NCBI GenBank assembly: GCA_036964625.1 | Contig: JBALTG010000001.1 | Location: 25,379-89,378, forward strand | Length of the DNA stretch: 64,000 nucleotides | Source of the DNA: Motiliproteus sp. | Lineage (GTDB): Bacteria > Pseudomonadota > Gammaproteobacteria > Pseudomonadales > Balneatricaceae | Direction: 5' to 3' | Shown here: piece after piece, positions 1-64,000 of the stretch | How positions within the stretch are numbered: position 1 is the stretch's first letter | How the letters are laid out: each line of letters starts with the position of its first letter | Translations under genes and position numbers: made by a program | The notes under the pieces: generated by a model | Told to the model about the DNA's origin: nothing | Databases searched by the model: none | The model's input: only the letters and a program-made list of their open reading frames with translations

Positions 1-191
1 ATGAGCGTTGGGAAGCGCAGGTTAGCCTTCAGGCTCTGCCGCGTGATGCGAGCCCCTGTCGTCAACGTCGTCGCTGCCAGATCACTGGTCGGCCGCACGG
101 TGTTTATCGTAAATTCGGGTTATCCCGAATTAAGCTTCGTGAAGCTGCCATGCGCGGTGATGTACCAGGCTTGAAAAAAGCTAGTTGGTAA
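1..191 (+). CDS. rpsN: 30S ribosomal protein S14, 3' partial (5' end outside window)
   Basis: Frame 3 reads ...[41 protein letters not shown] and ends at TAA 189-191. This is the canonical S14 C-terminus, directly upstream of rpsH. Confidence 0.9.
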
Positions 192-246
192 GCGTCGATT
201 CCAATTCCTGGAATCGCATGGCTGCACAATAGTGAGGACTCATTAA

Positions 247-639
247 ATGAGCATGCAAGACACACTTGCGGATATGCTGACGCGTATTCGTAACGGTTTG
301 ATGGCTGAGAAAGTCACCGTGTCCATGCCTGCATCTACACAGAAAAAGGCGGTTGCCCAGGTTCTGTTAGATGAAGGTTATATCACGGGTTTTAGTATTG
401 AAGGCGATGTAAAGCCAACGCTGAGCGTCGATCTTAAGTATTTCGAAGGCAAGCCCGTAATCGAGACAATCGATCGCGTAAGCCGCCCCTCTCTGCGTAT
501 CTATAAGGCCGCTAACGAGCTGCCAAAAGTACGTGATGGGCTGGGTATTGCCATTATTTCAACCTCTAAAGGTGTCATGACCGATCGTGCAGCCCGTGCT
601 GCAAACGTCGGTGGTGAAGTCATCTGCACCGTATTCTAG
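247..639 (+). CDS. rpsH: 30S ribosomal protein S8
   Basis: 130 aa, [17 protein letters not shown]... is a typical S8 N-terminus. The position fits spc operon order. Confidence 0.97.
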
Positions 640-648
640 GAGGTTGAC

Positions 649-1182
649 ATGTCACGTATCGCTAAAGCGCCCGTCGTTATCCCTGCTGGCGTAGAGATTG
701 AACTCAAAGGTCAGTCTTTGAGTATTAAAGGAAGCAAGGGCACCCTGGGGCTGAATATTCACCCGAGTGTTACCGTGGTTTCTGAAGAAGGCGTACTGCA
801 GTTTGGTGCCCGCGATGGTTCCAAGCAGTCGAAGGCACTTTCTGGTACTATGCGCTCCCTTGCTAACAACATGGTTGTTGGTGTGAGCCAGGGCTTTGAG
901 AAGAAGCTTGAGTTGGTTGGTGTTGGTTATCGTGGCGCGGTCAAGGGAACGGTTGTTAACCTGTCTCTGGGCTTCTCGCATCCGGTTGACTACCAACTGC
1001 CTGAAGGTGTTTCTGCAGAGATGCCGTCTCAGACTGCTATCGTCCTGAAGGCTGCTGATAAGCAGAAACTGGGACAGGCCGCCGCTGAAATTCGCGCTTT
1101 CCGTCCACCTGAGCCTTATAAGGGCAAGGGTGTTCGTTATGCTGACGAGAATGTGCGTCGTAAAGAAGCTAAGAAGAAATAG
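649..1182 (+). CDS. rplF: 50S ribosomal protein L6
   Basis: 177 aa, [12 protein letters not shown] is L6-like. Operon order S8-L6-L18. Confidence 0.97.
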
Positions 1183-1194
1183 TAGGGCAGGATC

Positions 1195-1545
1195 ATGAGC
1201 GTAAAGAATGAATCTCGTTTACGTCGTGCCCGCCGCTCTCGCTGTAAAATGCGTGAGATGGATGCGACACGTCTATGTGTCTACCGTACCCCTCGGCACG
1301 TCTATGCCCAGATTATCTCTGGCTGTGGCGGCAAAGTACTTGCGAGTGCTTCGACGGTAGAAAAAGAGTTGCGTGAAGGTGCTACCGGTAATATCGAGGC
1401 CGCCACTAAGGTGGGTGCTCTGATTGCCGAGCGTGCTAAGACCGCAGGTGTTACCAAGGTTGCTTTTGATCGTGCCGGTTTTAAATACCACGGCCGAGTC
1501 AAAGCGTTGGCAGAAGCAGCGCGTGAAGGCGGCCTGGAATTCTAA
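1195..1545 (+). CDS. rplR: 50S ribosomal protein L18
   Basis: 116 aa with the [15 protein letters not shown] motif typical of L18. Confidence 0.97.
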
Positions 1546-1555
1546 AGGTTAGGTT

Positions 1556-2056
1556 ATGGCAAATCACGATCAGAAAGATGGCGACCTGCAAGAAAAGCTA
1601 GTACAGGTCAACCGCGTCGCCAAGGTGGTTAAAGGGGGTCGTGTATTCGGCTTCACCGCCCTGACTGTTGTCGGCGACGGAAATGGTAAGGTCGGCTTCG
1701 GTCGTGGCAAGGCGCGTGAAGTGCCGGTTGCGATCCAGAAGGCGATGGAGCAAGCGCGTCGTAACATGATTACGGTCGAGCTTAATGGTGGCACTCTGCA
1801 GTACGCGGTCAAGGCTCGCCATGGCGCGTCTAAGATCTACATGCAGCCTGCTTCTGAAGGTACGGGTGTTATCGCGGGTGGTGCAATGCGTGCGGTACTG
1901 GAATTGGCTGGCGTGCATAACGTACTGGCTAAGACCTACGGCTCAACCAACCCCGTTAACGTTGTTCGCGCTACTGTGAATGGTCTGAAAGCGATGAGTT
2001 CGCCTGATGCGATTGCAGCTAAGCGTGGCAAAACTGTAGAAGAGATTCTGGGGTAA
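1556..2056 (+). CDS. rpsE: 30S ribosomal protein S5
   Basis: 166 aa. [22 protein letters not shown] is the S5 dsRBD signature. Confidence 0.97.
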
Positions 2057-2062
2057 TCTGCG

Positions 2063-2245
2063 ATGACTAAGACAATCAAAGTGACGCAGACTCGTAGCTC
2101 TATCGGTATCCTGCCTAAGCACAAATTGTGCCTTAAGGGTTTGGGTCTACGCCGTATCGGGCATGTAGTCGAAGTTGAAGACACACCTTCAGTTCGTGGA
2201 ATGGTTAACAAAGTTAACTATCTCATTAGCGTCGAAGGCGAATAG
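2063..2245 (+). CDS. rpmD: 50S ribosomal protein L30
   Basis: 60 aa, [15 protein letters not shown]... is L30-like. Confidence 0.95.
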
Positions 2246-2259
2246 TGGAGAGGCATGTC

Positions 2260-2694
2260 ATGCGTCTGAATACACTGAGCCCAGCTGCTGGTTCCAAGCA
2301 TGCGCCTAAGCGCGTAGGCCGTGGTATCGGTAGTGGATTGGGTAAGACCGCGGGTCGCGGTCACAAGGGACAGAAGTCTCGCTCCGGTGGGTCTGTTAAG
2401 CCAGGTTTTGAAGGCGGCCAGATGCCATTGCAGCGTCGTCTGCCTAAGTTTGGCTTTACCTCTCGTAAAGCGCAGTACAATGCCGAAATTCGCTTGAGTG
2501 AATTGGCACTGATTAGCGCTGATGTGATCGATCTGGTAGCCCTGGAAGCGGCTAACATCATCGGTCATAAAATCAAGGTAGCGAAAGTTATCCTGTCAGG
2601 CAAGATCACCAAGGCCGTTACGGTCAAGGGGCTGAAGGTCACCAAGGGTGCCCGTGCAGCGATCGAAGCCGCCGGCGGAAAGGTCGAGGAATAG
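2260..2694 (+). CDS. rplO: 50S ribosomal protein L15
   Basis: The track ORF starts at 2245. The ATG at 2260 gives [13 protein letters not shown], the conserved L15 N-terminus. Confidence 0.95.
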
Positions 2695-4023
2695 ATGGCT
2701 AAGCAAGGTAGTAAGTCCCCCTCCGGAGTTCAAAGCGGCCTGGGCGAGCTTAAAGCGCGTTTGTGGTTTGTCTTTCTAGCCATTGTGGTTTACCGCATTG
2801 GGGCACATATTCCCGTTCCGGGAATCAACCCTGATCGCCTTGCTGCCATGTTCGAACAAAACCAAGGTACTATTCTGAGCTTGTTTAACATGTTCTCGGG
2901 TGGTGCTTTGGAACGTATGAGTATCCTGGCGTTGGGCATCATGCCTTACATATCCGCCTCGATCATCATGCAACTGCTGACCGTTGTCAGCCCTCAGCTA
3001 GCACAGCTCAAGAAAGAGGGTGAAGCAGGTCGACGAAAGATAAGCCAATACACCCGCTACGGTACTGTCATTTTGGCAACCGTTCAGTCGTTAGGTATGG
3101 CGGTAGGTCTCGCGGGGCAGGGCATTGCCTTTAGCGCAGACCTAAGCTTCTACTTCGTCGCTGTTGTAACTCTTGTTTCTGGTGCCGTGTTTCTGATGTG
3201 GCTCGGTGAGCAAATTACCGAGAGAGGTATAGGTAACGGTATTTCACTGTTGATCTTTGCTGGAATCGTCGCAGGTCTGCCCGGTGCAATCGGCCAGTCT
3301 TTCGAAGCGTCCCGTCAAGGTGATCTGAATATCCTGGCACTGTTAACTATCGCTATTATGGCGGTTGCGACAGTGGCGTTTGTAGTGTTTATGGAGCGCG
3401 GCCAACGTCGCATCACCATCAACTACGCCAAGCGTCAGCAGGGTCGGAAAGTGTTTGCCGCCCAAACCAGCCATCTGCCGCTGAAAGTGAATATGGCCGG
3501 GGTTATCCCGCCGATCTTTGCTTCCAGTATTCTGTTGTTTCCGGCTTCGGTCGGGCAGTGGTTCGGGCAGAGTGAAGGTATGGATTGGTTGCAGGATCTT
3601 GCACTGGCGCTTTCTCCGGGTCAGCCGCTATATATCCTGTTATTTGCCGCAGCTGTGATTTTCTTCTGTTACTTCTACACCGCGATTGTTTTCAATCCCA
3701 AGGATGTAGCGGATAACCTGAAGAAGTCAGGCGCCTTTATTCCCGGTATTCGTCCCGGTGATCAATCGGCTCGTTACATCGATCAGGTGCTGTCGCGTCT
3801 GACACTCTTTGGTGCTTTATATATCACCGGTGTGTCGTTGATGCCTCAGTTTTTGGTTGTTGCTTGGAACGTGCCGTTTTACTTCGGTGGAACATCGTTA
3901 CTGATCGTTGTAGTTGTAGTCATGGATTTCATGGCCCAGGTACAGTCGCATCTGATGTCTCATCAGTATGAATCACTGATGAAAAAATCCAATCTCAAAG
4001 GTGGCAGCGGTCTCGTTCGCTAA
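2695..4023 (+). CDS. secY: preprotein translocase subunit SecY
   Basis: 442 aa polytopic membrane protein. SecY-like sequence ([11 protein letters not shown]) in spc operon position. Confidence 0.97.
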
Positions 4024-4052
4024 CGAGTCCTTGGACCTATTTGGAGTAGATC

Positions 4053-4169
4053 ATGAAAGTACGTGCATCTGTAAAAAAGATTTGCCGTAACTGCAAGATT
4101 GTACGTCGTAACGGAGCCGTTCGCGTCATCTGCAAAACTGAACCGCGCCATAAGCAGCGTCAGGGTTAA
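4053..4169 (+). CDS. rpmJ: 50S ribosomal protein L36
   Basis: Not in the ORF track because it is too short. My own translation gives [38 protein letters not shown], which is L36 with its CxxC...C...H zinc ribbon. Confidence 0.95.
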
Positions 4170-4315
4170 TAACCCCGAGGTGCTTTCGTACGAAGGCCAG
4201 AAACAGTGGTTGATAAATAAACGATCAATCATTATAATCTTGCGCCTCTCGTTGAATGGTTAACGTAGCGTGCTGTGAACCAACAAAATTCACAGCCGAA
4301 CACGGAGTAAATTGA

Positions 4316-4672
4316 ATGGCCCGTATAGCTGGCGTCAATATTCCAGACAATAAGCATGCGGTGATCTCCCTGACTTATATCTATGGGATCGGCCGTACTA
4401 CTGCACAGTCGCTGTGCGACACAGTGGGCTTGGCGACCGATGTAAAAATCGGAGACCTGTCTGAAGAACAACTGGATGGCCTGCGCGCCGAAATCACCAA
4501 GCTCAGTGTTGAGGGTGATCTCCGCCGCGAGGTAAACATGAATATCAAGCGTCTTATGGACCTTGGCTGTTACCGTGGTATTCGCCACCGTCGCAGTCTG
4601 CCGGTTCGTGGTCAGCGCACTAAGACCAATGCGCGTACCCGTAAGGGACCACGTAAGCCGATCCGTAAGTAG
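4316..4672 (+). CDS. rpsM: 30S ribosomal protein S13
   Basis: 118 aa, [13 protein letters not shown] is the S13 N-terminus. First gene of the alpha operon. Confidence 0.97.
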
Positions 4673-4696
4673 TGCTGGCGATAGGAATAAACCGAC

Positions 4697-5089
4697 ATGG
4701 CTAAGCCAAGTTCGCGCGCACCGCGCAAGAAAATCAAAAAGCAGGTTGTTGATGGGTTAGCTCACATCCACGCCTCTTTTAACAACACCATTGTGACCAT
4801 TACCGATCGTCAAGGTAACACTCTGAGCTGGGCTACCTCTGGTGGTTCTGGGTTCCGTGGTTCGCGTAAGTCCACTCCGTTCGCTGCCCAGGTTGCAGCT
4901 GAGCGAGCTGGTCAAGCGGCTCAGGAGTATGGTCTGAAGAATCTCGACGTGTTCGTGAAGGGCCCAGGCCCAGGTCGTGAATCCGCAGTTCGTGCATTGA
5001 ACAATGTGGGTTACAAAATCACCAACATCACCGACGTGACGCCTATCCCGCATAATGGATGTCGTCCGCCGAAGAAGCGTCGCGTTTAA
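4697..5089 (+). CDS. rpsK: 30S ribosomal protein S11
   Basis: 130 aa. [18 protein letters not shown] is an S11 signature. Confidence 0.97.
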
Positions 5090-5104
5090 TCAGGAGACGG
5101 TAAA

Positions 5105-5725
5105 ATGGCTCGATATACTGGACCAACATGTAAGCTGTCTCGCCGCGAAGGTACGGACCTGTTCCTTAAGAGCGGCGTACGTGCACTAGATTCAAAGTGC
5201 AAGGCAGAAACTCCTCCGGGAGTCCACGGAGCGCGTCGTAGTCGTCTTTCTGACTACGGTCTGCAGTTACGTGAAAAGCAAAAAGTTCGTCGTATCTACG
5301 GCATTCTGGAGCGTCAGTTCCGCAGCTACTACAAAGAAGCTGCTCGCCTAAAGGGCGCAACCGGTGAGAACTTGTTGCAGCTGCTTGAAGGCAGATTGGA
5401 TAACGTGGTTTATCGCATGGGATTTGGTGCAACTCGTGCTGAATCTCGTCAGATCGTTTCTCACAAGTCGATTCTGGTTAATGGCAAGACGGTCAATGTA
5501 CCTTCTTACCAGGTAGTTGCCGGCGACATCGTCTCTGTGCGTGAAAAGGCTAAGACTCAGCTGCGGATTAAAAACGCACTGGAGCTTGCTTCTCAGCGTA
5601 CTGTGATCGAGTGGGTTGATGTTGATAACGCTAAAATGGAAGGCACCTTTAAGGCAGCCCCTGAGCGTAGCGAGCTATCCGCCGATATCAACGAACATCT
5701 GATCGTTGAACTGTACTCTAAGTAA
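5105..5725 (+). CDS. rpsD: 30S ribosomal protein S4
   Basis: 206 aa, [16 protein letters not shown] is the S4 N-terminus. Confidence 0.97.
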
Positions 5726-5744
5726 TCAATGCTAGGTGGAAATA

Positions 5745-6746
5745 ATGCAGGCTTCTGTAAACGAACTTCTTAGCCCTAGCCGGATCGAAGTTGAGGAGAT
5801 CTCGAGCACTCGTGCCCGTGTTTCCCTCGAGCCGCTAGAGCGTGGTTTCGGCCACACGCTGGGTAATGCGCTGCGACGGATTCTTCTGTCCTCCATGCCT
5901 GGTTGCGCAATCTCCGATGTGGAGATTGATGGCGTACAGCACGAGTACAGCTCTATTGAGGGTGTACAGGAGGATGTCATTGAGATCCTGCTGAACCTCA
6001 AGGGCGTTTCTGTAGCCATGCATAATGGTGAAGAAGCGCTGCTGACACTGACAAAGCAGGGCCCCTGTGTTGTCACCGCGGCTGATATAGAGCTGAATCA
6101 GGATGTTGAACTGGCTAACCCCGATCACGTGATCGCTCACCTGAGTGATAAAGCCAAGCTGTCTATGCAGCTGCGCGTTACCCGTGGTCGTGGCTATGTG
6201 CCTGCCGACGGTCGTGATAGCTCCGATGAAGAGAGTCGCCCTATTGGTCGTCTACTTCTGGATGCTAGTTACAGCCCGGTACGTCGCGTATCTTACGTGG
6301 TCGAGAGTGCTCGGGTTGAGCAGCGTACCGACCTTGATAAGCTGGTGATCGACCTTGAAACTACCGGTGCCATCGATCCGGAAGAAGCGATCCGTCGCTC
6401 TGCAACTATTCTGCAGCAGCAACTGGTTGCCTTCGTTGATCTGGAAGGTGAGTCTGGTGTTGATGAGGCTGAGCCCGAGCCGGAAATCGATCCGATTCTG
6501 CTGCGCCCGGTTGATGATCTAGAGCTGACCGTTCGTTCTGCGAACTGTCTGAAAGCCGAGAACCTCTACTACATTGGTGATTTGATCCAGCGTACTGAAG
6601 TAGAGTTGCTTAAGACCCCGAACCTGGGTAAGAAGTCCCTGACTGAAATCAAGGATGTTCTTGCTTCGAAAGGTCTTTCTCTTGGTATGCGTCTGGAAAA
6701 TTGGCCGCCTGCGAGCCTGAGAAACGACGACAAGATGGCCTCCTAA
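5745..6746 (+). CDS. rpoA: DNA-directed RNA polymerase alpha subunit
   Basis: The track ORF begins at GTG 5736. The ATG at 5745 (MQASVNELL) follows an AGGTGGA Shine-Dalgarno and matches the E. coli-type MQGSVTEFL start. Confidence 0.96.
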
Positions 6747-6790
6747 GGCTGTCTTGACTGAACCACGTCTAGTTTTGTAAGGAATTAAAC

Positions 6791-7186
6791 ATGCGCCATC
6801 GTAAAAGTGGGCGTCAACTAAATCGCAATAGCTCGCATCGTAAAGCGATGTTCAAAAACATGGCTATAAGCCTGTTTGAGCACGAGCTGATTAAGACGAC
6901 ACTGCCCAAAGCTAAAGAGCTACGTCGTGTTGCTGAGCCTTTGATCACACTGGCTAAGCAAGACTCAGTAGCAAATCGCCGTTTGGCATTTGCCCGTACT
7001 CGCTGTGATGCGACTGTCGGCAAACTGTTCACCGAACTAGGACCGCGTTATGCTAGCCGTCCTGGTGGTTACATTCGTATTCTCAAGTGCGGTTTCCGCT
7101 CGGGTGACAATGCGCCTATGGCCTACGTTGAATTGGTTGACCGTGTAGTTACGGGCGATGCAGTCGAAGATACGTCTGAAGACTAA
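6791..7186 (+). CDS. rplQ: 50S ribosomal protein L17
   Basis: 131 aa, [20 protein letters not shown] is the L17 N-terminus. Last gene of the alpha operon. Confidence 0.97.
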
Positions 7187-7206
7187 ACGTCGCTGTTAAG
7201 ATAAAA

Positions 7207-7234
7207 AGCCCGGCTTATGCTGGGCTTTTTTTTG
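7207..7234 (+). terminator. rho-independent terminator of the alpha operon
   Basis: AGCCCGGC-TTAT-GCTGGGCT stem (one G-U pair) followed by a T8 run. Confidence 0.85.
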
Positions 7235-7561
7235 CGTGTTGAAAACAGTTGTCGTGGTTGATGGGTGTAGGTAAGTCTCGACCTGATGTTGATGTTTGTG
7301 TTGTCACGGACACCTTAAGGGTTCCTTCTTACCTACAAAGCTACGCCATGAAGCAGCGGATCTATTTTCGTGAGCCGCACTAATCAAGCCATAGCGCTTA
7401 AGTCTTTCTGTTTACTCGCCCCTCCTTCAAGAAAAATCAGCCATGATGCCGCCGATCTATTCTCGCGTGCCCGTAAGTCCATCGCTGTGATGGCTGGAAA
7501 TCATGGCTAATCAGGAAATTTGTTACCTGAACAATTGAGGATTGGATTTGTAAACCGTCCT

Positions 7562-10390
<2,829 letters not shown>

Positions 10391-10587
10391 ACAGGCCTCT
10401 GGCACAACGTGACTGATTAAATAAAGCAGTCCCTAGTATATAAGATCAGGACCTCAAGAAGTGGTTGATAAAACATTAACCGGGCAGAGTCTATCTGCGA
10501 AGAGTTATGGTATTCTAAATTGCTAATAGGTTTGTTGTCGGCGCGGCGCGGACTTAGATTGGATCATCATGAAAGAGTAGAGAATCG

Positions 10588-11256
10588 ATGGCACGTGGAG
10601 TGAACAAAGTAATCTTGATCGGTAATCTTGGTCAGGATCCTGAAGTGCGTTACATGCCTAATGGTAATGCAGTTACCAATGTGACACTGGCTACCTCTGA
10701 GAGCTGGAAGGACCGCGAGAGTGGTCAGCAGCAGGAGCGCACCGAATGGCATCGGGTGGTGTTTTTCGGAAAACTAGCCGAAATCGCCGGCCAATACTTG
10801 CGTAAAGGGTCAAAGATATACGTTGATGGCGCTTTGCGGACCAATAAGTGGCAGGGGCAGGATGGCCAGGATCGTTACACCACCGAGATTGTCGTCGGTA
10901 ATGGAGGTTCGATGCAGATGCTTGACTCGCGTCCCGGAGATCAAGGCGGCTACCAGCAGCAGGGCCAGCAAGGTCAGCAGCAGGGTCAGCAACAGCAGCC
11001 CCGCCCTCAGCAGTCTCAGCAACAGCCTCAGCAGCAACAACAGCAGCAAGCGCCTGCGCAGAATTATTCGCAGCAGTCTGGTCAGCAGTCTGGTCAGCAG
11101 TCTGGTCAGCAGTCTGGTCAGCAGGGCGGTTACGGTGCCCGGCAGCCATCCGCGCCACCCAAGAACCGGCCACAGAATCAGCCCCAGAATCAACCACAAA
11201 GCCCGCCACAACCCCCGGCGGGTATGGATGATTTTGACGACGACATTCCGTTTTAG
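10588..11256 (+). CDS. ssb: single-stranded DNA-binding protein with an unusually long Q/P-rich linker
   Basis: OB-fold N-terminus [26 protein letters not shown] and the canonical acidic tip DDFDDDIPF. Divergent from uvrA, as in many gammaproteobacteria. Confidence 0.96.
11071..11130 (+). repeat. in-frame 12-nt tandem repeat (CAGCAGTCTGGT x4 plus a degenerate fifth) inside ssb
   Basis: Direct reading of the sequence. It encodes QQSG x4 followed by QQGG. Confidence 0.9.
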
Positions 11257-11273
11257 GTTTAGGGACCGTTTCT

Positions 11274-12149
11274 TTGTTTGAGCTACCCGCATTATTGGTC
11301 GTCGGTGCTCAAGGCCAGCTCGGTTATGAGGTGGAGGTCTTGGCTCGGGAGCAGGGCTTTAGCTTGACCGCGCTGGATCATGCTCAGCTCGATATTCTCG
11401 ATAGCGCTGCGGTGGTGGCTGCTTTAGCTGAGTACAAGCCTAAGTTTGTCATTAATGCAGCAGCCGTTCTCAATACCCAGGAGCAGCAACTGGCGGCTTA
11501 TGCGGCTAATACCCGTGGAGCGGCTATTCTGGCTGAAAATTGTCGCGCTGCTGGCTGTGCGATGATCCACCTGTCTTGTGCCGAGGTGTTTGCGGGGGAT
11601 CTGAATGAGCCGTACGCAGAGGATCAGAATCCCGCTCCGCTTACCCTGTATGCGCAGAGCAAGGCGCGGGGAGAGGAGCTGGTTCGAGCGGCGTTACCGC
11701 AGCATATTATCTTGCGTACCGGGTGGCTGTTTGGGGTCCGAAGTGGCAGCTTTGTTCGCGAGTTGCTGGAGCAGGCTCGGCAACAGGAGCAGGTCTGCAT
11801 TGCGGATGGATTGGTCGGTGATCCGACCCCCGCTGCGGATGTGGCCAGGGTTATTCTGGCGATGATCAAGCAACTGGACAGTGGCGCTGAGTGCTGGGGT
11901 ACGTATCATTATTCCGCCTCTGAAAGCGTCAGCTGGTTCGGTTTTGCCGAGGCTATTATTGCTACAGCCAGGCAGTATGCCGATATTTCGTTGGAGCGAT
12001 TGCTAACACGGCCTCAGGCACAGTTGCCGATGCGTCAGCGTCCCGTCAATAGCCGCCTGGATTGCGATAAAATTTTGTGCACGTTCGGTATCCATCAGCG
12101 CGCGTGGCGTTCGGGGCTGATGCAGGTCATTCGCAATTATTACAGCTAG
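11274..12149 (+). CDS. RmlD-like SDR (dTDP-4-dehydrorhamnose reductase family), orphan
   Basis: 291 aa. GAQGQLG Rossmann motif, a YAQSK catalytic Y-x3-K, and an ILRTGWLFG block resembling E. coli RfbD. TTG start, so the start is uncertain. Confidence 0.7.
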   Translation: MFELPALLVVGAQGQLGYEVEVLAREQGFSLTALDHAQLDILDSAAVVAALAEYKPKFVINAAAVLNTQEQQLAAYAANTRGAAILAENCRAAGCAMIHLSCAEVFAGDLNEPYAEDQNPAPLTLYAQSKARGEELVRAALPQHIILRTGWLFGVRSGSFVRELLEQARQQEQVCIADGLVGDPTPAADVARVILAMIKQLDSGAECWGTYHYSASESVSWFGFAEAIIATARQYADISLERLLTRPQAQLPMRQRPVNSRLDCDKILCTFGIHQRAWRSGLMQVIRNYYS

Positions 12150-12384
12150 TTCGTGACAGCGGTTGTTATAGCAGTCTCGAATAGCTGGGACAGAAAGGCA
12201 CAGTGAGCTAGATGCGCGCAGTGGGTTAAATTGCCGCACTGACCCAGGCGTCTGTTGTATTTTCCGCACGACTGCATGATTGCAGGCGATAGAGCAGCGC
12301 AGCAGCGGTTGTCGAATAGATCCGTGTTAACGTTGACAGCCGCCTAGGCTGCAGTGAAGTAACTCTCAGAATCCGGTGGTGTTG

Positions 12385-13380
12385 ATGTCAAATCCTTCCC
12401 TGATTGATCGCTTTGGTCGTCACGTCGATTACATCCGAATTTCGGTCACCGATCGCTGCGATTTCCGTTGTGTTTATTGCATGGCTGAGGAGATGAGCTT
12501 TGTGCCTCGTCCTCAGGTATTAAGTCTTGAAGAGATCGAGCTGACCGCGCAGGCGTTCGTAGCGCTGGGGGTTAAAAAAATCCGCTTGACCGGTGGTGAG
12601 CCGTTGGTGCGACGCGGCATCGTATCGCTGTGTCAGCGGTTGTCGGCCCTGGAAGGCCTGGATGAATTAGTGATGACCACCAATGGCTCGCAGCTGCCGA
12701 AGTTGGCCAGTGCTCTCAGTGGTGCAGGGGTTAAACGCCTCAATATCAGTTTGGACTCGCTGCGTGCTGAGCGATTCGCCGCGCTGACCCGTACCGGTCG
12801 ACTCGATCAGGTGGTGGCCGGGATTGACGCCGCCTGCGCTGCAGGATTCAAGCGGATTAAGCTCAATGCGGTGATCATGAAGGGCCGTAACGACGACGAG
12901 GTGCTTGATCTGGTTGAGTTTGCGCGTGAGCGCAATCTGGATATCAGCTTTATCGAAGAGATGCCGCTAGGGGTTATTCGTGAGCATGATCGCGAAGAGT
13001 CCTATTGCTCTAGCGAGGAGGTGCGCGATTTGATTCAGCAGCGTTATGCGCTGCTCGATTCCACGCTGGTGACTGCGGGGCCGTCTCGCTACTATCAGAT
13101 GGCTGACAGCGCTAGCCGGATCGGTTTTATCTCCCCCCACAGTCATAATTTTTGTCATGCCTGTAATCGAGTGCGTTTGACTGCAGAGGGGCGGTTGTTG
13201 CTCTGTCTGGGCAACGAGCATTCGTTCGATCTTCGTGCGCTGCTCCGCGCGCCTGGGTTTACCCCGGCTCAGCTAGAGCCCGCCATCCGCAAGGCCATGG
13301 ATCTAAAACCAGAGAAGCATGAGTTCGACCTCAGTGGCGAGCCTCAAATCTTACGTTTTATGAACATGACCGGTGGCTGA
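12385..13380 (+). CDS. moaA: GTP 3',8-cyclase (molybdenum cofactor biosynthesis protein A)
   Basis: [28 protein letters not shown] is a radical-SAM CxxxCxxC motif, with a C-terminal GG. ATG at 12385 chosen over upstream GTG/TTG codons. Confidence 0.93.
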
Positions 13381-13548
13381 TTATGGATTCATCCGCCATC
13401 CAGGTGTGGGCGGAGGTCTTTTCTCCGCGCACGCCTGCCTTTTGTACTAAGAACGCGTAGAATGTGCGCCTCGTATCGTGCCGGAGCGCTCCGTTTCGGG
13501 TTGGTTGAGAAATAGATAACGGGCTGTTAATGGCTCGATAATGGCTGC

Positions 13549-14697
13549 ATGAACACAGTAGATACAGACCAGTTTGACGAAATTCGCCCCTACAACGACA
13601 GTGAGGTGGCCGCTGTGATTGGTCGTTTGCTGACCACTCCGGAGCTCATTACGGCGTTGATGAAATATCGCTTTCCGCGACTCAGCCGTTGGCTGCCTTT
13701 TCTGCTTCGGCCGCTGGTTATACGCGTGCTCTCCAAGCAGTTGGCCGGTATCGATACCGTGGCGAAGATCCAGGATGTGATCGCCTCCTACATCCAAAGC
13801 ATGGTTGACCGCACGACCGGCCAGTTGAGCTTCTCTGGGATCGAGCGGCTCAATCCAGGGGTTGCTTACCTGTTTATCTCCAATCATCGCGATATTGCCA
13901 TGGACCCAGCGTTTGTTAATTGGGGGCTGTATCACAACGGCATGGACACCGCGCGCATCGCCATTGGCGATAATCTGCTTAAGAAGCCCTATGTCTCGGA
14001 TCTGATGCGCCTCAACAAGAGTTTTATTGTTAACCGCTCTGCGACAGGTGTGCGTGGCAAGATGAAGGCGTTATCCCAATTGTCAGCGTATATCGACCAC
14101 TCGATTGCTGGTGGTAACTCCGTTTGGCTGGCGCAGCGTGAAGGGCGCGCCAAAGATGGCAATGACCGCACCGAGCCTGCGATTTTGAAGATGCTCTTTA
14201 TGAGTTTGAAAAAACGCGGGCTGAGTTTTCCTGAGGCGGTCAAGGCGTTGCATATCGTCCCGGTTTCTATCTCTTACGAATACGATCCCTGCGATGCCCT
14301 CAAGGCGTCGGAGTTGCACGCGTTGGCATCTCAGGGGGGCTATGAGAAGTCTCAGTTTGAGGATATCGAGAGTATCGTTCAGGGTATTGTCGGTTACAAA
14401 GGTGATATTCATGTGGCCTTTGGTAAGCCGATGGCTGGTGAGTTTGAAACCGCCGATGATCTGGCTCGCGCAATAGATGAGATGGTTATCAGTAACTACC
14501 ACCTGCATAGCTCAAACTTGCTGGCAGCCGAGGGGGAGGGGGCTCAGGTATCGGCCGCTCAGCGCGACCGTTATCAGCGCCGGGTTGCCGGGATCGATAC
14601 TGAATCCCTGCCTTGGTTTGAGGCGCAGTATGCCAATCCGGTCCTGAACAAGCAGAGGCTGGCGTCACTATCGAAAGTTAAGGGGGCTCATGACTGA
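13549..14697 (+). CDS. PlsC-family glycerolipid acyltransferase (about 380 aa form)
   Basis: HxxxxD acyltransferase motif (SNHRDIAMD). The stop overlaps the moaC start (ATGACTGA). Confidence 0.75.
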
Positions 14698-15184
14698 CAA
14701 GAATCTTACCCATCTGGATGCCCAGGGGCATGCGCATATGGTGGATGTATCCGGCAAGGATGTGACGACGCGTGAAGCGCGTGCCGAGGCCTACATTCAT
14801 ATGTTGCCAGAGACGTTGGCGATGATCAGCGAGGGGCGTCACCATAAGGGTGACGTGCTCGCCGTGGCGCGTATTGCGGGTATTCAGGCGGCCAAGCGTT
14901 GTTCCGACATCATCCCGCTCTGTCATCCGCTGATGCTCAGTAAGGTCACTGTTGATCTGTACCCGGAGCCTGAGCAGCAGCGGTTGCGGATCGAAACTCT
15001 GTGCAAACTTAATGGCCGCACCGGCGTTGAGATGGAGGCGTTGACAGCGGCATCGGCTGCTGCGTTGACGCTGTACGATATGTGTAAGGCGGTTGATCGC
15101 GGCATGAGTATCGAGGGTGTTCGGTTGTTGGAAAAGATCGGCGGACGGAGTGGTCATTGGCGGGCGGAGGATAGGCAAGCATGA
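14690..15184 (+). CDS. moaC: cyclic pyranopterin monophosphate synthase
   Basis: 164 aa. LTHLD..G.A.MVDVS.K..T.R.A is MoaC-like. Confidence 0.93.
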
Positions 15185-15432
15185 TCAGTGTGGTTTTTTT
15201 AGCCAGCATTCGTGAGCGTTTGGCGTGCCAGCAGATGCCGTTCGAGATGAGTGCGGCCCAGTTCAGTGTGGCGGAGCTAACAGAGTGTCTGGCCCAGCGC
15301 GGTGATCTGTGGCGCCAGGTGCTGATGGATGGCCGGGTGTTGGTGGCGGTTAATCAGCAGATGAGTCGCGCAGATAGCATCATCCATGACGGTGACGAAG
15401 TAGCGTTTTTTCCTCCCGTTACCGGCGGTTGA
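15181..15432 (+). CDS. moaD: molybdopterin synthase sulfur carrier subunit
   Basis: 83 aa ending in FFPPVTGG (ubiquitin-like GG terminus). 4-nt overlap with moaC. Confidence 0.9.
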
Positions 15433-15453
15433 GTCGATAGGTTTTCAGAGTCT

Positions 15454-16182
15454 ATGTCCTACGTTCGCGCGTTTTTGTTCTATCTGGTTATGATTTTAGC
15501 TACCGTTGTGCACTCGACCTTGTGTCTGGTTTTTGCCAGTTGGTTGCCGTTTCGGCTTCGCTTTAAAATTGTCAGCTCGGTCAACCATCTCTTTATTGGC
15601 TGGTTGCGGCTGGTCTGTGGGGTTCGCTACCAACTGGTTGGACAAGAAAATCTGCCTCAGGGGCGCCCGTATGTGCTTCTGGTTAATCACCAGAGCGAAT
15701 GGGAAACTATCTACTTGCAGCTGTTGGTCCAGCCGATTAGTACCGTGTTAAAGAAAGAGTTGTTGCGTATCCCCTTCTTTGGCTGGGCGCTGGCACTGTT
15801 GCGACCGATCGCGATTGACCGGTCGCAGCGAACGGGCGCAATAAAGCAGTTACTAAAGCAGGGTAAGCAGCGTCTTGAAGAGGGGGTTCCGGTGGTAATT
15901 TTTCCACAGGGAACCCGGGTTGCCGCGGGTCAGCTGGGTAAGTTTAACAAGGGCGGTGCGATGCTGGCGTGCAGCGCCAAGGTGCCGGTCGTGCCGATGG
16001 TTCATAATGCCGGAGAGCACTGGCCATCGGGGCGCTTTGCTAAGATTCCCGGGCTGATTCGAATTGAAATTGGTGAGCCCATCGCAACCGAGGGGCGCAG
16101 TGTCGATGAGGTGTTTCAGCAGTCAACGGGTTGGATTCTGAGCCGTTTAGAGGGCGCTGCAGATGTCGCGGTTGCGGATTAA
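15454..16182 (+). CDS. plsC: 1-acyl-sn-glycerol-3-phosphate acyltransferase-like protein
   Basis: 242 aa. N-terminal TM segment, NHQSEWE (H-x4-[DE]) and FPQGTR motifs. Size and architecture match E. coli PlsC. The symbol is tentative. Confidence 0.75.
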   Translation: MSYVRAFLFYLVMILATVVHSTLCLVFASWLPFRLRFKIVSSVNHLFIGWLRLVCGVRYQLVGQENLPQGRPYVLLVNHQSEWETIYLQLLVQPISTVLKKELLRIPFFGWALALLRPIAIDRSQRTGAIKQLLKQGKQRLEEGVPVVIFPQGTRVAAGQLGKFNKGGAMLACSAKVPVVPMVHNAGEHWPSGRFAKIPGLIRIEIGEPIATEGRSVDEVFQQSTGWILSRLEGAADVAVAD

Positions 16183-16200
16183 GTGTTGATTGGAAGGCAT

Positions 16201-16232
16201 AAAAAAGCCGCTCTGTGAGCGGCTTTTTTTTT
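16201..16232. terminator. bidirectional rho-independent terminator between convergent plsC-like and fabB
   Basis: A6-AGCCGCTC-TGT-GAGCGGCT-T9. A-run and T-run flank a perfect 8 bp stem. Confidence 0.85.
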
Positions 16233-16247
16233 ACCGGTACGTGTCGC

Positions 16248-17465
16248 TTAGTCGCGGTAGCGCTGGAACACCAAGGAAGCGTTGGTGCCGCCGAAGCCGA
16301 AGCTGTTAGACATGACCCGTTCCAGACCGGCGTTATCCTTGCGTTCGGTAATAATCGGCATGCCCGCCGCTTCTTCGTCCAGAGTCTCGATGTTGGCCGA
16401 AGCCGCAATAAAGTCGTTCTCCATCATCAATAGGCAGTAGATCGCCTCTTGAACCCCTGCAGCACCCAGGGAGTGACCCGACAGGGATTTGGTGGAACCC
16501 ACAACAGGGATCTCGTCGCCGAAAGCGAGCTTGACCGCTTTGAGCTCCTGCATATCGCCGACCGGGGTGCTGGTGCCGTGTGCATTGATGTAGTCGATAT
16601 CGCCGTCGACAGTGCTCATGGCCTGCTGCATGCAGCGCATAGCGCCTTCACCGGAAGGTGCGACCATGTCATAGCCATCGGAAGTGGCGCCGTAGCCAAC
16701 CAGTTCGGCGTAGATCTTGGCACCGCGCGCCTTGGCGTGCTCCAGCTCTTCGATCACCAGCATGCCGCCACCACCGGAGATGACAAAACCATCACGGTTA
16801 GCATCGTAAGCGCGGCTGGCCTTGCCAGGCGTGTCGTTGTATTTGGATGACAGTGCGCCCATGGCATCAAACAGGCAGCTCATGGACCAGTGTAGCTCTT
16901 CGCCACCGCCGGCAAAGATAACATCTTGCTTGCCCAGCTGGATCAGCTCCATGGCGTTGCCGATGCAGTGTGCGCTGGTGGAGCATGCGGAGGTGATGGA
17001 GTAATTCACGCCCTTGATCTTAAACGGCGTTGCCAGGCAGGCGGAGACCGTGCTACCCATGGTGCGGGTAACTCGGTACGGGCCTACACGCTTCAGGCCG
17101 CGGTCGCGAAGGATGTCGGCGGCCTCTACGATGTTGGCAGAGGAGGCGCCGCCGGAGCCGGCGATCAGGCCGGTACGGACGTTGGAGACCTGATCTTCGG
17201 TAAGCCCGGAGTCCGTCACTGCGTTTTTCATTGCCAGGTAGGTATAGGCGGCAGAATCACCCATGAAACGCATTAGTTTGCGGTCGATGAGCGGGGACAT
17301 GTCGAGGTCGATGCTGCCTGCAACGTGGCTGCGAAACCCCAGCTCTTTGTACTCCTTCTGAAAGGATATGCCGGAGCGTCCTGTTTTCAGAGACTCGGTA
17401 ACGGTCTCCTTATCGCAGCCGATGCATGATGTGATACCGATTCCGGTGACAACGACACGTCGCAT
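16248..17465 (-). CDS. fabB: 3-oxoacyl-ACP synthase I
   Basis: 405 aa KAS I/II fold ([13 protein letters not shown]). Assigned as FabB because it lies directly downstream of fabA. Confidence 0.92.
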
Positions 17466-17499
17466 AGGTCGAACCTCTTTCGTATTGAAAAAATGGAGC

Positions 17500-17545
17500 T
17501 AAAAAAAGCCAAGCCCCATTTTCTGATATTGAAGCCAGCTTGGCT
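17500..17545 (-). terminator. intercistronic hairpin plus U-run between fabA and fabB (attenuator or partial terminator candidate)
   Basis: Minus strand reads AGCCAAGC...(23 nt)...GCUUGGCU followed by U6. Confidence 0.4.
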
Positions 17546-17592
17546 AGTCTTTACTGAGACTGCAGCACTGCCGTTTGTTGTTTAGTATAAGA

Positions 17593-18108
17593 TCAAAAGT
17601 CGGATGTTGAGGTGAACAGTCCGACCTTGAGGTCTTTGGCGCTGTAGATTTCTCGGCCATCGACCGACATGGTGCCGTCGGCAATGCCCATGACCAGTTT
17701 GCGTTCAATCAGGCGCGAAAGCTCCAGGTGGTAGGTGACCTTTTTGGCGCTAGGGAGGACTTGGCCAAAGAACTTGATTTCGCCTGCGCCGAGTGCACGG
17801 CCGCGCCCCTTGTTGCCTTTCCATGCCAGAAAAAAGCCAACCATCTGCCACATGGCGTCCAGGCCCAGGCAGCCGGGCATCACCGGATCACCGGGGAAGT
17901 GGCAGTCGAAAAACCACAGGTCAGGGTTGATATCCAGCTCAGCAATGATCTCTCCTTTGCCGTACTTGCCACCATCGGCATTGATGGTGACGATGCGGTC
18001 GGCCATCAGCATATTGCCGACAGGAAGCTGTGCATTACCGGGGCCGTTCATCTCGCCATAGCCACATTGCAGCAGTTCGTCGCGAGTAAAGGAAGATGGC
18101 TTTGTCAT
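17593..18108 (-). CDS. fabA: 3-hydroxydecanoyl-ACP dehydratase/isomerase
   Basis: 171 aa. FabA-type N-terminus and the [17 protein letters not shown] active-site block. Confidence 0.95.
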
Positions 18109-18206
18109 TGGCGCAAAGATCCGTTAAGTATGAATTAAAAGCCAAACTATACCGGTTTTAGGCGGGTTTCGCCTAGATAAATACGGCTCATCTGGAATCT
18201 GGGCGG

Positions 18207-19175
18207 TTAGGTTCGGCGGTTAACGGCAAGCTCTGCCAGGTGTTGCAGGATGTCACGAAAAGGTGTTGCTGGAATTAGTTCGAGTTGCTCCAGGGCGAGG
18301 TCTGCCTGACGCTGGGCTTGGTTGAACGTATAGTCTATGGCGCCACTATCGACCACCGCCTGGCGAATGGGCTCCAGGTCATCCAGGCCGCCTTTACGGA
18401 TCGCTTGGCGGATGAGTTGGCGCTGCGCTTCCGTGCCATGTTTCATGGTATAGATCAGCGGCAGTGTCGGTTTGCCTTCGGCCAGGTCATCGCCCACATT
18501 TTTACCCATCTCCTCGGCGGAGCTCTGGTAGTCAAGGACGTCATCTACCAGCTGAAACGCGATCCCCAGGTGGCGACCGTAGAGCTGCAGTGCTTGGGCT
18601 TGGGGCGGGTTTGCACCGGCGATAATGGCTCCCGTCTGGCTGGCTGCTTCGAACAGCATCGCGGTCTTGCCCAGGATGACCTTCATGTAGCTGGCCTCGT
18701 CGACATCGGGGTTCTTGCAGTTAAGCAGTTGCAGGACTTCGCCTTCGGCGATGACATTGGTGGCGCTTGAAACAACCGACATGATCGGCATCGAGTTCAG
18801 CTCAACCAGCATCTGGAACGCACGCGAGTAGAGAAAATCGCCTACCAGTACGCTAGGTGCGTTGCCCCATCGGGCGTTGGCAGTCGCTTTGCCGCGACGC
18901 AGGTCTGATGTGTCAACGACGTCGTCATGAAGGAGTGTGGCGGTATGGATGAATTCAATAACAGCCGCTAGGTTGATGTGTCCGGTTCCCTGGTAGCCGC
19001 ATCCGCGAGCGGCGAGCAGTACCAGTAGCGGGCGAATGCGCTTGCCGCCACTTTCGACGATATAGCTGCCAATTTTCTCCACCAGCGGTACGCCGGAGTG
19101 AAGATTGCCGAGGATGAATTGGTTTACCGCTTCGAAATCGGCGCCGATTTGAGGATGAAGTTGATGTGGCTGCAT
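18207..19175 (-). CDS. ispB: octaprenyl diphosphate synthase
   Basis: DDVVD and DDVLD polyprenyl synthase motifs. The ATG at 19175 (MQPHQL...) is preferred over the track start at 19232. Divergent from rplU as in E. coli. Confidence 0.9.
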   Translation of the reverse strand: MQPHQLHPQIGADFEAVNQFILGNLHSGVPLVEKIGSYIVESGGKRIRPLLVLLAARGCGYQGTGHINLAAVIEFIHTATLLHDDVVDTSDLRRGKATANARWGNAPSVLVGDFLYSRAFQMLVELNSMPIMSVVSSATNVIAEGEVLQLLNCKNPDVDEASYMKVILGKTAMLFEAASQTGAIIAGANPPQAQALQLYGRHLGIAFQLVDDVLDYQSSAEEMGKNVGDDLAEGKPTLPLIYTMKHGTEAQRQLIRQAIRKGGLDDLEPIRQAVVDSGAIDYTFNQAQRQADLALEQLELIPATPFRDILQHLAELAVNRRT

Positions 19176-19260
19176 GGGTAGGCTGGCGTTATGATTTGAG
19201 GGAATGCTAAGGGGGTGCAATAACAGAGTCAAGAACTTCGCAGGCGCTTCTTCATCTGGG

Positions 19261-19289
19261 TTGTTTTTTGTGCACCCTTGGCGTAGTAT
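19261..19289 (+). promoter_or_regulatory. candidate sigma70 promoter of rplU-rpmA
   Basis: TTGTTT, 17 nt spacer, TAGTAT, about 150 nt upstream of the rplU ATG. Pattern match only. Confidence 0.35.
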
Positions 19290-19441
19290 TCGCTCCCCTG
19301 TGGTTCGTTCAATTTTCAGACGGTCGTTTCTTAATCGTTTGAGCTCCCTATCATATGGTCAGGCGCATGCAGTCGGTGCTCTGCTCCATTAGAAGTAGGC
19401 GTTAAATAGTAGCCGGACGAAGCCCGTAACTGGAGAAAAAT

Positions 19442-19753
19442 ATGTACGCAGTGATTGTAAGCGGTGGTAAGCAGTACCGTGTAAGCGAAGGCCACACTTT
19501 GAAAGTTGAAAAGTTGGTTGGTGAAGAGGGCTCATCGCTGGATCTGGACCAGGTTCTGCTGGTTGCCAATGGCGAAGATGTTAAGATCGGCGCGCCGCTT
19601 GTTGCCGGTGCCAAGGTCAGTGTTGAAATCTTGGCTCATGGTCGTGGCAAGAAAGTTCGCATCATCAAATTCAAGCGTCGTAAGCACCACATGAAGCAGA
19701 TGGGTCACCGTCAGTGGTTTACCGAAATTAAGATTACCGGAATTAGCGCGTAA
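19442..19753 (+). CDS. rplU: 50S ribosomal protein L21
   Basis: 103 aa, [14 protein letters not shown] is the L21 N-terminus. Confidence 0.97.
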
Positions 19754-19783
19754 GCGGATACCGGTTGTTGAAGGAGAGTAGTA

Positions 19784-20041
19784 ATGGCTCATAAAAAAGC
19801 TGGCGGTAGTACTAATAACGGTCGCGACTCAGAGTCGAAACGCCTAGGTGTTAAGCGTTTCGGTGGTCAGAAAGTTTTAGCCGGTAACATCCTGATTCGT
19901 CAGCGTGGAACACGTTTCCATCCGGGCAATAATGTGGGTATTGGCAAGGATCATACCTTGTTTGCCACGTCGGAAGGTGTTGTTAAGTTCGAAGTTAAAG
20001 GCCCTAAGAACCGTAAGTTTATCAGTGTGGTTAGTGCCTGA
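19784..20041 (+). CDS. rpmA: 50S ribosomal protein L27
   Basis: 85 aa, [16 protein letters not shown] is the L27 N-terminus. Confidence 0.97.
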
Positions 20042-20089
20042 TAACAGTTTAGCGGGTGTAAAACAGTCGTTGACTGTTTGTTGAAAGAG

Positions 20090-20113
20090 CTCCGCAAATG
20101 CGGGGCTTTTTTT
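20090..20113 (+). terminator. rho-independent terminator after rpmA
   Basis: CTCCGC-AAAT-GCGGGG stem, then C and a T7 run. Confidence 0.75.
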
Positions 20114-20148
20114 GTTTTTGGCAGGCTATGATTATGTAAGGCCTTTAA

Positions 20149-21399
<1,251 letters not shown>

Positions 21400-21427
21400 C
21401 TCTTTTTTGTAGCAAGGATTAACACAG

Positions 21428-22552
21428 ATGAGTGCCAGGCAGGCGGTCACGCAGGGTAAGCGCTGGGTCGTTAAGATCGGGAGTGCGCTTCTGACTAATG
21501 ATGGTCAGGGTTTGGATGAACCGGCGATTGCGGGCTGGGTTAACCAGATGGCCGCGTTGCGCAAGCAGGGTATCGAGCTGGTGCTGGTTTCGTCCGGCGC
21601 GGTCGCAGCCGGGATGCGGTGCTTGGGTATGACTGAGCGCCCGCATGAGCTGCATAAACTGCAGGCCGCAGCGGCGGTCGGGCAGATGGGTTTGGCACAG
21701 ACCTATGAAGCGAGTTTTAAGCGCCACAATCTGCATACCGCGCAGATCCTGCTGACCCATGATGACCTCTCTAACCGCAAGCGCTACCTGAATGCCCGGG
21801 GTACGCTGGAGGCTTTGGTTGACTGGAGTGTCGTGCCTGTCGTCAACGAAAACGATACCGTGGTTACCGATGAGATCCGCTTTGGTGATAACGACACCCT
21901 GGGTGCGTTAGTGGCCAATTTGATGGTGGCAGACGTGCTGATTCTGCTGACCGATCAGCGCGGCTTGTTTGATGCCGACCCACGCAAAAACCCACAGGCA
22001 AAAATGATCGAGCAGGCGCGCGCGGATGATAAATATCTGGATGCGGTAGCAGGCGGCGGCGCTGGCGCGTTAGGGCGCGGCGGGATGCAGACCAAGCTTC
22101 GGGCAGCGCGCTTGGCGGCCCGCTCGGGTGCGGCGACAGTCATTGTCGGCGGGCGTGAAGCCGACGTGCTGTTGCGGCTGCGCGCGGGTGAATCCTTGGG
22201 AACGTTGTTGACTCCTGACTGTGAACCGCAGGCGGCGCGCAAGCAGTGGTTGGCAGGGCATCTGCAGGCGCGGGGCACCCTGGTACTGGATGCCGGGGCG
22301 GTTAAGGTGCTGGCGGAATTCGGGCGCAGTCTGTTGCCGGTGGGTGTTAAAGCGGTCGAGGGCGTATTTTCGCGGGGTGAGATGGTGCTCTGTGTTGATG
22401 AGCAGGGAACGGTTGTTGCGCGCGGCCTGGTCAATTACAGCGCCGATGAGGCGCGGCGTATCATCGGCCGGTCCAGCACTCTGATTGAGCAGATTCTGGG
22501 TTACGTTGGCGAAGAGGAGCTGGTGCATCGGGATAACCTGGTGCTGGCGTAG
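21428..22552 (+). CDS. proB: glutamate 5-kinase
   Basis: 374 aa. An amino-acid kinase domain ([10 protein letters not shown]) plus a C-terminal PUA domain. obg-proB synteny. Confidence 0.95.
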
Positions 22553-22654
22553 TGGTTGCTGCTTAGGTTGCCACTGTCTGTTGCTACGTTCTACTGTTCC
22601 TGCGTGTTACCGTTTCTGCGTACTAGCTAGCCCCACTGGGCTTCAGGAGTCGTT

Positions 22655-23311
22655 ATGAGTCCCGTCAGCGATCAAGCTCATCCCCTGGCCCGCCTTTATT
22701 ATGCCCATGATCCGATGTGCAGCTGGTGTTGGGCGTTTAACCCCTGCTGGCAGCAGATTCAGCAGCGACTGCCGCGAACGGTTGAGGTTGTGCGGTTAGT
22801 GGGCGGCTTGGCGGCAGATAGCAGCGAGCCGATGCCCCTTGAGATGCAGACTTATCTGCAGCAGACCTGGCGCCAGATTCAGGCCCAGGTGCCGGGAAGC
22901 GAATTCAATTATGATTTCTGGCGCCGCTGCAGCCCGCGCCGGTCAACCTATCCTGGCTGTCGCGCGGTTATTGCGGCGCGGCACCAGCAGGCGGAGAGCG
23001 CGATGACGCTGGCGATCCAACAAGCCTATTATCTGCATGCGCGAAACCCTTCGGACGAGAGCACGCTGGTCGCGCTGGCGCAGGAGTTAGGCTTGGATGT
23101 GTCGCAATTTACGCGAGATCTCAATGCCGCTTTGACCCGGCAAACACTGCTCAGTGAGATCGAGCGGTGTCGCGAGATGGGCGCACAAGGCTTTCCCAGC
23201 CTGATCCTGGAAAAACAGCAGCAGCGCTGGCTGCTCGCGCTCGACTATAGCGACCCAGAGGCCGCTCTGAGCCAGATTGAACGGTGCATGGAGGCGCCTG
23301 GTTGCCCGTGA
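22655..23311 (+). CDS. DsbA-family thioredoxin-fold protein
   Basis: 218 aa. CSWC CxxC motif near the N-terminus (YAHDPMCSWCWAF), typical of the FrnE/DsbA-like family. Confidence 0.75.
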   Translation: MSPVSDQAHPLARLYYAHDPMCSWCWAFNPCWQQIQQRLPRTVEVVRLVGGLAADSSEPMPLEMQTYLQQTWRQIQAQVPGSEFNYDFWRRCSPRRSTYPGCRAVIAARHQQAESAMTLAIQQAYYLHARNPSDESTLVALAQELGLDVSQFTRDLNAALTRQTLLSEIERCREMGAQGFPSLILEKQQQRWLLALDYSDPEAALSQIERCMEAPGCP

Positions 23312-23408
23312 TCTCCAGCCATACTGCGACAAGCGAAGGGCATACACGCTCGCGAGAATAGATCGGCAGCATCAGGGCTGGGCGTTGTGGTTAATCCGGG
23401 TTATTAAC

Positions 23409-24086
23409 TCAGGACTGAAACTCCACTTGCGCCCGCAGTCCGTCGAGATCCTCGACCCGAATCGTGCCCCGCCCAAGCGTCACCAGCCCCTGGTGTTCGA
23501 AATGCTTAAGCTGACGACTGATCACCTCCCTGGCCGAACCCAGCTCGGTGGCCAGATCCTGATGGGTGATCTGCAGCTCGATCCGCTCACGCCCGCGCTG
23601 GATCAGATAACGTGCCAGGCGCAGGTCGATACGCTCAAACGCCAACTGCTGCACCAGCCCGATCAAGCCACTCAAGCGCGCACCGTAGGAGTGGAAGATA
23701 AATGACCGCAGCCCGTCAGAACGGCTCAGCGCTTCTGCAAACTGGGTTCTGGGAATGGCGAAGGCCTGCACGTCGGTCTCGGTAATCCCTTCGGCAGGGT
23801 AGGTATCCTGCCCCAGTAGGCAGGCCGTTGTCAGCACACAGGTGCCGCACTCTTCAATCCGGTACAGCACGATTTCACGCCCAGCTGGCGAACACCCCAC
23901 CACCTTGACGCAGCCCTTCACCACCAGCAGGTAGTTCTGACAGGGGTCTCCGACCCGAAACACCGACTGCCCGGCAGGGACGGTCAACAACCGCGCCTCG
24001 GCTAAAATCTTGGCCCCGGCCGGGTCATCGATCTGGCCGAGCGTCGGAAAGGCTTGCTGCAGCAAGGGGTGTAGGCTGTTCATCAC
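23409..24086 (-). CDS. Crp/Fnr family transcriptional regulator
   Basis: 225 aa. cNMP-binding beta-roll followed by a C-terminal HTH (THQDLATELGSAREVISRQLK). Confidence 0.85.
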   Translation of the reverse strand: MMNSLHPLLQQAFPTLGQIDDPAGAKILAEARLLTVPAGQSVFRVGDPCQNYLLVVKGCVKVVGCSPAGREIVLYRIEECGTCVLTTACLLGQDTYPAEGITETDVQAFAIPRTQFAEALSRSDGLRSFIFHSYGARLSGLIGLVQQLAFERIDLRLARYLIQRGRERIELQITHQDLATELGSAREVISRQLKHFEHQGLVTLGRGTIRVEDLDGLRAQVEFQS

Positions 24087-24394
24087 TTGTCCTGGGGGGG
24101 CTGGCGGCGCTGACGCACCAGCAACATCACATAGCGGATGTTGTAAGCAAAGCCGATCAGCAATGCCAGGGCTGCGGTAATAAAAAACAGCAGCCCGATC
24201 CCGGCAGAGCCCAGATAGTTACTGGCCCAGAGGCTGAGAACACTGATCAGCGCCAGCGGGATACCCGTACGCATCATCAGTTTAAGGATGCGGTCATCTC
24301 GAATCTCCGGTTTGTCGCTGGCATCAGTAACCGGCTCGATGTTGTTATTAGACAGAGGGTCGGCTTTGTTTTTATTACGGGACATGGAGAGCAC
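24083..24394 (-). CDS. small membrane protein (2 predicted TM segments), unknown function
   Basis: 103 aa with two hydrophobic segments. Its stop overlaps the start of the downstream Crp/Fnr gene (ATGA), which suggests translational coupling. Confidence 0.6.
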   Translation of the reverse strand: MLSMSRNKNKADPLSNNNIEPVTDASDKPEIRDDRILKLMMRTGIPLALISVLSLWASNYLGSAGIGLLFFITAALALLIGFAYNIRYVMLLVRQRRQPPQDK

Positions 24395-24607
24395 TCAGTA
24401 GCGGTAAGTTCTGATTCTTGACCGCCATCCTACGTTTCGCGCCGGGGTGCAGCAAGGCGGCTGCGACCATGGTAGCACTGAACAACGGATGATCCTGTCA
24501 CCACGACCGGCACAGGAGCAGAGGAATACTGCCGCTACGCCTTAACAGCTCTCACCCCCCTTGCTAGAATAGCACTCTTTACCTCAGCCGTTATCAAGGG
24601 AGCAGCC

Positions 24608-26455
24608 ATGCCTGTCTACCGTTCCAAGACATCTACCCACGGTCGTAACATGGCCGGCGCCCGCTCTCTCTGGCGCGCCACCGGGATGAAGGACGACGAT
24701 TTCAACAAGCCGATCATTGCCGTTGCCAACTCCTTTACCCAGTTTGTCCCCGGTCACGTGCACCTCAAGGATATGGGCCAGCTGGTGGCACGGGAGATCG
24801 AAAAAGCCGGAGGGGTGGCGAAAGAGTTCAACACCATCGCCATCGATGACGGCATCGCCATGGGCCACGACGGCATGCTCTACTCGCTGCCCTCGCGCGA
24901 TCTGATCGCCGATTCGGTCGAATACATGGTCAACGCTCACTGCGCCGACGCTCTGGTGTGTATCTCCAACTGCGACAAGATCACCCCCGGGATGCTGATG
25001 GCGGCGATGCGGCTGAACATCCCGGTGGTGTTCGTTTCCGGTGGGCCGATGGAAGCGGGCAAGACCAAGCTGGTCGACCACGGCCTGGATCTGGTCGATG
25101 CCATGGTACTGGCCGCCGACGACAGCGCCTCGGATGAGTTGGTCGACGCCGTCGAGCGCTCCGCCTGCCCCACCTGCGGCTCCTGCTCCGGCATGTTTAC
25201 CGCCAACTCGATGAACTGCCTGACCGAAGCGCTGGGTCTGTCACTGCCAGGTAACGGCACCGTCGTCGCAACCCACGCCGACCGTGAAGAGTTGTTCCTG
25301 GAGGCCGGGCGCATCATCGTCGATATCACCAAGCGGCATTACGAGCAGGATGATTTCAGCGTGCTGCCGCGCTCGATCGCCAGCAAAGCCGCGTTCGAAA
25401 ACGCCATGACCCTAGATATCGCCATGGGCGGTTCCACCAACACCATCCTCCACCTGCTGGCGCTGGCCCAGGAAGCCGAGGTTGATTTTGGCATGGCGGA
25501 TATGGACCGGCTTTCACGCAAGGTGCCCTACCTGTGCAAGGTGGCCCCCAACGATCAGAAATACCATGTCGAAGATGTACACCGTGCCGGTGGCATCATG
25601 GCGATTCTGGCCGAACTCGATCGTGGCGGACTGCTGGATACCAGCGTCTCCACCATTCACTCCGCAACAATGGCCGATGCGCTGGCGAAATGGGACATCA
25701 TCACCTGCGGCGATGACGCGGTTAAAAAATTCTTTAGAGCGGGACCCGGCGGTGTACCGACCCAGGTCGCCTTCTCCCAGGCGGCACGCTGGGGTTCGCT
25801 GGATGCCGACCGCAGCAACGGCTGCATCCGCTCGGTCGAGCACGCCTTCAGCAAAGAGGGCGGCCTCGCGGTGCTGACCGGCAACATCGCGCTGGACGGC
25901 TGCGTGGTCAAGACCTCCGGCGTCGATGAAAGCATCTGGGTCTTCGAGGGCAGTGCCTATATCTGCGAAAGCCAGGACCAGGCCGTCGCCGATATTCTGG
26001 CCGACAAGGTCAAGGCGGGCGACGTGGTGATTATTCGTTACGAAGGCCCGCGCGGTGGCCCCGGCATGCAAGAGATGCTTTACCCCACCAGCTACCTCAA
26101 ATCCAAAGGACTGGGCAAAGACTGTGCACTGCTGACCGACGGTCGGTTCTCCGGCGGCACCTCCGGCCTGTCGATCGGCCACGTCTCGCCCGAAGCCGCC
26201 TCCGGCGGCGCCATCGGCCTGGTTGAGCAGGGCGACCGGATCCGCATCGATATCCCTAACCGCCGCATCGACGTGCTGCTCAGCGATGACCAACTGGCCA
26301 GCCGCCGCGCACTCATGGATGGCAAAGGCAAAGAGGCCTGGAAGCCCGCCGCCGAGCGTCCCCGCAAGGTCTCTGCCGCACTCAGGGTCTACGCCAAGAT
26401 GGCCACCAGCGCCGACAAGGGCGCGGTCCGCGACCTGAGCCTGCTGGACGATTAA
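24608..26455 (+). CDS. ilvD: dihydroxy-acid dehydratase
   Basis: 615 aa, [26 protein letters not shown] is the IlvD N-terminus. Confidence 0.97.
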
Positions 26456-26499
26456 GCAGGATCCAGGATCCTGCTCGCAGCAGACTCTGTACGTCACTT

Positions 26500-26537
26500 G
26501 AGCGCAGCCCCCCAGGGGCTGCGCTCTCCCCTTTTTT
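26500..26537 (+). terminator. rho-independent terminator after ilvD
   Basis: GAGCGCAGCCC / GGGCTGCGCTC stem of 11-12 bp, then TCCCC and a T6 run. Confidence 0.65.
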
Positions 26538-26588
26538 AGGATTAACAAGCGTGACCGCTTTATTCCTGCCAGCGAAGTCCAAGACACC

Positions 26589-27344
26589 ATGAGCGTAGAA
26601 AATACACCGGATCCACAGAGTCCGCAGAGCCCAGAGGGTTCTGATGCCAACAGCGTCAGTGAGAATAAGTATCTGCGCTCCATCCGTACCTTTGTGGTTC
26701 GCGCGGGACGCATGACCCCCGGGCAGCAGCGAGCGCTGGAGCAGCAATGGCCGGCAATGGGGCTTAACCTGGCAGACGGGATGATCGATTACGCTCAGGT
26801 GTTCGGCCGTAGCGCACCAACAATACTGGAGATCGGTTTCGGTATGGGTGATTCGTTACTGGCGATGGCCGAAGCTGCGCCCGACACCAACTATATCGGT
26901 ATCGAGGTTCATCACCCCGGCGTTGGCCGCCTGCTCAGCAACGCTGCCAACGCCGATCTGAGCAACCTTAAGGTCTATCACGAGGACGCGTTGCTGGTAC
27001 TCAAAGACTGCATCCCGGATAGCTCGCTGGATGCGATCCAGCTGTTCTTCCCCGATCCCTGGCACAAGAAAAAGCACAACAAAAGACGCATGGTGCAGCC
27101 TGAGATCGCCCAGACCTTCCGCAACAAACTCAAGGTCGGCGGTTGTTTCCACATGGCCACCGACTGGCAGCCCTACGCCGAGCATATGCTGGAGGTGATG
27201 AACGCAGCCCCGGGCTACCGCAACGCCGCCGGAGAGAATCAGTACGCCCCCCAACCCGAATCACGCCCCGTCACCAAGTTTCAACGCCGCGGCGAAAAAC
27301 TCGGCCACGGCGTGTGGGATCTGATGTTTGAGCGGATCAGCTGA
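26589..27344 (+). CDS. trmB: tRNA (guanine46-N7)-methyltransferase
   Basis: 251 aa. [19 protein letters not shown] and [14 protein letters not shown] are TrmB signatures. Confidence 0.93.
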
Positions 27345-27576
27345 GCAACGCCTCTCTCCTCAGAGGGAGGGGGGAAGTAACACCATAATGCCCTTAATTA
27401 ACTACGTAAATTGCTGACGTGGGTTCTTTGCTGACCCCGCTCCTCTCGTACATGAGGCGGCGACAGATCGCAACCTCCCACGCACACACCCCCCTACAAT
27501 CTGCCGCAGTTGCGTGGAATTGATTTATATTCAGGGGATAGCATGGGTCTTCGACTCATGTTGACGCATGCTTGCG

Positions 27577-27607
27577 TCTCCTATTAACCCGCCGGGTTAA
27601 TAGGAGA
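27577..27607. other. perfect 14 bp inverted repeat (TCTCCTATTAACCC-GCC-GGGTTAATAGGAGA) overlapping the 3' end of the 82-aa ORF
   Basis: Direct reading. A second hairpin, GACGCA-TGCT-TGCGTC, lies at 27563-27578. No U-run follows on either strand. Confidence 0.6.
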
Positions 27608-27832
27608 TGTGGAGCCCTTGTCCCGGTGCCAGAGAATGCAGAGCCCAGGGCTGGTTGAACAGTTGTAGCACCGTGGGTTACTCCGATCACGGGTACAGAT
27701 AAGATACTCCTTCATTTTAAGCTGGCTCGGATCATTACGGCGGGAATTTACATATCCCTCTTGGTGGAGGAGATTTAACCTGTCACTGAAGGCTTCGATG
27801 GTGAAGCATTCGGAGATGCTAATGGGTTCCAT
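27584..27832 (-). CDS. hypothetical small protein (82 aa, Cys-rich C-terminal half)
   Basis: A strong Shine-Dalgarno (AAGGAG) lies 5-6 nt upstream of the ATG. I recognise no family. It sits in an AT-rich islet. Confidence 0.45.
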   Translation of the reverse strand: MEPISISECFTIEAFSDRLNLLHQEGYVNSRRNDPSQLKMKEYLICTRDRSNPRCYNCSTSPGLCILWHRDKGSTSPINPAG

Positions 27833-28378
27833 GATCTCTCCTTGATAGGTTTCAGTGACGGTGTTGAGTTTGGTGGTTAAAGAAAGATAGCTAATAAATA
27901 ATCAGTTTCAAATTAGTAATTTTCATGTTGCGACTGCGAAGTTCCTGTCGGTCGCGCAAACTCGATAGTTAGCTCTATGCTGGCTCATAAAATGCTGTTC
28001 TGCGGTAGATTTAAAGCCTGGTTACAACGCAGCCGGCAGGCCATCATAGCGGTGAGGCTTGCTTTTTTCCCATAATATCAATTTGTTAAGCGGTGGCAGT
28101 GAGCCGTGACGAGTCCCCCTTGGGTATCCGTGACTCCATGACGATCATCAGCAATGCTCAAGGGACACTTACGACACAAACCGGCCACTGAGTGTCTTGG
28201 TTGGCAAAAGGTAAGGCTTGTCCTCTTTGTTCTGATCCTTTTGTTCTGAATCGTTATTACCCACCCACAGTCGCGGCGCAGCCGTTCAAATTCCGCCATC
28301 GATCCGGATTGTGTTTTAATAGATCATCTAACCGCAGGGTCTTTGCCTCCGCAGAGCCGACAAAGTCGCAACCCAACC

Positions 28379-28654
28379 ATGAATTCAGAACCGGAAAAAC
28401 TGACTCGCAAGCACGCTGAACTTACCCACACCGACGAACTAAGGGTCATCTCCCACGTGCAGCGCGAATCCGGCGAGTGGTTTGTCAATACGCTGATGAT
28501 TGAAGCCTGCGAGGTTCCGTTTAAATACCGGCGTAAGAAGCGCTATAAAAGCCTGCAAGGGCAGCAGGTCAACCTCACTTATTATGCCACGACAGAGTCT
28601 GTCGCCGGATTGGAGGTCGAGATCATGAGCATTGTCAGGATTAAGCGATCCTGA
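28379..28654 (+). CDS. hypothetical protein (about 91 aa)
   Basis: Open frame with protein-like composition. No clear RBS, and the start is uncertain (TTG 28343 or ATG 28379). No family recognised. Confidence 0.4.
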   Translation: MNSEPEKLTRKHAELTHTDELRVISHVQRESGEWFVNTLMIEACEVPFKYRRKKRYKSLQGQQVNLTYYATTESVAGLEVEIMSIVRIKRS

Positions 28655-28703
28655 GCAGATGGGCCGCCATTAACGACCCCGACCGCATGGCCGGAAAAAC
28701 CTC

Positions 28704-29363
28704 ATGAGCGGGACCGCAGAGCAAAAACCGCGTTGGTTTCGAGTCTGCCTGATACTGCTGCTCTACGCCGGACTTTTTTCGCTAGGCCACTGGGGCGGCG
28801 GCTGGATAACAGAATGGATCAACCTCGATCTCAGCGGCGACGCCTCATCTCCCAATTGGCAGATGATGATTGCGGGGATTGTCCTGTATGTGCTGTTGAT
28901 GGCGATTCCGTTCGTGCCCGGCATGGAGATAAGCATCGCTCTGCTCGCGGTGTTCGGTCCGGCTGCTGCGATACCGGTCTACATCGCGACGCTGGTTGCC
29001 TTGACCTTATCTTGCTTGATTGGGCAACGACTGCCCATCGTGGTACTCACCAGACTGTTTGCCGCGCTCGGCCTGCAACAAGCCAAGACACTGGTCCTGA
29101 GGCTGGAACCCTTAAACGCGCCACAACGACTCGAGATCCTGACCGAGCAGACCCCCAAGCGGCTCTTGGCGCTGCTGTTACAGCACCGTTACATCGCCGT
29201 CATCGTCGCCCTCAATACTCCGGGCAACGCCCTTATCGGTGGTGGCGGCGGCATCGCGCTGCTGGCGGGTATCAGCGGCCTATTCTCGTTACCGCGCTTT
29301 GTCATCGCCGTTGCGTTGGCAGCTGCGCCAGTCCCTCTCGCGATTCTGTTGATCAGCGGCTAA
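28704..29363 (+). CDS. polytopic membrane protein, unknown function (possibly DedA/VTT-like)
   Basis: 219 aa with 5-6 hydrophobic helices and a PFVPGMEIS motif reminiscent of the TVP38/DedA family. The family assignment is not certain. Confidence 0.65.
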   Translation: MSGTAEQKPRWFRVCLILLLYAGLFSLGHWGGGWITEWINLDLSGDASSPNWQMMIAGIVLYVLLMAIPFVPGMEISIALLAVFGPAAAIPVYIATLVALTLSCLIGQRLPIVVLTRLFAALGLQQAKTLVLRLEPLNAPQRLEILTEQTPKRLLALLLQHRYIAVIVALNTPGNALIGGGGGIALLAGISGLFSLPRFVIAVALAAAPVPLAILLISG

Positions 29364-29426
29364 TAAATCTGACCCCGACAGGTCCGGAGAATAGCGCTAG
29401 AGCCGCTGGCACGGAGGAATTTCAGA

Positions 29427-29626
29427 CAAAGAAAAGCCGATCACCTCAGCTCCAGAACGCGCGGTTCAAGAGTGCGATAATCGGCTCGGCTCCAGTTATT
29501 ATTGTTGTTAGGGAGCGGTGTTCGCAGAGCGCCATTATTATTGTTATTGCAGCGACTCTAACGGAGTTTTCGAACTTTTTTGTTATTCTTATTTTTTGTT
29601 ATTCTTATTTTTTGTTCTTATTACTG
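29427..29626 (-). ncRNA. candidate sigma54-dependent A-rich sRNA, copy A (about 200 nt)
   Basis: Bounded by the predicted TSS about 11 nt downstream of the -12 GC and by a compound hairpin (AGCCGAU...AUCGGCU) plus UUUUCUUUG. Contains three AANAANAA tracts. The 5' and 3' ends are predictions. Confidence 0.6.
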
Positions 29627-29634
29627 AACTATAT

Positions 29635-29650
29635 AGCAGAGAGCGTGCCA
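29635..29650 (-). promoter_or_regulatory. sigma54 -24/-12 promoter element, copy A
   Basis: Minus strand reads TGGCACGCTCTCTGCT against the consensus TGGCACG-N4-TTGCW, with GG and GC at the exact canonical spacing. Confidence 0.7.
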
Positions 29651-29746
29651 GAAATCGCAACATGCTGTTTTTGATAGGCTAAGAATATTTTCAGCCTAAT
29701 GCCACCAGATAAGTGTCCGCTAAGCGCTACCTATACACCCACATCG

Positions 29747-29777
29747 GGTAACACTTAATGGGTAGCAAGGTAACACT
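29747..29777 (-). promoter_or_regulatory. candidate enhancer (UAS) for a bacterial enhancer-binding protein, copy A
   Basis: Direct repeat of GGTAACACT (minus strand AGTGTTACC) with a 22 bp period, centred about 110 bp upstream of the -24 element. Confidence 0.5.
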
Positions 29778-29920
29778 TCGGCACAGTCTGCTGTTCTTGC
29801 GCGCACAACGACCTCCCAGCAAGCGACGCCTGACAGGCGATCTACCGCGCTGGACCCACAACACAGGATCTATCGGGCCGAAGACGAGCATCAATGCAGC
29901 TGACGCAGGGGGATTTCAGA

Positions 29921-30106
29921 CAAAGAAAAGCCGATCACCCCAGCTCCAGAACGCGCGTTTCAAGAGTGCGATAATCGGCTCGGCTCCAGTTATTATTGTT
30001 GTTTGGGAGCGGTGTTTCGCAGAGCGCCATTATTATTGTTATTGCAGCGGCTGTTGCGGAGTTTTCGAACTTTTTGTTATTCTTATTTTTTTTGTTCTTA
30101 TTACTA
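29921..30106 (-). ncRNA. candidate sigma54-dependent A-rich sRNA, copy B (about 186 nt)
   Basis: Same architecture as copy A, but without the extra 16-nt A-rich module. Confidence 0.6.
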
Positions 30107-30114
30107 AGCTATAT

Positions 30115-30130
30115 AGCAGAGAGCGTGCCA
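30115..30130 (-). promoter_or_regulatory. sigma54 -24/-12 promoter element, copy B
   Basis: Minus strand TTGGCACGCTCTCTGCTATATAG. Confidence 0.7.
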
Positions 30131-30227
30131 ATAAACGCAACATACTGTTTTTACAGGGTGTCGGCATGCTTTCAGGCTAATGCCTCCAGATGATAATCCG
30201 CTAAGCGCTACCTATATACCCACATCG

Positions 30228-30258
30228 GGTAACACTTGATGGGTAGCAAGGTAACACT
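30228..30258 (-). promoter_or_regulatory. candidate enhancer (UAS), copy B
   Basis: GGTAACACT at 30228 and 30250, a 22 bp period. Confidence 0.5.
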
Positions 30259-30387
30259 TCGGCACAGGCCGCTTTGTTGCGCCCACAGCAACCTCCCAGC
30301 AAGCGACCCACAGCACTAGACCTGCGGCACAGGGCTTATCAGGCCTGGAGACGAGTACTAACATAACGGACGCAGAGGAATTTCAGA

Positions 30388-30574
30388 CAAAGAAAAGCCG
30401 ATCACCCCAGCTCAAGAACGCGAGGTTCCAGAGTGCGATAATCGGCTCGGCTCCAGTTATTATTATTGTTTGGGAGCGGTGTTTCGCAGAGCGCCATTAT
30501 TATTGTTATTGCAGCGCCTATTGCGGAGTTTTCGAACTTTTTTGTTATTCTTATTTTTTTTGTTCTTATTGCTA
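30388..30574 (-). ncRNA. candidate sigma54-dependent A-rich sRNA, copy C (about 187 nt)
   Basis: Same architecture. This is the copy closest to the upstream exonuclease gene. Confidence 0.6.
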
Positions 30575-30582
30575 ATACATAT

Positions 30583-30598
30583 AGCAGAGAGCGTGCCA
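30583..30598 (-). promoter_or_regulatory. sigma54 -24/-12 promoter element, copy C
   Basis: Minus strand TTGGCACGCTCTCTGCTATATGT. Confidence 0.7.
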
Positions 30599-30694
30599 AT
30601 AAATGCAACGCGCTGTTTTTAAAGCGATAGCTGTATTTTAGGTATAAAACCATCTGATAAGCGCCCGCTAAGCGCTACCTATACACCCACATCG

Positions 30695-30725
30695 GGTAAC
30701 ACTTAATGGGTAGCAAGGTAACACT
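30695..30725 (-). promoter_or_regulatory. candidate enhancer (UAS), copy C
   Basis: GGTAACACT at 30695 and 30717, a 22 bp period, about 45 bp downstream of the exonuclease stop codon. Confidence 0.5.
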
Positions 30726-30768
30726 TTGATACGGCCCGCACTCTTGCGCGCACACTGCTCCGCCGCCG

Positions 30769-31428
30769 TTATGCCGACGCCTCGGGCTCCAATACAGGCT
30801 CCGGCTCCTGATCCAGGATCGGCAGCTGGGAATCGGCTTTGTTCATCGCTTCGAGCACCTTGAGCGCCGCGTAGGCATCATTCGCGGCGTACAGCAGCTG
30901 ATTGCTTTTCAATTCAGGCAGCGCCCAATTAGAGGTCGATACGTGCTTGGACTTTTGAAAACGCTGTTTCAACACGACCGCTATCGCCGCCTTGACCCCG
31001 ATCTCCTTGCGATAGCCTTCGGCACGAAATAGCAGATTCAGATCCAGCAGAGCCCTGGGTTTGATAGCGAGCTTTCGCAGCAGGTGACCCCGATCCGATT
31101 TCAGCCCGAAACCCACCTTGACCAGCGTCGGCAATTGCAGCAATTCTGCGACCAGGGCATGACAGGCGTCATGCTGTAGCTGAAAAATATAGGCCCTCTT
31201 CAGAGTCGTTAGCTGAATCACATGCGGGCCATCGGAGATCTGGCCGGGCCTGAAACAGGGCTTTGACTCGGTATCAAAGCCAACGTAACGACAGCGCGAA
31301 AGATCCGCTGCTGCCGCAACAAACTCGGCCTGGGTGGAGGGAACAATGATCTGCTCCAGAGTCAGGCCCGTAAACGGGGGCAGTAAGGCGATATCGGCTT
31401 TTGAGGGCGGTTCAAGCTTTTTGGTCAT
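30769..31428 (-). CDS. DEDDy-type 3'-5' exonuclease domain protein (RNase D/WRN-exo-like)
   Basis: 219 aa. ExoI motif GFDTES and ExoIII motif YAANDAYAA (Y-x3-D). Confidence 0.8.
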   Translation of the reverse strand: MTKKLEPPSKADIALLPPFTGLTLEQIIVPSTQAEFVAAAADLSRCRYVGFDTESKPCFRPGQISDGPHVIQLTTLKRAYIFQLQHDACHALVAELLQLPTLVKVGFGLKSDRGHLLRKLAIKPRALLDLNLLFRAEGYRKEIGVKAAIAVVLKQRFQKSKHVSTSNWALPELKSNQLLYAANDAYAALKVLEAMNKADSQLPILDQEPEPVLEPEASA

Positions 31429-31520
31429 GGATGAGCCTAGGGTAGCGAACAGATAAAAACAGTTGGCGCTAAATATGCGTTACCCTGCCGACATTTACCA
31501 GTCGCACGCCTCTCGGGACT

Positions 31521-31711
31521 GCAGCGCTCGTTAGGCAGCGGGTAGCTACGCCCTCAAGGCGGAGGAGCACTTCAGCCTGCGGCACTCGTTAGGCTGCGGG
31601 TAGCTACGCCCTCAAGGCGGAGGAGCGCTTCAGCCTGCGGCGTTCGTTAGGCTGCGGCACTCGTTAGGCAGCGGGTAGGCGTGCCCTTAAGGCGGAGGAG
31701 GATAGCGCTGC
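31521..31711. repeat. 58 bp tandem repeat (2 full units, a 17 bp fragment, and the native unit) that duplicates the 3' end of the lipoprotein gene
   Basis: CTCGTTAGGC recurs at 31527, 31585, (31643) and 31660. The last unit contains the stop codon at 31687-31689 and the ...RYPPPP* codons. Confidence 0.9.
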
Positions 31712-32235
31712 AGCACCGCCGCGACCGTCTCGGCGATAAAGACGTCGTGTTCAGCTGGGTTTTTAAACCCGCTCAGGCGCCGTTCCGCCACCCCCCGCCA
31801 CAGCAACCGTCGCTCCGCCGGATCGAGCAGGTCGATCACCAGCGTCGCCTCCTTATACTCCTGAGACTGACCGCCGAGCAACTCCAGACCGTTGTGGCCA
31901 CGGTGGCGCGAGTAGCTGCCCTCCAGCATAAAGAGATCCAGATCGACCATTTTTTCTATGCCGATCTGATAGCGGACCAAAATATCGGCCTCTGCGCGGT
32001 TAGCGGTTCGCAGGATACCGCGTACCAGAAGTTCGTTTTCAACCGCCAGTTCGACCCGCGCGCTGACCAGGGAGCTGTTGTAAATCGACGCCGGAGACAA
32101 ATCGGCTGGCGAGGGCACCCAGTAGTAGTGGCCAACCTGGCTGAAATCATAGCCCGGCTGATAGTCAACGCTGACCGGAATCATCGAGCAACCGGTGAGC
32201 AGTAGCAAAAAAAGAGAGAGCCGTAACGGGCGCAT
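31687..32235 (-). CDS. lipoprotein, DUF4136-like
   Basis: 182 aa. Signal peptide with lipobox LLLTGC. The DUF4136 assignment is from memory of the family pattern. Confidence 0.75.
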   Translation of the reverse strand: MRPLRLSLFLLLLTGCSMIPVSVDYQPGYDFSQVGHYYWVPSPADLSPASIYNSSLVSARVELAVENELLVRGILRTANRAEADILVRYQIGIEKMVDLDLFMLEGSYSRHRGHNGLELLGGQSQEYKEATLVIDLLDPAERRLLWRGVAERRLSGFKNPAEHDVFIAETVAAVLQRYPPPP

Positions 32236-32408
32236 GTTAAGTCCTCCTCATCTAATCAATGCTTATATTATAAGCCAGCAAAATGCGCCACGGATTGCCG
32301 GACCGGCACAGTGAGTGCTGCATTGAACAAAAAACGTAGCATCTGGCGGCAGACAACGGTAGCGTGCGCACTACCGCTTTTAAGGACCGTACTCTTAAGG
32401 ACCGTACC

Positions 32409-33572
32409 ATGCGCTTTATCCACAGCTCCGATTGGCATATAGGCCGCCAGTTTCACAATGTCTCACTGCTGCAGGACCAACAGCATGTCCTCGACCAGCT
32501 GCTGGCCTACATCGCCAGTGAGGCGGTTGATGCACTGGTGATCGCCGGTGATATCTACGATCGCTCGGTCCCCCCGGCGGCGGCGGTGGAACTGCTGGAC
32601 CAGGTATTGAACCAGGTCTGCGCGGAGATGGGCGTGCCGGTGATCCTGATTCCCGGCAACCACGATGGCGCCGAACGACTGCGCTTCGGCGCGCGCCAGC
32701 TGCAACGTGCCGGGCTGCATATTATCGGTGATTTTGAACAGATGCTGACCCCGGTGACACTGATCGATAAGGTCTCCCAGGCAGAGGTGCATTTTTTCGG
32801 CATCCCCTACAACGATCCGGCGCTGGTTCGCGATCGCTTTGCCACCGAGGCCTCCAGTCACGATCAGGCCCATGCGTTCTTGATCGAGCAGATTAACGCG
32901 GTAAAAACAGCCGAGGTGCCGACGGTACTGATCAGTCACTGCTTTATCGATGGCGCGCAGCAATCCGAATCCGAACGGCCGCTGTCGATCGGCGGTGCCG
33001 ACCGCGTCAGTTACGAGCCCTTTAAGCCCTTCGATTATGTCGCCCTGGGCCACCTGCACAGCCCGCAGTACAAAGGCGAGCCGCATATTCGCTACTCCGG
33101 TTCGATTCTTAAATACAGTTTCTCGGAGCAGCATCAAAACAAGGGGGTGACCCTGGTTGAGTTAGATAGTGGCGGCCACTGCAGCACCCGCCACCTGCCG
33201 CTGAAACCGCTGCGCGATATGCGCATCCTTGAGGGTGAACTGGCAACGCTGCTGGAACAGGGCAAGGTCGATCCCCACAGTGATGATTACCTGCTGGTAC
33301 GGCTGACCGATCGCCATGCCATCCTCGACCCGATGGGAAAGCTACGCGCGGTCTACCCCAACGTCCTCCACTTGGAAAAACCGGGCATGCTGGAGACCGG
33401 TGAACAACAAATGAGCCGGGATAAACTCAAACGCGGCGAGCTGGAGATGTTCCGCGATTTCTTCATCCAGGTCTCCGGACAAGCGCTGAGTCCGGATCAG
33501 GACGCCGCCCTGATTAACACCCTCAACGAGTTGCAGTGCACCGCCACCGTTCGCGAGGAGCCCCAGCGATGA
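32409..33572 (+). CDS. sbcD: exonuclease SbcCD, nuclease subunit D
   Basis: MRFIHSSDWHIG is the Mre11-type phosphoesterase motif I. ATG at 32409 chosen over the track start at 32364. Confidence 0.93.
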   Translation: MRFIHSSDWHIGRQFHNVSLLQDQQHVLDQLLAYIASEAVDALVIAGDIYDRSVPPAAAVELLDQVLNQVCAEMGVPVILIPGNHDGAERLRFGARQLQRAGLHIIGDFEQMLTPVTLIDKVSQAEVHFFGIPYNDPALVRDRFATEASSHDQAHAFLIEQINAVKTAEVPTVLISHCFIDGAQQSESERPLSIGGADRVSYEPFKPFDYVALGHLHSPQYKGEPHIRYSGSILKYSFSEQHQNKGVTLVELDSGGHCSTRHLPLKPLRDMRILEGELATLLEQGKVDPHSDDYLLVRLTDRHAILDPMGKLRAVYPNVLHLEKPGMLETGEQQMSRDKLKRGELEMFRDFFIQVSGQALSPDQDAALINTLNELQCTATVREEPQR

Positions 33573-36500
33573 AGCCGCTCAAACTGACCCTGCAGGCCTT
33601 CGGCCCCTTTGCCACTACCGAACAGATCGACTTCAGCCTGCTGGGCGCTAATCCTCTGTTCCTGATCAACGGCCCGACCGGCGCCGGCAAGAGTTCGCTG
33701 CTGGACGCGATCTGCTTTGCGCTGTACGGCCAGACCACCGGTGCCGAGCGCGAACCGGCGCAGATGCGCTGCGATTACGCCGCTGCCGAGCTGCTGACCG
33801 AGGTGACGCTGGACTTTAGCCTGGGCCCTAAGTGCTACCGAATTCGCCGTGCAACGACCCAGGAGCGGCCTAAAGCGCGCGGGGAGGGCACCACCACCCA
33901 GCAGGCCGAGGCTCAACTATGGCGGTTGGATGACAGCCCCAACGGCTCGTTAATGGTGGCGAAAAAAGTCAACGAGGCGACCGAGCAGATTGAGCACCTT
34001 ATCGGCCTCAACGTCGAACAGTTCCGCCAGGTGATGGTGCTGCCGCAGGGGAAATTCCGCGAGCTGCTGATGGCCGACTCCAAAGAGCGCGAGAAGATCT
34101 TTGGCCAGCTGTTCCAGACCCAGGTCTACCGGCGCATCGAGGAACGACTCAAAGCGCAGGCCGCAGGTATTCGGCAGTCGGTCGAGCAGCACCAGAATCA
34201 GATCAAAGGGCTGCTGGAGGGTGTTGAGGTTAACGCCGAAACCGAGGTCGACGCCGAACTGGACATCCTGGCGCCCCAGCTGGCGGCAGCCGTCGCGCTC
34301 AAACTCAGCGCCCTGGAGGCCCAGGCCCAGGCAAGCCGCGCTCAAGATCAGGCCCGCGCACTGCTTGCACGCTTCGACAGCCAAGCCCTTAAGCAGCAGG
34401 AGCTAACCGCCAAGCAGGAGGCGGGCCCGGCCATCGAGGCGCAGCAGACCCGACTCGAACTGGCCGCTGCCGCGCAGAAACTCAAGCCCAGGCATGAGCA
34501 GCTACAGTATCAAACCCAGCAACAGGCCCGCATTAACCAGCAACTCGGGACCTGTTCCGCAATCCTGGAGCAAGCCCGCCAGGGGCTGACGCAGGCGCAG
34601 GCGCAGCTCAGCGAGGCGACTCAAGCGCATGCTCAGGTCGATACCCTCAAGCGCCAACAACTCGAACTGGAACAATACCAGGGCCGTATCCAGGCGCTGA
34701 CCGATGCTCAAGCCGAAGCCGCGCGGCGCCAGCAGGCCAGCAACGCCAGTCGCGCACAACTCCAGAGCCAGCAGCTCGCGCAGCAACAACTGCTCGATGA
34801 GCAGCTCCGCAGCGAAAACCAGGTAGCAGAACTCAACCGGGAGCTGGAATCGCTGGCACCGACCCAGATCGCACTCAATACGTTGCAGCAGCAGCTGCTG
34901 CAGCGCCAGGAGCTAGAAGCGCTGCGGCGTCACTACAAGGCCCTAGCGCTAAAACAACAAGCCGCGCAACAGCAGTATGAAACCAAGCGCGCCGAATCGG
35001 AATCCGTGCAAACCGCTACCCGCCAGTTAGAGCTGCGTTGGCATACCGGCCAGGCAGCGCTGCTGGCGGCTGAACTGAAGCAGGACCAGCCCTGTCCGGT
35101 CTGCGGTAGTATCGACCACCCCGCCGCCGCAGCCACCACGCCCGGTACCGAGCCGGTGACCAGTGAGCAGCTGGACAGCCAACGTGCGGCGCAAACCTGT
35201 ATCCTGGAGCAGCTGCAGGCAAGCCAGCAGGCGCTGGACTATGGCGCGCGCGATCTGGCCGATAACCTGGGCGCCGGACAGAAGCTGGCCGAGGTGATCG
35301 GTGCGCTGGCCACTCAGCCGCTCGCCGCGATTCAGTCCGACGTGGACCAGCGGCAACAGGCGCTGGCGACCCTGGCGACGCAGCAGCAACGCAAACAAAC
35401 GCTGAGCCAGCGTATCGACGCGATCAAGCAGCAGCTGACCGCGCTGCGTGAACCGCTGACGCGGCTCGAAACGCAGGCCGATCTGGATAAAACCAGCGAT
35501 CTCGAAGCCCGCGCCCGTATCACCGAGCTGCAGCAGCAACTCCCCGAGGCCTATCGGGATCGCGCGACGTTGCTGCAAGCGCTGAAGGCGATCGGTACCC
35601 AGCTCCAGGCATTAAACCAGGCGTTGGAGCGCGCTCAAACCGCCGTCACCCAGAGTCGTTCCGAGGTCGATAAAAGCGACGCTCAGTTGCAGGCGCTGAA
35701 CCAGCAGCAACAACAGCTGGCGACTCAGTGCGAGACGGCAGAGAGCAACTGGCAGCTGGCGCTGCGGGACAGTCCCTTTGACCGCATCGAGTCGTTTCAG
35801 CAGGCGTTGCTCGATGATAGCCAGCAGCAACAGATCGCGTCTGAGATAGAAGCGTATCGATCCGCGCTGAATAGCCTGATGGGCGCATTGGCGCTGTTGC
35901 AGCAGGAGCTGGCAGGCAAGACCCGCCCCGACCTGAGGATCATGGAAGCCGCCCTGGATGAAAAGACCAGCGTCTTTAACGGCGCCGATGAACACTGGCG
36001 TCAGCTGGATAAACGCCACAGCCAACTGCTCGGGGTGCAGCAAAAACTCCGGCGTGCGCATCAGACCCACGCCGACCTCGAAGCGCAGTATGCGATCTTC
36101 GGTACCCTCAGCGAGGTCGCCAACGGCCAGACCGGCGACAAGATCAGCCTGCAGCGCTTCGTCCTCAGCGTGCTGCTCGACGATGTGCTGATCCAGGCCT
36201 CGCAGCGCCTCAGCCTGATGAGCAAGGGGCGTTATCAGCTGGTACGCAAAGAGGCGCGGGCCAAGGGCAACAAGGCTTCAGGATTGGAGTTGGAGGTCGA
36301 AGACGGGTACAGCGGCAATACCCGCAGCGTCGCAACGCTGTCCGGCGGTGAGTCCTTTATGGCCGCGCTGGCACTGGCGCTGGGACTGTCCGATGTGGTG
36401 CAAGCGTATGCGGGCGGAATCAAGCTCGACACTCTGTTTATCGACGAAGGTTTCGGCAGTCTCGACCCCGAATCGCTGGACCTGGCGATCCGTACCCTGA

Positions 36501-36631
36501 TCGATCTGCAAGCCAGCGGCCGCACCATCGGCATCATCTCCCACGTAGCGGAGCTGAAAGAGCAGATGGCGCTGCGCCTCGATGTGATCAGCGGCCGCCA
36601 GGGCAGCCGGGTGCAAACGGTCTGTGGCTAA
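33569..36631 (+). CDS. sbcC: exonuclease SbcCD, ATPase subunit C
   Basis: MKPLKLTLQAFGPFA...INGPTGAGKSS Walker A, a long Q/A/L-rich coiled coil with a CPVCGS zinc hook, and a C-terminal LSGGE signature. ATGA overlap with the sbcD stop. Confidence 0.95.
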   Translation: MKPLKLTLQAFGPFATTEQIDFSLLGANPLFLINGPTGAGKSSLLDAICFALYGQTTGAEREPAQMRCDYAAAELLTEVTLDFSLGPKCYRIRRATTQERPKARGEGTTTQQAEAQLWRLDDSPNGSLMVAKKVNEATEQIEHLIGLNVEQFRQVMVLPQGKFRELLMADSKEREKIFGQLFQTQVYRRIEERLKAQAAGIRQSVEQHQNQIKGLLEGVEVNAETEVDAELDILAPQLAAAVALKLSALEAQAQASRAQDQARALLARFDSQALKQQELTAKQEAGPAIEAQQTRLELAAAAQKLKPRHEQLQYQTQQQARINQQLGTCSAILEQARQGLTQAQAQLSEATQAHAQVDTLKRQQLELEQYQGRIQALTDAQAEAARRQQASNASRAQLQSQQLAQQQLLDEQLRSENQVAELNRELESLAPTQIALNTLQQQLLQRQELEALRRHYKALALKQQAAQQQYETKRAESESVQTATRQLELRWHTGQAALLAAELKQDQPCPVCGSIDHPAAAATTPGTEPVTSEQLDSQRAAQTCILEQLQASQQALDYGARDLADNLGAGQKLAEVIGALATQPLAAIQSDVDQRQQALATLATQQQRKQTLSQRIDAIKQQLTALREPLTRLETQADLDKTSDLEARARITELQQQLPEAYRDRATLLQALKAIGTQLQALNQALERAQTAVTQSRSEVDKSDAQLQALNQQQQQLATQCETAESNWQLALRDSPFDRIESFQQALLDDSQQQQIASEIEAYRSALNSLMGALALLQQELAGKTRPDLRIMEAALDEKTSVFNGADEHWRQLDKRHSQLLGVQQKLRRAHQTHADLEAQYAIFGTLSEVANGQTGDKISLQRFVLSVLLDDVLIQASQRLSLMSKGRYQLVRKEARAKGNKASGLELEVEDGYSGNTRSVATLSGGESFMAALALALGLSDVVQAYAGGIKLDTLFIDEGFGSLDPESLDLAIRTLIDLQASGRTIGIISHVAELKEQMALRLDVISGRQGSRVQTVCG

Positions 36632-36766
36632 GCCCGCTCTTTGGCCAGCATGGCTGGGTTTAACAGCCATGCAAGGTGAACATTAAGTGGCATGCCTTAG
36701 CGCATGCTTTGACCTAACGTCGTGTATAAGGTGTAAAGTCCGGCCTTTAAACTCCAGAGAATCATC

Positions 36767-38008
36767 ATGAACCGGAGCAACACTCACATAGGCAGCAGAG
36801 AGTTTATCTGCCTGATGGCCGCGCTTATGTCGCTTGTCGCCCTGGCGATCGATTCCATGCTACCGGCCTTGGATCAGATCGGCGCGAGCCTTGGCGTGCT
36901 TGATCCCAATGATAATCAACTGATCATTTCAACCCTCTTTCTTGGGATGGCAATGGGACTGATGCTCTACGGGCCGCTGTCGGATTCGTATGGCCGGAAG
37001 AACGCCATTTACCTGGGCATTTTGATTTTTCTGCTCGGTAATCTGATCTCTCTGTATTCTGAGAACCTCACCTTTATGCTGATTGGACGGCTGTGCCAGG
37101 GGTTTGGTGCGGCGGCTACTCGGGTCGTTTCCATAGCGATGATCCGGGACAAATTTGAAGGCAGAGAGATGGGCAAAGTGATGTCCCTTATCATGGTTTT
37201 TTTCGTGATGGTGCCCGCCATTGCACCCACACTCGGCCAGGGAATCCTGCTGTTTGCATCTTGGCGGGGCATTTTCTGGCTGCTGTTTTTTGCCGGGATC
37301 GGTGGCGTCTTATGGCTGCATTTTCGTCAACCTGAAACCCTGGCAAAGGAAAAGCGCCTGCGGTTCTCACTTTCAACCATTTTCGCGGGCGTGAAGGAGA
37401 CGCTTAAACATCCGATTGCTCGTTATTACATGATCGCGGCGGGAATTATCTTTGGCTCATTTGTTGGCTACTTGAGTTCTGCCCAGCAGGTTTTACAAAT
37501 TCAATATCAGCTCGGTGAGACCTTTTCGCTGTATTTTGGTGCCCTTGCGTTAGCCATCGGTTTTTCATCGCTGGTTAATTCGAAGCTGGTCATGCGCTAC
37601 CGCATGGACACACTGTGCTTCGCCGCCCTGACGCTTCTATCCATCGCGTCCACCCTGTTCTTTTTGTATGCGCAGGGCTTCGCAGGACAGCCGCCGTTGG
37701 CAACACTGATGGGGTATCTTGCGGTGACATTTTTTTGCTTAGGAATTCTTTTTGGAAATCTGAATACCCTGGCAGTACAGTCTCTCGGGCATATCGCCGG
37801 AGTCGCCACCTCCGTGATCAGCTCGATACAGACGTTGGTGTCGGTGGTCATTGGCAGCCTGATCGGGCAAGCGTTCGATGGCACGGTGCGGCCCATGGTC
37901 CTTGGCTTTCTCGTGTGTGGGATTTGCGCCTTGCTTATTCTGAGCTACGTGCGCAAAAAACTGCCAGCGCTGAAGCAAGCCTCCGATCAGAAAACCGCCA
38001 CGCGTTGA
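36767..38008 (+). CDS. MFS transporter, Bcr/CflA (DHA1) drug-efflux subfamily
   Basis: 413 aa, 12 TM segments, with the GPLSDSYGRK motif between TM2 and TM3. Confidence 0.85.
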   Translation: MNRSNTHIGSREFICLMAALMSLVALAIDSMLPALDQIGASLGVLDPNDNQLIISTLFLGMAMGLMLYGPLSDSYGRKNAIYLGILIFLLGNLISLYSENLTFMLIGRLCQGFGAAATRVVSIAMIRDKFEGREMGKVMSLIMVFFVMVPAIAPTLGQGILLFASWRGIFWLLFFAGIGGVLWLHFRQPETLAKEKRLRFSLSTIFAGVKETLKHPIARYYMIAAGIIFGSFVGYLSSAQQVLQIQYQLGETFSLYFGALALAIGFSSLVNSKLVMRYRMDTLCFAALTLLSIASTLFFLYAQGFAGQPPLATLMGYLAVTFFCLGILFGNLNTLAVQSLGHIAGVATSVISSIQTLVSVVIGSLIGQAFDGTVRPMVLGFLVCGICALLILSYVRKKLPALKQASDQKTATR

Positions 38009-38115
38009 GCGGGCATGATTAATAGTCATACCCGGCATCTCGCATTTGCATTTGCATTTCACCCATTGCCATTGCACCAGTTAGACTGGTGCCTGCAACG
38101 TTTTGAGATCCAAAC

Positions 38116-38724
38116 ATGAGCCTGAGCGTCTGGTTTTCCCTCGTCATTATTTGCCTCCTTGGGGCCATATCCCCAGGGCCGAGTGTGGTCGTGGTGTTGC
38201 GTCACAGCCTGAGCAACGGCCGCTTGCACGGTATTCTAGCCGCGCTCGCGCATACGCTGGGAGTGGCCACCTGGGCGATATTGACGATTTCAGGACTGGC
38301 GTTGCTGGTGACCGAAACGCCCTTGCTGTTTAGCGTGATCACCTATACCGGAGCGGGTTATTTAGCCTGGATCGGAGTCAAAGCGCTGCAGTCCAAGGGC
38401 CAACGATTCCTCCAGACCCGCACATCCAGGGCACCTCTGTCCGCAGCGGTTAGGGACGGCGCGACGGTTGCCCTGTTGAATCCGAAGCTGGCGATCTTCT
38501 TTATTGCCCTGTTTTCACAGTTTATCTCTGCGGAGATGGCCCTGGCCGAGCAATGGATCACCGTGGCAACCGTGACCACCATCGATGGCCTTTGGTACCT
38601 TTGCGTTGCGATCATCTTGTCCAACTCGCGCGTGATAGAGCAGCTGCAAAAGCAATCGGTGCTTATCGACAGAATCAGCGGCGTGGTCTTGCTCGGATTG
38701 GCCTTGAGGGTGATCACTCTTTAG
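38116..38724 (+). CDS. LysE/RhtB family amino-acid exporter
   Basis: 202 aa, 5-6 TM segments. The N-terminal ..ISPGPS.. motif is typical of LysE/RhtB. Confidence 0.85.
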   Translation: MSLSVWFSLVIICLLGAISPGPSVVVVLRHSLSNGRLHGILAALAHTLGVATWAILTISGLALLVTETPLLFSVITYTGAGYLAWIGVKALQSKGQRFLQTRTSRAPLSAAVRDGATVALLNPKLAIFFIALFSQFISAEMALAEQWITVATVTTIDGLWYLCVAIILSNSRVIEQLQKQSVLIDRISGVVLLGLALRVITL

Positions 38725-38943
38725 GCCCCTTTGAGCCTGAATTAAATCCTTAATTAAACCCAGATCACGGCACTGGTCCCTTTATAACCGCACCTTAGGA
38801 GCTAGCAGCGGTTTTTAAGCCGCTGATATCAGGAGATAGCCACTAGACTACTTTCAGTCACTGAATTAAAGATGCGGTAACAGCAGGAACCATTATCGAC
38901 GGAATGACTCATAGGCTCAGACATTTGGGGACCCTTGAATCTT

Positions 38944-40581
38944 ATGCTTAGAAATTTGCGACTCTGTACCGGCTTGGTGCTGGCTAGCTTTATCAGCCTG
39001 CATCTGCTTAATCACGCCCTCGGGCTGGCGTCGCTGGATGCGATGGAGGCCGTGCGTGAAGTGCTGGCGCCCTTCTGGGGCACCTGGCCGATGATGTTTC
39101 TACTGTACGGCTCGCTGCTAACCCATCTGCTGCTGGCGTTCCACTCCCTCTACAACCGTACAACCTTGCGCATGCCACTTTGGGAAGCAGCCCAACTGCT
39201 GCTGGGACTGTCGATTCCACCCTTGCTGCTGGTGCACCTGATCGGAACGCGGGTCACCATGGAGCTGATGGATATTGAAGTCCAGTACCGGCATGTGATC
39301 ACCGCCCTGTGGAGCCTGCCCTATAAGGTTGAGTGGCAGACAGTATTGATCCTGGTGGTGTGGGGGCATCTGTTACTGGGCTTGCACTACTGGTTGCGGC
39401 TCAAGCAGGGTTATCGAGACAGCCAATGGTTGTGGCAAATCATGGCGACCCTGGTGCCGTTGCTGGCGCTGCTGGGATTTTATCGGATGGGGTGGGAGTT
39501 GGGCAGCGTGGATATGGCGGTGCGCAAGGCAGAGTTGGTGGCCAAGGATCCGACAATGATGGCGTTTATCGGCACCCTCGAAGAGCGCGGCTTAACTATC
39601 TATTGGGGGGCACTGGCACTGGTCATGCTGGCGCGCTATGTGCGAGCGGTCTATCGAGTCAATTTTGGCTCGATTATGGTCGAACATCCTGCTCGGGGGG
39701 TGTTTTCTGCCCCGATTGGATCGTCCCTGCTGGATGCCTTGAGATCCGCGGGCGTTGATCACTCGTCGGTGTGCGGGGGACGTGCACGCTGTACCACCTG
39801 TCGTGTCCGGGTCACGCGTGGATTGGAGAAATTACCGCCACCGGAAGAGGCGGAACGTAAGGCCCTTGAAGGAATTCGTGCGGATCCCTCTACGCGACTG
39901 GCGTGCCAGGTGCACTTGTGTGCCGATATCGCGGTTGTGCCACTGATACCCCCAGGCTATGGCATGGACTATGTGCGCCGTCCGGGAGGCATCGAAGGCA
40001 AAGAGCAGCAGCTGGCTATATTATTCGTTGATCTGCGCGACTCCACCCGTTTGGGCGAACAACGCCTGCCTTACGACGTGGTTTTTGTGCTTAATCAATT
40101 TTTCGCCGAGATGTCGGCCGCACTGGAGCAAACCGATGGCCATTACGCTCAGTTCAACGGTGACGGCCTGATGGCGATTTACGGATTGAGCAGCGATCTG
40201 CAGAGCGCCTGTCGACAAGCCCTTAAAGGCGCTCGATCCATGTTTGAACGCGTCGAACAACTCAATCTGCGCCTACAGCAGGAGCTTGAGCAGCCGCTGC
40301 GCATCGGTGTGGGCATTCACTGTGGTGAGGCGATTGTCGGCGCGATGGGACCGCCCAGCGCACCGATACTGTCGGCGGTGGGGGATACGGTCAACACGGC
40401 GGCGCGATTGGAATCACAATGCAAACCCTCCCAGGTACCGCTGCTGGTTTCAAAACAAACGTTTGAGTATGCCCAACTACCCATTACCGATGAGGTTCAG
40501 GAACTGCCGTTGCGGGGCCGTTATCAGCCGCTTGAGGTGGTGATGGTGCGCGATCCGATGAGCTTGCCAGCGAGTTCCTGA
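38944..40581 (+). CDS. membrane-anchored 2Fe-2S ferredoxin-domain / class III adenylate-guanylate cyclase fusion protein
   Basis: N-terminal His-rich TM bundle, then CGGRARCTTCRV...LACQV (plant-type 2Fe-2S), then CHD motifs AILFVDLRDST, FNGDGLMAIYG and VGDTVNTAARLES. Start is ATG 38944 or TTG 38935. Confidence 0.85.
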   Translation: MLRNLRLCTGLVLASFISLHLLNHALGLASLDAMEAVREVLAPFWGTWPMMFLLYGSLLTHLLLAFHSLYNRTTLRMPLWEAAQLLLGLSIPPLLLVHLIGTRVTMELMDIEVQYRHVITALWSLPYKVEWQTVLILVVWGHLLLGLHYWLRLKQGYRDSQWLWQIMATLVPLLALLGFYRMGWELGSVDMAVRKAELVAKDPTMMAFIGTLEERGLTIYWGALALVMLARYVRAVYRVNFGSIMVEHPARGVFSAPIGSSLLDALRSAGVDHSSVCGGRARCTTCRVRVTRGLEKLPPPEEAERKALEGIRADPSTRLACQVHLCADIAVVPLIPPGYGMDYVRRPGGIEGKEQQLAILFVDLRDSTRLGEQRLPYDVVFVLNQFFAEMSAALEQTDGHYAQFNGDGLMAIYGLSSDLQSACRQALKGARSMFERVEQLNLRLQQELEQPLRIGVGIHCGEAIVGAMGPPSAPILSAVGDTVNTAARLESQCKPSQVPLLVSKQTFEYAQLPITDEVQELPLRGRYQPLEVVMVRDPMSLPASS

Positions 40582-40643
40582 TCGCACCCTGAGGATCAAT
40601 ATCGGCAATAGGCGTATTGGACATGGATAGAGCAACGCAGGAC

Positions 40644-40835
40644 CTATGCCCAAAGCGTCATCACCTCACTCGCTGGCGCCTTCTTTTTGGCTGCCGCCGT
40701 ACTGGGTTCTTTTTGAGGCAGGAGTGTCCATCCCATAGAGCCGCTGATCAGTAGATCGCCCGGTAGATCCAGTCTGCGGGAGCGCTTTTTAGCGTTTGTC
40801 GCCTTCTCCTCGTCGCTCATTTCATCAATGTTCAT
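40644..40835 (-). CDS. hypothetical small protein (63 aa)
   Basis: The ATG at 40835 follows a strong AAGGAGG Shine-Dalgarno at a 5 nt spacing. Charged N-terminus MNIDEMSDEEKATNAKKR. No family recognised. Confidence 0.5.
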   Translation of the reverse strand: MNIDEMSDEEKATNAKKRSRRLDLPGDLLISGSMGWTLLPQKEPSTAAAKKKAPASEVMTLWA

Positions 40836-41187
40836 CACGCCCTCCTTACCGCCTCTGGTTGCGGTGTACGACATGTCGACCAACTATCACTTACTACCCG
40901 CGACAGGCGTCCTTAACAAGGCCGCCTGTCGCAAACCCTAGCCGAGCAAACTGGCTCATGTCGCGTGCTACGCGTTGCAGCCAGGCGGGTCGTGTTTTCG
41001 TCAAGGGCTTGAGATTCAGTATAGTCAGTTGGAGAAGGGGGGGCGTCAGCAGCCATTTCTCGAGGCGATGTTATTGAGCCTCCGTGCTCTTGGAGACCGG
41101 CAACTGAATCTGATCGACCTAACAACAACCCTATTTTGCGGTTATGTGATCTTGTCACTGAAGCCTTCAGCGCGCTCCTCTATGGTT

Positions 41188-41247
41188 AGGGAACCTGCGA
41201 ACAAGTCCACTTGCAGAAACACTTGGGGACTTATTCGTAGGTTCCTT
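41188..41247 (+). other. long imperfect hairpin (about 20 bp of pairing) in the region upstream of the DUF2892 gene
   Basis: AGGGAACCT/AGGTTCCTT, GCGAA/TTCGT and AAGTCC/GGACTT pair in nested order. The two G-T pairs are allowed only in a plus-strand RNA. Confidence 0.4.
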
Positions 41248-41323
41248 AGCCTGTAAACCCGCTGTTTGGGTGAGCCAGCGTCATCAAGCAGAGTTAACCT
41301 GACTATTAGGTAGGAGCATCATC

Positions 41324-41518
41324 ATGGAAAAGAACGTAGGTACAATCGATAAATCCTTGCGCATCATTGCTGGCATCGTGATGTTGTCGTTGGTTTTTGT
41401 GGGTCCACAGAGCCCCTGGGGCTGGATTGGTGTCGTACCGCTCCTGACCGCACTGATCGGCTGGTGTCCGGCGTATAAGTTGCTGGGCCTGAGCACCTGC
41501 GCTAAGTGCAAGGCCTGA
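41324..41518 (+). CDS. DUF2892 (YgaP-like) small membrane protein
   Basis: 64 aa. MEKNVGTIDKSLRIIAG...WCPAY.LLG is the DUF2892 signature. A GGAG RBS lies upstream. Confidence 0.8.
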   Translation: MEKNVGTIDKSLRIIAGIVMLSLVFVGPQSPWGWIGVVPLLTALIGWCPAYKLLGLSTCAKCKA

Positions 41519-41742
41519 TATAGGCGATCCTTTGATTGTGCCCTATAAAGAGAAGGCGCTCAGGGCACACTGATAACGATGACCCGCTAACAGCCTGCCT
41601 TGCGCAGGTTGTTTGCGTTGTGGCTTGTGTGGGTCAAATTACGCCTCGCGGCTGTTTTGCAGCGGCTTTGGATTCAGTTCAGTTAGCATTCAGTTCTGTC
41701 CGGCTATCCTAGGCACAAGATCACAGCAAAAGGGATAGCGTC

Positions 41743-42339
41743 ATGAACTCAGCATCTATTACACGACTCCTGATTACCGGTTTGACCGTTGCCAGTCTGA
41801 GCATGGGTCAGGCATGGGCCGAGTCGTCGCATCGAAACGATCGGGGCCACGGCGGTAAGGGCAAGGCCCGGCAAACATTTGCCAAGGTCGTCGCCGTGGA
41901 GCCGATCACCGAATCTATAGCTCAGCGAATTCCACATCAGCAGTGCTGGACCGAGCAGATCCGTTACCAAGCGCCCAGCGGTGGCTCTGGCTCTGGCTCT
42001 AATACTGCGGCTATTTTTGGCGGTATTGTGGGTGCGGCGATCGGCAACAGTATTGGCCGTGGCCATCATCGGGATAACAAGAATATTAAAACGCTCGCAG
42101 GAGGGTTGTTGGGGGCGGCGATCGGTAATGATATCGGCGCACGAAATCGTATCCGCAACAGCCGGGTCGAATATCGCGATGAGCAGCGCTGCAACACCGA
42201 GTATGAGACTCGCTGGGAGCAGAAGATCATCGGCTACGACGTAACCTACCGTTATCGGGGCGAGACATACAACACCCGCATGGACTATGATCCGGGTGAT
42301 AAACTTCGTGTTCAGGTACAAGTACGGCCGGTATTCTGA
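41743..42339 (+). CDS. secreted glycine-zipper (17 kDa antigen-like) protein
   Basis: Signal peptide plus two GxxxGxxxG zippers (FGGIVGAAIGNSIG and LAGGLLGAAIGNDIG). Confidence 0.75.
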   Translation: MNSASITRLLITGLTVASLSMGQAWAESSHRNDRGHGGKGKARQTFAKVVAVEPITESIAQRIPHQQCWTEQIRYQAPSGGSGSGSNTAAIFGGIVGAAIGNSIGRGHHRDNKNIKTLAGGLLGAAIGNDIGARNRIRNSRVEYRDEQRCNTEYETRWEQKIIGYDVTYRYRGETYNTRMDYDPGDKLRVQVQVRPVF

Positions 42340-42362
42340 TCCGGCCGGGAGGCAGGGATAGA

Positions 42363-42671
42363 GTGGCACAGTCATCAATACAGCTACAATCGCAACAGCT
42401 CAGGCAGCGATCCGGGATCCTCTGTTTCGTTGCTGCGCTGCTCCTATCCGGTACGCTCTATGCGGCTCCGGTGATGGATCGGGAGCAGGCCGCGCAGCAT
42501 ATCAAACGCCACTACGGCGGCAAAATTCTCGACCTGCGGCCGGTTAAAAGTGGTAAAGGCCGGGCTTATCGGGTCAAACTGTTACAGCCTTCAGGACGGG
42601 TTAAGCTGATGCTGATCGATGCCAAAGATGGCAAACAGCGTCCTTTCGACAAGTCTGCGCCAAAGGAGTGA
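42363..42671 (+). CDS. PepSY domain protein
   Basis: 102 aa. N-terminal anchor followed by a PepSY-like segment (HYGGKILDLRPVKSGKGRAYRVKLLQPSGRV). GTG start. Confidence 0.7.
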   Translation: MAQSSIQLQSQQLRQRSGILCFVAALLLSGTLYAAPVMDREQAAQHIKRHYGGKILDLRPVKSGKGRAYRVKLLQPSGRVKLMLIDAKDGKQRPFDKSAPKE

Positions 42672-42675
42672 GCCG

Positions 42676-43404
42676 ATGCGTATTTTGGTGGTTGAAGATG
42701 AACAGGCGCTGCGCCAGCAGCTGGGAGAGATGCTCAAATCGCGCCGTTATGTCGCTGACCTGGCACCCGATGGTGAAGAGGGGCTGTACCTAGCCCGGGA
42801 GTGGCAGTATGACCTGGCTATTGTCGACCTGGGGCTGCCCGGGCTCAGTGGTCTGGAGCTGATTCGGGAACTGCGCACACTGGGGCAGCGGCTGCCTATC
42901 CTGATCCTGACTGCGCGCAGTGACTGGCAGGACAAGGTCGAAGGCCTCGAAGCCGGTGCCGATGATTACCTGACCAAACCCTTTCATACCGAAGAGCTGT
43001 TGGCGCGGGTCAATGCCCTGCTGCGTCGCTCGGTCGGCCAGGCCAGTCCAACGTTTGTGTTTGGTCCGCTGCAGATCGACACCACCGCTAAATTGGTGCT
43101 GCGTGATGAGCAGCCGGTTGATCTGACCGCGTATGAATACGCCACGCTCGAATACCTGATGCATCAGGCGGGAAAAGTGGTCTCCAAGACCGAGCTGACC
43201 GAACACCTGTACGATCAGGACTTTGATCGGGACAGTAATGTGATTGAGGTGTTTATCACCCGGTTACGTAAAAAGCTTGATCCTGATGGCAGTCTTAAAC
43301 CGATCGCCACTGAACGCGGACGCGGCTACCGTTTCGTGCTGGTGTCTGAGGCGGCCGTCACCCCCGCCATTTCATCCGAGCCGACCGAATCCGGGATCGA
43401 TTGA
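42676..43404 (+). CDS. phoP: OmpR-family response regulator, PhoP-like
   Basis: MRILVVEDE...LTARSDWQDKVEGLEAGADDYLTKPFHTEEL closely parallels E. coli PhoP ([31 protein letters not shown]). ATG at 42676 chosen. Confidence 0.85.
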   Translation: MRILVVEDEQALRQQLGEMLKSRRYVADLAPDGEEGLYLAREWQYDLAIVDLGLPGLSGLELIRELRTLGQRLPILILTARSDWQDKVEGLEAGADDYLTKPFHTEELLARVNALLRRSVGQASPTFVFGPLQIDTTAKLVLRDEQPVDLTAYEYATLEYLMHQAGKVVSKTELTEHLYDQDFDRDSNVIEVFITRLRKKLDPDGSLKPIATERGRGYRFVLVSEAAVTPAISSEPTESGID

Positions 43405-43407
43405 TCT

Positions 43408-44781
43408 GTGCGGTTGCGCCGTCTGAGCTTGAAAATCCCCTATTCACTCAATGCCCGCCTGGGGTTGGCTTCGTGCCTGCTGTTGCCGCTGATTATCGGC
43501 ATCACCGCGTTGATTCTGGATCAGGCCAATCGCCTCAGCCTGGAGCAGACCGAGCGCGAGCGTCTGGAATTGCAGAGTTATGTCCTGCTTGCCGCAGCAG
43601 AAGCGGGTGGCGGGGTGCTGTGGATGCCGCCGAGCCTGCAGGAACCGCGGTTTAGTCAACTCGGTTCGGGGCTGTTTGGGTTGGTCAGTGACGCTCAGGG
43701 CAACACGCTGTGGCGCTCTGAGTCCAGCCTGGGGGTGGCGTTGGCGTTGCCGACCGAGCTGCCCGAGGTCGGCATGTCGCGGTTCGGGGTGACCGGGGAG
43801 GGGCTGTTTTTCTACAGTTACCGGGTACTGTGGGAGATCGAGAGCGGCCAGGTCAGCGATTTTTTGTTTACCACCCTGGAGCGCCCGGACCGCTTCAACA
43901 CCGGCGTGCGCGGTTATCGGACCCATCTGTGGAGTGGCTTGGCGCTGCTGGGGCTGGGGCTGTTAGCGGCGCAGGCGCTGCTGATGCGCTGGGGACTCCG
44001 GCCGCTGCAGTTGCTGGCGGAGGATATCAAAGCGATTGAGACCGGGCAGAAGCAGCAACTCGAAGGCCGCTTTCCGCGTGAAGTGTTGCCGTTGACCCGT
44101 AACCTTAACCTGTTGCTCGACACCGAGCGCGCGCGGCGACAGCGCTACCGCAACACCCTGGCCGATCTGGCGCATAGCCTGAAGACGCCGCTGGCCGTGC
44201 TGCGTAATCAAGCCGAGGCTGGCGCAGGCGCGACTGCAGAGCAGCGGCATGAGGCGCAGCAGCAACTGCAGCAGCAGGTGGATCGGATGGATCAGATCAT
44301 CAGCCATCAACTCGGTCGAGCCGGATCGGTGTCGGCGCACTCGCTGTTACAGCGGGTCTCGGTGCAGCAGGTGGCCGAGCGCATCGGCCAGGTGATGGCC
44401 AAGGTTTACCCGGCGCGTTACCGTAGCTTTGAGGTGGCCGGAGCCGCGCTGAACTTCGCCGGGGATGAGCGTGATCTGATGGAGATGCTGGGCAATCTGA
44501 TCGATAACGGCTTTAAATACGGTAACGGTCGGGTGCGTGTCGAGACCCTGGAGCAATTCTCACAGTTACAGATCCGCGTCGAGGATGATGGCGCGGGTGT
44601 CGCTCCCGCGTTGCGTCAGCGCATTCTCGAGCGTGGCACCCGTGCCGATAGCCAGGCGCCTGGCCAGGGTATCGGGCTGTCGGTGGTGCGCGATATCTTG
44701 CACAGTTACGGTGGCCAGCTGGAGCTGGATCAGAGCCCGCTGGGCGGCGCGCGTTTTACTCTGATGGTTCCCTGTTGCTGA
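43408..44781 (+). CDS. phoQ: sensor histidine kinase, PhoQ-like
   Basis: [37 protein letters not shown] parallels E. coli PhoQ ([37 protein letters not shown]). Two TM segments flank a periplasmic domain. GTG start. Confidence 0.85.
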   Translation: [457 protein letters not shown]

Positions 44782-44830
44782 GACGGGGTCGGCGCATCCC
44801 GTTCCCGACAGGATTGCCGCACTTCCTACC

Positions 44831-45200
44831 TGTGGGTCGGTTTCATTTCGACACATCGGTGCTTCCGATGTCAGGCTGAAGCCCGACCCACAAATGAAGC
44901 AGGCTGGGGGTGTTGGCTTATGTGGGTCGGTTTCATTTCGACACATCGGTGCTGCCGATGTCAGGCTGAAGCCCGACCCACAAATGAAGCAGGCTGGGGT
45001 GTTGAGTTTATGTGGGTCGGAATTCATTCCGACAGAACCGCCAATCGGCTGCCTATGTAGGGATGGAACACCCACAAAAGAAGCAGGAGTGTAGTGGTTT
45101 ATGTGGGTCTGTCTGAGCTTGCTCCTGCATTTAAGGCACTTCCCACATTATCCCTGTGGGTCGGTTTTCAACCCGACAGGGTCTTGATCCTGTCGGAATA
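44831..45200. repeat. REP/BIME-like cluster 1: 90 bp periodic array of long palindromic units
   Basis: TGTGGGTCGG starts at 44831, 44921 and 45011, with degenerate units at 45101 and 45155. Each unit pairs TGTGGGTCGG with CCGACCCACA about 50 nt downstream. Confidence 0.9.
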
Positions 45201-45209
45201 AATTACGGC

Positions 45210-46559
45210 CTATAGTATCTTCTCGAACACTTTTGAGTTGCGCTGGAGGTTATACAGCGCCTGCTTGCTCTCAGGCAGGCGTTCGCGGCCAACCTCGACA
45301 AATCCCTGCTCCTGGAACCAGTGAGCGGTGCGGGTGGTGAGCACGAACAGCCGTGAGAGCCCTTGCTCGCGGGCCTGTTGTTCGATCTGCTGCAGCATGT
45401 GCTCACCCCGATTGCCACCGTGATAATCCTCATGCACCGCGACGCAGGCTAGTTCTGCCGCGCCGTCCCCATAGGCGTAAAGTGCGGCACAACCGATGGC
45501 CGCGCCATCGCGCTCGACCAGCACGAACCGATCGATCTCAGTCTCAAGCAGTTCGCGAGAACGCCGTACCAAGATGCCCGCCTGCTCCAGAGGCCGGATC
45601 AGCTCAAGGATGCTGCCAACGTCATCGATGCCCGCCTGTCTAATCTGCTCGTAGCTCTCTTGCACGATCATCGTACCGGCCCCTTCGCGGGTGAACAGCT
45701 CGGTGAGCAGTGCGCCGTCCTGGCGATAACTGATCAGGTGGCCGCGCTCGACCCCGCCGCGACAGGCGGTGGTTATCGCGGTGAGTTGCCGGGCCAGCGG
45801 GCTATAGGATTGTTGTGCGTCGGTCATTCCATCCAGGTACTGCTGCAGAAAGCGTTCGGCGGCGTTGGTGAGCAGTTCTGAACGGCGTTCGCCGTTAGTG
45901 TGAATGACGCCGTTGTCTTCGCCAAAGCAGATCAGCTTGTCCGCTTTCAGGCTGATGGCCGTCTGTGCCGCCACGTCCTCCAGCGCCAGGTTAAAGGTCT
46001 CCCCGGTGGGGGAGTAGCCCAGATTGGACAGCAGTACGATCGCACCCTGATCCAGCAGCAGACTGATCGCGCTGCCGTCGACTCGGCGCACCTCGCCGGT
46101 ATGCTGGTAGTCCACCCCCTCGACCACCCCCAACGGTTTGGCCGCCACGAAGTTGCCGCTGTAGACCCGCAGCTTGGCGCCATGCATCGGCGAGTTGGGC
46201 AGCCCCATCGACAGGCGTGCTTCGATATCGGTGCGCAGACCGCCGATAACCTCCTTGACGTATTCAAGGGTGATCGCATCGGTGATCCGCAGGTTGCTGT
46301 GCTGGCGCGTACTGATCCCCTCTTTCGCCAGGCGTGCCTCAATCTGGGGGCGTCCGCCGTGCACCAGTACCAGGCGCAGGCCGAGGCTGTTGAGCAACGC
46401 CAGGTCATTGGCGATGTTACTGAAACTGCCGTCAGCCAGGGCGTCCCCATCGAGCATCAGGACCAGGGTTTTACCCCGGTGAGCATTGATATAGGGCGAG
46501 CAATGACGGAAGAAATCAACGTAATTGAGGCTTGCTGCGGGTGTTTTTACTGGGCTCAC
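45210..46559 (-). CDS. argA: amino-acid N-acetyltransferase (N-acetylglutamate synthase)
   Basis: 449 aa. An AAK domain (FRHCSPYINAHRGKTLVLMLDG) plus a C-terminal GNAT domain. Confidence 0.93.
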   Translation of the reverse strand: MSPVKTPAASLNYVDFFRHCSPYINAHRGKTLVLMLDGDALADGSFSNIANDLALLNSLGLRLVLVHGGRPQIEARLAKEGISTRQHSNLRITDAITLEYVKEVIGGLRTDIEARLSMGLPNSPMHGAKLRVYSGNFVAAKPLGVVEGVDYQHTGEVRRVDGSAISLLLDQGAIVLLSNLGYSPTGETFNLALEDVAAQTAISLKADKLICFGEDNGVIHTNGERRSELLTNAAERFLQQYLDGMTDAQQSYSPLARQLTAITTACRGGVERGHLISYRQDGALLTELFTREGAGTMIVQESYEQIRQAGIDDVGSILELIRPLEQAGILVRRSRELLETEIDRFVLVERDGAAIGCAALYAYGDGAAELACVAVHEDYHGGNRGEHMLQQIEQQAREQGLSRLFVLTTRTAHWFQEQGFVEVGRERLPESKQALYNLQRNSKVFEKIL

Positions 46560-46641
46560 GCGGATCGGTTCCTCTGGCGGCTTGGTTGGGTTGTAAAATT
46601 CACTGCAGATTCTGGCTGTTAAAGTTTATTAACAGGGACCC

Positions 46642-47796
46642 TTACAGGCAGCTGTCCCTGATCAGGGTTTCCAGTATTGCTACTGTAGGTTTGATCTGCG
46701 CAAGGGCCAGAAACTCATCGGGCTGATGTGCCTGGTCGATTGATCCGGGCCCCATCACGATCGTATCCATCCCCAGTTGTTGCAAAAAGGGCGCTTCGGT
46801 GCCGAAGGCGACGCTCTGGGCGCGATGGCCGGTCAGTTTTTCGGCCAATTGCACCAGTGCGGAATCCTGCTGGTTCTCGAACGCCGGGATGCCCGGAAAC
46901 AGCGCTTCGGTTTCGATACGCACGCCATAACGTTCAGCCACGGCGCCGAGGCGGCTGTGGATCTGATCCCGCAGCGGCAGCAGCTGCATCCCGGGTAGCG
47001 GGCGGAGATCGAAATCCAGCTCGCAGCTGCCACAGATCCGGTTGGGGTTATCACCGCCGTGAATGCAGCCCAGATTGAGGGTTGGCACGGCGATCTCGAA
47101 GGCGGGGTTCTGGTGGCGCTGTTGCAACTCGGCGCGGAAGCTGAGCAGTTCGGTCATCACCCCTTGCATCGCTTCCAGAGCATTGTTGCCTAAGGACGGA
47201 TCGGACGAGTGGCCGGCGCGACCGGTCAGGCGTACCCGCTCCATCATCATCCCCTTGTGCAGATACACCGGGCGCATGCTAGTTGGCTCACCGATCACCG
47301 CGCGCCGGGCTTGTGGGCGGCCTGACAGGGCCAGCGCTCGGGCACCGCTCATGCTGGTCTCTTCGTCGGCGGTGGCAAGAATAATCAGCGGTTGGCGCAG
47401 TCGCGCGGGTTGCTCGGCAACGCTGCGGGCCGCCTCGATGGCCAAGGCAAAGAAGCCCTTCATATCGCAGCTGCCCAGGCCGTACAGCTTATGATCCTGT
47501 TCGGTGAGTTTGAACGGATCATGAGTCCAGCGGCCCGCATCGTAAGGCACGGTATCGGTATGCCCCGACAGTACCAAGCCGCCCGGGCCGTGGCCTAGGG
47601 TGGCGATCAGATTTGCTTTGCCGGGGTGGCCGTCGATCTCGATCACCTCGGTGGTGAAACCCATGCCGCTGAGCCAGGCTTCGAGTTTGTCGATGACCGC
47701 GCGGTTGCTCTGGTCCCAATGGCTCAGGGTCGAGCTGACCGAGGGAGTCGCGATCAGTTCTTGGAGCATGCTGAGTAACGAGGGCGGCGCGATCAT
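46642..47796 (-). CDS. argE: acetylornithine deacetylase
   Basis: 384 aa M20 peptidase fold (LSGHTDTVP, DMKG). Adjacent to argA. Confidence 0.88.
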   Translation of the reverse strand: MIAPPSLLSMLQELIATPSVSSTLSHWDQSNRAVIDKLEAWLSGMGFTTEVIEIDGHPGKANLIATLGHGPGGLVLSGHTDTVPYDAGRWTHDPFKLTEQDHKLYGLGSCDMKGFFALAIEAARSVAEQPARLRQPLIILATADEETSMSGARALALSGRPQARRAVIGEPTSMRPVYLHKGMMMERVRLTGRAGHSSDPSLGNNALEAMQGVMTELLSFRAELQQRHQNPAFEIAVPTLNLGCIHGGDNPNRICGSCELDFDLRPLPGMQLLPLRDQIHSRLGAVAERYGVRIETEALFPGIPAFENQQDSALVQLAEKLTGHRAQSVAFGTEAPFLQQLGMDTIVMGPGSIDQAHQPDEFLALAQIKPTVAILETLIRDSCL

Positions 47797-47885
47797 GGCG
47801 GTGTGCTCGACAGAGGGTATCGGGCTATTGTGCCGCGATTTGCGTTAAAAAATCCAACCGGGGAGGAAAATAATGGCCAGATAAC

Positions 47886-47925
47886 GAAAAACGGCGGGGA
47901 CTCAGTTGAGTCTCCCGCCGTTTTT
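47886..47925. terminator. bidirectional rho-independent terminator downstream of pit
   Basis: A5-CGGCGGGGACTCA-GT-TGAGTCTCCCGCCG-T5, with one bulge. Confidence 0.8.
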
Positions 47926-47966
47926 ATAGTCTGCAGATCGACTCCATGAAATCGACTCTCTGTTTT

Positions 47967-48028
47967 TACAGGTTGCCGACTACAGGTTTTCGGCTACAGG
48001 TTTTCAACTACAGGTTGCCGACTACAGG
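47967..48028. repeat. 14-nt tandem repeat (TACAGGTTNNCNNC x4.4) whose last unit contains the pit stop codon
   Basis: Units lie at 47967, 47981, 47995 and 48009, with a partial unit at 48023. The pit stop (CTA on the plus strand) is at 48022-48024. Confidence 0.9.
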
Positions 48029-49287
48029 AAGATACCCTTGAGCATAAAGAAGATCATGATCGACAGTCCTGCACCGGCAGGCAGGGTGATGATCCAGGAC
48101 ATGAAGATGGTGCCAACCACCTTCAGGTTCAGCGCCGACAGACCGCGTGCCAGACCGACACCGAGTACCGCACCGACCAGGGTGTGGGTGGTGGAGATCG
48201 GCAATCCGGTACCGGAGGCGATCACCACGGTCGTCGCCGCCGCCAAGGTGGCAGCAAAACCACGGCTGGGGGTCAGTTCGGTGATGTTGTTACCGACAGT
48301 CGCGATCACCTTATGGCCGTACATCACCAGCCCCAGCACGATACCGGCACCGCCGAGCAGCAGGATCCAGGCCGGCATCGCCGATTTCTGCGCCAGTTCG
48401 CCACCGGCACCGACCACGCTGACCACGGCGGCCAGCGGACCGACGGCATTGGCAACATCGTTGGAGCCGTGGGCAAAGGCCATGGCGCAGGCGGTAAACA
48501 TCATCAGGATACCGAACACCCGTTCAACGCTGGTGAAACTGTAATCCTCGTTCTCTTTCTTATCGTACTTAACCCGGCGTTCCATCCAGGTACCCAACAG
48601 TGCCAGCAGAATACCGGCGATAACCGCCATCATGGCACTTTGACCAAAGCTGAGATCAAGACCGACGTGCTTGAGGCCTTTGGTAAAGGTCACCATGGCG
48701 ATGATGAAACCGACCAGGAAGATGTAGAAAGGGATATATTTCTTGGCGTTATCGAACGGGTCGGCGGTATCAAGGATCAACCGCTGCACACTTCTGAACA
48801 GGAAGTACGCCAGAGTGCCAGCCATCACCGGCGACACCACCCAGCTGGCGACGATCTTGCCGACCTTGCCCCAGGCGACCGCGTCGACCGAGATGCCGAC
48901 CGCAGCAAAGCCGACGATGGCGCCGACGATGGAGTGGGTGGTTGAGACCGGCCAGCCGTAGGAGGTGGCGATCAGCAACCAAATACCCGCTGCCAACAGC
49001 GCCGAGATCATGCCAAACACCAGCAGTTCAGGGTTACCTGACAGCATCGTCGGATCAATGATGCCCTTACGGACGGTGGCGGTCACTTCACCACCAGCCA
49101 GGTAGGCGCCGGCAAACTCAAAGATGATGGCGATGATGATCGCCTGCTTGATGGTCAGCGCCCCAGAGCCGACCGATGTTCCCATGGCGTTGGCCACGTC
49201 GTTGGCCCCGACACCCCAGGCCATAAAGAAGCCGACCACACAGGCAAGGATAATGAGTACGTCACCGTACTGGGCAATAATTTCCAT
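48022..49287 (-). CDS. pitA: inorganic phosphate transporter, PiT family
   Basis: 421 aa. GANDVANA motifs occur in both halves (WGVGANDVANAMGT and HGSNDVANAVGP). Confidence 0.93.
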   Translation of the reverse strand: MEIIAQYGDVLIILACVVGFFMAWGVGANDVANAMGTSVGSGALTIKQAIIIAIIFEFAGAYLAGGEVTATVRKGIIDPTMLSGNPELLVFGMISALLAAGIWLLIATSYGWPVSTTHSIVGAIVGFAAVGISVDAVAWGKVGKIVASWVVSPVMAGTLAYFLFRSVQRLILDTADPFDNAKKYIPFYIFLVGFIIAMVTFTKGLKHVGLDLSFGQSAMMAVIAGILLALLGTWMERRVKYDKKENEDYSFTSVERVFGILMMFTACAMAFAHGSNDVANAVGPLAAVVSVVGAGGELAQKSAMPAWILLLGGAGIVLGLVMYGHKVIATVGNNITELTPSRGFAATLAAATTVVIASGTGLPISTTHTLVGAVLGVGLARGLSALNLKVVGTIFMSWIITLPAGAGLSIMIFFMLKGIFL

Positions 49288-49307
49288 GATCTATCCTCGG
49301 AGACTCG

Positions 49308-49988
49308 TTAGCGGGCCAGCAATAACATAAAGCGACTGCCGACTTGTTCGGCACGGTCAGCCAACTCACCGATCCAATCGATGATGTTGTACAAAAACAT
49401 CACTTCAACGGGGGGAAGATCCGTCTCCAATTTAAATAGCATCAGCCGTAGTTGCTTCTCACGCTTATCGGTTTCGCTCTCCAGCTCTTCCAGCCGGTTG
49501 ATCATCTTCTCGACCACGTCGGCTTCGCGACCCCTGAATCCCGTAACAACCAGTTCGTCCAGCTCGTTTAGCGCGTCAACCGCTTGGCGGGTGACACTCA
49601 GCGAGCATTTGAGATAGTCCATCATTGGTTCGGCCATCGATGCGGGGATCTGCATCTGTCGGCCGAGCATGATGCCGGCGATATCCTGGGCTTTATTGGC
49701 GATCCGGTCCTGCATCCGTAAGATGTCTAGCAGCGTGGTCCGTGGGATCGGCATAAACAGGCTCTTGGGCAAATGCTGCCGCAGATACTGCTTGAGCTCA
49801 TCGGCTTCGTGTTCAAGCGCACTGATGCGTTGTTGAACTTTCTCTGCTTCGGTCCAATCCTTGGCTAATACCGCTTCAAAGAAGGGGATCAATTGAATCG
49901 CGCAGTTATGCGCTTTTTCGATATGCTGCTGCAACGGTTTAACCGGAGACTGAGCAAACATATTCATAAAAGAATTGTTTGCGACCAT
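49308..49988 (-). CDS. DUF47/TIGR00153 PhoU-like Pit accessory protein
   Basis: 226 aa helical protein directly upstream of pit. This pairing is conserved. Confidence 0.85.
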   Translation of the reverse strand: MVANNSFMNMFAQSPVKPLQQHIEKAHNCAIQLIPFFEAVLAKDWTEAEKVQQRISALEHEADELKQYLRQHLPKSLFMPIPRTTLLDILRMQDRIANKAQDIAGIMLGRQMQIPASMAEPMMDYLKCSLSVTRQAVDALNELDELVVTGFRGREADVVEKMINRLEELESETDKREKQLRLMLFKLETDLPPVEVMFLYNIIDWIGELADRAEQVGSRFMLLLAR

Positions 49989-50037
49989 TGGCGATCACCT
50001 TCGTTTAGCTACAAAATTTGGCGCAGTATACGATCGG

Positions 50038-50055
50038 CTGTCACAGTTTTGTAGT
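50038..50055 (+). promoter_or_regulatory. weak Pho-box-like site
   Basis: CTGTCAC-AGTT-TTGTAGT against the consensus CTGTCAT-AWAW-CTGTCAY. The first half matches 6/7 and the second 4/7. Confidence 0.25.
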
Positions 50056-50092
50056 TTTTAAATAGAATTAATGTCAGTGAAAATTCATCGAT

Positions 50093-50110
50093 CTGTCATA
50101 AAAGTGTAAT
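50093..50110 (+). promoter_or_regulatory. candidate Pho box (PhoB site)
   Basis: CTGTCAT-AAAA-GTGTAAT against the consensus CTGTCAT-AWAW-CTGTCAY. The first half matches 7/7 and the second 5/7. Confidence 0.4.
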
Positions 50111-50158
50111 AATTTGCCGTAACTCGATGAAATATGATTTATAACGCCACTTGGAGGC

Positions 50159-51148
50159 ATGGATATGGCGCAGGAGATCGAACTTAAGCTCAGCCTACCG
50201 CAGGCGTACCAGAGCCACTTTACCGCACTTGCCCTGTTGCAAGGCTACGCACTTGAGGCGCCACAGCTTCAGGTGCTGCAGAATCGTTACTTTGATACCC
50301 CCGATCAGCAGTTGAACCGGCACGCGGTGGCACTGCGGATTCGGCGTAATGGTGATCGTTATATCCAGACCTTGAAAACCCGGGGGTCCAGTCAGGGGGG
50401 GCTGCACCAGCGCCAGGAGTGGGAGTGGCCGGTGCCGGGCGCCACGCTTGATTTTAGCGTGCTACCGCCGCAGGCGTTTCCTGACGGGGTTGCGTTCGAC
50501 ACCCTGGCAGTGGCTTTCAATACCGACTTTGAGCGTACCTGCTGGATGCTCGACTACCCGTACCAAGGGCAGCAGGCGAGTATTGAGTTGGTGCTCGATA
50601 ACGGCTGGGTGAGCACCCAGGATCAGCGCGATCCGATCAGCGAGATCGAATTGGAGCTGAAATCAGGTCCGACCGAGGCCCTGTTTGAGTTGGCGCTGAC
50701 GCTGGCTGCCGAACTGCCCCTACGGATCAGTCGGATCAGTAAAGCGGAGAAGGGTTTTCGTCTGCTGCAACCCGAGCAGGCGCGGCGGATTCCTGCTGCG
50801 CCTGTGGTTGTGAACAGGGTTGTGAACAGGGTTGAGAACCGGTTTGATCTGCAGGCCGCGCAGCAGTGGCTGGAGCGGATTCAGGCACTGTTGGAAAGCT
50901 ATGCCTTCATTGCTGATGTCGAGCGTTTGAGCCAGGCTCCTGCTGCGTTTGCGGGACTTGGGCAGCAGTTAGCGATAGCTGACGGCGTCGCTGACGATCT
51001 GCTCAACCGCTTAACCAAGCAGCAGCAGGCCCTAAGCCTGTTGCTGGCAGAGGCTGATCCGGAGGTCCTGCTCCAGCAGTGGCTGGATGATCGTTCATTG
51101 GGGCTCTGTCTGCTGCAAACCAGCCAATGGCTGTATCAGCAGAGATAG
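50159..51148 (+). CDS. CYTH-domain protein (YgiF-like inorganic triphosphatase)
   Basis: EIELKLSL is the ExExK CYTH motif. It sits next to glnE, as ygiF does in E. coli. It contains a VVNRVVNRVENR micro-repeat. Confidence 0.8.
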   Translation: MDMAQEIELKLSLPQAYQSHFTALALLQGYALEAPQLQVLQNRYFDTPDQQLNRHAVALRIRRNGDRYIQTLKTRGSSQGGLHQRQEWEWPVPGATLDFSVLPPQAFPDGVAFDTLAVAFNTDFERTCWMLDYPYQGQQASIELVLDNGWVSTQDQRDPISEIELELKSGPTEALFELALTLAAELPLRISRISKAEKGFRLLQPEQARRIPAAPVVVNRVVNRVENRFDLQAAQQWLERIQALLESYAFIADVERLSQAPAAFAGLGQQLAIADGVADDLLNRLTKQQQALSLLLAEADPEVLLQQWLDDRSLGLCLLQTSQWLYQQR

Positions 51149-51270
51149 GAGGCTTAATATTCTGGCCATGTAGAAACGTTCGGGTTGCGGAGCCCGGGCG
51201 TTGGCCTCTACTCTAGAGTCATCAGTCTACATTCATCTTTTTAACCGAAACACGACTCAAGGGGCTTTTG

Positions 51271-54234
51271 ATGCCGGGGCTGCAACTCGATAATATCCCG
51301 CAACCGCTGCAGGCCGATCTGCAGCGCTATTGGCAGCAGTATCAGGATTGCGCCGATGCTGAGCAGCAGGCGCAGTTAGCGCTCCAGTCTGCGCCGTTCT
51401 GGTCGCAGCTAAGCCGTTGCTGGACAGGTAGTCGTTATGTTGCCGAGCAGTGCGTCGCGACGCCAGCGCTGCTGCCGGGGTTGCTGGATGATCTGCAACG
51501 CAGCTATAGCCGTGGACACTATGCCGATCAGCTCCGTGACCTGTTGCAGACGGTCGCGTCTGAGGAGCAGCTGCATCACCAGCTGCGGCGTTTTCGCCAG
51601 CGTGAGATGGTGCGGATTATCTGGCGTGATCTTAACCGCCTGGCGCAGATGGAGCAGACCACGGCAGACCTGAGTCAGCTGGCAGATGCCTGTATCGATC
51701 AGGCACTGGCCTGGCTGTATGCTGATGCGTGCGAAAAATGGGGTACACCCTATTCCCGTGAGATCGCGGTTTCTAGCGGGGGCGCCGCTGAGACTGCTGA
51801 ACCGCAGCGGATGGTGGTGTTGGGAATGGGCAAGCTAGGGGCGGGTGAACTCAACCTGTCATCGGATATCGACCTGATTTTCGCCTTTCCCGAGATGGGG
51901 GAGACTCAGGGGGCCAGCCGCTGTCTGGATAATCCGACCTTCTTCAATAAATTGGGACAGAAACTGATTCAGGCGTTGGATACGCTGACGGTTGACGGCT
52001 TTGTATTCCGGGTCGATATGCGCCTGCGCCCCTACGGCCAGAGTGGCATCCTGGTGCCCAGCTTTGCGGCCATCGAGCAGTATTATCAGGATCAGGGGCG
52101 TGACTGGGAGCGTTACGCCATGATCAAAGCCCGGGTCGTTGCGGGCGATAAACAGGCTGGCGCGGTGCTGATGCAGGACCTGCGACCGTTCGTTTACCGA
52201 AAATATCTCGATTACAGCGCCTTTGATTCATTGCGCCAGATGAAGGCGATGATCAACCGTGAGGTGCGGCGCAAAGGCCTGCACGGTAACGTCAAGCTGG
52301 GACCGGGGGGGATCCGGGAGGTGGAGTTTATCGCCCAGGCGTTCCAACTGATTCGCGGTGGTCGCGATACCCGGCTACAGCAACGCGAGTTGCGCACCAT
52401 TCTGGGCCTGTTACCCGAAACCGTGGGCATGCCGCCGCAGGCCAGCGAGGCGCTGTACCAAGCCTACCGTTTTTTACGTAATGCCGAGCATGCGCTCCAG
52501 GCGGTGGCGGATAAACAGACTCAGGAGCTGCCGCTCGAGGCTGCAGAGCAGGCCCGGGTCGCATTCAGTATGGGGTTCGAAACCTGGCAGGCCTTTATGG
52601 TGGCGCTGGACCTGCATCGTGACTGCGTCAGGAGCCAGTTTGCCGAGGTGATCGCCCCGGCCGACGCCGAAGATGAGAGTGAGGATCAACAGAGTGGTTG
52701 GGCGTCTTTGTGGCTGGGCGAGTTAGAGCCGGAGCTGGCGTTACCGCAACTGCTTAGCAACGGTTTTGAGGATCCCGCCGGGGCGCTACGGTTGCTGGAT
52801 AATTTACACCAAAGCCGTAAGGTTAAAACGCTGCAACAGATCGGCCGCGAGCGCCTCGACCGGGTGATGCCACAGCTGCTGCAGGCGGTGGCCGCGCAGC
52901 AGACCCCGACCCGAACCCTGGAGCGGACCCTGCAATTGATCGAGGCGGTGCTGCGCCGCAGTGCTTATCTGGTGCTGCTGGCTGAGAACCCCGGCGCCCT
53001 GGCCCAGCTGGTCAAACTCTGCGGCGCCAGCGCCTGGGTTGCCGAGCAGCTGGCCAAGCAGCCGATCCTGCTGGATGAACTGATCGACGTGACCAGTCTG
53101 TACGCACCGCCCAACAAACAGGCATTGCAGCAGGAGCTACGCCAGCAGCTGCTGCGCATCCCCGAGGAGGATGTCGAGCAGTTGATGGAGGCGTTGCGTT
53201 ATTTCAAAAATGCCCATGTGTTACGCGTTGCCGCAGCCGAGATTAGTGGCGCCCTGGCGCTGATGAAAGTGAGTGATTACTTAACCTATATCGCAGAGGT
53301 GGTGCTCGAAGGTGCGCTGAATATCGCCTGGAACCTGATGACAGAGAAGCACGGTGCGCCGCAGCAAGCGCCCGGTGAGCCCTGCGATAAAGAGTTTATC
53401 GTGGTGGGCTACGGCAAGGTTGGTGGCATCGAACTGAGCTATGGCTCGGACCTGGATCTGGTGTTTATCCATGATGTGAGCGCCAATCTGAGCACCGATG
53501 GCGACCCCGCGCTGGGGAAAAAACCGATCGATAATCAGGTGTTCTTTACCCGGCTGGGGCAGCGCATCATCCATCTGCTCAATACTTCGACCCCCTCCGG
53601 CCAGTTGTACGAGGTGGATATGCGCCTTCGGCCCTCGGGCAACGCTGGCATGCTGGTCAGCTCGTTGAAAGCGTTCCGTGACTACCAGCTCAAAGAGGCC
53701 TGGACCTGGGAGCATCAGGCGCTGGTCAGAGCGCGGGTGATCACCGGCAGCAGCGCCTTGCAAGAGGGGTTTGAGGCGGTTCGGCGCGAGGTGCTGGGGC
53801 AGCGTCGTGATCGGGACAAACTGCGTACCGAGGTTGTCGATATGCGAAATAAGATGCGCGCGCATCTGGGGAGTAAGAACGGCGCCAAACAGGAGGACGC
53901 GGTGTTCGATCTCAAGCAGGACCGGGGGGGGATTGTCGATATCGAGTTTCTGGTGCAATACCTCGCGCTGGGCCACGCCGCCGAGTGCCCGGAGTTGATT
54001 CAGTACACCGATAATATCCGCATTCTGGATGCCGCTGAGCAGGCCGGATTGCTACCTTCTGAGGAGGCCGAGCTGCTGCGCGAGGCGTACAAAACGTACC
54101 GCTCGCTGGGGCACAAGCTATCGCTGCAGAAGCTGTCCAATGTGATCAGCGATCAGCAGCTGCGCGAACTGCGCGAACTGCGCGCTGCCGTGGTGGCGGC
54201 CTGGGGTAGGGTTGTGGAGGCTGTTCCGGAATAA
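51271..54234 (+). CDS. glnE: bifunctional glutamine synthetase adenylyltransferase/adenylyl-removing enzyme
   Basis: About 987 aa. Two nucleotidyltransferase domains (GMGKLGAGELNLSSDIDLIF and GYGKVGGIELSYGSDLDLVF). Confidence 0.95.
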   Translation: MPGLQLDNIPQPLQADLQRYWQQYQDCADAEQQAQLALQSAPFWSQLSRCWTGSRYVAEQCVATPALLPGLLDDLQRSYSRGHYADQLRDLLQTVASEEQLHHQLRRFRQREMVRIIWRDLNRLAQMEQTTADLSQLADACIDQALAWLYADACEKWGTPYSREIAVSSGGAAETAEPQRMVVLGMGKLGAGELNLSSDIDLIFAFPEMGETQGASRCLDNPTFFNKLGQKLIQALDTLTVDGFVFRVDMRLRPYGQSGILVPSFAAIEQYYQDQGRDWERYAMIKARVVAGDKQAGAVLMQDLRPFVYRKYLDYSAFDSLRQMKAMINREVRRKGLHGNVKLGPGGIREVEFIAQAFQLIRGGRDTRLQQRELRTILGLLPETVGMPPQASEALYQAYRFLRNAEHALQAVADKQTQELPLEAAEQARVAFSMGFETWQAFMVALDLHRDCVRSQFAEVIAPADAEDESEDQQSGWASLWLGELEPELALPQLLSNGFEDPAGALRLLDNLHQSRKVKTLQQIGRERLDRVMPQLLQAVAAQQTPTRTLERTLQLIEAVLRRSAYLVLLAENPGALAQLVKLCGASAWVAEQLAKQPILLDELIDVTSLYAPPNKQALQQELRQQLLRIPEEDVEQLMEALRYFKNAHVLRVAAAEISGALALMKVSDYLTYIAEVVLEGALNIAWNLMTEKHGAPQQAPGEPCDKEFIVVGYGKVGGIELSYGSDLDLVFIHDVSANLSTDGDPALGKKPIDNQVFFTRLGQRIIHLLNTSTPSGQLYEVDMRLRPSGNAGMLVSSLKAFRDYQLKEAWTWEHQALVRARVITGSSALQEGFEAVRREVLGQRRDRDKLRTEVVDMRNKMRAHLGSKNGAKQEDAVFDLKQDRGGIVDIEFLVQYLALGHAAECPELIQYTDNIRILDAAEQAGLLPSEEAELLREAYKTYRSLGHKLSLQKLSNVISDQQLRELRELRAAVVAAWGRVVEAVPE

Positions 54235-54423
54235 ATGCCGTGGCTACAGAGGTTGCGCTATGGCGGAGTTAGCGGTTGCTGACCGAAGGACATCACAGTA
54301 TCAGGATAACACCCCCTCTCTAAATCGATGAAAGCCTACCTGAAACAGCCCCGACAGGGGCGAGGCAGGAGCCGAGCCGGGCAGCACGACAAGGATGTCG
54401 TGGGGAGTGTTTTCAATGCAGGA

Positions 54424-54770
54424 GCCGGAATTTCAGTGTTTATGTGGGTCGGAATTCATTCCGACAGAACCCTCCGGCGGCCAACCATGTCGGGATGCTA
54501 CACCCACAAAATCAGCCATTCATGCATGAATTGGTCGTTATACCGACCAGCGTGCTGCCTATGTCAGGTTGAAACCCGACCCACAAACCCCTCCATTCAT
54601 GCATGGGCCGGAATTTCAGTGTTTATGTGGGTCGGAATTCATTCTGACAGAACCCTCAGGCGGCCAACCATGTCGGGATGCTACACCCACAAAATCAGCC
54701 ATTCAGGCATGAGTTGGTCGTTATACCGACCAGAGTGCTGCCTATGTCAGGTTGAAACCCGACCCACAAG
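54424..54770. repeat. REP/BIME-like cluster 2: two copies of a 183 bp composite unit from the same family as cluster 1
   Basis: GCCGGAATTTCAGTGTTTATGTGGGTCGGAATTCATT starts at 54424 and 54607. Each unit carries two TGTGGGT/ACCCACA-ended palindromes. Confidence 0.9.
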
Positions 54771-54923
54771 GGAGATATGTCGTGTTTGCCCGCCTCAGGC
54801 TGGCTTTCATCGGTTTAGAAGGGTAATTGGGCGTCATCCAGATACTCCGGTGGACTTCTGTCAGCAGCAGTCGTTAAGTGTTCTCAGCTATCCGCCAGCA
54901 ACAACTAATTAGTACATAGCCAT

Positions 54924-54952
54924 AAAAAAGCCCTGCTGGGGTCAGCAAGGCT
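54924..54952 (-). terminator. rho-independent terminator of the BCAT gene
   Basis: Minus strand AGCCUUGCUG-ACCC-CAGCAGGGCU (one G-U pair) followed by U6. Confidence 0.8.
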
Positions 54953-54998
54953 TTCGGGTTGGCAGGGCTTTAGACGCGGGGCCGACGACGACCTGGAA

Positions 54999-55994
54999 TC
55001 AGATTCGGGTCAGCCAGCCGTGCCGGTCTTCGCTCTTGCCCCACTGGATGTCGTTCAGCGTCTGGCGCAGCTTGACGGTGGTCGCCCCCACGCCGCCGTT
55101 ACCCACGTGGATATCTTTGCCCTGGTAGATCAGGGTGCCAACCGGGGTCAGAACCGCCGCGGTGCCTGAGAGTGCGGCTTCACAGCCGGGCTTGGCGGCA
55201 CGCTCCAGCAGTTCATCGACGCTGAGTTGGCGCTCGGAAACCTTCATCCCCAGATCGCGGGCGATAGTGAGAATCGAGTCGCGGGTGACGCCGTGGAGGA
55301 AGCTTTCATCCAGTGCCTTGGTGATGATCTCGTCCCCATCGATCAACAGGAAGTTGGCCGCACCGGTCTCCTGGACGTCACCATCGGGGCAGAATAGCAC
55401 CTGATCGGCGTTGTACTCGGCACGCGCATTCATGATCGGGCGCAATGCGCTGGCGTAGTTGCCGCCGCTCTTGATCATGCCGTTATGGGGCGCACAACGC
55501 ATTCCCTGATCATCAATCAGCAGCCGCAGGCAGGCATCACCACCGGCAAAATAGTCGCCGACCGGTGACAACAGGATGTACTGACAGGAGGTCATTGAAG
55601 GCGCGGCGGCCTTGCCGATTGCAGCTTCAGTGCCGAAATGGGTCGGGCGGATATACATCGAGCCGGGCGGTGCCGGTACTTCCGCGGCAAAATGGGCCAC
55701 GCTGTCGGTGATCATCTTGGCGGTTGCGGTTTTGTCGATCTCGGGTAGCGCCAGTAATCGTGCGCTCTGGGCAAAACGTTCCAGGCCGCTGGGCATGCGG
55801 AAGATCTGGGTAGAACCGTCCGCATGACGGAACGCCTTCATGCCTTCGAAGCATGTGCTGGAGTAGTGCAGCACATGCGCGCCGGGGTGGAGTTGAATGC
55901 TGTTGCTCGGGACCATCTGCGCAGCGCTCCACTGTGACCCGTCGAACCAGGAGATCGCCATTTCAGGCATGAATACCGTACCAAACGCAGACAT
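54999..55994 (-). CDS. ilvE: branched-chain amino acid aminotransferase (class IV, long form)
   Basis: 331 aa. LHYSSTCFEGMKAFR matches the HY..x.FEG.KAY motif of BCATs. Confidence 0.85.
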   Translation of the reverse strand: MSAFGTVFMPEMAISWFDGSQWSAAQMVPSNSIQLHPGAHVLHYSSTCFEGMKAFRHADGSTQIFRMPSGLERFAQSARLLALPEIDKTATAKMITDSVAHFAAEVPAPPGSMYIRPTHFGTEAAIGKAAAPSMTSCQYILLSPVGDYFAGGDACLRLLIDDQGMRCAPHNGMIKSGGNYASALRPIMNARAEYNADQVLFCPDGDVQETGAANFLLIDGDEIITKALDESFLHGVTRDSILTIARDLGMKVSERQLSVDELLERAAKPGCEAALSGTAAVLTPVGTLIYQGKDIHVGNGGVGATTVKLRQTLNDIQWGKSEDRHGWLTRI

Positions 55995-56172
55995 GATGCT
56001 ACCTCAGAAAAGAGTCAGAAAAGTTGTACTAAAAGGGCTTTGTAATTATTGCTGCCAGGTGCAGTCCTGACATCTTCAAATAAAGCAGAGATTGTAGTCA
56101 CCCGCGTCAGAAAAGGGAATTGCCCTGTCGCCGCTTTAAACCACGATGAGGATAATAAATATTGATCCGGGG

Positions 56173-56880
56173 TCAGCCCTCATTGTAACCCGTCAGTAAA
56201 CGCTGCCAGTGCGGATCGTGATTCTGATGCGGAAACAGCTTCTGCAGTGAGCGCAGCAACCGGTTCAGATTGCGCTGCTGCCACGCCTGTTGCGGTTGGC
56301 GCAAGCGGCAGCGATCGAAGTCGATCAGGAAAACCCGATCATTGCTGTTAAGCAGAATGTTGCGGATATTCAGATCCACATGATCGAGTCCCTGACGGTG
56401 GAAACGGGCGATGGTTTTGCCAACCTCGTGCCAGGGGAACTGCTGTAGATTGGATTCGAGCCGGTCCGCCATCGATTTGACCTCGGGCAGACGCTCGGTG
56501 ACGAAGTCCGCACGGTAACTGAGTCCATCACGCAGCACCTGGGCCGCGAGAGGGCGGGGAACCGGCAGGCCACGCGCACGCAGTTCGGCGGTCAGGGCGA
56601 ACTCCTGGTAGGCCCGGGTCTGCGTTAAACCGGCCCAGAGGTAACGGTCTTCGCTGAGCTTGGCCACCAAGCCGCCGCGCTTGTAATGGCGCCAGACCAG
56701 ATTCAGGGCCAGTTCGCGATAGTGCAAAAAATAGCTTTCACCACGACCGGGCGCGGAGTCGATTGCCACCCCCTGGCTGCGCCACCAGTTGAGATCAAAC
56801 CAAGATGGGGTAATATGGCCCACTAACTCTGGCACCACCAGTAGCGTGGCGTGTCCCTGCTCAATAATTTGGAAATTCAT
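56173..56880 (-). CDS. kdkA: 3-deoxy-D-manno-octulosonic acid (Kdo) kinase
   Basis: 235 aa. Kinase-like HVDLNIRNILL catalytic loop, N-terminal WFD..FW motif, and LPS core gene context. Confidence 0.8.
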   Translation of the reverse strand: MNFQIIEQGHATLLVVPELVGHITPSWFDLNWWRSQGVAIDSAPGRGESYFLHYRELALNLVWRHYKRGGLVAKLSEDRYLWAGLTQTRAYQEFALTAELRARGLPVPRPLAAQVLRDGLSYRADFVTERLPEVKSMADRLESNLQQFPWHEVGKTIARFHRQGLDHVDLNIRNILLNSNDRVFLIDFDRCRLRQPQQAWQQRNLNRLLRSLQKLFPHQNHDPHWQRLLTGYNEG

Positions 56881-56882
56881 TC

Positions 56883-57995
56883 GTGAACCTTACCGGTACT
56901 TCAGATGTTCAGGCAATCTCTCCGCTGCTGGGGCGTGCCCCCGAATCGATCTGTATTCTGCGACTCTCAGCATTGGGTGATGTCTGTAACGCGGTGCCTG
57001 CCGTTCGAGCCTTGCAGCGGCAGTGGCCCGATTGTCGCATAACCTGGGTGGTAGGCAAGACCGAACTGCGCCTGCTCGATGGCCTGGACGGTGTCGAACT
57101 GCTCAGTTATGACAAGAAAACCGGGCTTAAGGGGATTTTCGCGCTGCGCCGTCAGCTTAAAGGGCAGCGTTTTGACCTGTTGCTGCACATGCAGGCGGCG
57201 CTGCGCTCGAGTCTGGTGTCGCTGGCGATTCGGGCCCAGGTCCGGCTGGGTTTTGATGCGGCAAGAGCTAAGGATAATCAGCGCTGGTTCACTAATCGAC
57301 AAATTGCCGCCAATCCGCGTAAGCACGTCCTCGATGGATTTATGGATTTCGTGCGTGCCTGCGGTGCCGAGGCTGAGCAATTAGAATGGAGGATGCCGAT
57401 TACGACGCAGGATCGCGCTGAAACCCAGCTGCTGGTAGGCGAGGGCGATTATTTGGTGATCAGTCCCTGCTCCAGCCAGCGGATTCGTAATTTTCGCAAC
57501 TGGTCGGTAGCAGGCTATGCCCAGGTGATCGATCACGCCTGGAGTCAGTATGGGGTGCGTACGGTGCTGAGCGGTGGCAACACCGAGCTGGAGCATCAAT
57601 ACGGGCGGCAGCTGGGCGAGCTGTGCCAGCATCCGCCGCTGAATCTGATCGCCAAGACGTCGTTGAAACAGCTGCTGGCGCTGATCGAAAATGCGCGCCT
57701 GGTGATGGGACCCGATTCCGGACCGATGCATATGGCAACGGCGACCGGGACCCCTGCGCTGGGTCTGTATGCCAGCTCCAATCCGGACCGCACCGGGCCC
57801 TACCTAAGCCGCCAGTGGGTGGTCGATGGCTATCCGGATCAGGTGCGCAAAACCTTTGGCTGCGATGTCAATGCGATCAGCTGGGGCAAGCGGGTGCGCA
57901 GCCCGGATGTGATGGATTCGATCCAGGTGGAGGAGGTGATCGCGATGCTGGACCGGTTACTCGGCGGTTCTGGTGCAGGAACCCCAGGCGCGTGA
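56883..57995 (+). CDS. glycosyltransferase family 9 (LPS heptosyltransferase-like)
   Basis: ICILRLSALGDVCNAVPAVRAL is a GT9 N-terminal motif. GTG at 56883 is the only in-frame start candidate I can see. Confidence 0.8.
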   Translation: MNLTGTSDVQAISPLLGRAPESICILRLSALGDVCNAVPAVRALQRQWPDCRITWVVGKTELRLLDGLDGVELLSYDKKTGLKGIFALRRQLKGQRFDLLLHMQAALRSSLVSLAIRAQVRLGFDAARAKDNQRWFTNRQIAANPRKHVLDGFMDFVRACGAEAEQLEWRMPITTQDRAETQLLVGEGDYLVISPCSSQRIRNFRNWSVAGYAQVIDHAWSQYGVRTVLSGGNTELEHQYGRQLGELCQHPPLNLIAKTSLKQLLALIENARLVMGPDSGPMHMATATGTPALGLYASSNPDRTGPYLSRQWVVDGYPDQVRKTFGCDVNAISWGKRVRSPDVMDSIQVEEVIAMLDRLLGGSGAGTPGA

Positions 57996-59257
57996 GTGAA
58001 CAGTTGGGGCGCTACCAGTGGCTGCTACGGCTGCTGACCCCCGCCCTGTTGGCATTAGGGCGCAAGCAGGACCCGGCGCGCTGGAGAGAGCGGCTGGGGC
58101 GTTACACCGGGCCACTCCCGGATCAGCCGATCTGGCTCCATGCTGCCTCCTTTGGCGAGGCCAAAGCGGCGGGCGTGCTGATCGATGCGATCCGTCAGTT
58201 GGGTTATCAGGGCGCCTGGCTGGTGACCACCACGACCCGTACCGGGGGCGAGGCGATCCAACCTTTTCTGCATCCGGGTGACCGGCATCTGTACGCGCCA
58301 CTCGACCTGCAGGGCTGTGTTAAACGGGCCCTGAAGCAGATCCAGCCTCGGCTGTTGATCGTCATGGAGGTCGAGATCTGGCCTAATCTGTGGGCTGAAT
58401 GCCAGCGCCAGGGGGTTCCGGTGGTGCTGGCTAACGCGCGGCTGTCCGACTCCTCGTTGCATAAATATCTAAAATATTTACCCCGGCTGTGGCGCACCAC
58501 CCTGCAGCGCGCCGACCTCATCCTGGCGCAGAGCGAGCCGATAGCGGCGCGCTTTCAGCAGCTGGGGGTGGCGTCGGAGCGGCTTCAGGTCAGCGGTAAT
58601 CTCAAGTACAGCCAGCCGCTGCCCGATGATATCGAGGCCAGGGGGGCCGCACTGCGGGATCAGCTAGGACAGCCGCGCCCCGTCTGGTTAGCCGCCAGCA
58701 CCCACGACGGAGAGGAGGCGATTGCACTGGATTGCCACCGAGCGCTGCTAGAGACTTATCCCTCGTTGTTGCTGGTGCTGGTGCCGCGGCATCCGCAGCG
58801 CTTCGATCGGGTGGCGCAGCTGTGTCAGCAATCCGGGCTGACAACACAACGGCGCAGCCAGGCGGCTGATGACCGGGTATTGCCAGAAACGGAAGTCTAT
58901 ATTGCCGACACCCTGGGAGAGCTGCTGCATTTTTATGCGGCGGTGGACCTGTGCTGGGTCGCGGGTAGCTTCGTCGATGTCGGCGGGCATAATATTCTGG
59001 AGCCCGCCGCATGCGGTTGCCCGATGTTGGTGGGGCCGGATATGCGTAATTTTGAGGAGATAACAGCTGAGTTTGTTTGCGCCGATGGCGTGGTTCAGGT
59101 GCAGCAGCCGGCAGAATTAATCGATGCGATAGCGGCGCTTCTCGGCAGCGATTGCAAACGCCGGTCGATGACCGATGCGGCACGTCAGCAACTGCATGAC
59201 CATGCCAACGCTTGCCGTTTGCAGGCCAATAAAGTTGCCCATTATTTGCAGCTCTGA
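57992..59257 (+). CDS. waaA: 3-deoxy-D-manno-octulosonic acid transferase
   Basis: About 421 aa from GTG 57992, which overlaps the GT9 stop (GTGA). IWLHAASFGEAKAA resembles the KdtA motif HSVSVGE. The track ORF start at 57623 is an upstream extension. Confidence 0.88.
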   Translation: MSEQLGRYQWLLRLLTPALLALGRKQDPARWRERLGRYTGPLPDQPIWLHAASFGEAKAAGVLIDAIRQLGYQGAWLVTTTTRTGGEAIQPFLHPGDRHLYAPLDLQGCVKRALKQIQPRLLIVMEVEIWPNLWAECQRQGVPVVLANARLSDSSLHKYLKYLPRLWRTTLQRADLILAQSEPIAARFQQLGVASERLQVSGNLKYSQPLPDDIEARGAALRDQLGQPRPVWLAASTHDGEEAIALDCHRALLETYPSLLLVLVPRHPQRFDRVAQLCQQSGLTTQRRSQAADDRVLPETEVYIADTLGELLHFYAAVDLCWVAGSFVDVGGHNILEPAACGCPMLVGPDMRNFEEITAEFVCADGVVQVQQPAELIDAIAALLGSDCKRRSMTDAARQQLHDHANACRLQANKVAHYLQL

Positions 59258-59359
59258 GCACTCTCTGGATACCCTGGGTTCTGTGTTAGAATTCCGCCAG
59301 CGGAGTTTTTAACCCCAGATTATTCATAGTACAAGCGTTACGCTGACCGGGACCTTTCA

Positions 59360-61087
59360 TTGAGATCTAATAAAGAACTTCTTGGCCGTCTTTTTATCTA
59401 TATAAAGCCGCATTGGAGTCGGTTTCTGATCGCGATTGCGGCCATGGCCGTCGTCGCCGCGACCGAGCCAGCTGTCGCTGCGATGATGCAGCCGCTGATC
59501 GATGGCACCTTTATCGACAAAGACCCCAATGCCATCATCATGGTGCCTCTTACCTTTGTGGGGCTGTTTTTTATTCGGGGGGTGGGTCGGGTCATTGCCA
59601 CACTAGGGATATCCTCGGTTGCCACGCGGGTCGTGATGCAGCTGCGGATCGATCTGTTCAACCATGTCCAACGCCTGCCTCAAGCTTATATGGATGCTCA
59701 TACGACGGGGCAATTACTGTCCAAGATCACCTACGATGTAGAGCAACTCTCAGCGACAGCCAGTAAGGTCTGGTTGGTCGTCGTGCGTGATTCGCTGGTC
59801 ATTGTCGGTCTGCTGGGTTACCTGTTTTATCTTAATTGGAAGCTGACGCTGCTGGTGTTAATTACCGCCCCTGTGATCGCGCTTATCATCAAAGTGGTCA
59901 GCAAACGGATGCGTAAATCCAGCCGTCTGATGCAGAAAAATATGGGGCTATTAACCCACCGTCTTGAAGAAAGTCTCAAGGGTCACCGGTTGGTAAAGCT
60001 GTTTTTAGCTGAGCGCCAAGAGGAAGCTAAGCTCTATCGCGTGGTGAATACCCTGCGTCAAAACACTTTCAAACTGACCATGATCGGCGCTGCCAACTCT
60101 CCGGTGGTGCAGTTTGTGATTGCTCTTTCGCTGGCAGGGGTGATCTATTTTGCAGCCTCTCTGGAGGGGGGCTCAGCCATGAGCCCGGGCCAGTTCGTCG
60201 CATTCTTTACCGCGATGGGGATGCTGTTTGCGCCGATGCGCTCATTGACCAGTGTTAATGAACCGTTTCAACGGGGTATGGCGGCAGCGGAAACGCTGTT
60301 TACGTTACTCGATCATCCCATTGAACCCGAGACCGGTGATGCCTTTGCGCAGCCGCTCAAGGGTCATATTAAAATTGACGACCTGTGCTTTCGTTATCTG
60401 GCCGACCAAGAGTTGGTGCTCAAGCACTTGAGTGTTGAGCTGCAGCCTGGCGAGACGCTGGCGCTGGTGGGGAGCTCCGGCAGTGGTAAATCAACCCTCA
60501 CCCAGCTTTTGACCCGTTTCTACGAGCCAAGCGCGGGACAGGTTTTGTTTGACGGCGTCGATATTCAAACGCTCAATTTGGCCAGCCTGCGCGATCAGAT
60601 CGCGTATGTCGATCAGGACGTGTTTCTGTTCAACGACACGGTGGCCGCCAATGTGGCCTTCGGAGATCCTGATGGGATCGATCTTGAGCGGGTGAAACAG
60701 GCATTGATTCATGCCCATGCAGAAGAGTTTGTCAGCAAACTCGATGGCGGTATTCTGGCTGAGGTGGGGGAGCAGGGTGGGCTGTTGTCCGGCGGGCAGC
60801 GACAGCGCCTGGCCCTGGCCCGGGCGTTTTACAAGGATGCACCGCTTTTGATTCTCGATGAGGCCACCTCGGCGTTGGATAATGAATCTGAGCGTCAGGT
60901 CCAGGCTGCGCTGGAGACGCTCTGTCAGGGGCGTACCACGATTATCATCGCCCATCGCCTCTCCACCATCGAGCATGCTGATCGGATTCTGGTGATGGAT
61001 AAGGGAGAAGTGAAAGAGATGGGAAGCCACCAGCAGCTGTTGGCGAAAAATGGCATCTATCGTCAGCTGTACCAGGAGATGGGTTGA
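59360..61087 (+). CDS. msbA: lipid A export ATP-binding/permease protein
   Basis: 575 aa. Six-TM ABC exporter domain plus an NBD ([17 protein letters not shown]). Lipid A gene context. TTG start is uncertain. Confidence 0.9.
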   Translation: MRSNKELLGRLFIYIKPHWSRFLIAIAAMAVVAATEPAVAAMMQPLIDGTFIDKDPNAIIMVPLTFVGLFFIRGVGRVIATLGISSVATRVVMQLRIDLFNHVQRLPQAYMDAHTTGQLLSKITYDVEQLSATASKVWLVVVRDSLVIVGLLGYLFYLNWKLTLLVLITAPVIALIIKVVSKRMRKSSRLMQKNMGLLTHRLEESLKGHRLVKLFLAERQEEAKLYRVVNTLRQNTFKLTMIGAANSPVVQFVIALSLAGVIYFAASLEGGSAMSPGQFVAFFTAMGMLFAPMRSLTSVNEPFQRGMAAAETLFTLLDHPIEPETGDAFAQPLKGHIKIDDLCFRYLADQELVLKHLSVELQPGETLALVGSSGSGKSTLTQLLTRFYEPSAGQVLFDGVDIQTLNLASLRDQIAYVDQDVFLFNDTVAANVAFGDPDGIDLERVKQALIHAHAEEFVSKLDGGILAEVGEQGGLLSGGQRQRLALARAFYKDAPLLILDEATSALDNESERQVQAALETLCQGRTTIIIAHRLSTIEHADRILVMDKGEVKEMGSHQQLLAKNGIYRQLYQEMG

Positions 61088-61993
61088 GTGCGGATAAAAA
61101 ATCCTAGACTCTGTGATCTGATCGGTCCGCGTTTTTGGCCGCTATGGATCGGCTTGGGTCTGTTGCGGTTACTGATTATATTGCCGTTTAGCGTCCAGCT
61201 CGCGCTGGGTCGGTCGGCTGGCCGGTTGCTGTACCGGCTGGTCCCCAAGCGTGTTGCCGTTGCCAGAAAGAATATCCAACATTGTTTTGGTGATATGACG
61301 CCTGAGCAACAGGATCAGTTGGTCGCTCAGCATTTCGAATCTCTGGGTATCGCTATCTTTGAAACAGCCCTTTGCTGGTGGGGGAGTGAGCGCCAGCTGC
61401 GACCGCTGTTACATCAGATCGAAGGGTTGGAGTACCTGCAGGCTGCGCAGCAGCAGGGGCAGGGCGTGATCCTGTTGTGCGCACATTTTACCGATCTTGA
61501 GATTATCAGTCGGTTATTGCTGTTTCATACCCGTTTTGCGGTCGTTTACCGGCGGATGAACAATCCGTTGCTGGAATACATCACCGCCGGTGGCAGAAGT
61601 GCCCATTCTGATGAGGCGATTCCGAAAGATAACATCAAACGCATGGTTCAGCAGTTGCGAAAAGGCCAGACGATCTGGTTTGCCGCCGATCAGAACTATC
61701 GGCGTAAAAATAGCGCGCTGATCAGCTTTTGTGGTAAGCCTGCGCCGACCGCAACGGTGATTTCAGCGTTGGCCCGGACCGGTAAGGCGGTGGTGTTACC
61801 CTTTAATGCGGCCCGGGTTGGGAGTGGCTACCAGCTGCAGATTCTTGCGCCGCTGGAAAACTTTCCCTCAGACGATCCGGTGGCCGATACCGAGCGCTAT
61901 CACCGGCTGATCGAACAGCAGATTGAAAAGGTTCCGGAGCAGTATCTGTGGGCGCACAAGCGGTTTAAGGGTGCGCCAGGGTTTAATTACTAA
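61088..61993 (+). CDS. lpxL: lipid A biosynthesis lauroyl/myristoyl acyltransferase (LpxL/LpxM family)
   Basis: 301 aa. N-terminal anchor and CAHFTDLE (H-x4-[DE]) motif. Directly abuts the msbA stop. Confidence 0.85.
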   Translation: MRIKNPRLCDLIGPRFWPLWIGLGLLRLLIILPFSVQLALGRSAGRLLYRLVPKRVAVARKNIQHCFGDMTPEQQDQLVAQHFESLGIAIFETALCWWGSERQLRPLLHQIEGLEYLQAAQQQGQGVILLCAHFTDLEIISRLLLFHTRFAVVYRRMNNPLLEYITAGGRSAHSDEAIPKDNIKRMVQQLRKGQTIWFAADQNYRRKNSALISFCGKPAPTATVISALARTGKAVVLPFNAARVGSGYQLQILAPLENFPSDDPVADTERYHRLIEQQIEKVPEQYLWAHKRFKGAPGFNY

Positions 61994-62158
61994 CAAAGAA
62001 CGGATATCTCTGTAGTTTTGGATTTCGTTTTTTGAGGGCCTTGCTATTCCGGCTTGAAATAGACGGCTATGATTTTTTGCAGCGATAAGGTATTGCAGTT
62101 TATATATCGTAGATATACCTATTCACCATAACACTTGAACACTAGGGGTAGTTTGAAC

Positions 62159-63157
62159 ATGCTTAATGGCAAAACGATTCTAATCACGGGTGGTACTGGC
62201 TCTTTTGGTAACACCTTCGTGCCGATGGTGCTATCAAAGTACAACCCCAAGAAAGTGATCATCTACTCACGCGATGAGATGAAGCAGTGGGATATGGCGA
62301 AGAAATTTGAGGGTGATTCCCGCGTTCGTTTCTTTATCGGTGATGTCCGCGATAAAGATCGGTTGTATCGGGCACTCGATGGTGTTGATTATGTGGTGCA
62401 TGCGGCAGCAACCAAGATCGTACCGACTGCAGAATACAACCCGTTCGAGTGTGTTAAAACCAATGTCAATGGTGCAATGAATCTTATCGATGCTTGTATT
62501 GATAAGGGTGTTAAGCGAGTTGTGGCATTGTCTACCGATAAAGCCAGCAGCCCGATCAACCTGTACGGCGCCACTAAGTTAGCTTCCGACAAATTGTTCG
62601 TTGCTGGCAACTCGTATGCGGGAGAGCATGGCACTCGTTTTGCCGTGGTCCGCTATGGCAATGTGATGGGTTCACGCGGATCGGTGATCCCTTACTTCAT
62701 GTCAATCAAGGACGAGGGGGTTTTACCGATCACTGATGATCGCATGACGCGCTTTATGATCTCCTTGGAAGAGGGTGTTGAGCTGGTCTGGCATGCCTTT
62801 GAAGACATGGCCGGTGGTGAAATTTACGTCAAGAAAATCCCGTCGATGAAAGTGACTGATCTTGCCACGGTGGTCGCGCCTGAAGCCAAGCAGGAAGTGG
62901 TCGGCATCCGTCCGGGTGAGAAATTGCACGAGCAGATGATCAGCGCGGAAGATTCCTATTACACCTATGAATACCCAGAGCATTACAAGATTTTACCGGT
63001 GATCAATAATTGGTCCTCCGATCCTGCGCGAATCAAGGATGGCATCAAGGTGGCCGAAGGTTTTGTTTACTCCAGTGACAACAATGCCCAGTGGATGAGT
63101 GAAGAGGGTTTGCAGGCTTGGATCAACGCTAATCGCGAAAAGATCGGGGATATCTGA
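62159..63157 (+). CDS. pseB: UDP-N-acetylglucosamine 4,6-dehydratase (inverting)
   Basis: MLNGKTILITGGTGSFGN and YGATKLASDKLF are PseB/FlaA1-type SDR motifs. ATG at 62159 chosen. Confidence 0.9.
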   Translation: MLNGKTILITGGTGSFGNTFVPMVLSKYNPKKVIIYSRDEMKQWDMAKKFEGDSRVRFFIGDVRDKDRLYRALDGVDYVVHAAATKIVPTAEYNPFECVKTNVNGAMNLIDACIDKGVKRVVALSTDKASSPINLYGATKLASDKLFVAGNSYAGEHGTRFAVVRYGNVMGSRGSVIPYFMSIKDEGVLPITDDRMTRFMISLEEGVELVWHAFEDMAGGEIYVKKIPSMKVTDLATVVAPEAKQEVVGIRPGEKLHEQMISAEDSYYTYEYPEHYKILPVINNWSSDPARIKDGIKVAEGFVYSSDNNAQWMSEEGLQAWINANREKIGDI

Positions 63158-63160
63158 GCC

Positions 63161-64000
63161 ATGATCCCGTACGGTCGCCAGGATATCACCCAGGCTGATA
63201 TAGATGCCGTGGTCAGCGTTTTGCAATCAGACTTCCTGACACAGGGGCCGATGGTGCCGTGCTTTGAGAAAAGTGTGGCGCAGCATGTTGGCGCTAGCCA
63301 TGCATTGGCGATGAACAGCGCCACTTCTGCGCTGCATATCGCCTGCCTGGCGCTTGGACTGGGCCCCTGTGATCGCCTCTGGACCACGCCGGTGACGTTT
63401 GTCGCATCAGCCAATTGCGGTTTGTATTGTGGTGCCGAGGTGGATTTTGTTGATATTGACCCGCGAACCTACAATCTTTGTCCACTCGCGCTGGAGAAAA
63501 AACTGGAACAGGCCGAATCCACCTGCACGTTGCCCAAAGTGTTGGTGGCGGTGCATCTCTGTGGTCAGTCTTGCGACATGCAGGCGATTCAGGCGTTAGC
63601 TAAACGTTATGGTTTTAAGGTTATCGAAGATGCATCGCATGCCATCGGCGGTAAGTACCAAGGAGAATTCATCGGCAACGGCAAGTACAGTGACATCACC
63701 GTTTTCAGTTTTCATCCGGTTAAGATAGTCACCACAGCCGAAGGTGGCATGGCGCTGACAAACGACAAGGCAGTTGCTGACAGAATGGCGTTGTTACGCA
63801 GTCATGGCATTACTCGCGATCCAGAGTTGATGACTCATGATGCAGACGGTCCCTGGTATTACCAGCAAATCGAACTGGGCTTCAACTACCGAATGACAGA
63901 GCTACAAGCGGCCTTGGGGCTGAGTCAGATGCAGCGGCTTGATCAGTTTGTGGCGCAGCGCCATCAGTTGGCGCTGCGCTATAATGCGCTGCTTGATAGG
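63161..64000 (+). CDS. pseC: UDP-4-amino-4,6-dideoxy-N-acetyl-beta-L-altrosamine transaminase, 5' partial (runs off the window)
   Basis: Not in the ORF track because no stop falls in the window. My translation gives MIPYGRQDITQADIDAVVSVLQSDFLTQGP...SFHPVKIVTTAEGG, a DegT/PseC family protein with its PLP lysine. Confidence 0.88.
   Translation, partial: MIPYGRQDITQADIDAVVSVLQSDFLTQGPMVPCFEKSVAQHVGASHALAMNSATSALHIACLALGLGPCDRLWTTPVTFVASANCGLYCGAEVDFVDIDPRTYNLCPLALEKKLEQAESTCTLPKVLVAVHLCGQSCDMQAIQALAKRYGFKVIEDASHAIGGKYQGEFIGNGKYSDITVFSFHPVKIVTTAEGGMALTNDKAVADRMALLRSHGITRDPELMTHDADGPWYYQQIELGFNYRMTELQAALGLSQMQRLDQFVAQRHQLALRYNALLDR

Follow-up and report, generated by a model that had tools for sequence, protein, structure and literature searches.

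We found that a 1.3-kb array on the minus strand of a 64-kb stretch of Motiliproteus DNA (the whole stretch analysed, hereafter the window) probably comprises three independently promoted and terminated genes for a divergent, half-size relative of the sRNAs CrcZ, CrcY and CrcX, each about 185–195 nt long and acting as a CbrB-type, RpoN-dependent decoy for the distal face of Hfq. Read in this way from its sequence, the element is of a kind already known, the CrcZ-type decoy RNA, in what appears to be a shortened and triplicated Motiliproteus form.

Direct repeats define three head-to-tail modules on the minus strand, with start-to-start distances of 494 and 467 bp, which bears out the three tandem modules with periods of about 467–494 bp described in an earlier note on this DNA. 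The coordinates given there (29413–30740) hold, with the array reaching slightly further (about 29381–30768). Every module has the same order of parts: an upstream site and GGTAGCG block, a sigma54 promoter, a predicted RNA of 182–196 nt, and a terminator hairpin with U-tract. The parts that the note had listed are all present, namely a 2 × 9 bp direct repeat (AGTGTTACC twice), a conserved block (read on the minus strand as GGTAGCGCTTAGCGG, without variation among the copies), a sigma54 −24/−12 element (TGGCACGCTCTCTGCT, identical in all three copies), an A-rich body, put at about 185–200 nt and here 183, 182 and 196 nt from predicted start to U-tract end, and a hairpin followed by a U-tract, seen as a terminator-like hairpin and T-run that close each body. 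The features of the array and its flanks are as follows.

30769..31428, minus strand: 3′–5′ exonuclease gene (PF01612), upstream flank; same strand as the array, stop codon followed about 45 nt later by the copy 1 upstream site
30695..30723, minus strand: copy 1 upstream site TGTTACC-N15-TGTTACC, exact match; TGCTACC between the two forward CbrB-type hexamers
30665..30679, minus strand: copy 1 proximal block GGTAGCGCTTAGCGG, invariant in three of three; contains GTAGCG
30583..30598, minus strand: copy 1 predicted sigma54 −24/−12 promoter TGGCACGCTCTCTGCT, consensus match with CTGCT −12 variant
30389..30571, minus strand: predicted sRNA 1, 183 nt; 11-triplet 5′ A-R-N tract, two hairpins, terminator inner stem 30395–30413 followed by UUUUCUUU
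30228..30256, minus strand: copy 2 upstream site TGTTACC-N15-TGTTACC, exact match
30198..30212, minus strand: copy 2 proximal block GGTAGCGCTTAGCGG, invariant in three of three
30115..30130, minus strand: copy 2 predicted sigma54 −24/−12 promoter TGGCACGCTCTCTGCT, consensus match
29922..30103, minus strand: predicted sRNA 2, 182 nt; architecture as sRNA 1, terminator inner stem 29927–29947
29747..29775, minus strand: copy 3 upstream site TGTTACC-N15-TGTTACC, exact match
29717..29731, minus strand: copy 3 proximal block GGTAGCGCTTAGCGG, invariant in three of three
29635..29650, minus strand: copy 3 predicted sigma54 −24/−12 promoter TGGCACGCTCTCTGCT, consensus match
29428..29623, minus strand: predicted sRNA 3, 196 nt; terminator inner stem 29433–29453
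28704..29363, plus strand: 219-aa hydrophobic ORF, downstream flank; convergent with the array, no family match, absent from orthologous loci

Mean identity across the three-module alignment is 85%, with 95–98% between copies in the upstream site and 94–96% in the RNA, compared with 59–71% in the linker and 55–79% in the spacers. Because functional blocks are 94–98% identical and linkers and spacers only 55–79%, this mosaic conservation points to selection on the functional parts. The same divergence, 4–6% in the RNA and 21–45% in the spacers, rules out an assembly artefact. Indels of 1 nt and 14 nt within the body distinguish the copies in the three-copy alignment, the latter being an internal duplication in sRNA 3 that adds one A-R-N module to its 5′ tract. 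We detected no coding signal in the array: the ORFs that overlap it are short or of low complexity and the body carries indels between copies, as expected from the claim that no credible ORF lies here. The exonuclease gene that the note had placed on one flank is the PF01612 gene, and its product matches a Motiliproteus sp. MAG protein at 100% identity.

The predicted promoters share the CTGCT −12 variant with Rfam-verified Pseudomonas crcZ-family genes, the promoters of which have been described as RpoN-dependent. At four loci (L013, L095, L122 and L079) an offset of 27 nt leads from the T of TGGCAC to the CrcZ start given by Rfam, and the same offset applied to the array promoters falls on the base before AAUAAGAAC. 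The RpoN-type promoter of each copy is placed, as at crcZ, so that the predicted transcript opens with the first A-rich motif.

An exact-match scan of the window found TGTTACC-N15-TGTTACC three times, each time in the array, compared with zero expected. The forward subsite of CbrB reads TGTTAC and its reverse subsites GTAACA or GTAACg (PMC6296734), and the GTAGCG of the proximal block is one mismatch from the R2 subsite GTAACG; two orthologues (L121 and L031) read GGTAACG where the array has GGTAGCG. Each module therefore has two perfect forward hexamers and one mismatched reverse subsite at a conserved distance, in the order F-F-R; the central subsite is inverted relative to Pseudomonas, Marinobacter and Pelagadaptatus, which have F-R-R. 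The distance from TGTTACC down to TGGCAC, about 125 nt, is that seen in Pseudomonas crcZ and crcY. Reading the sequence by eye, we found no convincing IHF site (WATCAA-N4-TTR) between upstream site and promoter that is conserved across Motiliproteus.

Each predicted RNA carries 11, 5 and 5 consecutive A-R-N triplets, the 11 in a 33-nt single-stranded 5′ tract and the others in two 15-nt hairpin-loop tracts, with 15–19 overlapping AANAANAA motifs; the tracts of copy 3 can alternatively be counted as five shorter ones rather than three. The several A-rich stretches in predicted unpaired regions that characterize CrcZ, of the AANAANAA or A-R-N type, are thus found here on the 5′ strand and in two loops. 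They make up about 63 of the 183 nt in three units, each the size of an Hfq hexamer, and the array contains 11 of the 13 runs of five or more A-R-N triplets found on the minus strand of the whole window. Folding of sRNA 2 gave a minimum free energy of −45.8 kcal/mol (z = −2.3), and sRNA 1 scored 203.8 bits against R1, our Motiliproteus RNA model.

One copy of the module is found at the same syntenic site in each of the related loci (L001/L121, L031, L092, L125 and L127), where the order is DUF4136 gene, exonuclease gene, sRNA, 91-aa ORF and ABC transporter gene. Four Motiliproteus-like genomes or contigs have one complete copy and a fifth contig has a copy cut at its 5′ end. Two of these loci, L125 and L127, are real homologues from a metagenome scan; a third candidate from that scan, L126, was rejected as a chance match. 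We found no sRNA homologue at the exonuclease loci of more distant relatives (L003, L004, L129, L130 and L131 Neptunomonas). In the orthologue alignment 93.9% of cells are paired in the consensus structure, compared with at most 49% in slid controls, and eight pairs are altered on both sides. The hairpin structure is supported by this covariation, which is modest evidence drawn from five or six independent lineages. The earlier proposal of an enhancer, promoter, transcript and terminator unit repeated three times gains support from sequence evidence of this kind, the syntenic single-copy orthologues and compensatory changes included.

We searched the window with Rfam models, as the note had suggested. 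Nothing in the whole window scored at a gathering threshold, and no Qrr, riboswitch, tRNA or tmRNA was detected. The CrcZ model (RF01675) gave a best score of 13.8 bits (gathering threshold 95; E = 0.65 with 2.2 kb searched), driven by the A-rich motifs, and the Qrr covariance model gave no match at the locus even at E up to 10. A pattern scan for loci with a sigma54 promoter plus AAYAAGAACAA returned mostly Pseudomonas loci; eight matching loci that we tested are CrcZ by RF01675, at 166–366 bits. Nearly all Pseudomonas pattern matches have TGTTAC upstream and most also have GTAACA/G. A profile of the Motiliproteus module matched the Pseudomonas locus L018 over the segment from the upstream site to the 5′ RNA with E = 7e-11. 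Most of the Pseudomonas RF01675-type loci that we fetched are unlinked to cbrB, with a GAFTGA ORF upstream in only one. Among the other pattern loci, some 70 of them with CrcZ-type promoters, we found no case of multiple copies.

The array thus shares with CrcZ, CrcY and CrcX the CTGCT −12 variant, TGTTACC about 125 nt upstream with a further GTAAC-type subsite, AAnAAGAACAA at the predicted RNA start, A-R-N or AANAANAA stretches predicted to be unpaired, an intrinsic terminator and the presence of several paralogues in one genome (CrcZ plus CrcY or CrcX in Pseudomonas). CrcZ itself, of 407 nt, has six A-rich stretches and titrates Hfq through binding to its distal face, for which A-R-N repeats are a specific signature (PMC4063720). 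The differences are in size, about 370–410 nt and five or six stretches in the Pseudomonas RNAs compared with 182–196 nt and three tracts in the array, in the tandem arrangement of the paralogues and in a host, Motiliproteus, outside the Pseudomonadaceae. Neither cbrB nor pcnB adjoins the array, whereas CrcZ proper lies between them. We conclude that the relation to CrcZ is probably one of homology and not mere analogy. For the RNA proper, unlike the promoter, the case for homology is weak, coming from low-scoring reciprocal matches and a shared type of motif. Of the two likenesses that the earlier note had drawn, that to CrcZ/CrcY finds support in the profile match and the TGTTACC distance, and that to Qrr does not, given the lack of an Rfam match. 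Its suggestion of an undescribed family was overstated; its other suggestion, of a distant relation, fits a miniaturized CrcZ relative outside the pseudomonads.

Loci in other lineages appear to be intermediates between CrcZ and the array. In two Marinobacter loci (L087 and L120), Ca. Pelagadaptatus (L098) and a MAG (L035), an unannotated A-rich sRNA with a promoter like that of the array lies directly downstream of genes for a histidine kinase of about 1000 aa and a response-regulator/sigma54 activator of about 465 aa; the sRNA of L087 sits upstream of pcnB. The activators are 60–63% identical to Pseudomonas CbrB, with a near-identical C-terminal HTH, and NCBI names one of them CbrB. Their sRNAs score 24–49 bits with RF01675, below the Rfam threshold. 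Scores with this model as a whole fall in a gradient of 49, 46, 27, 24, 19 and then 14 bits, the last being that of the array; conversely, R1 matched the Marinobacter and Pelagadaptatus RNAs weakly (29, 22 and 21 bits). The sRNAs of Marinobacter, Ca. Pelagadaptatus aseana and related marine MAGs resemble the array in the layout of promoter and upstream site, in the first motif and in having hosts outside the Pseudomonadaceae. They differ in being single-copy, 270–400 nt long and kept in the position cbrA–cbrB–sRNA(–pcnB), which we take to be ancestral.

The window itself appears to encode only housekeeping functions, according to Pfam and NCBIfam annotation of about 40 of its ORFs. A six-frame motif scan of the 64 kb (GAFTGA, ESELFG and GESGTGKE) revealed no sigma54 activator, and motif scanning together with Pfam and NCBIfam annotation of the ORFs revealed no CbrA-like kinase, Crc-like protein or Hfq. 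NCBIfam lacks models for CbrB and CbrA, and none of its families scored at the cut-off. A Motiliproteus CbrB was not among the best 120 homologues of Pelagadaptatus CbrB, all of which are of Cellvibrionaceae type (73–86% identity). Identity between CbrB lineages is about 60%, with a star-like pattern, and on that basis a Motiliproteus orthologue would be expected well beyond the first 120.

Together, these features suggest how the array may work. A CbrB-type protein of the NtrC family would bind TGTTACC and GTA(A/G)CG about 80–125 nt upstream of the promoters, as the identity and position of the subsites indicate, and would activate RpoN–RNA polymerase at TGGCAC-N5-CTGCT, consistent with the consensus and the match to crcZ-family promoters. 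From the promoter geometry, transcription would start about 12–13 nt past the −12 GC and the RNA would open with an A-rich tract, as CrcZ does. Each RNA would then present its three A-R-N stretches, visible in its anatomy and set in a structure backed by covariation. By analogy with CrcZ, these would occupy the distal face of the Hfq hexamer, possibly with Crc as a partner, and Hfq would be drawn off the A-rich ribosome-binding sites of mRNAs for catabolism and transport, relieving their repression when preferred carbon is scarce. Triplication would lift the maximal output, with a capacity of perhaps 9–11 Hfq sites compared with six in one CrcZ.

We considered three other explanations. The foremost, which we regard as unlikely, is that the RNAs are sigma54-dependent sRNAs that base-pair with mRNAs in the manner of Qrr or class II sRNAs, with A-R-N as an Hfq-loading handle only, the linkers GUUCGAAAACUCC and CUGCGAAACACC as seeds and an activator that could be other than CbrB. 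Tandem multi-copy base-pairing sRNAs are common, the U-rich terminator tail is typical of Hfq proximal-face binders, the linker segments that separate the A-R-N tracts show partial conservation from lineage to lineage and no CbrB gene lies in the 64-kb window around the locus. Those linker segments, however, vary more across lineages than the A-R-N tracts, and about 63 of 183 nt of A-R-N in three Hfq-sized units suits a decoy and exceeds what a handle needs. Moreover, Rfam gave no match to Qrr or another sRNA family, and no LuxO- or NtrC-type upstream site was seen at the array, where the hexamers match CbrB subsites and stand as far upstream as at CrcZ. Vibrio Qrr1–5 are likewise sigma54-dependent, Hfq-associated and multi-copy, as predicted for the array, but their genes are dispersed, carry LuxO sites in place of a CbrB-type upstream site, and encode a conserved base-pairing core.

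It is still less probable that the RNAs are decoys for a factor other than Hfq and Crc that binds A-rich RNA, or that they have a structural or other role apart from catabolite repression. Such a role would agree with the failure to find Crc and CbrAB in the 64-kb window and with an RNA half the size of CrcZ that fails the CrcZ covariance model, but the exact A-R-N periodicity over 11 triplets is the signature of the Hfq distal face (PMC4063720), and promoter homology ties the array to crcZ-type genes. A non-functional tandem duplication, a MITE- or REP-like repeat with a chance promoter and terminator, or a small-protein gene is highly improbable: the locus is repetitive and of low complexity and mechanical ORFs of 50–140 aa overlap it, but frame-breaking indels separate copies as well as orthologues, blocks are 94–98% and spacers 55–79% identical, base changes are compensatory, and the repeat search found no inverted repeats, terminal ones included. 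We likewise rejected a mobile repeat of MITE or REP type, in agreement with the earlier note, which had named dispersed copies as its mark: none occurs beyond the array in the 64-kb window, and related genomes hold a single copy at one syntenic site. Its exclusion of a CRISPR array and a protein gene also stands.

The Hfq-decoy reading has a parallel in RsmX/Y/Z and CsrB/C, in which short binding motifs are repeated along one RNA and several paralogous genes set how much decoy is available to a global RNA-binding protein. The array shares this logic of repeated motifs and multiple paralogues. Those RNAs have GGA loop motifs and GacA/UvrY-dependent sigma70 promoters, in contrast to the A-R-N tracts and predicted sigma54 promoters of the array, where direct reading finds only two GGA per RNA, both in stems.

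Reviews describe CbrAB and the Crc-antagonist sRNAs as unique to Pseudomonas and Azotobacter (PMC8871633), and our searches of the literature for either CrcZ or CbrB in hosts beyond the Pseudomonadaceae gave nothing relevant. CrcZ promoter architecture and RNA logic are now seen in Motiliproteus, and the cbrA–cbrB–sRNA(–pcnB) cassette in Marinobacter and a Cellvibrionales-like lineage; the Rfam CrcZ model recognizes none of the RNAs of these three groups. In a joint reading that we hold to be evenly balanced between right and wrong, the circuit of CbrAB, A-rich decoy RNA and Hfq would go back to the ancestor of a wide span of marine Pseudomonadales (GTDB) rather than being confined to Pseudomonadaceae, and the Motiliproteus decoy would have left cbrB–pcnB, been reduced to three Hfq sites in about 185 nt and tripled in one lineage. 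The span named in this reading takes in Marinobacter, Cellvibrionales-like lineages and Motiliproteus. Each array copy retains its own predicted enhancer site and promoter. If the joint reading is true, copy number and the number of Hfq sites are an evolvable dose parameter of a protein-sponge RNA, and the triplication, with functional blocks kept and spacers decayed, offers a clean natural case of sponge-RNA dose tuning. An RNA this short, about 185 nt, that presents one A-R-N tract in a single strand and two in loops would be a minimal decoy that could help to dissect sequestration of the Hfq distal face. The array and these cassettes together suggest that Hfq-titration control of the carbon-source hierarchy may operate in common marine heterotrophs, where, if operating, it would bear on the priority among dissolved organic carbon sources.

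Three head-to-tail repeats fill the 1.4-kb gap between an exonuclease gene and a 219-aa ORF, with start-to-start spacings of 494 and 467 bp:

About 29381-30768, minus strand: predicted sRNA array of three copies, from repeat analysis and alignment.
30769-31428, minus strand: 3'-5' exonuclease gene (PF01612), flanking the array.
28704-29363, plus strand: 219-aa ORF without a family match, flanking the array.

The minus-strand alignment bears out the accuracy of an earlier note, which described three tandem modules with the same ordered parts; the modules lie where it placed them (29413-30740), but the array extends slightly further, to about 29381-30768. Every copy contains the upstream repeat AGTGTTACC-N13-AGTGTTACC, the block GGTAGCGCTTAGCGG, a sigma54-type element TGGCACGCTCTCTGCT, and an A-rich body followed by a hairpin and T-run. 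From predicted start to U-tract end, the RNA bodies measure 183, 182 and 196 nt. The spaced pair TGTTACC-N15-TGTTACC occurs three times in the window, only in the array, against none expected by shuffling. We found no further module copies elsewhere in the 64-kb window and no inverted repeats in the repeat analysis of the array. Indels of 1 and 14 nt separate the aligned copies, which rules out a conserved reading frame. The heptamer TGTTACC alone occurs 19 times in the window (3.7 expected from shuffles), with six sites in the array and 13 outside it (for example, 7521, 19883, 22605 and 38876); the remaining sigma54-like matches in the window (7959, 39614, 56418 and 62629) are intragenic.

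Pairwise identity between copies is a mosaic, high in the functional blocks (upstream site, 95-98%; RNA, 94-96%) and low in the linker from upstream site to promoter (59-71%) and in the post-terminator and spacer segments (55-79%). Uniform similarity would be expected of a young duplication or an assembly artefact, and uniform divergence of a decaying duplication. The mosaic fits neither expectation and indicates purifying selection, or gene conversion limited to the functional blocks.

The array-flanking exonuclease is 100% identical to a Motiliproteus sp. MAG protein, and elsewhere in the window ORF annotation shows ordinary chromosomal content (ribosomal protein operons, uvrA, moaA/C, fabA/B, obg, proB, ilvD, trmB, sbcCD, argA, argE, glnE, ilvE, waaA, msbA, lpxL and pseB). 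We detected single-copy homologues of the module in five further loci, three in Motiliproteus MAGs (L001, which is the same contig as L121; L031; L092) and two on metagenome contigs (L125; L127, where the homologue is cut at its 5' end). All share one syntenic position, in the order sbcD, DUF4136 gene, exonuclease gene, sRNA, opposite-strand conserved 91-aa ORF and ABC transporter gene. The module is absent at the orthologous site in the more distant relatives L003, L004, L129, L130 and L131 (Neptunomonas). Because the single copies are syntenic and, among the loci listed for our genome-scan pattern (about 70 with CrcZ-type promoters), multiple copies occur in the window alone, we interpret the module as a vertically inherited single-copy gene of a Motiliproteus subclade, triplicated in the window lineage. 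One syntenic single copy per related locus, and no mobile repeat, agrees with the earlier view that this is not a MITE.

The 219-aa ORF is hydrophobic, has no Pfam or NCBIfam match and is located between the array and the conserved ORF of about 91 aa (28379-28651, plus strand). It looks like a lineage-specific insertion, since syntenic L001, L031, L092 and L125 have no counterpart. The smaller ORF has no Pfam family and is 57-87% identical across all Motiliproteus-like loci, beside the sRNA site; L004 keeps it though it has no sRNA. In L129, a related MAG labelled Halopseudomonas (exonuclease 71% identical), the segment downstream of the orthologous exonuclease gene (5841-7357) holds tRNA-Arg(CCG), a phage-type integrase and phage genes, and no sRNA.

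We derived the RNA structure by aligning and folding eight sequences. The consensus opens with a single-stranded 5' tract, continues with hairpins 1 and 2, both with A-rich loops, and closes with a long terminator hairpin and then UUUUCUUU. Standard pairs occupied 93.9% of cells over 29 pairs, compared with only 33-49% in a control with partners slid by 1-3 columns. Both partners have changed in eight pairs, and the observed covariation score was not reached in any of 500 column shuffles. Coming from five or six independent lineages, the covariation supports the structure but does not prove it. Folded alone, one copy gives -45.8 kcal/mol (z = -2.3). The unpaired regions consist of exact runs of A-R-N, the triplet bound by the Hfq distal face: the 5' end carries 11 in succession (AAU AAG AAC AAA AAA AAU AAG AAU AAC AAA AA(G/A)), and each hairpin loop five. 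On the minus strand of the window, 11 of the 13 runs of at least five such triplets fall inside the sRNA locus. In copy 3, a 14-nt internal duplication of a AAGAATAACAAAAA-type unit (29575-29610, minus strand) adds one module, extending the 5' tract and breaking up the register of 11 triplets to leave three runs of five. Since the distal face of an Hfq hexamer takes six triplets (PMC4063720), the tract lengths suggest about three hexamer-sized Hfq sites per RNA.

Rfam gave no match in the whole window at gathering thresholds. With relaxed thresholds the sole notable match was CrcZ (RF01675); the CrcZ check proposed in the earlier note thus places the RNA below the gathering threshold (13.8 versus 95 bits). 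We scanned 185,579 species genomes for TGGCAY-N5-YTGC-N8-20-AAYAAGAACAA and obtained at least 120 matches, those listed being mostly Pseudomonas loci. Among the Pseudomonas matches listed, nearly all have TGTTAC upstream and most have GTAACA/G too; downstream, each has 6-10 AANAANAA motifs. All eight matching Pseudomonas loci among those tested are RF01675 CrcZ. Of listed Pseudomonas loci with an AAYAAGAACAA-type first motif, only L122, which has a verified CrcZ, has cbrB directly upstream, so this motif seems typical of unlinked CrcY/CrcX-type paralogues rather than of CrcZ proper.

When loci were lined up on TGGCAC, those of Pseudomonas, Marinobacter, Pelagadaptatus and Motiliproteus all had TGTTACC about 125 nt further upstream and shared the CTGCT -12 variant. 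Four Pseudomonas loci have their Rfam CrcZ start 27 nt past the T of TGGCAC; applied to the window, this offset falls on the base preceding AAUAAGAAC. A search with the Motiliproteus modules as an nhmmer profile matched the segment from upstream site to 5' RNA of the Pseudomonas locus L018 (E = 7e-11), as well as several further crcZ-family loci (1e-3 to 1e-6). Experimental dissection of the crcZ and crcY promoters of P. putida defined the CbrB subsites F1 (TGTTAC), R1 (GTAACA) and R2 (GTAACg) (PMC6296734). The predicted Motiliproteus order is F-N16-F-N17-R, whereas Pseudomonas, Marinobacter and Pelagadaptatus have F-N15-R-N16-R; at the R subsite, the window has GTAGCG, L121 and L031 have GTAACG, and L092 has GTAGCA. 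We regard it as highly probable that the window genes are sigma54-type sRNA genes related to crcZ. The RNA is left outside RF01675 because it falls below the membership threshold and is half the canonical size. The earlier note had suggested an undescribed family or distant analogue of CrcZ; the RNA is distant, but it probably works like the RF01675 family and descends from it.

An A-rich sRNA also lies directly 3' of kinase and activator genes in two Marinobacter loci, Ca. Pelagadaptatus aseana and a MAG:

L087:123-3667, Marinobacter: cbrA-cbrB-sRNA cassette, with the sRNA also upstream of pcnB.
L120:2200-7218, Marinobacter: cbrA-cbrB-sRNA cassette.
L098:2129-7160, Pelagadaptatus: cbrA-cbrB-sRNA cassette.
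L035:459-5273, MAG: cbrA-cbrB-sRNA cassette.

The first gene encodes a PAS-HisKA-HATPase kinase of roughly 1000 aa and the second a receiver/sigma54-activator protein of roughly 465 aa, matching the Pseudomonas order cbrA-cbrB-crcZ-pcnB (pcnB in L087). The activators are 60-63% identical to the CbrB of L122, with a C-terminal HTH nearly the same residue for residue; an unrelated Motiliproteus activator is 38% identical. NCBI names the Pelagadaptatus activator CbrB, and its closest homologues (best 120 listed) occur throughout Cellvibrionaceae; NCBIfam contains no CbrB model. RF01675 scores descend from Pseudomonas (166-366 bits) through Marinobacter (46-49 bits, E about 1e-9), Pelagadaptatus (27), L035 (24) and a further locus, L015 (19), to the window (14). 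Conversely, R1, a covariance model built from the Motiliproteus RNA, weakly matches the Marinobacter and Pelagadaptatus RNAs (29, 22 and 21 bits) and the 5' part of one Pseudomonas CrcZ (16 bits). Together with the promoter and cassette results, the score gradient and R1 matches point to one fast-evolving RNA family, with the Motiliproteus branch the most derived.

In the window, three complete units are predicted, each with an upstream site, a sigma54 promoter, an RNA and a terminator; they have conserved A-R-N tracts in unpaired regions and promoter homology with crcZ-family genes. We propose that a CbrB orthologue would drive RpoN-dependent transcription of the sRNAs under carbon limitation, and that these would bind the Hfq distal face, possibly with Crc, drawing Hfq off A-rich translation-initiation regions in the manner of CrcZ (PMC4063720). 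With three genes, about 9-11 Hfq sites would be available, where one CrcZ offers 6, and the maximum rate of RNA synthesis would be higher. Copy 1 may also receive read-through from the exonuclease gene, because no terminator is seen in the roughly 45 nt from stop codon to upstream site; P. putida cbrB-to-crcZ read-through offers a parallel (PMC8871633). No sigma54 activator, CbrA or Crc is encoded within the 64-kb window, and a Motiliproteus CbrB orthologue would rank below the best 120 homologues because identity between CbrB lineages is about 60%. We consider this mechanism as a whole likely. The A-R-N tracts might instead be a mere Hfq handle on a base-pairing sRNA, which we judge unlikely given conserved runs of this length, and a decoy for another factor, or another role, is more doubtful still. 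A non-functional or mobile repeat, or a small-protein gene, is highly improbable for a locus with mosaic identity, single syntenic homologues and frame-breaking indels.

Reviews describe the CbrAB/CrcZ system as unique to Pseudomonadaceae (PMC8871633), and our literature search found no report of CrcZ-type RNAs or CbrB function outside that family; a marine metatranscriptome study annotated cbrAB transcripts without comment (PMC5073097). Current annotation misses the Marinobacter, Pelagadaptatus and L035 RNAs because they score 24-49 bits against a threshold of 95. As a kind of element, the sigma54/CbrB-driven Hfq decoy is already known; its occurrence in this host clade, its miniaturised form, its location away from cbrB and its triplication in tandem are new.

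Follow-up and report, generated by a model that had tools for sequence, protein, structure and literature searches.

A triplicated array of predicted sigma-54-dependent small RNAs in Motiliproteus, candidate Hfq decoys of the CrcZ type

The two-component system CbrAB and the CrcZ-type RNAs are described in reviews as unique to the Pseudomonadaceae (PMC8871633, PMC6296734). An A-rich tandem array in a MAG of marine Motiliproteus, a host outside that family, raises the question of whether small RNAs of this kind also occur elsewhere. CrcZ itself is 407 nt long and carries six A-rich stretches, and its sequestration of Hfq relieves translational repression (PMC4063720, PMC8395346). Binding of Hfq to CrcZ needs an intact distal face, whose code consists of an A site, an R site and a free N site; the first 151 nt of CrcZ contain three A-rich stretches, and with Hfq three shifted bands were obtained, interpreted by the authors as one hexamer for each stretch (PMC4063720). 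In the window, i.e. the whole stretch of 64,000 nucleotides of Motiliproteus DNA analysed here, a first-pass annotation had pointed to three long A-rich tracts per transcript, a sigma-54 promoter and a TGTTAC-type enhancer, and had proposed an Hfq/Crc sponge that follows the logic of the CbrAB-CrcZ module. The array is examined below with respect to its layout, its promoters, its homologues and the function that can be derived from them.

Layout of the array and predicted fold of its RNAs

The array occupies the minus strand from 29414 to 30726 and consists of 2.7 copies of a tandem unit of ~467 nt (TRF period 467). Each unit comprises an upstream activating sequence of the TGTTAC type, a sigma-54 promoter and a predicted RNA of 184-198 nt that ends in a terminator (Table 1). 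The range given originally, 29988-30105, holds the tract-bearing part of copy B, but the RNA of this copy runs on to ~29922 and the feature as a whole is the complete array; the description of the RNA as shorter than CrcZ and triplicated was borne out. An alignment of the three units showed hardly any variation in the upstream activating sequence, the promoter and the RNA blocks, in contrast to the diverged spacer that separates the enhancer from the promoter. As no minus-strand gene follows the array and the next gene is convergent, the copies represent free-standing sRNA genes and not leaders.

The exonuclease encoded on one flank of the array shares 100% identity with an NCBI Motiliproteus 3'-5' exonuclease. 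With this gene as the synteny marker, the sRNA was found to be kept at one of eight loci (L001 only, see below), and the link between the array and the exonuclease gene is consequently not stable. None of cbrA, cbrB, crc and hfq was found within the 64-kb window; the array lies off the cbrB-pcnB locus and is thus placed outside CrcZ sensu stricto. In two other Motiliproteus MAGs (L003 and L004), two-component systems with sigma-54-dependent response regulators are located 4-6 kb from the exonuclease gene; one of the kinases is of the SBP_bac_3 type, the other is of the dCache_1 type and adjoins dctP, and neither has the architecture of CbrA.

Table 1. Coordinates of the array, its neighbours and the related loci on other contigs
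Sequence	Feature	Position	Strand	Basis
Window	copy C upstream activating sequence, TGTTACC-N15-TGTTACC-N15-GGTAGCG (= TGTTAC-N16-TGTTAC-N17-GTAGCG)	30673..30725	-	
Window	copy C sigma-54 promoter TGGCACGCTCTCTGCT (GG-N10-GC)	30583..30598	-	consensus match
Window	copy C sRNA of ~185 nt, comprising 5' AAN tail, two AAN-loop hairpins, terminator hairpin and U tract	30389..30573	-	R1 226 bits
Window	copy B upstream activating sequence, architecture as in copy C	30206..30258	-	motif match
Window	copy B sigma-54 promoter	30115..30130	-	TGGCACGCTCTCTGCT match
Window	copy B sRNA, ~184 nt (the copy described in the first pass)	29922..30105	-	fold; R1 224 bits
Window	copy B tract 1, 11 consecutive AAN triplets, single-stranded 5' tail	30071..30102	-	motif and predicted fold
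Window	copy B hairpin 1, loop = tract 2 AAUAACAAUAAUAAU at 30029-30043	30018..30058	-	predicted fold, pair counts
Window	copy B hairpin 2, GCUCC/GGAGC stem, loop = tract 3 AACAACAAUAAUAAC at 29989-30003	29983..30010	-	predicted fold, pair counts
Window	copy B long terminator hairpin (GCCGAU...AUCGGC base), then UUUUCUUU	29922..29981	-	predicted fold
Window	copy A upstream activating sequence	29725..29777	-	motif match
Window	copy A sigma-54 promoter	29635..29650	-	TGGCACGCTCTCTGCT match
Window	copy A sRNA, ~198 nt, 5' tail longer through 16-nt duplication	29428..29625	-	TRF 29576-29616; predicted fold
Window	membrane-protein gene, one flank of the array	28704-29363	+	gene call
Window	3'-5' exonuclease gene, other flank of the array	30769-31428	-	gene call
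L003, Motiliproteus MAG	two-component system near exonuclease gene	10711-12633		
L004, Motiliproteus MAG	two-component system near exonuclease gene	8677-12055		
L079, JGI contig Ga0181596_10005728	enhancer, promoter and A-rich RNA	1736-2186		
L085, Thalassolituus oleivorans CP017810.1	dksA-gluQ-cbrX-cbrA-cbrB-[sRNAs]-pcnB-folK, complete	1951-9374		
L086, Oceanobacter mangrovi	dksA-gluQ-cbrX-cbrA-cbrB-[sRNAs]-pcnB-folK, complete	2083-9623		
L087, Bacterioplanes sanyensis CP022530.1	dksA-gluQ-cbrX-cbrA-cbrB-[sRNAs]-pcnB-folK, complete	1893-8944		
L076	(A)GTGTTACC array	7890-8060		
L080	(A)GTGTTACC array	11000-11190		
L077	(A)GTGTTACC array	170-340		
L081	(A)GTGTTACC array	2070-2252		
L082	(A)GTGTTACC array	380-530		

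The multiple A-rich motifs are the most conspicuous feature of the array. The pattern (AAN)4AA has 27 matches in the window, each of them on the minus strand and within one of the three RNA copies, compared with 0.13 expected from shuffles, among which the largest value was 3; given this excess, the AAN tracts must be regarded as real. The strings that had been reported for copy B were all recovered on the minus strand, AGUAAUAAGAACAAAAAAAAUAAGAAUAACAAAAAG at the predicted 5' end (30105 downwards) as well as GCAAUAACAAUAAUAAUGG and CCAAACAACAAUAAUAACUGG, the last enclosed by GCUCC and GGAGC. Each RNA has three tracts, provided by a single-stranded 5' AAN tail (at least 11 AAN triplets, 33-46 nt across the copies) and by two GC-stem hairpins with (AAN)5 loops, AAUAACAAUAAUAAU in hairpin 1 and AACAACAAUAAUAAC in hairpin 2. 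A terminator hairpin of ~55 nt followed by UUUUCUUU was found in all three copies. According to the predicted folds, 85-93% of the tract nucleotides are unpaired, versus 30-41% for the rest of each RNA. The 5-bp GCUCC/GGAGC stem, which had been suggested to present the third tract as a loop, is present in both the MFE and the centroid folds of the copies and covaries in L001; that the second tract is likewise held in a hairpin loop had been absent from the first-pass annotation.

Two further details of individual copies may be recorded. In copy A, a perfect 16-nt tandem duplication (29576-29616, 2.6 copies, TTTTTTGTTATTCTTA on the plus strand) adds ~14 nt to the 5' AAN tail relative to copies B and C, and it seems that the decoy tail has grown by slippage. 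In copy B, an ORF of 30 codons (29942-30034, minus strand; MALCETPLPNNNNNWSRADYRTLETRVLELG) starts from an AUG in AAUAAUGGCG at the end of loop 1; it is very probably not coding, because L001 lacks the AUG (AAUAAAGGCC).

Promoters and upstream activating sequences

Both the sigma-54 promoter and the TGTTAC-type enhancer withstood a comparison with chance expectation. The promoter TGGCACGCTCTCTGCT, a consensus match of the GG-N10-GC type with the internal spacing TGGCA-N7-TGC, occurs exactly three times in the window versus 0.09 expected. The three units have the upstream block AAGTGTTACCTTGCTACCCATYAAGTGTTACCCGATGTGGGTRTATAGGTAGCGCTTAGCGG in common, and the pattern TGTTAC-N17-GTARCR is found three times (0.02 expected), solely at the three sRNA promoters. 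The published CbrB site, with its subsites F1, R1 and R2 (PMC6296734), reads TGTTAC-N12-14-GTAACA-N15-19-GTAACA (PMC8871633), as at CrcZ, whereas the arrangement in the window is TGTTAC-N16-TGTTAC-N17-GTARCG, with a degenerate reverse subsite (GTAGCG). The half-sites of the window therefore match those of CbrB, but the spacing is N17 as against the published N12-14. The arrangement TGTTAC-N17-GTAAC(R) is also present in the enhancers of L001, L079, sRNAs #2 and #3 of T. oleivorans and sRNA #2 of O. mangrovi, all of which are described below. In the window, in L079 and at T. oleivorans #2 and #3, the distance from the promoter-proximal TGTTAC to the TGGCA downstream is ~104 nt, the latter two having the enhancer TGTTAC-N17-GTAACA. 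Judged by sequence, this geometry would be a lineage variant of the CbrB site that is common to promoters beside true cbrB. Between enhancer and promoter, a good match to an IHF site, YAANNNNTTGATW, was seen in the promoters of the Thalassolituus group; none that is convincing was found at this place in the window.

The heptamer TGTTACC alone is far more frequent in the window (19 matches versus 3.7 expected), only six of them lying within the sRNA enhancers. The 13 others (e.g. 768, 1449, 4568, 4814, 7521, 8527, 19883, 22605, 38876, 48288, 52409, 61794, 62207) are outside the array, and 0 of these 13 is accompanied by a TGTTAC-N17-GTARCR partner or a TGGCAY-N6-TGCW promoter.

Arrays of TGTTAC-type sites were also encountered at loci other than sRNA genes. 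On several JGI metagenome contigs (Table 1), three to six direct (A)GTGTTACC repeats, often with a terminal inverted GGTAACAC, are located upstream of sigma-54-type promoters. One of these contigs, L080, is derived from a phage, with genes for a primase, a DnaB helicase, a DNA polymerase and CobT/CobS-like proteins; downstream of its promoter there are ~500 nt of GC-rich DNA in which neither an ORF was called nor an Rfam family matched. These phages may use a host sigma-54 activator that binds TGTTAC. Three occurrences of GTGTTACC at short distances were counted on at least 120 IMG/VR viral contigs; many of these matches have a 9-nt period, e.g. GTGTTACCA repeats, and are by appearance in-frame coding repeats. 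In a set of 80 IMG/VR contigs (L088-L167), a promoter-like GGCAY-N6-TGC site stands 66 or 106 nt downstream in nine and upstream in none. Neither the combined enhancer and promoter pattern nor the promoter and RNA pattern had a single match in the IMG/VR viral contigs.

Homologues and kinship with CrcZ

A single-copy homologue is located on the Motiliproteus-like contig L001, in syntenic position downstream of an exonuclease that is 77% identical to the one in the window. The upstream block is kept, with a better reverse subsite (GTAACG), the sigma-54 promoter reads TGGCATGCTAGCTGC, and the whole RNA architecture is retained; the stem of hairpin 2, GCUCU/AGAGC, represents a compensatory change with respect to GCUCC/GGAGC in the window. 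Between these two Motiliproteus-like species, which make up the strongest homologue set, the three tracts can be placed in register, and A positions have changed in 1 of 42 cases compared with 11 of 21 for N positions (Fisher p = 5.7e-6). Because the changes within AAN fall on N and almost never on A, the substitution pattern points to an Hfq distal-face motif, and not to a pairing seed, as the target of selection. The tract conservation that the first-pass reading demanded of homologous loci is seen in L001 as an AAN pattern with free N positions.

A covariance model, R1 (not to be confused with the CbrB subsite), was built solely from the window copies and L001, which it scores with 217-226 bits and 187 bits, respectively. 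It gave a full-length match to sRNA #1 of Thalassolituus oleivorans (40.9 bits, E 6e-8) and weak matches in Oceanobacter mangrovi (23.6-27 bits) and Bacterioplanes sanyensis (20.5-22.4 bits). The window RNAs exhibit the traits by which the R1 family is delimited, i.e. a full-length match, the AAN hairpin-loop architecture and the terminator.

The complete genome of T. oleivorans has the gene order dksA, gluQ, a 60-aa ORF, a kinase of 976 aa, a sigma-54 response regulator of 469 aa, a gap of 1.5 kb and pcnB-folK-panBCD-pgi. Over its residues 1-592, the kinase matches PDB 10ED, the SLC5-STAC structure of Pseudomonas CbrXA (PMC13488458), with an E-value of 3e-207, and hence the locus can be addressed as a true cbrXAB. 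The 1.5-kb gap between cbrB and pcnB harbours three sigma-54 promoters in tandem, and an A-rich RNA with a terminator comes after each of them; sRNA #1 is the first of the three and thus resides at the crcZ locus. In O. mangrovi and B. sanyensis the corresponding gap is occupied by three and two tandem A-rich sRNAs, respectively. An R1 homologue between true cbrA-cbrB and pcnB, a shared enhancer architecture and tracts that evolve as AAN patterns are consistent with the CbrAB-CrcZ module logic proposed for the window.

One more homologue, L079, was retrieved by a metagenome scan with the upstream sites and the promoter alone, the search pattern containing no RNA sequence. Enhancer and promoter are followed by an A-rich RNA of ~290 nt with five AAN tracts, directly upstream of pcnB-folK-panB-panC-pgi; PcnB places the contig in the Thalassolituus group, and the pcnB-folK-panBC side corresponds to the downstream synteny of crcZ in Pseudomonas (PMC8395346). 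Where cbrAB would be, L079 has an iron-type ABC transporter (FecCD permease and ATPase), so that the linkage of sRNA and pcnB can survive the loss or relocation of cbrAB. In a search with the CbrB protein, the best 120 matches all came from the Thalassolituus group, with no Motiliproteus among them.

Across the predicted folds of all 13 RNAs, the unpaired share of the AAN tracts is 75-100%, and the internal tracts are mostly found in loops of 15-19 nt which are closed by GC-rich stems of unrelated sequence. A plain MAFFT alignment of the eight short RNAs brought the tracts into register but not the stems, and pairs were counted on a model-guided alignment instead (A5, ten sequences). There, 95.8% of the cells pair, versus 36-48% with the partner column slid, and compensatory changes are present at 25 of 34 pairs, although these counts lean towards the model structure because the alignment was fitted to that model.

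How close, then, are the window RNAs to CrcZ? No Rfam family matched the window at the gathering threshold, and searches at E-value thresholds likewise produced no real match. The best local match of the Rfam CrcZ model (RF01675) reached 13.8 bits (E 0.45) against a threshold of 95 bits and covered an A-rich stretch only; the cbrB-linked RNAs of T. oleivorans also scored 13-14 bits with this model. The features that mark the class of CrcZ, CrcY and CrcX, a sigma-54 promoter and several unpaired A-rich motifs of the AANAANAA type, are nevertheless present in the window. Beyond these, the RNAs of Pseudomonas and Azotobacter share with those of the window the upstream TGTTAC/GTAAC half-sites, a terminator and redundant paralogues per genome. 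In Pseudomonas, CrcY and CrcX are located off the cbrB locus. With ~190 nt and three tracts, the window RNA differs from CrcZ (407 nt, six tracts), yet it resembles the 151-nt 5' part of CrcZ in size and number of sites. The three head-to-tail copies in the window lie off cbrB, and it is the homologues, not the window RNA, that are found at cbrB-pcnB beside true cbrXAB. The window RNA can in effect be viewed as a natural half-CrcZ in three copies.

Closer parallels are provided by the cbrB-linked sRNAs of the Oceanospirillaceae, which like those of the window combine GC stems and (AAN)4-5 loops with a sigma-54 promoter in tandem arrays of two to three; the terminator GCCGAU...AUCGGC-UUUU of T. 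oleivorans #1 and B. sanyensis #1 resembles that of the window. On the other hand, the Oceanospirillaceae arrays contain both a short form (~160-180 nt) and a long one (~270-290 nt, four to five tracts) between cbrB and pcnB, whereas the window has three near-identical short copies elsewhere, and the single-stranded 5' AAN tail of these copies is much longer. CsrB, RsmY and RsmZ also display a repeated protein-binding motif in hairpin loops, and they occur as redundant copies under the control of a two-component system. Their loops, however, carry GGA, address CsrA/RsmA and depend on GacA, while those of the window carry AAN (the sole GGA is in the 3' arm of a stem) behind a sigma-54 promoter of the CbrB type, and Hfq would be the target. 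No description of CrcZ-like RNAs in Oceanospirillales was found in the full-text literature searched, the coverage of which is incomplete.

Proposed function, alternatives and implications

It is very likely that the array consists of real sigma-54-dependent sRNA genes homologous to the cbrB-linked CrcZ-like RNAs, and the RNAs of the window probably act in the main as Hfq decoys in the manner of CrcZ. The three tandem genes on the minus strand would each be transcribed independently from their own sigma-54 promoter, with a CbrB-type enhancer-binding protein presumably bound to the TGTTAC/GTARC sites ~80-125 bp upstream. Each RNA would offer three sites to Hfq's distal face, the 5' (AAN)n tail and two (AAN)5 loops held by GC-rich stems, and the U tail of the terminator could touch the proximal face. 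Once the activator is switched on, which by analogy would happen when carbon or energy is limiting, the RNAs would build up and titrate Hfq, perhaps in complex with Crc, off A-rich ribosome-binding sites on mRNAs for catabolism and transport. Such titration would relieve translational repression as with CrcZ, CrcY and CrcX in Pseudomonas, and the capacity of the decoy would be increased by the presence of three genes, each with three sites. For the window RNAs, we infer the identity of the activator, the binding of Hfq, the role of Crc and the physiological signal.

The Hfq-dependent sRNAs of class II deserve the first consideration among the alternatives. In E. coli such RNAs combine an ARN-rich single-stranded region with a U-tailed Rho-independent terminator. 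The window RNAs share this anatomy with ChiX and MgrR, i.e. ARN/AAN distal-face motifs in a 5' region that is single-stranded and a U-tailed terminator, and they could accordingly be base-pairing sRNAs in which the tracts and the tail serve as an anchor only, a seed pairs with mRNAs, and titration of Hfq is incidental. Such motifs are also known from sRNA99 of A. baumannii, which has three of the AAN type and showed CrcZ-like behaviour in RIL-seq (PMC12802169). Candidates for a seed are the short linkers GUUCGAAAACUCCG and CUGCGAA, which are single-stranded, not A-rich and conserved between the window and L001. This conservation ends with the Motiliproteus pair, since none was detected in the Thalassolituus, Oceanobacter and Bacterioplanes homologues, and a cross-genus seed is not evident from this comparison. 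Nor is a seed evident in the tracts, where the substitutions at the N positions would break the pairing. Moreover, the tracts are far longer than those of ChiX, MgrR or sRNA99, and the promoter is of the sigma-54/CbrB type. A stoichiometric decoy better accommodates the three long tracts on each RNA, the presence of three genes and the homologues at the crcZ locus, and the base-pairing alternative is considered unlikely.

A second alternative concerns the partners: a different enhancer-binding protein might respond to a different signal, nitrogen or another nutrient, and the A-rich loops might bind a protein other than Hfq, the likeness to CbrAB-CrcZ being convergent. It draws on the departure of TGTTAC-N17-GTARCR from the published N12-14 geometry (PMC8871633) and on the lack of a cbrB within the 64-kb window. 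In addition, GTGTTACC arrays ahead of sigma-54 promoters occur on phage contigs, too, so the cognate activator may have a wide distribution and is not necessarily CbrB. Against this, the N17 geometry is met directly downstream of true cbrA-cbrB in T. oleivorans and O. mangrovi, and the window RNA is homologous to the cbrB-linked T. oleivorans #1. As to the binding protein, AAN with a free N is the known code of the Hfq distal face (PMC4063720, PMC8395346). We regard this second alternative as improbable. The array might finally be an A-rich intergenic repeat without function, or what is left of a mobile element, as its tandem period and the lack of synteny in most relatives would allow, but this is scarcely credible in view of the near-invariant enhancer, promoter and transcribed part next to a diverged spacer, homologues with compensatory stem changes in four other taxa, and the absence of terminal inverted repeats and of a transposase at the array.

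Returning to the decoy function, a broader and rather tentative scenario can be sketched. A circuit of CbrXAB, sigma-54 and decoy RNA could be ancestral to a wide range of marine Oceanospirillales/Pseudomonadales, with a GC stem and an (AAN)5 loop as a portable module that would accommodate one Hfq hexamer. Such modules might have been duplicated within RNAs (two to six) and as genes (arrays of two to three), and they might be able to leave cbrB, as in Motiliproteus. In lineages that lack Crc the RNA would be a pure Hfq decoy, and marine phages with GTGTTACC arrays before sigma-54 promoters may couple their early genes to the carbon-status signal of the host.

For practical purposes, these RNAs are missed by genome annotation, because they are invisible to the current Rfam CrcZ model. 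The short RNA with three sites would be a natural minimal version of CrcZ and as such suits structural and quantitative work on Hfq titration, while substitutions confined to the N positions provide a test for Hfq distal-face decoys that requires nothing but sequence. The claim of reviews that the system is restricted to the Pseudomonadaceae is contradicted by true cbrXAB with associated sRNAs in Thalassolituus, Oceanobacter and Bacterioplanes, and the RNAs of the window speak against it as well. This suggests that carbon control of the CbrAB/CrcZ type reaches beyond the pseudomonads, and catabolite control by Hfq decoys appears to run in marine heterotrophs of high abundance, among them oil degraders and a genus of diazotrophs with a global distribution.

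Follow-up and report, generated by a model that had tools for sequence, protein, structure and literature searches.

A 64-kb window of the genome of Motiliproteus sp. (the whole stretch of DNA that was analyzed, 64,000 nucleotides) carries on its minus strand three consecutive modules, which we read as a sigma-54- and enhancer-dependent array of CrcZ-like small RNAs that would titrate Hfq. Based on sequence features and analogy to known systems, we assign this reading as a whole a probability of roughly 0.6. Its firmest part is the identification of three identical 16-mers as sigma-54 (RpoN) promoters directing minus-strand transcription, which is very probably correct. A sponge function of the RNAs toward Hfq is also rather likely, and a relationship of the activator to CbrB is proposed tentatively. 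The first-pass annotation had recognized the promoter element, and that part is retained here, but its product, an array of A-rich CrcZ-like small RNAs, was not named there.

The region 29370-30800 is composed of three head-to-tail modules of 467-494 bp each, which share 86% mean column identity. Read 5' to 3' on the minus strand, each module consists of an enhancer, a variable spacer of ~45 bp, a small conserved block, the -24/-12 element, an RNA of 183-197 nt, and a terminator (Table 1). When the three copies were aligned, the fraction of invariant columns was 0.95 in the enhancer, 0.45 in the enhancer-promoter spacer, 0.58 in the 26 bp upstream of the 16-mer, 1.00 in the 16-mer, 0.58 in the 12 bp downstream of it, 0.86 in the RNA (a value lowered by one indel), and 0.43 after the terminator. 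The 16-mer was the best-conserved short block of the promoter region, and no block between the enhancer and the RNA was more conserved.

Table 1. Features of the small RNA array and the genes that flank it (window coordinates; enhancers, promoters, and RNAs are predictions).
Feature	Position	Strand	Remarks
3'-5' exonuclease gene, RNase D-like, PF01612	30769-31428	minus	Upstream of the array; syntenic anchor
Putative enhancer (UAS), module 1	30673-30723	minus	Three hexamer subsites
Predicted sigma-54 -24/-12 element, module 1	30583-30598	minus	TGGCACGCTCTCTGCT; consensus scan
Predicted sRNA copy 1	30388-30572	minus	~183-185 nt; terminator hairpin and U-run 30388-30448; model R1, 228.7 bits
Putative enhancer (UAS), module 2	30206-30256	minus	Same three hexamer subsites as module 1
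Predicted sigma-54 -24/-12 element, module 2 (site named in the first-pass annotation)	30115-30130	minus	TGGCACGCTCTCTGCT; consensus scan
Predicted sRNA copy 2	29921-30104	minus	~184 nt; terminator 29921-29981; model R1
Putative enhancer (UAS), module 3	29725-29775	minus	Three hexamer subsites
Predicted sigma-54 -24/-12 element, module 3	29635-29650	minus	TGGCACGCTCTCTGCT; consensus scan
Predicted sRNA copy 3	29427-29624	minus	~197 nt; terminator 29427-29487; model R1
Convergent ORF, 219 aa, no Pfam match	28704-29363	plus	Downstream; bounds the array

The small conserved block, AAAAACAG-N3-GTTGC, directly precedes the -24 element on the minus strand (29657-29672, 30137-30152, and 30605-30620). 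It is partly retained as TTAACAGTAGGATGT in the single orthologous module of another Motiliproteus genome (L002) and is a poor match to the integration host factor (IHF) consensus. When the enhancer-promoter interval of the three modules and L002 was searched for the IHF consensus WATCAANNNNTTR at eight or more of its nine specified positions, no site was found, and IHF sites are degenerate. A separate GC-rich segment of 34 nt, which reads GTCGCTTGCTGGGAGGT.G.TGTG.GCGCAA in the minus-strand direction, precedes the module 2 and 3 enhancers in conserved form (30274-30307 and 29794-29827). The segment is missing ahead of module 1, a place occupied by the end of the exonuclease gene, and marks the boundary of the duplicated unit.

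A consensus scan was performed on the whole window to evaluate the -24/-12 element. The 16-mer TGGCACGCTCTCTGCT occurred three times, always on the minus strand and with 0 mismatches, compared to a mean of 0.09 in shuffled windows; the positions are exactly those given in the first-pass annotation. Each copy met 11 of the 12 specified positions of TGGCACG-N4-TTGCW with the canonical GG-N10-GC spacing, and the sole mismatch was a C replacing the first T of TTGC. The earlier description of the spacing and of this single T-to-C departure was therefore accurate, as was the statement that the 16-mers are identical while the tetramers preceding them differ (TTTC, TTAT, and TTAT).

At one mismatch or fewer, five sites were present in the window versus 1.05 expected, a count reached in none of 100 shuffles, and among these five sites the GG and GC were both intact only in the three 16-mers. 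At two mismatches or fewer, 16 sites were found versus 14.4 expected, which is the chance level, and thus it is the quality of the match that counts for the 16-mers. The three 16-mers are paralogous copies of one tandem repeat and represent one independent occurrence rather than three; the argument from their identity is therefore weak alone.

The promoter of the L002 module, TGGCATGCTAGCTGCA, keeps GG-N10-GC and differs from the 16-mer by four changes, located at position 6 (C to T), at two positions in N4, and at the final W (T to A). In this comparison, which involves one ortholog, the changes fall at weakly constrained positions. No sigma-70-like promoter was found on either strand of 29300-30850, where 1.8 were expected. 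With the C of GC taken as -12, the predicted start sites on the minus strand are G30572, G30104, and G29624, which differ from the earlier estimates by at most 1 nt; in copy 2, +1 would be G30104 or A30105, which is 12 nt past the C of GC. In all four copies, namely the three modules and L002, the predicted +1 coincides with the beginning of the A-rich RNA. The RNAs running from these predicted starts end in a long GC-rich hairpin and a U-run in every module, in agreement with the minus-strand direction proposed in the first pass. The sigma-54 reading made there is likewise supported by the consensus fit, the conservation of the block, the GG and GC kept in the ortholog, the lack of a sigma-70-like promoter in the interval searched, and the enhancer-like repeat upstream.

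This repeat has the form GTGTTACC-N15-TGTTACCC-N15-GTAGCG on the minus strand, which corresponds to the subsites TGTTAC-N16-TGTTAC-N17-(G)GTAGCG, and the hexamer centers are 22 and 23 bp apart in all of the enhancers. TGTTAC-N16-TGTTAC occurs three times in the window, all within the modules, versus 0.08 expected. Counted from the predicted +1, the three subsites extend from -152 to about -102. TGGC follows the first TGTTAC at a distance of 125, 126, and 125 bp in modules 1, 2, and 3 (30598-30723, 30130-30256, and 29650-29775) and 135 bp in L002 (6931-7066). The additional 10 bp equal one helical turn and would preserve the helical phasing between enhancer and promoter, despite the poorly conserved sequence in between. 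The enhancer of L002 is retained as TGTTACC-N15-TGTTACCC-N15-GTAACG with partly changed spacers, and the same pattern was observed in a related contig (L055). A near-consensus -24/-12 element without -10/-35 elements and with half-sites on one face of the helix ~100-150 bp upstream presents the layout expected of a sigma-54 promoter served by an activator.

The published CbrB site is TGTTAC-N12-14-GTAACA-N15-19-GTAACA with centers 20-25 bp apart, and in P. putida crcZ the third CbrB subsite, named R2, is GTAACg. The putative enhancer fits this site in the number and spacing of its subsites and in the first and third subsites, but its middle TGTTAC is forward, whereas it is reversed in the CbrB consensus. 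The authors of the CbrB study stated that chance recurrence of 6-bp subsites occurs and that they could not derive a consensus with predictive value.

Each predicted RNA opens with AAU AAG AAC AAA AAA AAU AAG AAU AAC AAA AAA, a run of 11 consecutive AAN triplets. Two more tracts of five triplets, AAUAACAAUAAUAAU and AACAACAAUAAUAAC, form the 15-nt loops of two predicted hairpins. In total, ~21-25 AAN triplets per RNA lie in regions predicted to be unpaired (the 5' end and the two hairpin loops), arranged in tracts of 11, 5, and 5 triplets, and each RNA has 15-19 overlapping AAnAAnAA motifs. The 64-kb window contains 69 such motifs on its minus strand, 49 of them inside the 1.4-kb array, and 11 on its plus strand. 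The fold of copy 2 had a minimum free energy of -45 kcal/mol with a z-score of -2.8, and its A-rich tracts remained unpaired. The terminator of every module is a long GC-rich hairpin followed by CUUUUCUUU.

Copy 3 contains a 16-nt internal tandem duplication, AAAAAAUAAGAAUAAC, in its 5' A-rich tract (29576-29606, minus strand) with a net gain of 14 nt. The duplication lengthens the tract, adds AAN triplets, and shifts the register, resulting in three runs of five triplets; the length of the A-rich tract itself seems to be evolving.

The RNAs of the array and L002 were compared for structure and substitution pattern. In the predicted structure, 96% of the cells were paired, and four pairs showed compensatory changes versus none in slid controls. 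Between the window and L002, 11 of the 12 substitutions in the A-rich tracts affected the N of an AAN triplet (binomial P = 5e-5), a pattern indicative of selection on the triplet register itself. The whole RNA is available from two independent lineages (the window and L002) together with one enhancer fragment (L055), so that these comparative tests are indicative and draw on few events. A protein-coding reading of the array was also considered and rejected: its ORFs are not conserved, and the only recurring one (31 aa) is disrupted by a frameshift in copy 3, while its L002 counterpart is without an ATG.

Known RNA families were searched with Rfam. In the whole window, no family reached its gathering threshold. 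The best match to the CrcZ family (RF01675) scored 13.8 bits (E = 0.46; the gathering score is 95) and involved the A-rich 5' tract alone. At E <=10, the region 29300-30850 gave chance-level matches only, without Qrr, GlmY/GlmZ, or any other curated sigma-54-dependent sRNA family. AAnAAnAA motifs were also surveyed around start codons in the rest of the window, with no interpretable outcome.

The distal face of Hfq is known to bind A-R-N triplets, six per hexamer. In Pseudomonas, CrcZ titrates Hfq via this face, drawing it off A-rich ribosome-binding sites, and the CrcZ binding motif is AAnAAnAA. We propose that the array works in a comparable manner. Each 16-mer would be the -24/-12 core of an RpoN promoter, one per gene, activated by an enhancer-binding protein on the three hexamers (TGTTAC, TGTTAC, and GTAGCG) centered ~100-150 bp upstream of the start. 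Minus-strand transcription would start ~12 nt after the GC and stop at the intrinsic terminator, producing a non-coding RNA of ~185 nt from each of three head-to-tail genes with their own enhancers and promoters. The unpaired AAN triplets correspond to the motif of the Hfq distal face and could accommodate ~3-4 hexamers per RNA, in addition to the U-rich 3' end. When the activator is on, the RNAs would build up and, by titration, draw Hfq (alone or together with a Crc-like partner) off mRNAs with A-rich ribosome-binding sites, and the translational repression of those mRNAs would be relieved. The triplication would raise the RNA dose. The analysis itself establishes the anatomy of the sequence, its pattern of conservation, the predicted fold, and the lack of a conserved ORF. 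In this scheme, we infer the RpoN dependence, the start site, the Hfq binding, and both the identity of a CbrB-like activator and its signal.

Other explanations accept the sigma-54 promoters and differ in what the RNAs do or in what activates them. The RNAs might be trans-acting, base-pairing, Hfq-dependent sRNAs of a class II-like type rather than sponges, with A-rich tracts that are mere distal-face anchors and a seed that acts on specific mRNAs, in the manner of the sigma-54/LuxO-dependent Qrr sRNAs. The evidence for promoter, terminator, and non-coding nature fits this equally well, as do the sRNA-like size of ~185 nt and the U-rich 3' tail, which suits the proximal face of Hfq; A-rich tracts also occur in class II base-pairing Hfq-dependent sRNAs. 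Two single-stranded segments that are not A-rich, GUUCGAAAACUCCG and CUGCGAA (between hairpins 2 and 3), are partly conserved and could serve as seeds, but in the ortholog comparison their conservation is below that of the A-rich tracts and the terminator. Moreover, three tracts with 21-25 AAN triplets per RNA, compared to the six distal pockets of a hexamer, go far beyond the need of an anchor, the pattern of substitutions indicates selection on the triplet register, and no base-pairing sRNA family in Rfam matches. A base-pairing role is thus considered unlikely. It is also conceivable that both the promoter and the sponge-like RNA are real and that another NtrC-family activator responds to a signal other than carbon, for example nitrogen, as with NtrC and NrsZ in P. 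aeruginosa, with the likeness to the TGTTAC site being coincidental. The large ORFs in the 64-kb window included no sigma-54 activator (enhancer-binding protein), CbrA-like kinase, CbrB, or Crc, and no GAFTGA motif was found in any of its frames. The orientation of the middle subsite is wrong for the CbrB consensus, CbrAB has been reported from Pseudomonadaceae only, and the caveat of the CbrB authors about chance recurrence of 6-bp subsites applies here. Nevertheless, two perfect TGTTAC hexamers plus GTAACG or GTAGCG at center distances of 22 and 23 bp match the published arrangement of three subsites and its spacing, this combination is found within the window in the three modules only, and the RNA downstream is of the same functional type as the CbrB targets crcZ and crcY. 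This reading as a whole is considered improbable.

The remaining explanation denies the promoter itself, taking the 16-mer as a chance match in a duplicated intergenic repeat and any RNA as a processed read-through product of the exonuclease gene. The stop codon of the exonuclease gene is ~45 nt from the module 1 enhancer without a terminator in between (30724-30771, minus strand), so read-through into the array, and hence into sRNA copy 1, is possible. Read-through from cbrB into crcZ has been described in P. putida, where processed read-through transcripts are likewise a source of CrcZ and CrcY. In addition, the paralogous copies are one independent occurrence, and about one consensus match at one mismatch or fewer is expected per 64 kb by chance. 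Against this stand the ortholog, which keeps GG and GC while neighboring positions change, the conservation of the 16-mer above any other block between enhancer and RNA, the phased and conserved enhancer at the expected distance, and the start of the A-rich RNA at the predicted +1 in all four copies. Copies 2 and 3 are each located behind a strong terminator and would be hard to reach by read-through. It is very improbable that the 16-mers are not promoters, and the preferred reading remains that of sigma-54-dependent RNAs that titrate Hfq.

The 407-nt CrcZ of Pseudomonas contains six A-rich stretches, and CbrB activates its RpoN promoter. Like the genes for CrcZ, CrcY, and CrcX of Pseudomonas and Azotobacter, those of the array have a (here predicted) sigma-54 promoter preceded by TGTTAC-type subsites ~22 bp apart, and more than one paralog per genome can occur in both cases. 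As in CrcZ, an A-rich tract stands at the very start of the RNA, several AAnAAnAA or (ARN)n motifs are unpaired, transcription would end at an intrinsic terminator, and a protein gene on the same strand is located just upstream, making a read-through form possible. The differences are also considerable. The array RNA is ~185 nt rather than ~400 nt long and has three tracts rather than six, the first of double length. CrcZ, CrcY, and CrcX are encoded at separate loci, not in tandem, whereas three complete units stand in direct tandem here. The array follows an RNase D-like exonuclease gene, not cbrB; its middle activator subsite is forward; and there is neither a clear IHF site nor a significant match to the Rfam CrcZ family. 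The host is Motiliproteus, which is outside the Pseudomonadaceae, and reviews describe CbrAB/crcZ as unique to that family. On present evidence, the array RNA may work like CrcZ, either as a highly diverged relative or as a convergent solution.

Some features of the array are found in other regulatory RNAs. The Qrr RNAs are multiple paralogous, Hfq-associated sRNAs, each with its own enhancer; they are ~100 nt long, act by base pairing with a conserved seed, and are dispersed in the genome. The array likewise consists of several paralogous sRNA genes, each with a predicted sigma-54 promoter and enhancer of its own, but its RNAs are in tandem and dominated by AAN tracts, the LuxO site motif is absent, and no Rfam Qrr family matches. 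Vibrio Qrr1-5 are described as LuxO- and sigma-54-dependent. The array also resembles NrsZ in being a predicted sigma-54-dependent sRNA with a repeated modular build. NrsZ of P. aeruginosa, which depends on sigma-54 and NtrC and has such a modular build, is a single processed transcript with internal repeats, whereas three complete genes are present here with their own enhancer, promoter, and terminator. Furthermore, the enhancer half-sites of the array are not of the NtrC type, and no Rfam family was matched at threshold.

RsmY/RsmZ and CsrB/CsrC carry GGA motifs for CsrA/RsmA and are transcribed from sigma-70 promoters with GacA/UvrY boxes. The array RNAs would share with them the presentation of many protein-binding motifs in loops and, as proposed here, the titration of a global translational repressor. 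Several paralogs per genome and two-component activation are further elements of logic common to those systems and our reading of the array. In contrast, the motif of the array is AAN, and its predicted promoter is of the sigma-54 type.

The distribution of the module was examined by synteny, using the exonuclease gene as an anchor, in 47 genome loci. The exonuclease protein of the window has a 100% identical counterpart annotated in a metagenome-assembled genome of Motiliproteus sp. In Neptunomonas sp. MAG-BB-4 (L001), the protein is 99% identical, and the contig ends inside module 1 (5848-5972 of L001). The L002 genome encodes an exonuclease with 77% identity and has one orthologous module at the same place. 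Protein look-ups led to three further contigs, L053, L054, and L055. The exonuclease of L055 (Logan SRR22388029) is also 77% identical; its enhancer is present, and the contig then ends inside the first module (2444-2564). Among the 47 loci, a full module was found in L002 only, L001 being cut off. No module was present at the exonuclease locus of six more distant relatives (L003-L006, L053, and L054). Three of these, L006, L053, and L054 (6600-6960, 2688-2732, and 2186-2373, respectively), encode exonucleases with 64-75% identity and have the locus without the sRNA module; in L006, the exonuclease gene is immediately adjacent to the small convergent gene located after the RNA in L002. There is thus presence/absence variation at this locus, with a copy number of 0, 1, or 3 among relatives.

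Broader searches were also carried out. A metagenome scan with the enhancer pattern gave five loci, consisting of two simple repeats and three unrelated sequences, with no recognizable module. Nothing was found by a scan of viral contigs with the RNA pattern or by blastn of plasmids. Covariance model R1, applied to 319 kb of sequence, recovered the four known copies only; weak matches in L035 and L029 were read and were not homologous. Two related contigs (L001 and L055) end inside the first module; tandem repeats probably break short-read assemblies, so that the copy number of the array elsewhere is likely to be under-reported.

In the literature, we found no CrcZ-like RNA reported from Oceanospirillales-type bacteria or Motiliproteus, and tandem amplification of whole enhancer-promoter-sRNA-terminator units is an arrangement not described for CrcZ, CrcY, and CrcX. 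The array may represent a CbrB/CrcZ-type circuit outside the Pseudomonadaceae, in the marine genus Motiliproteus, an interpretation that we place slightly below even odds: a compact sponge of ~185 nt that would titrate Hfq and thereby lift repression of translation of the catabolite type, invisible to current RNA family models, triplicated, and varying in presence among close relatives. If this is true, global control of carbon and nutrient use by Hfq titration is not peculiar to Pseudomonas and Azotobacter. The RNA would then be a minimal natural sponge, with one long and two short A-rich tracts in ~185 nt, useful for the question of how many Hfq hexamers bind per RNA. The copy numbers of 0, 1, and 3 among relatives would show clearly how tandem gene amplification can tune dosage. 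Since Rfam misses this family and repeats break short-read assemblies, such arrays are probably under-reported in metagenome-assembled genomes.

Additional observations concern the neighboring genes. An RNA exonuclease gene adjoins the sRNA locus in three lineages, which may or may not have a functional meaning. An activator gene is present in L006 and encodes a generic NtrC-family response regulator without assignment to a specific family. Elsewhere in the window, an ORF of 548 aa on the plus strand (38935-40581) carries both a 2Fe-2S ferredoxin domain (PF00111) and a class III adenylate/guanylate cyclase domain (PF00211). Such a fusion is unusual, and its predicted domain composition suggests a redox-sensing cyclase.
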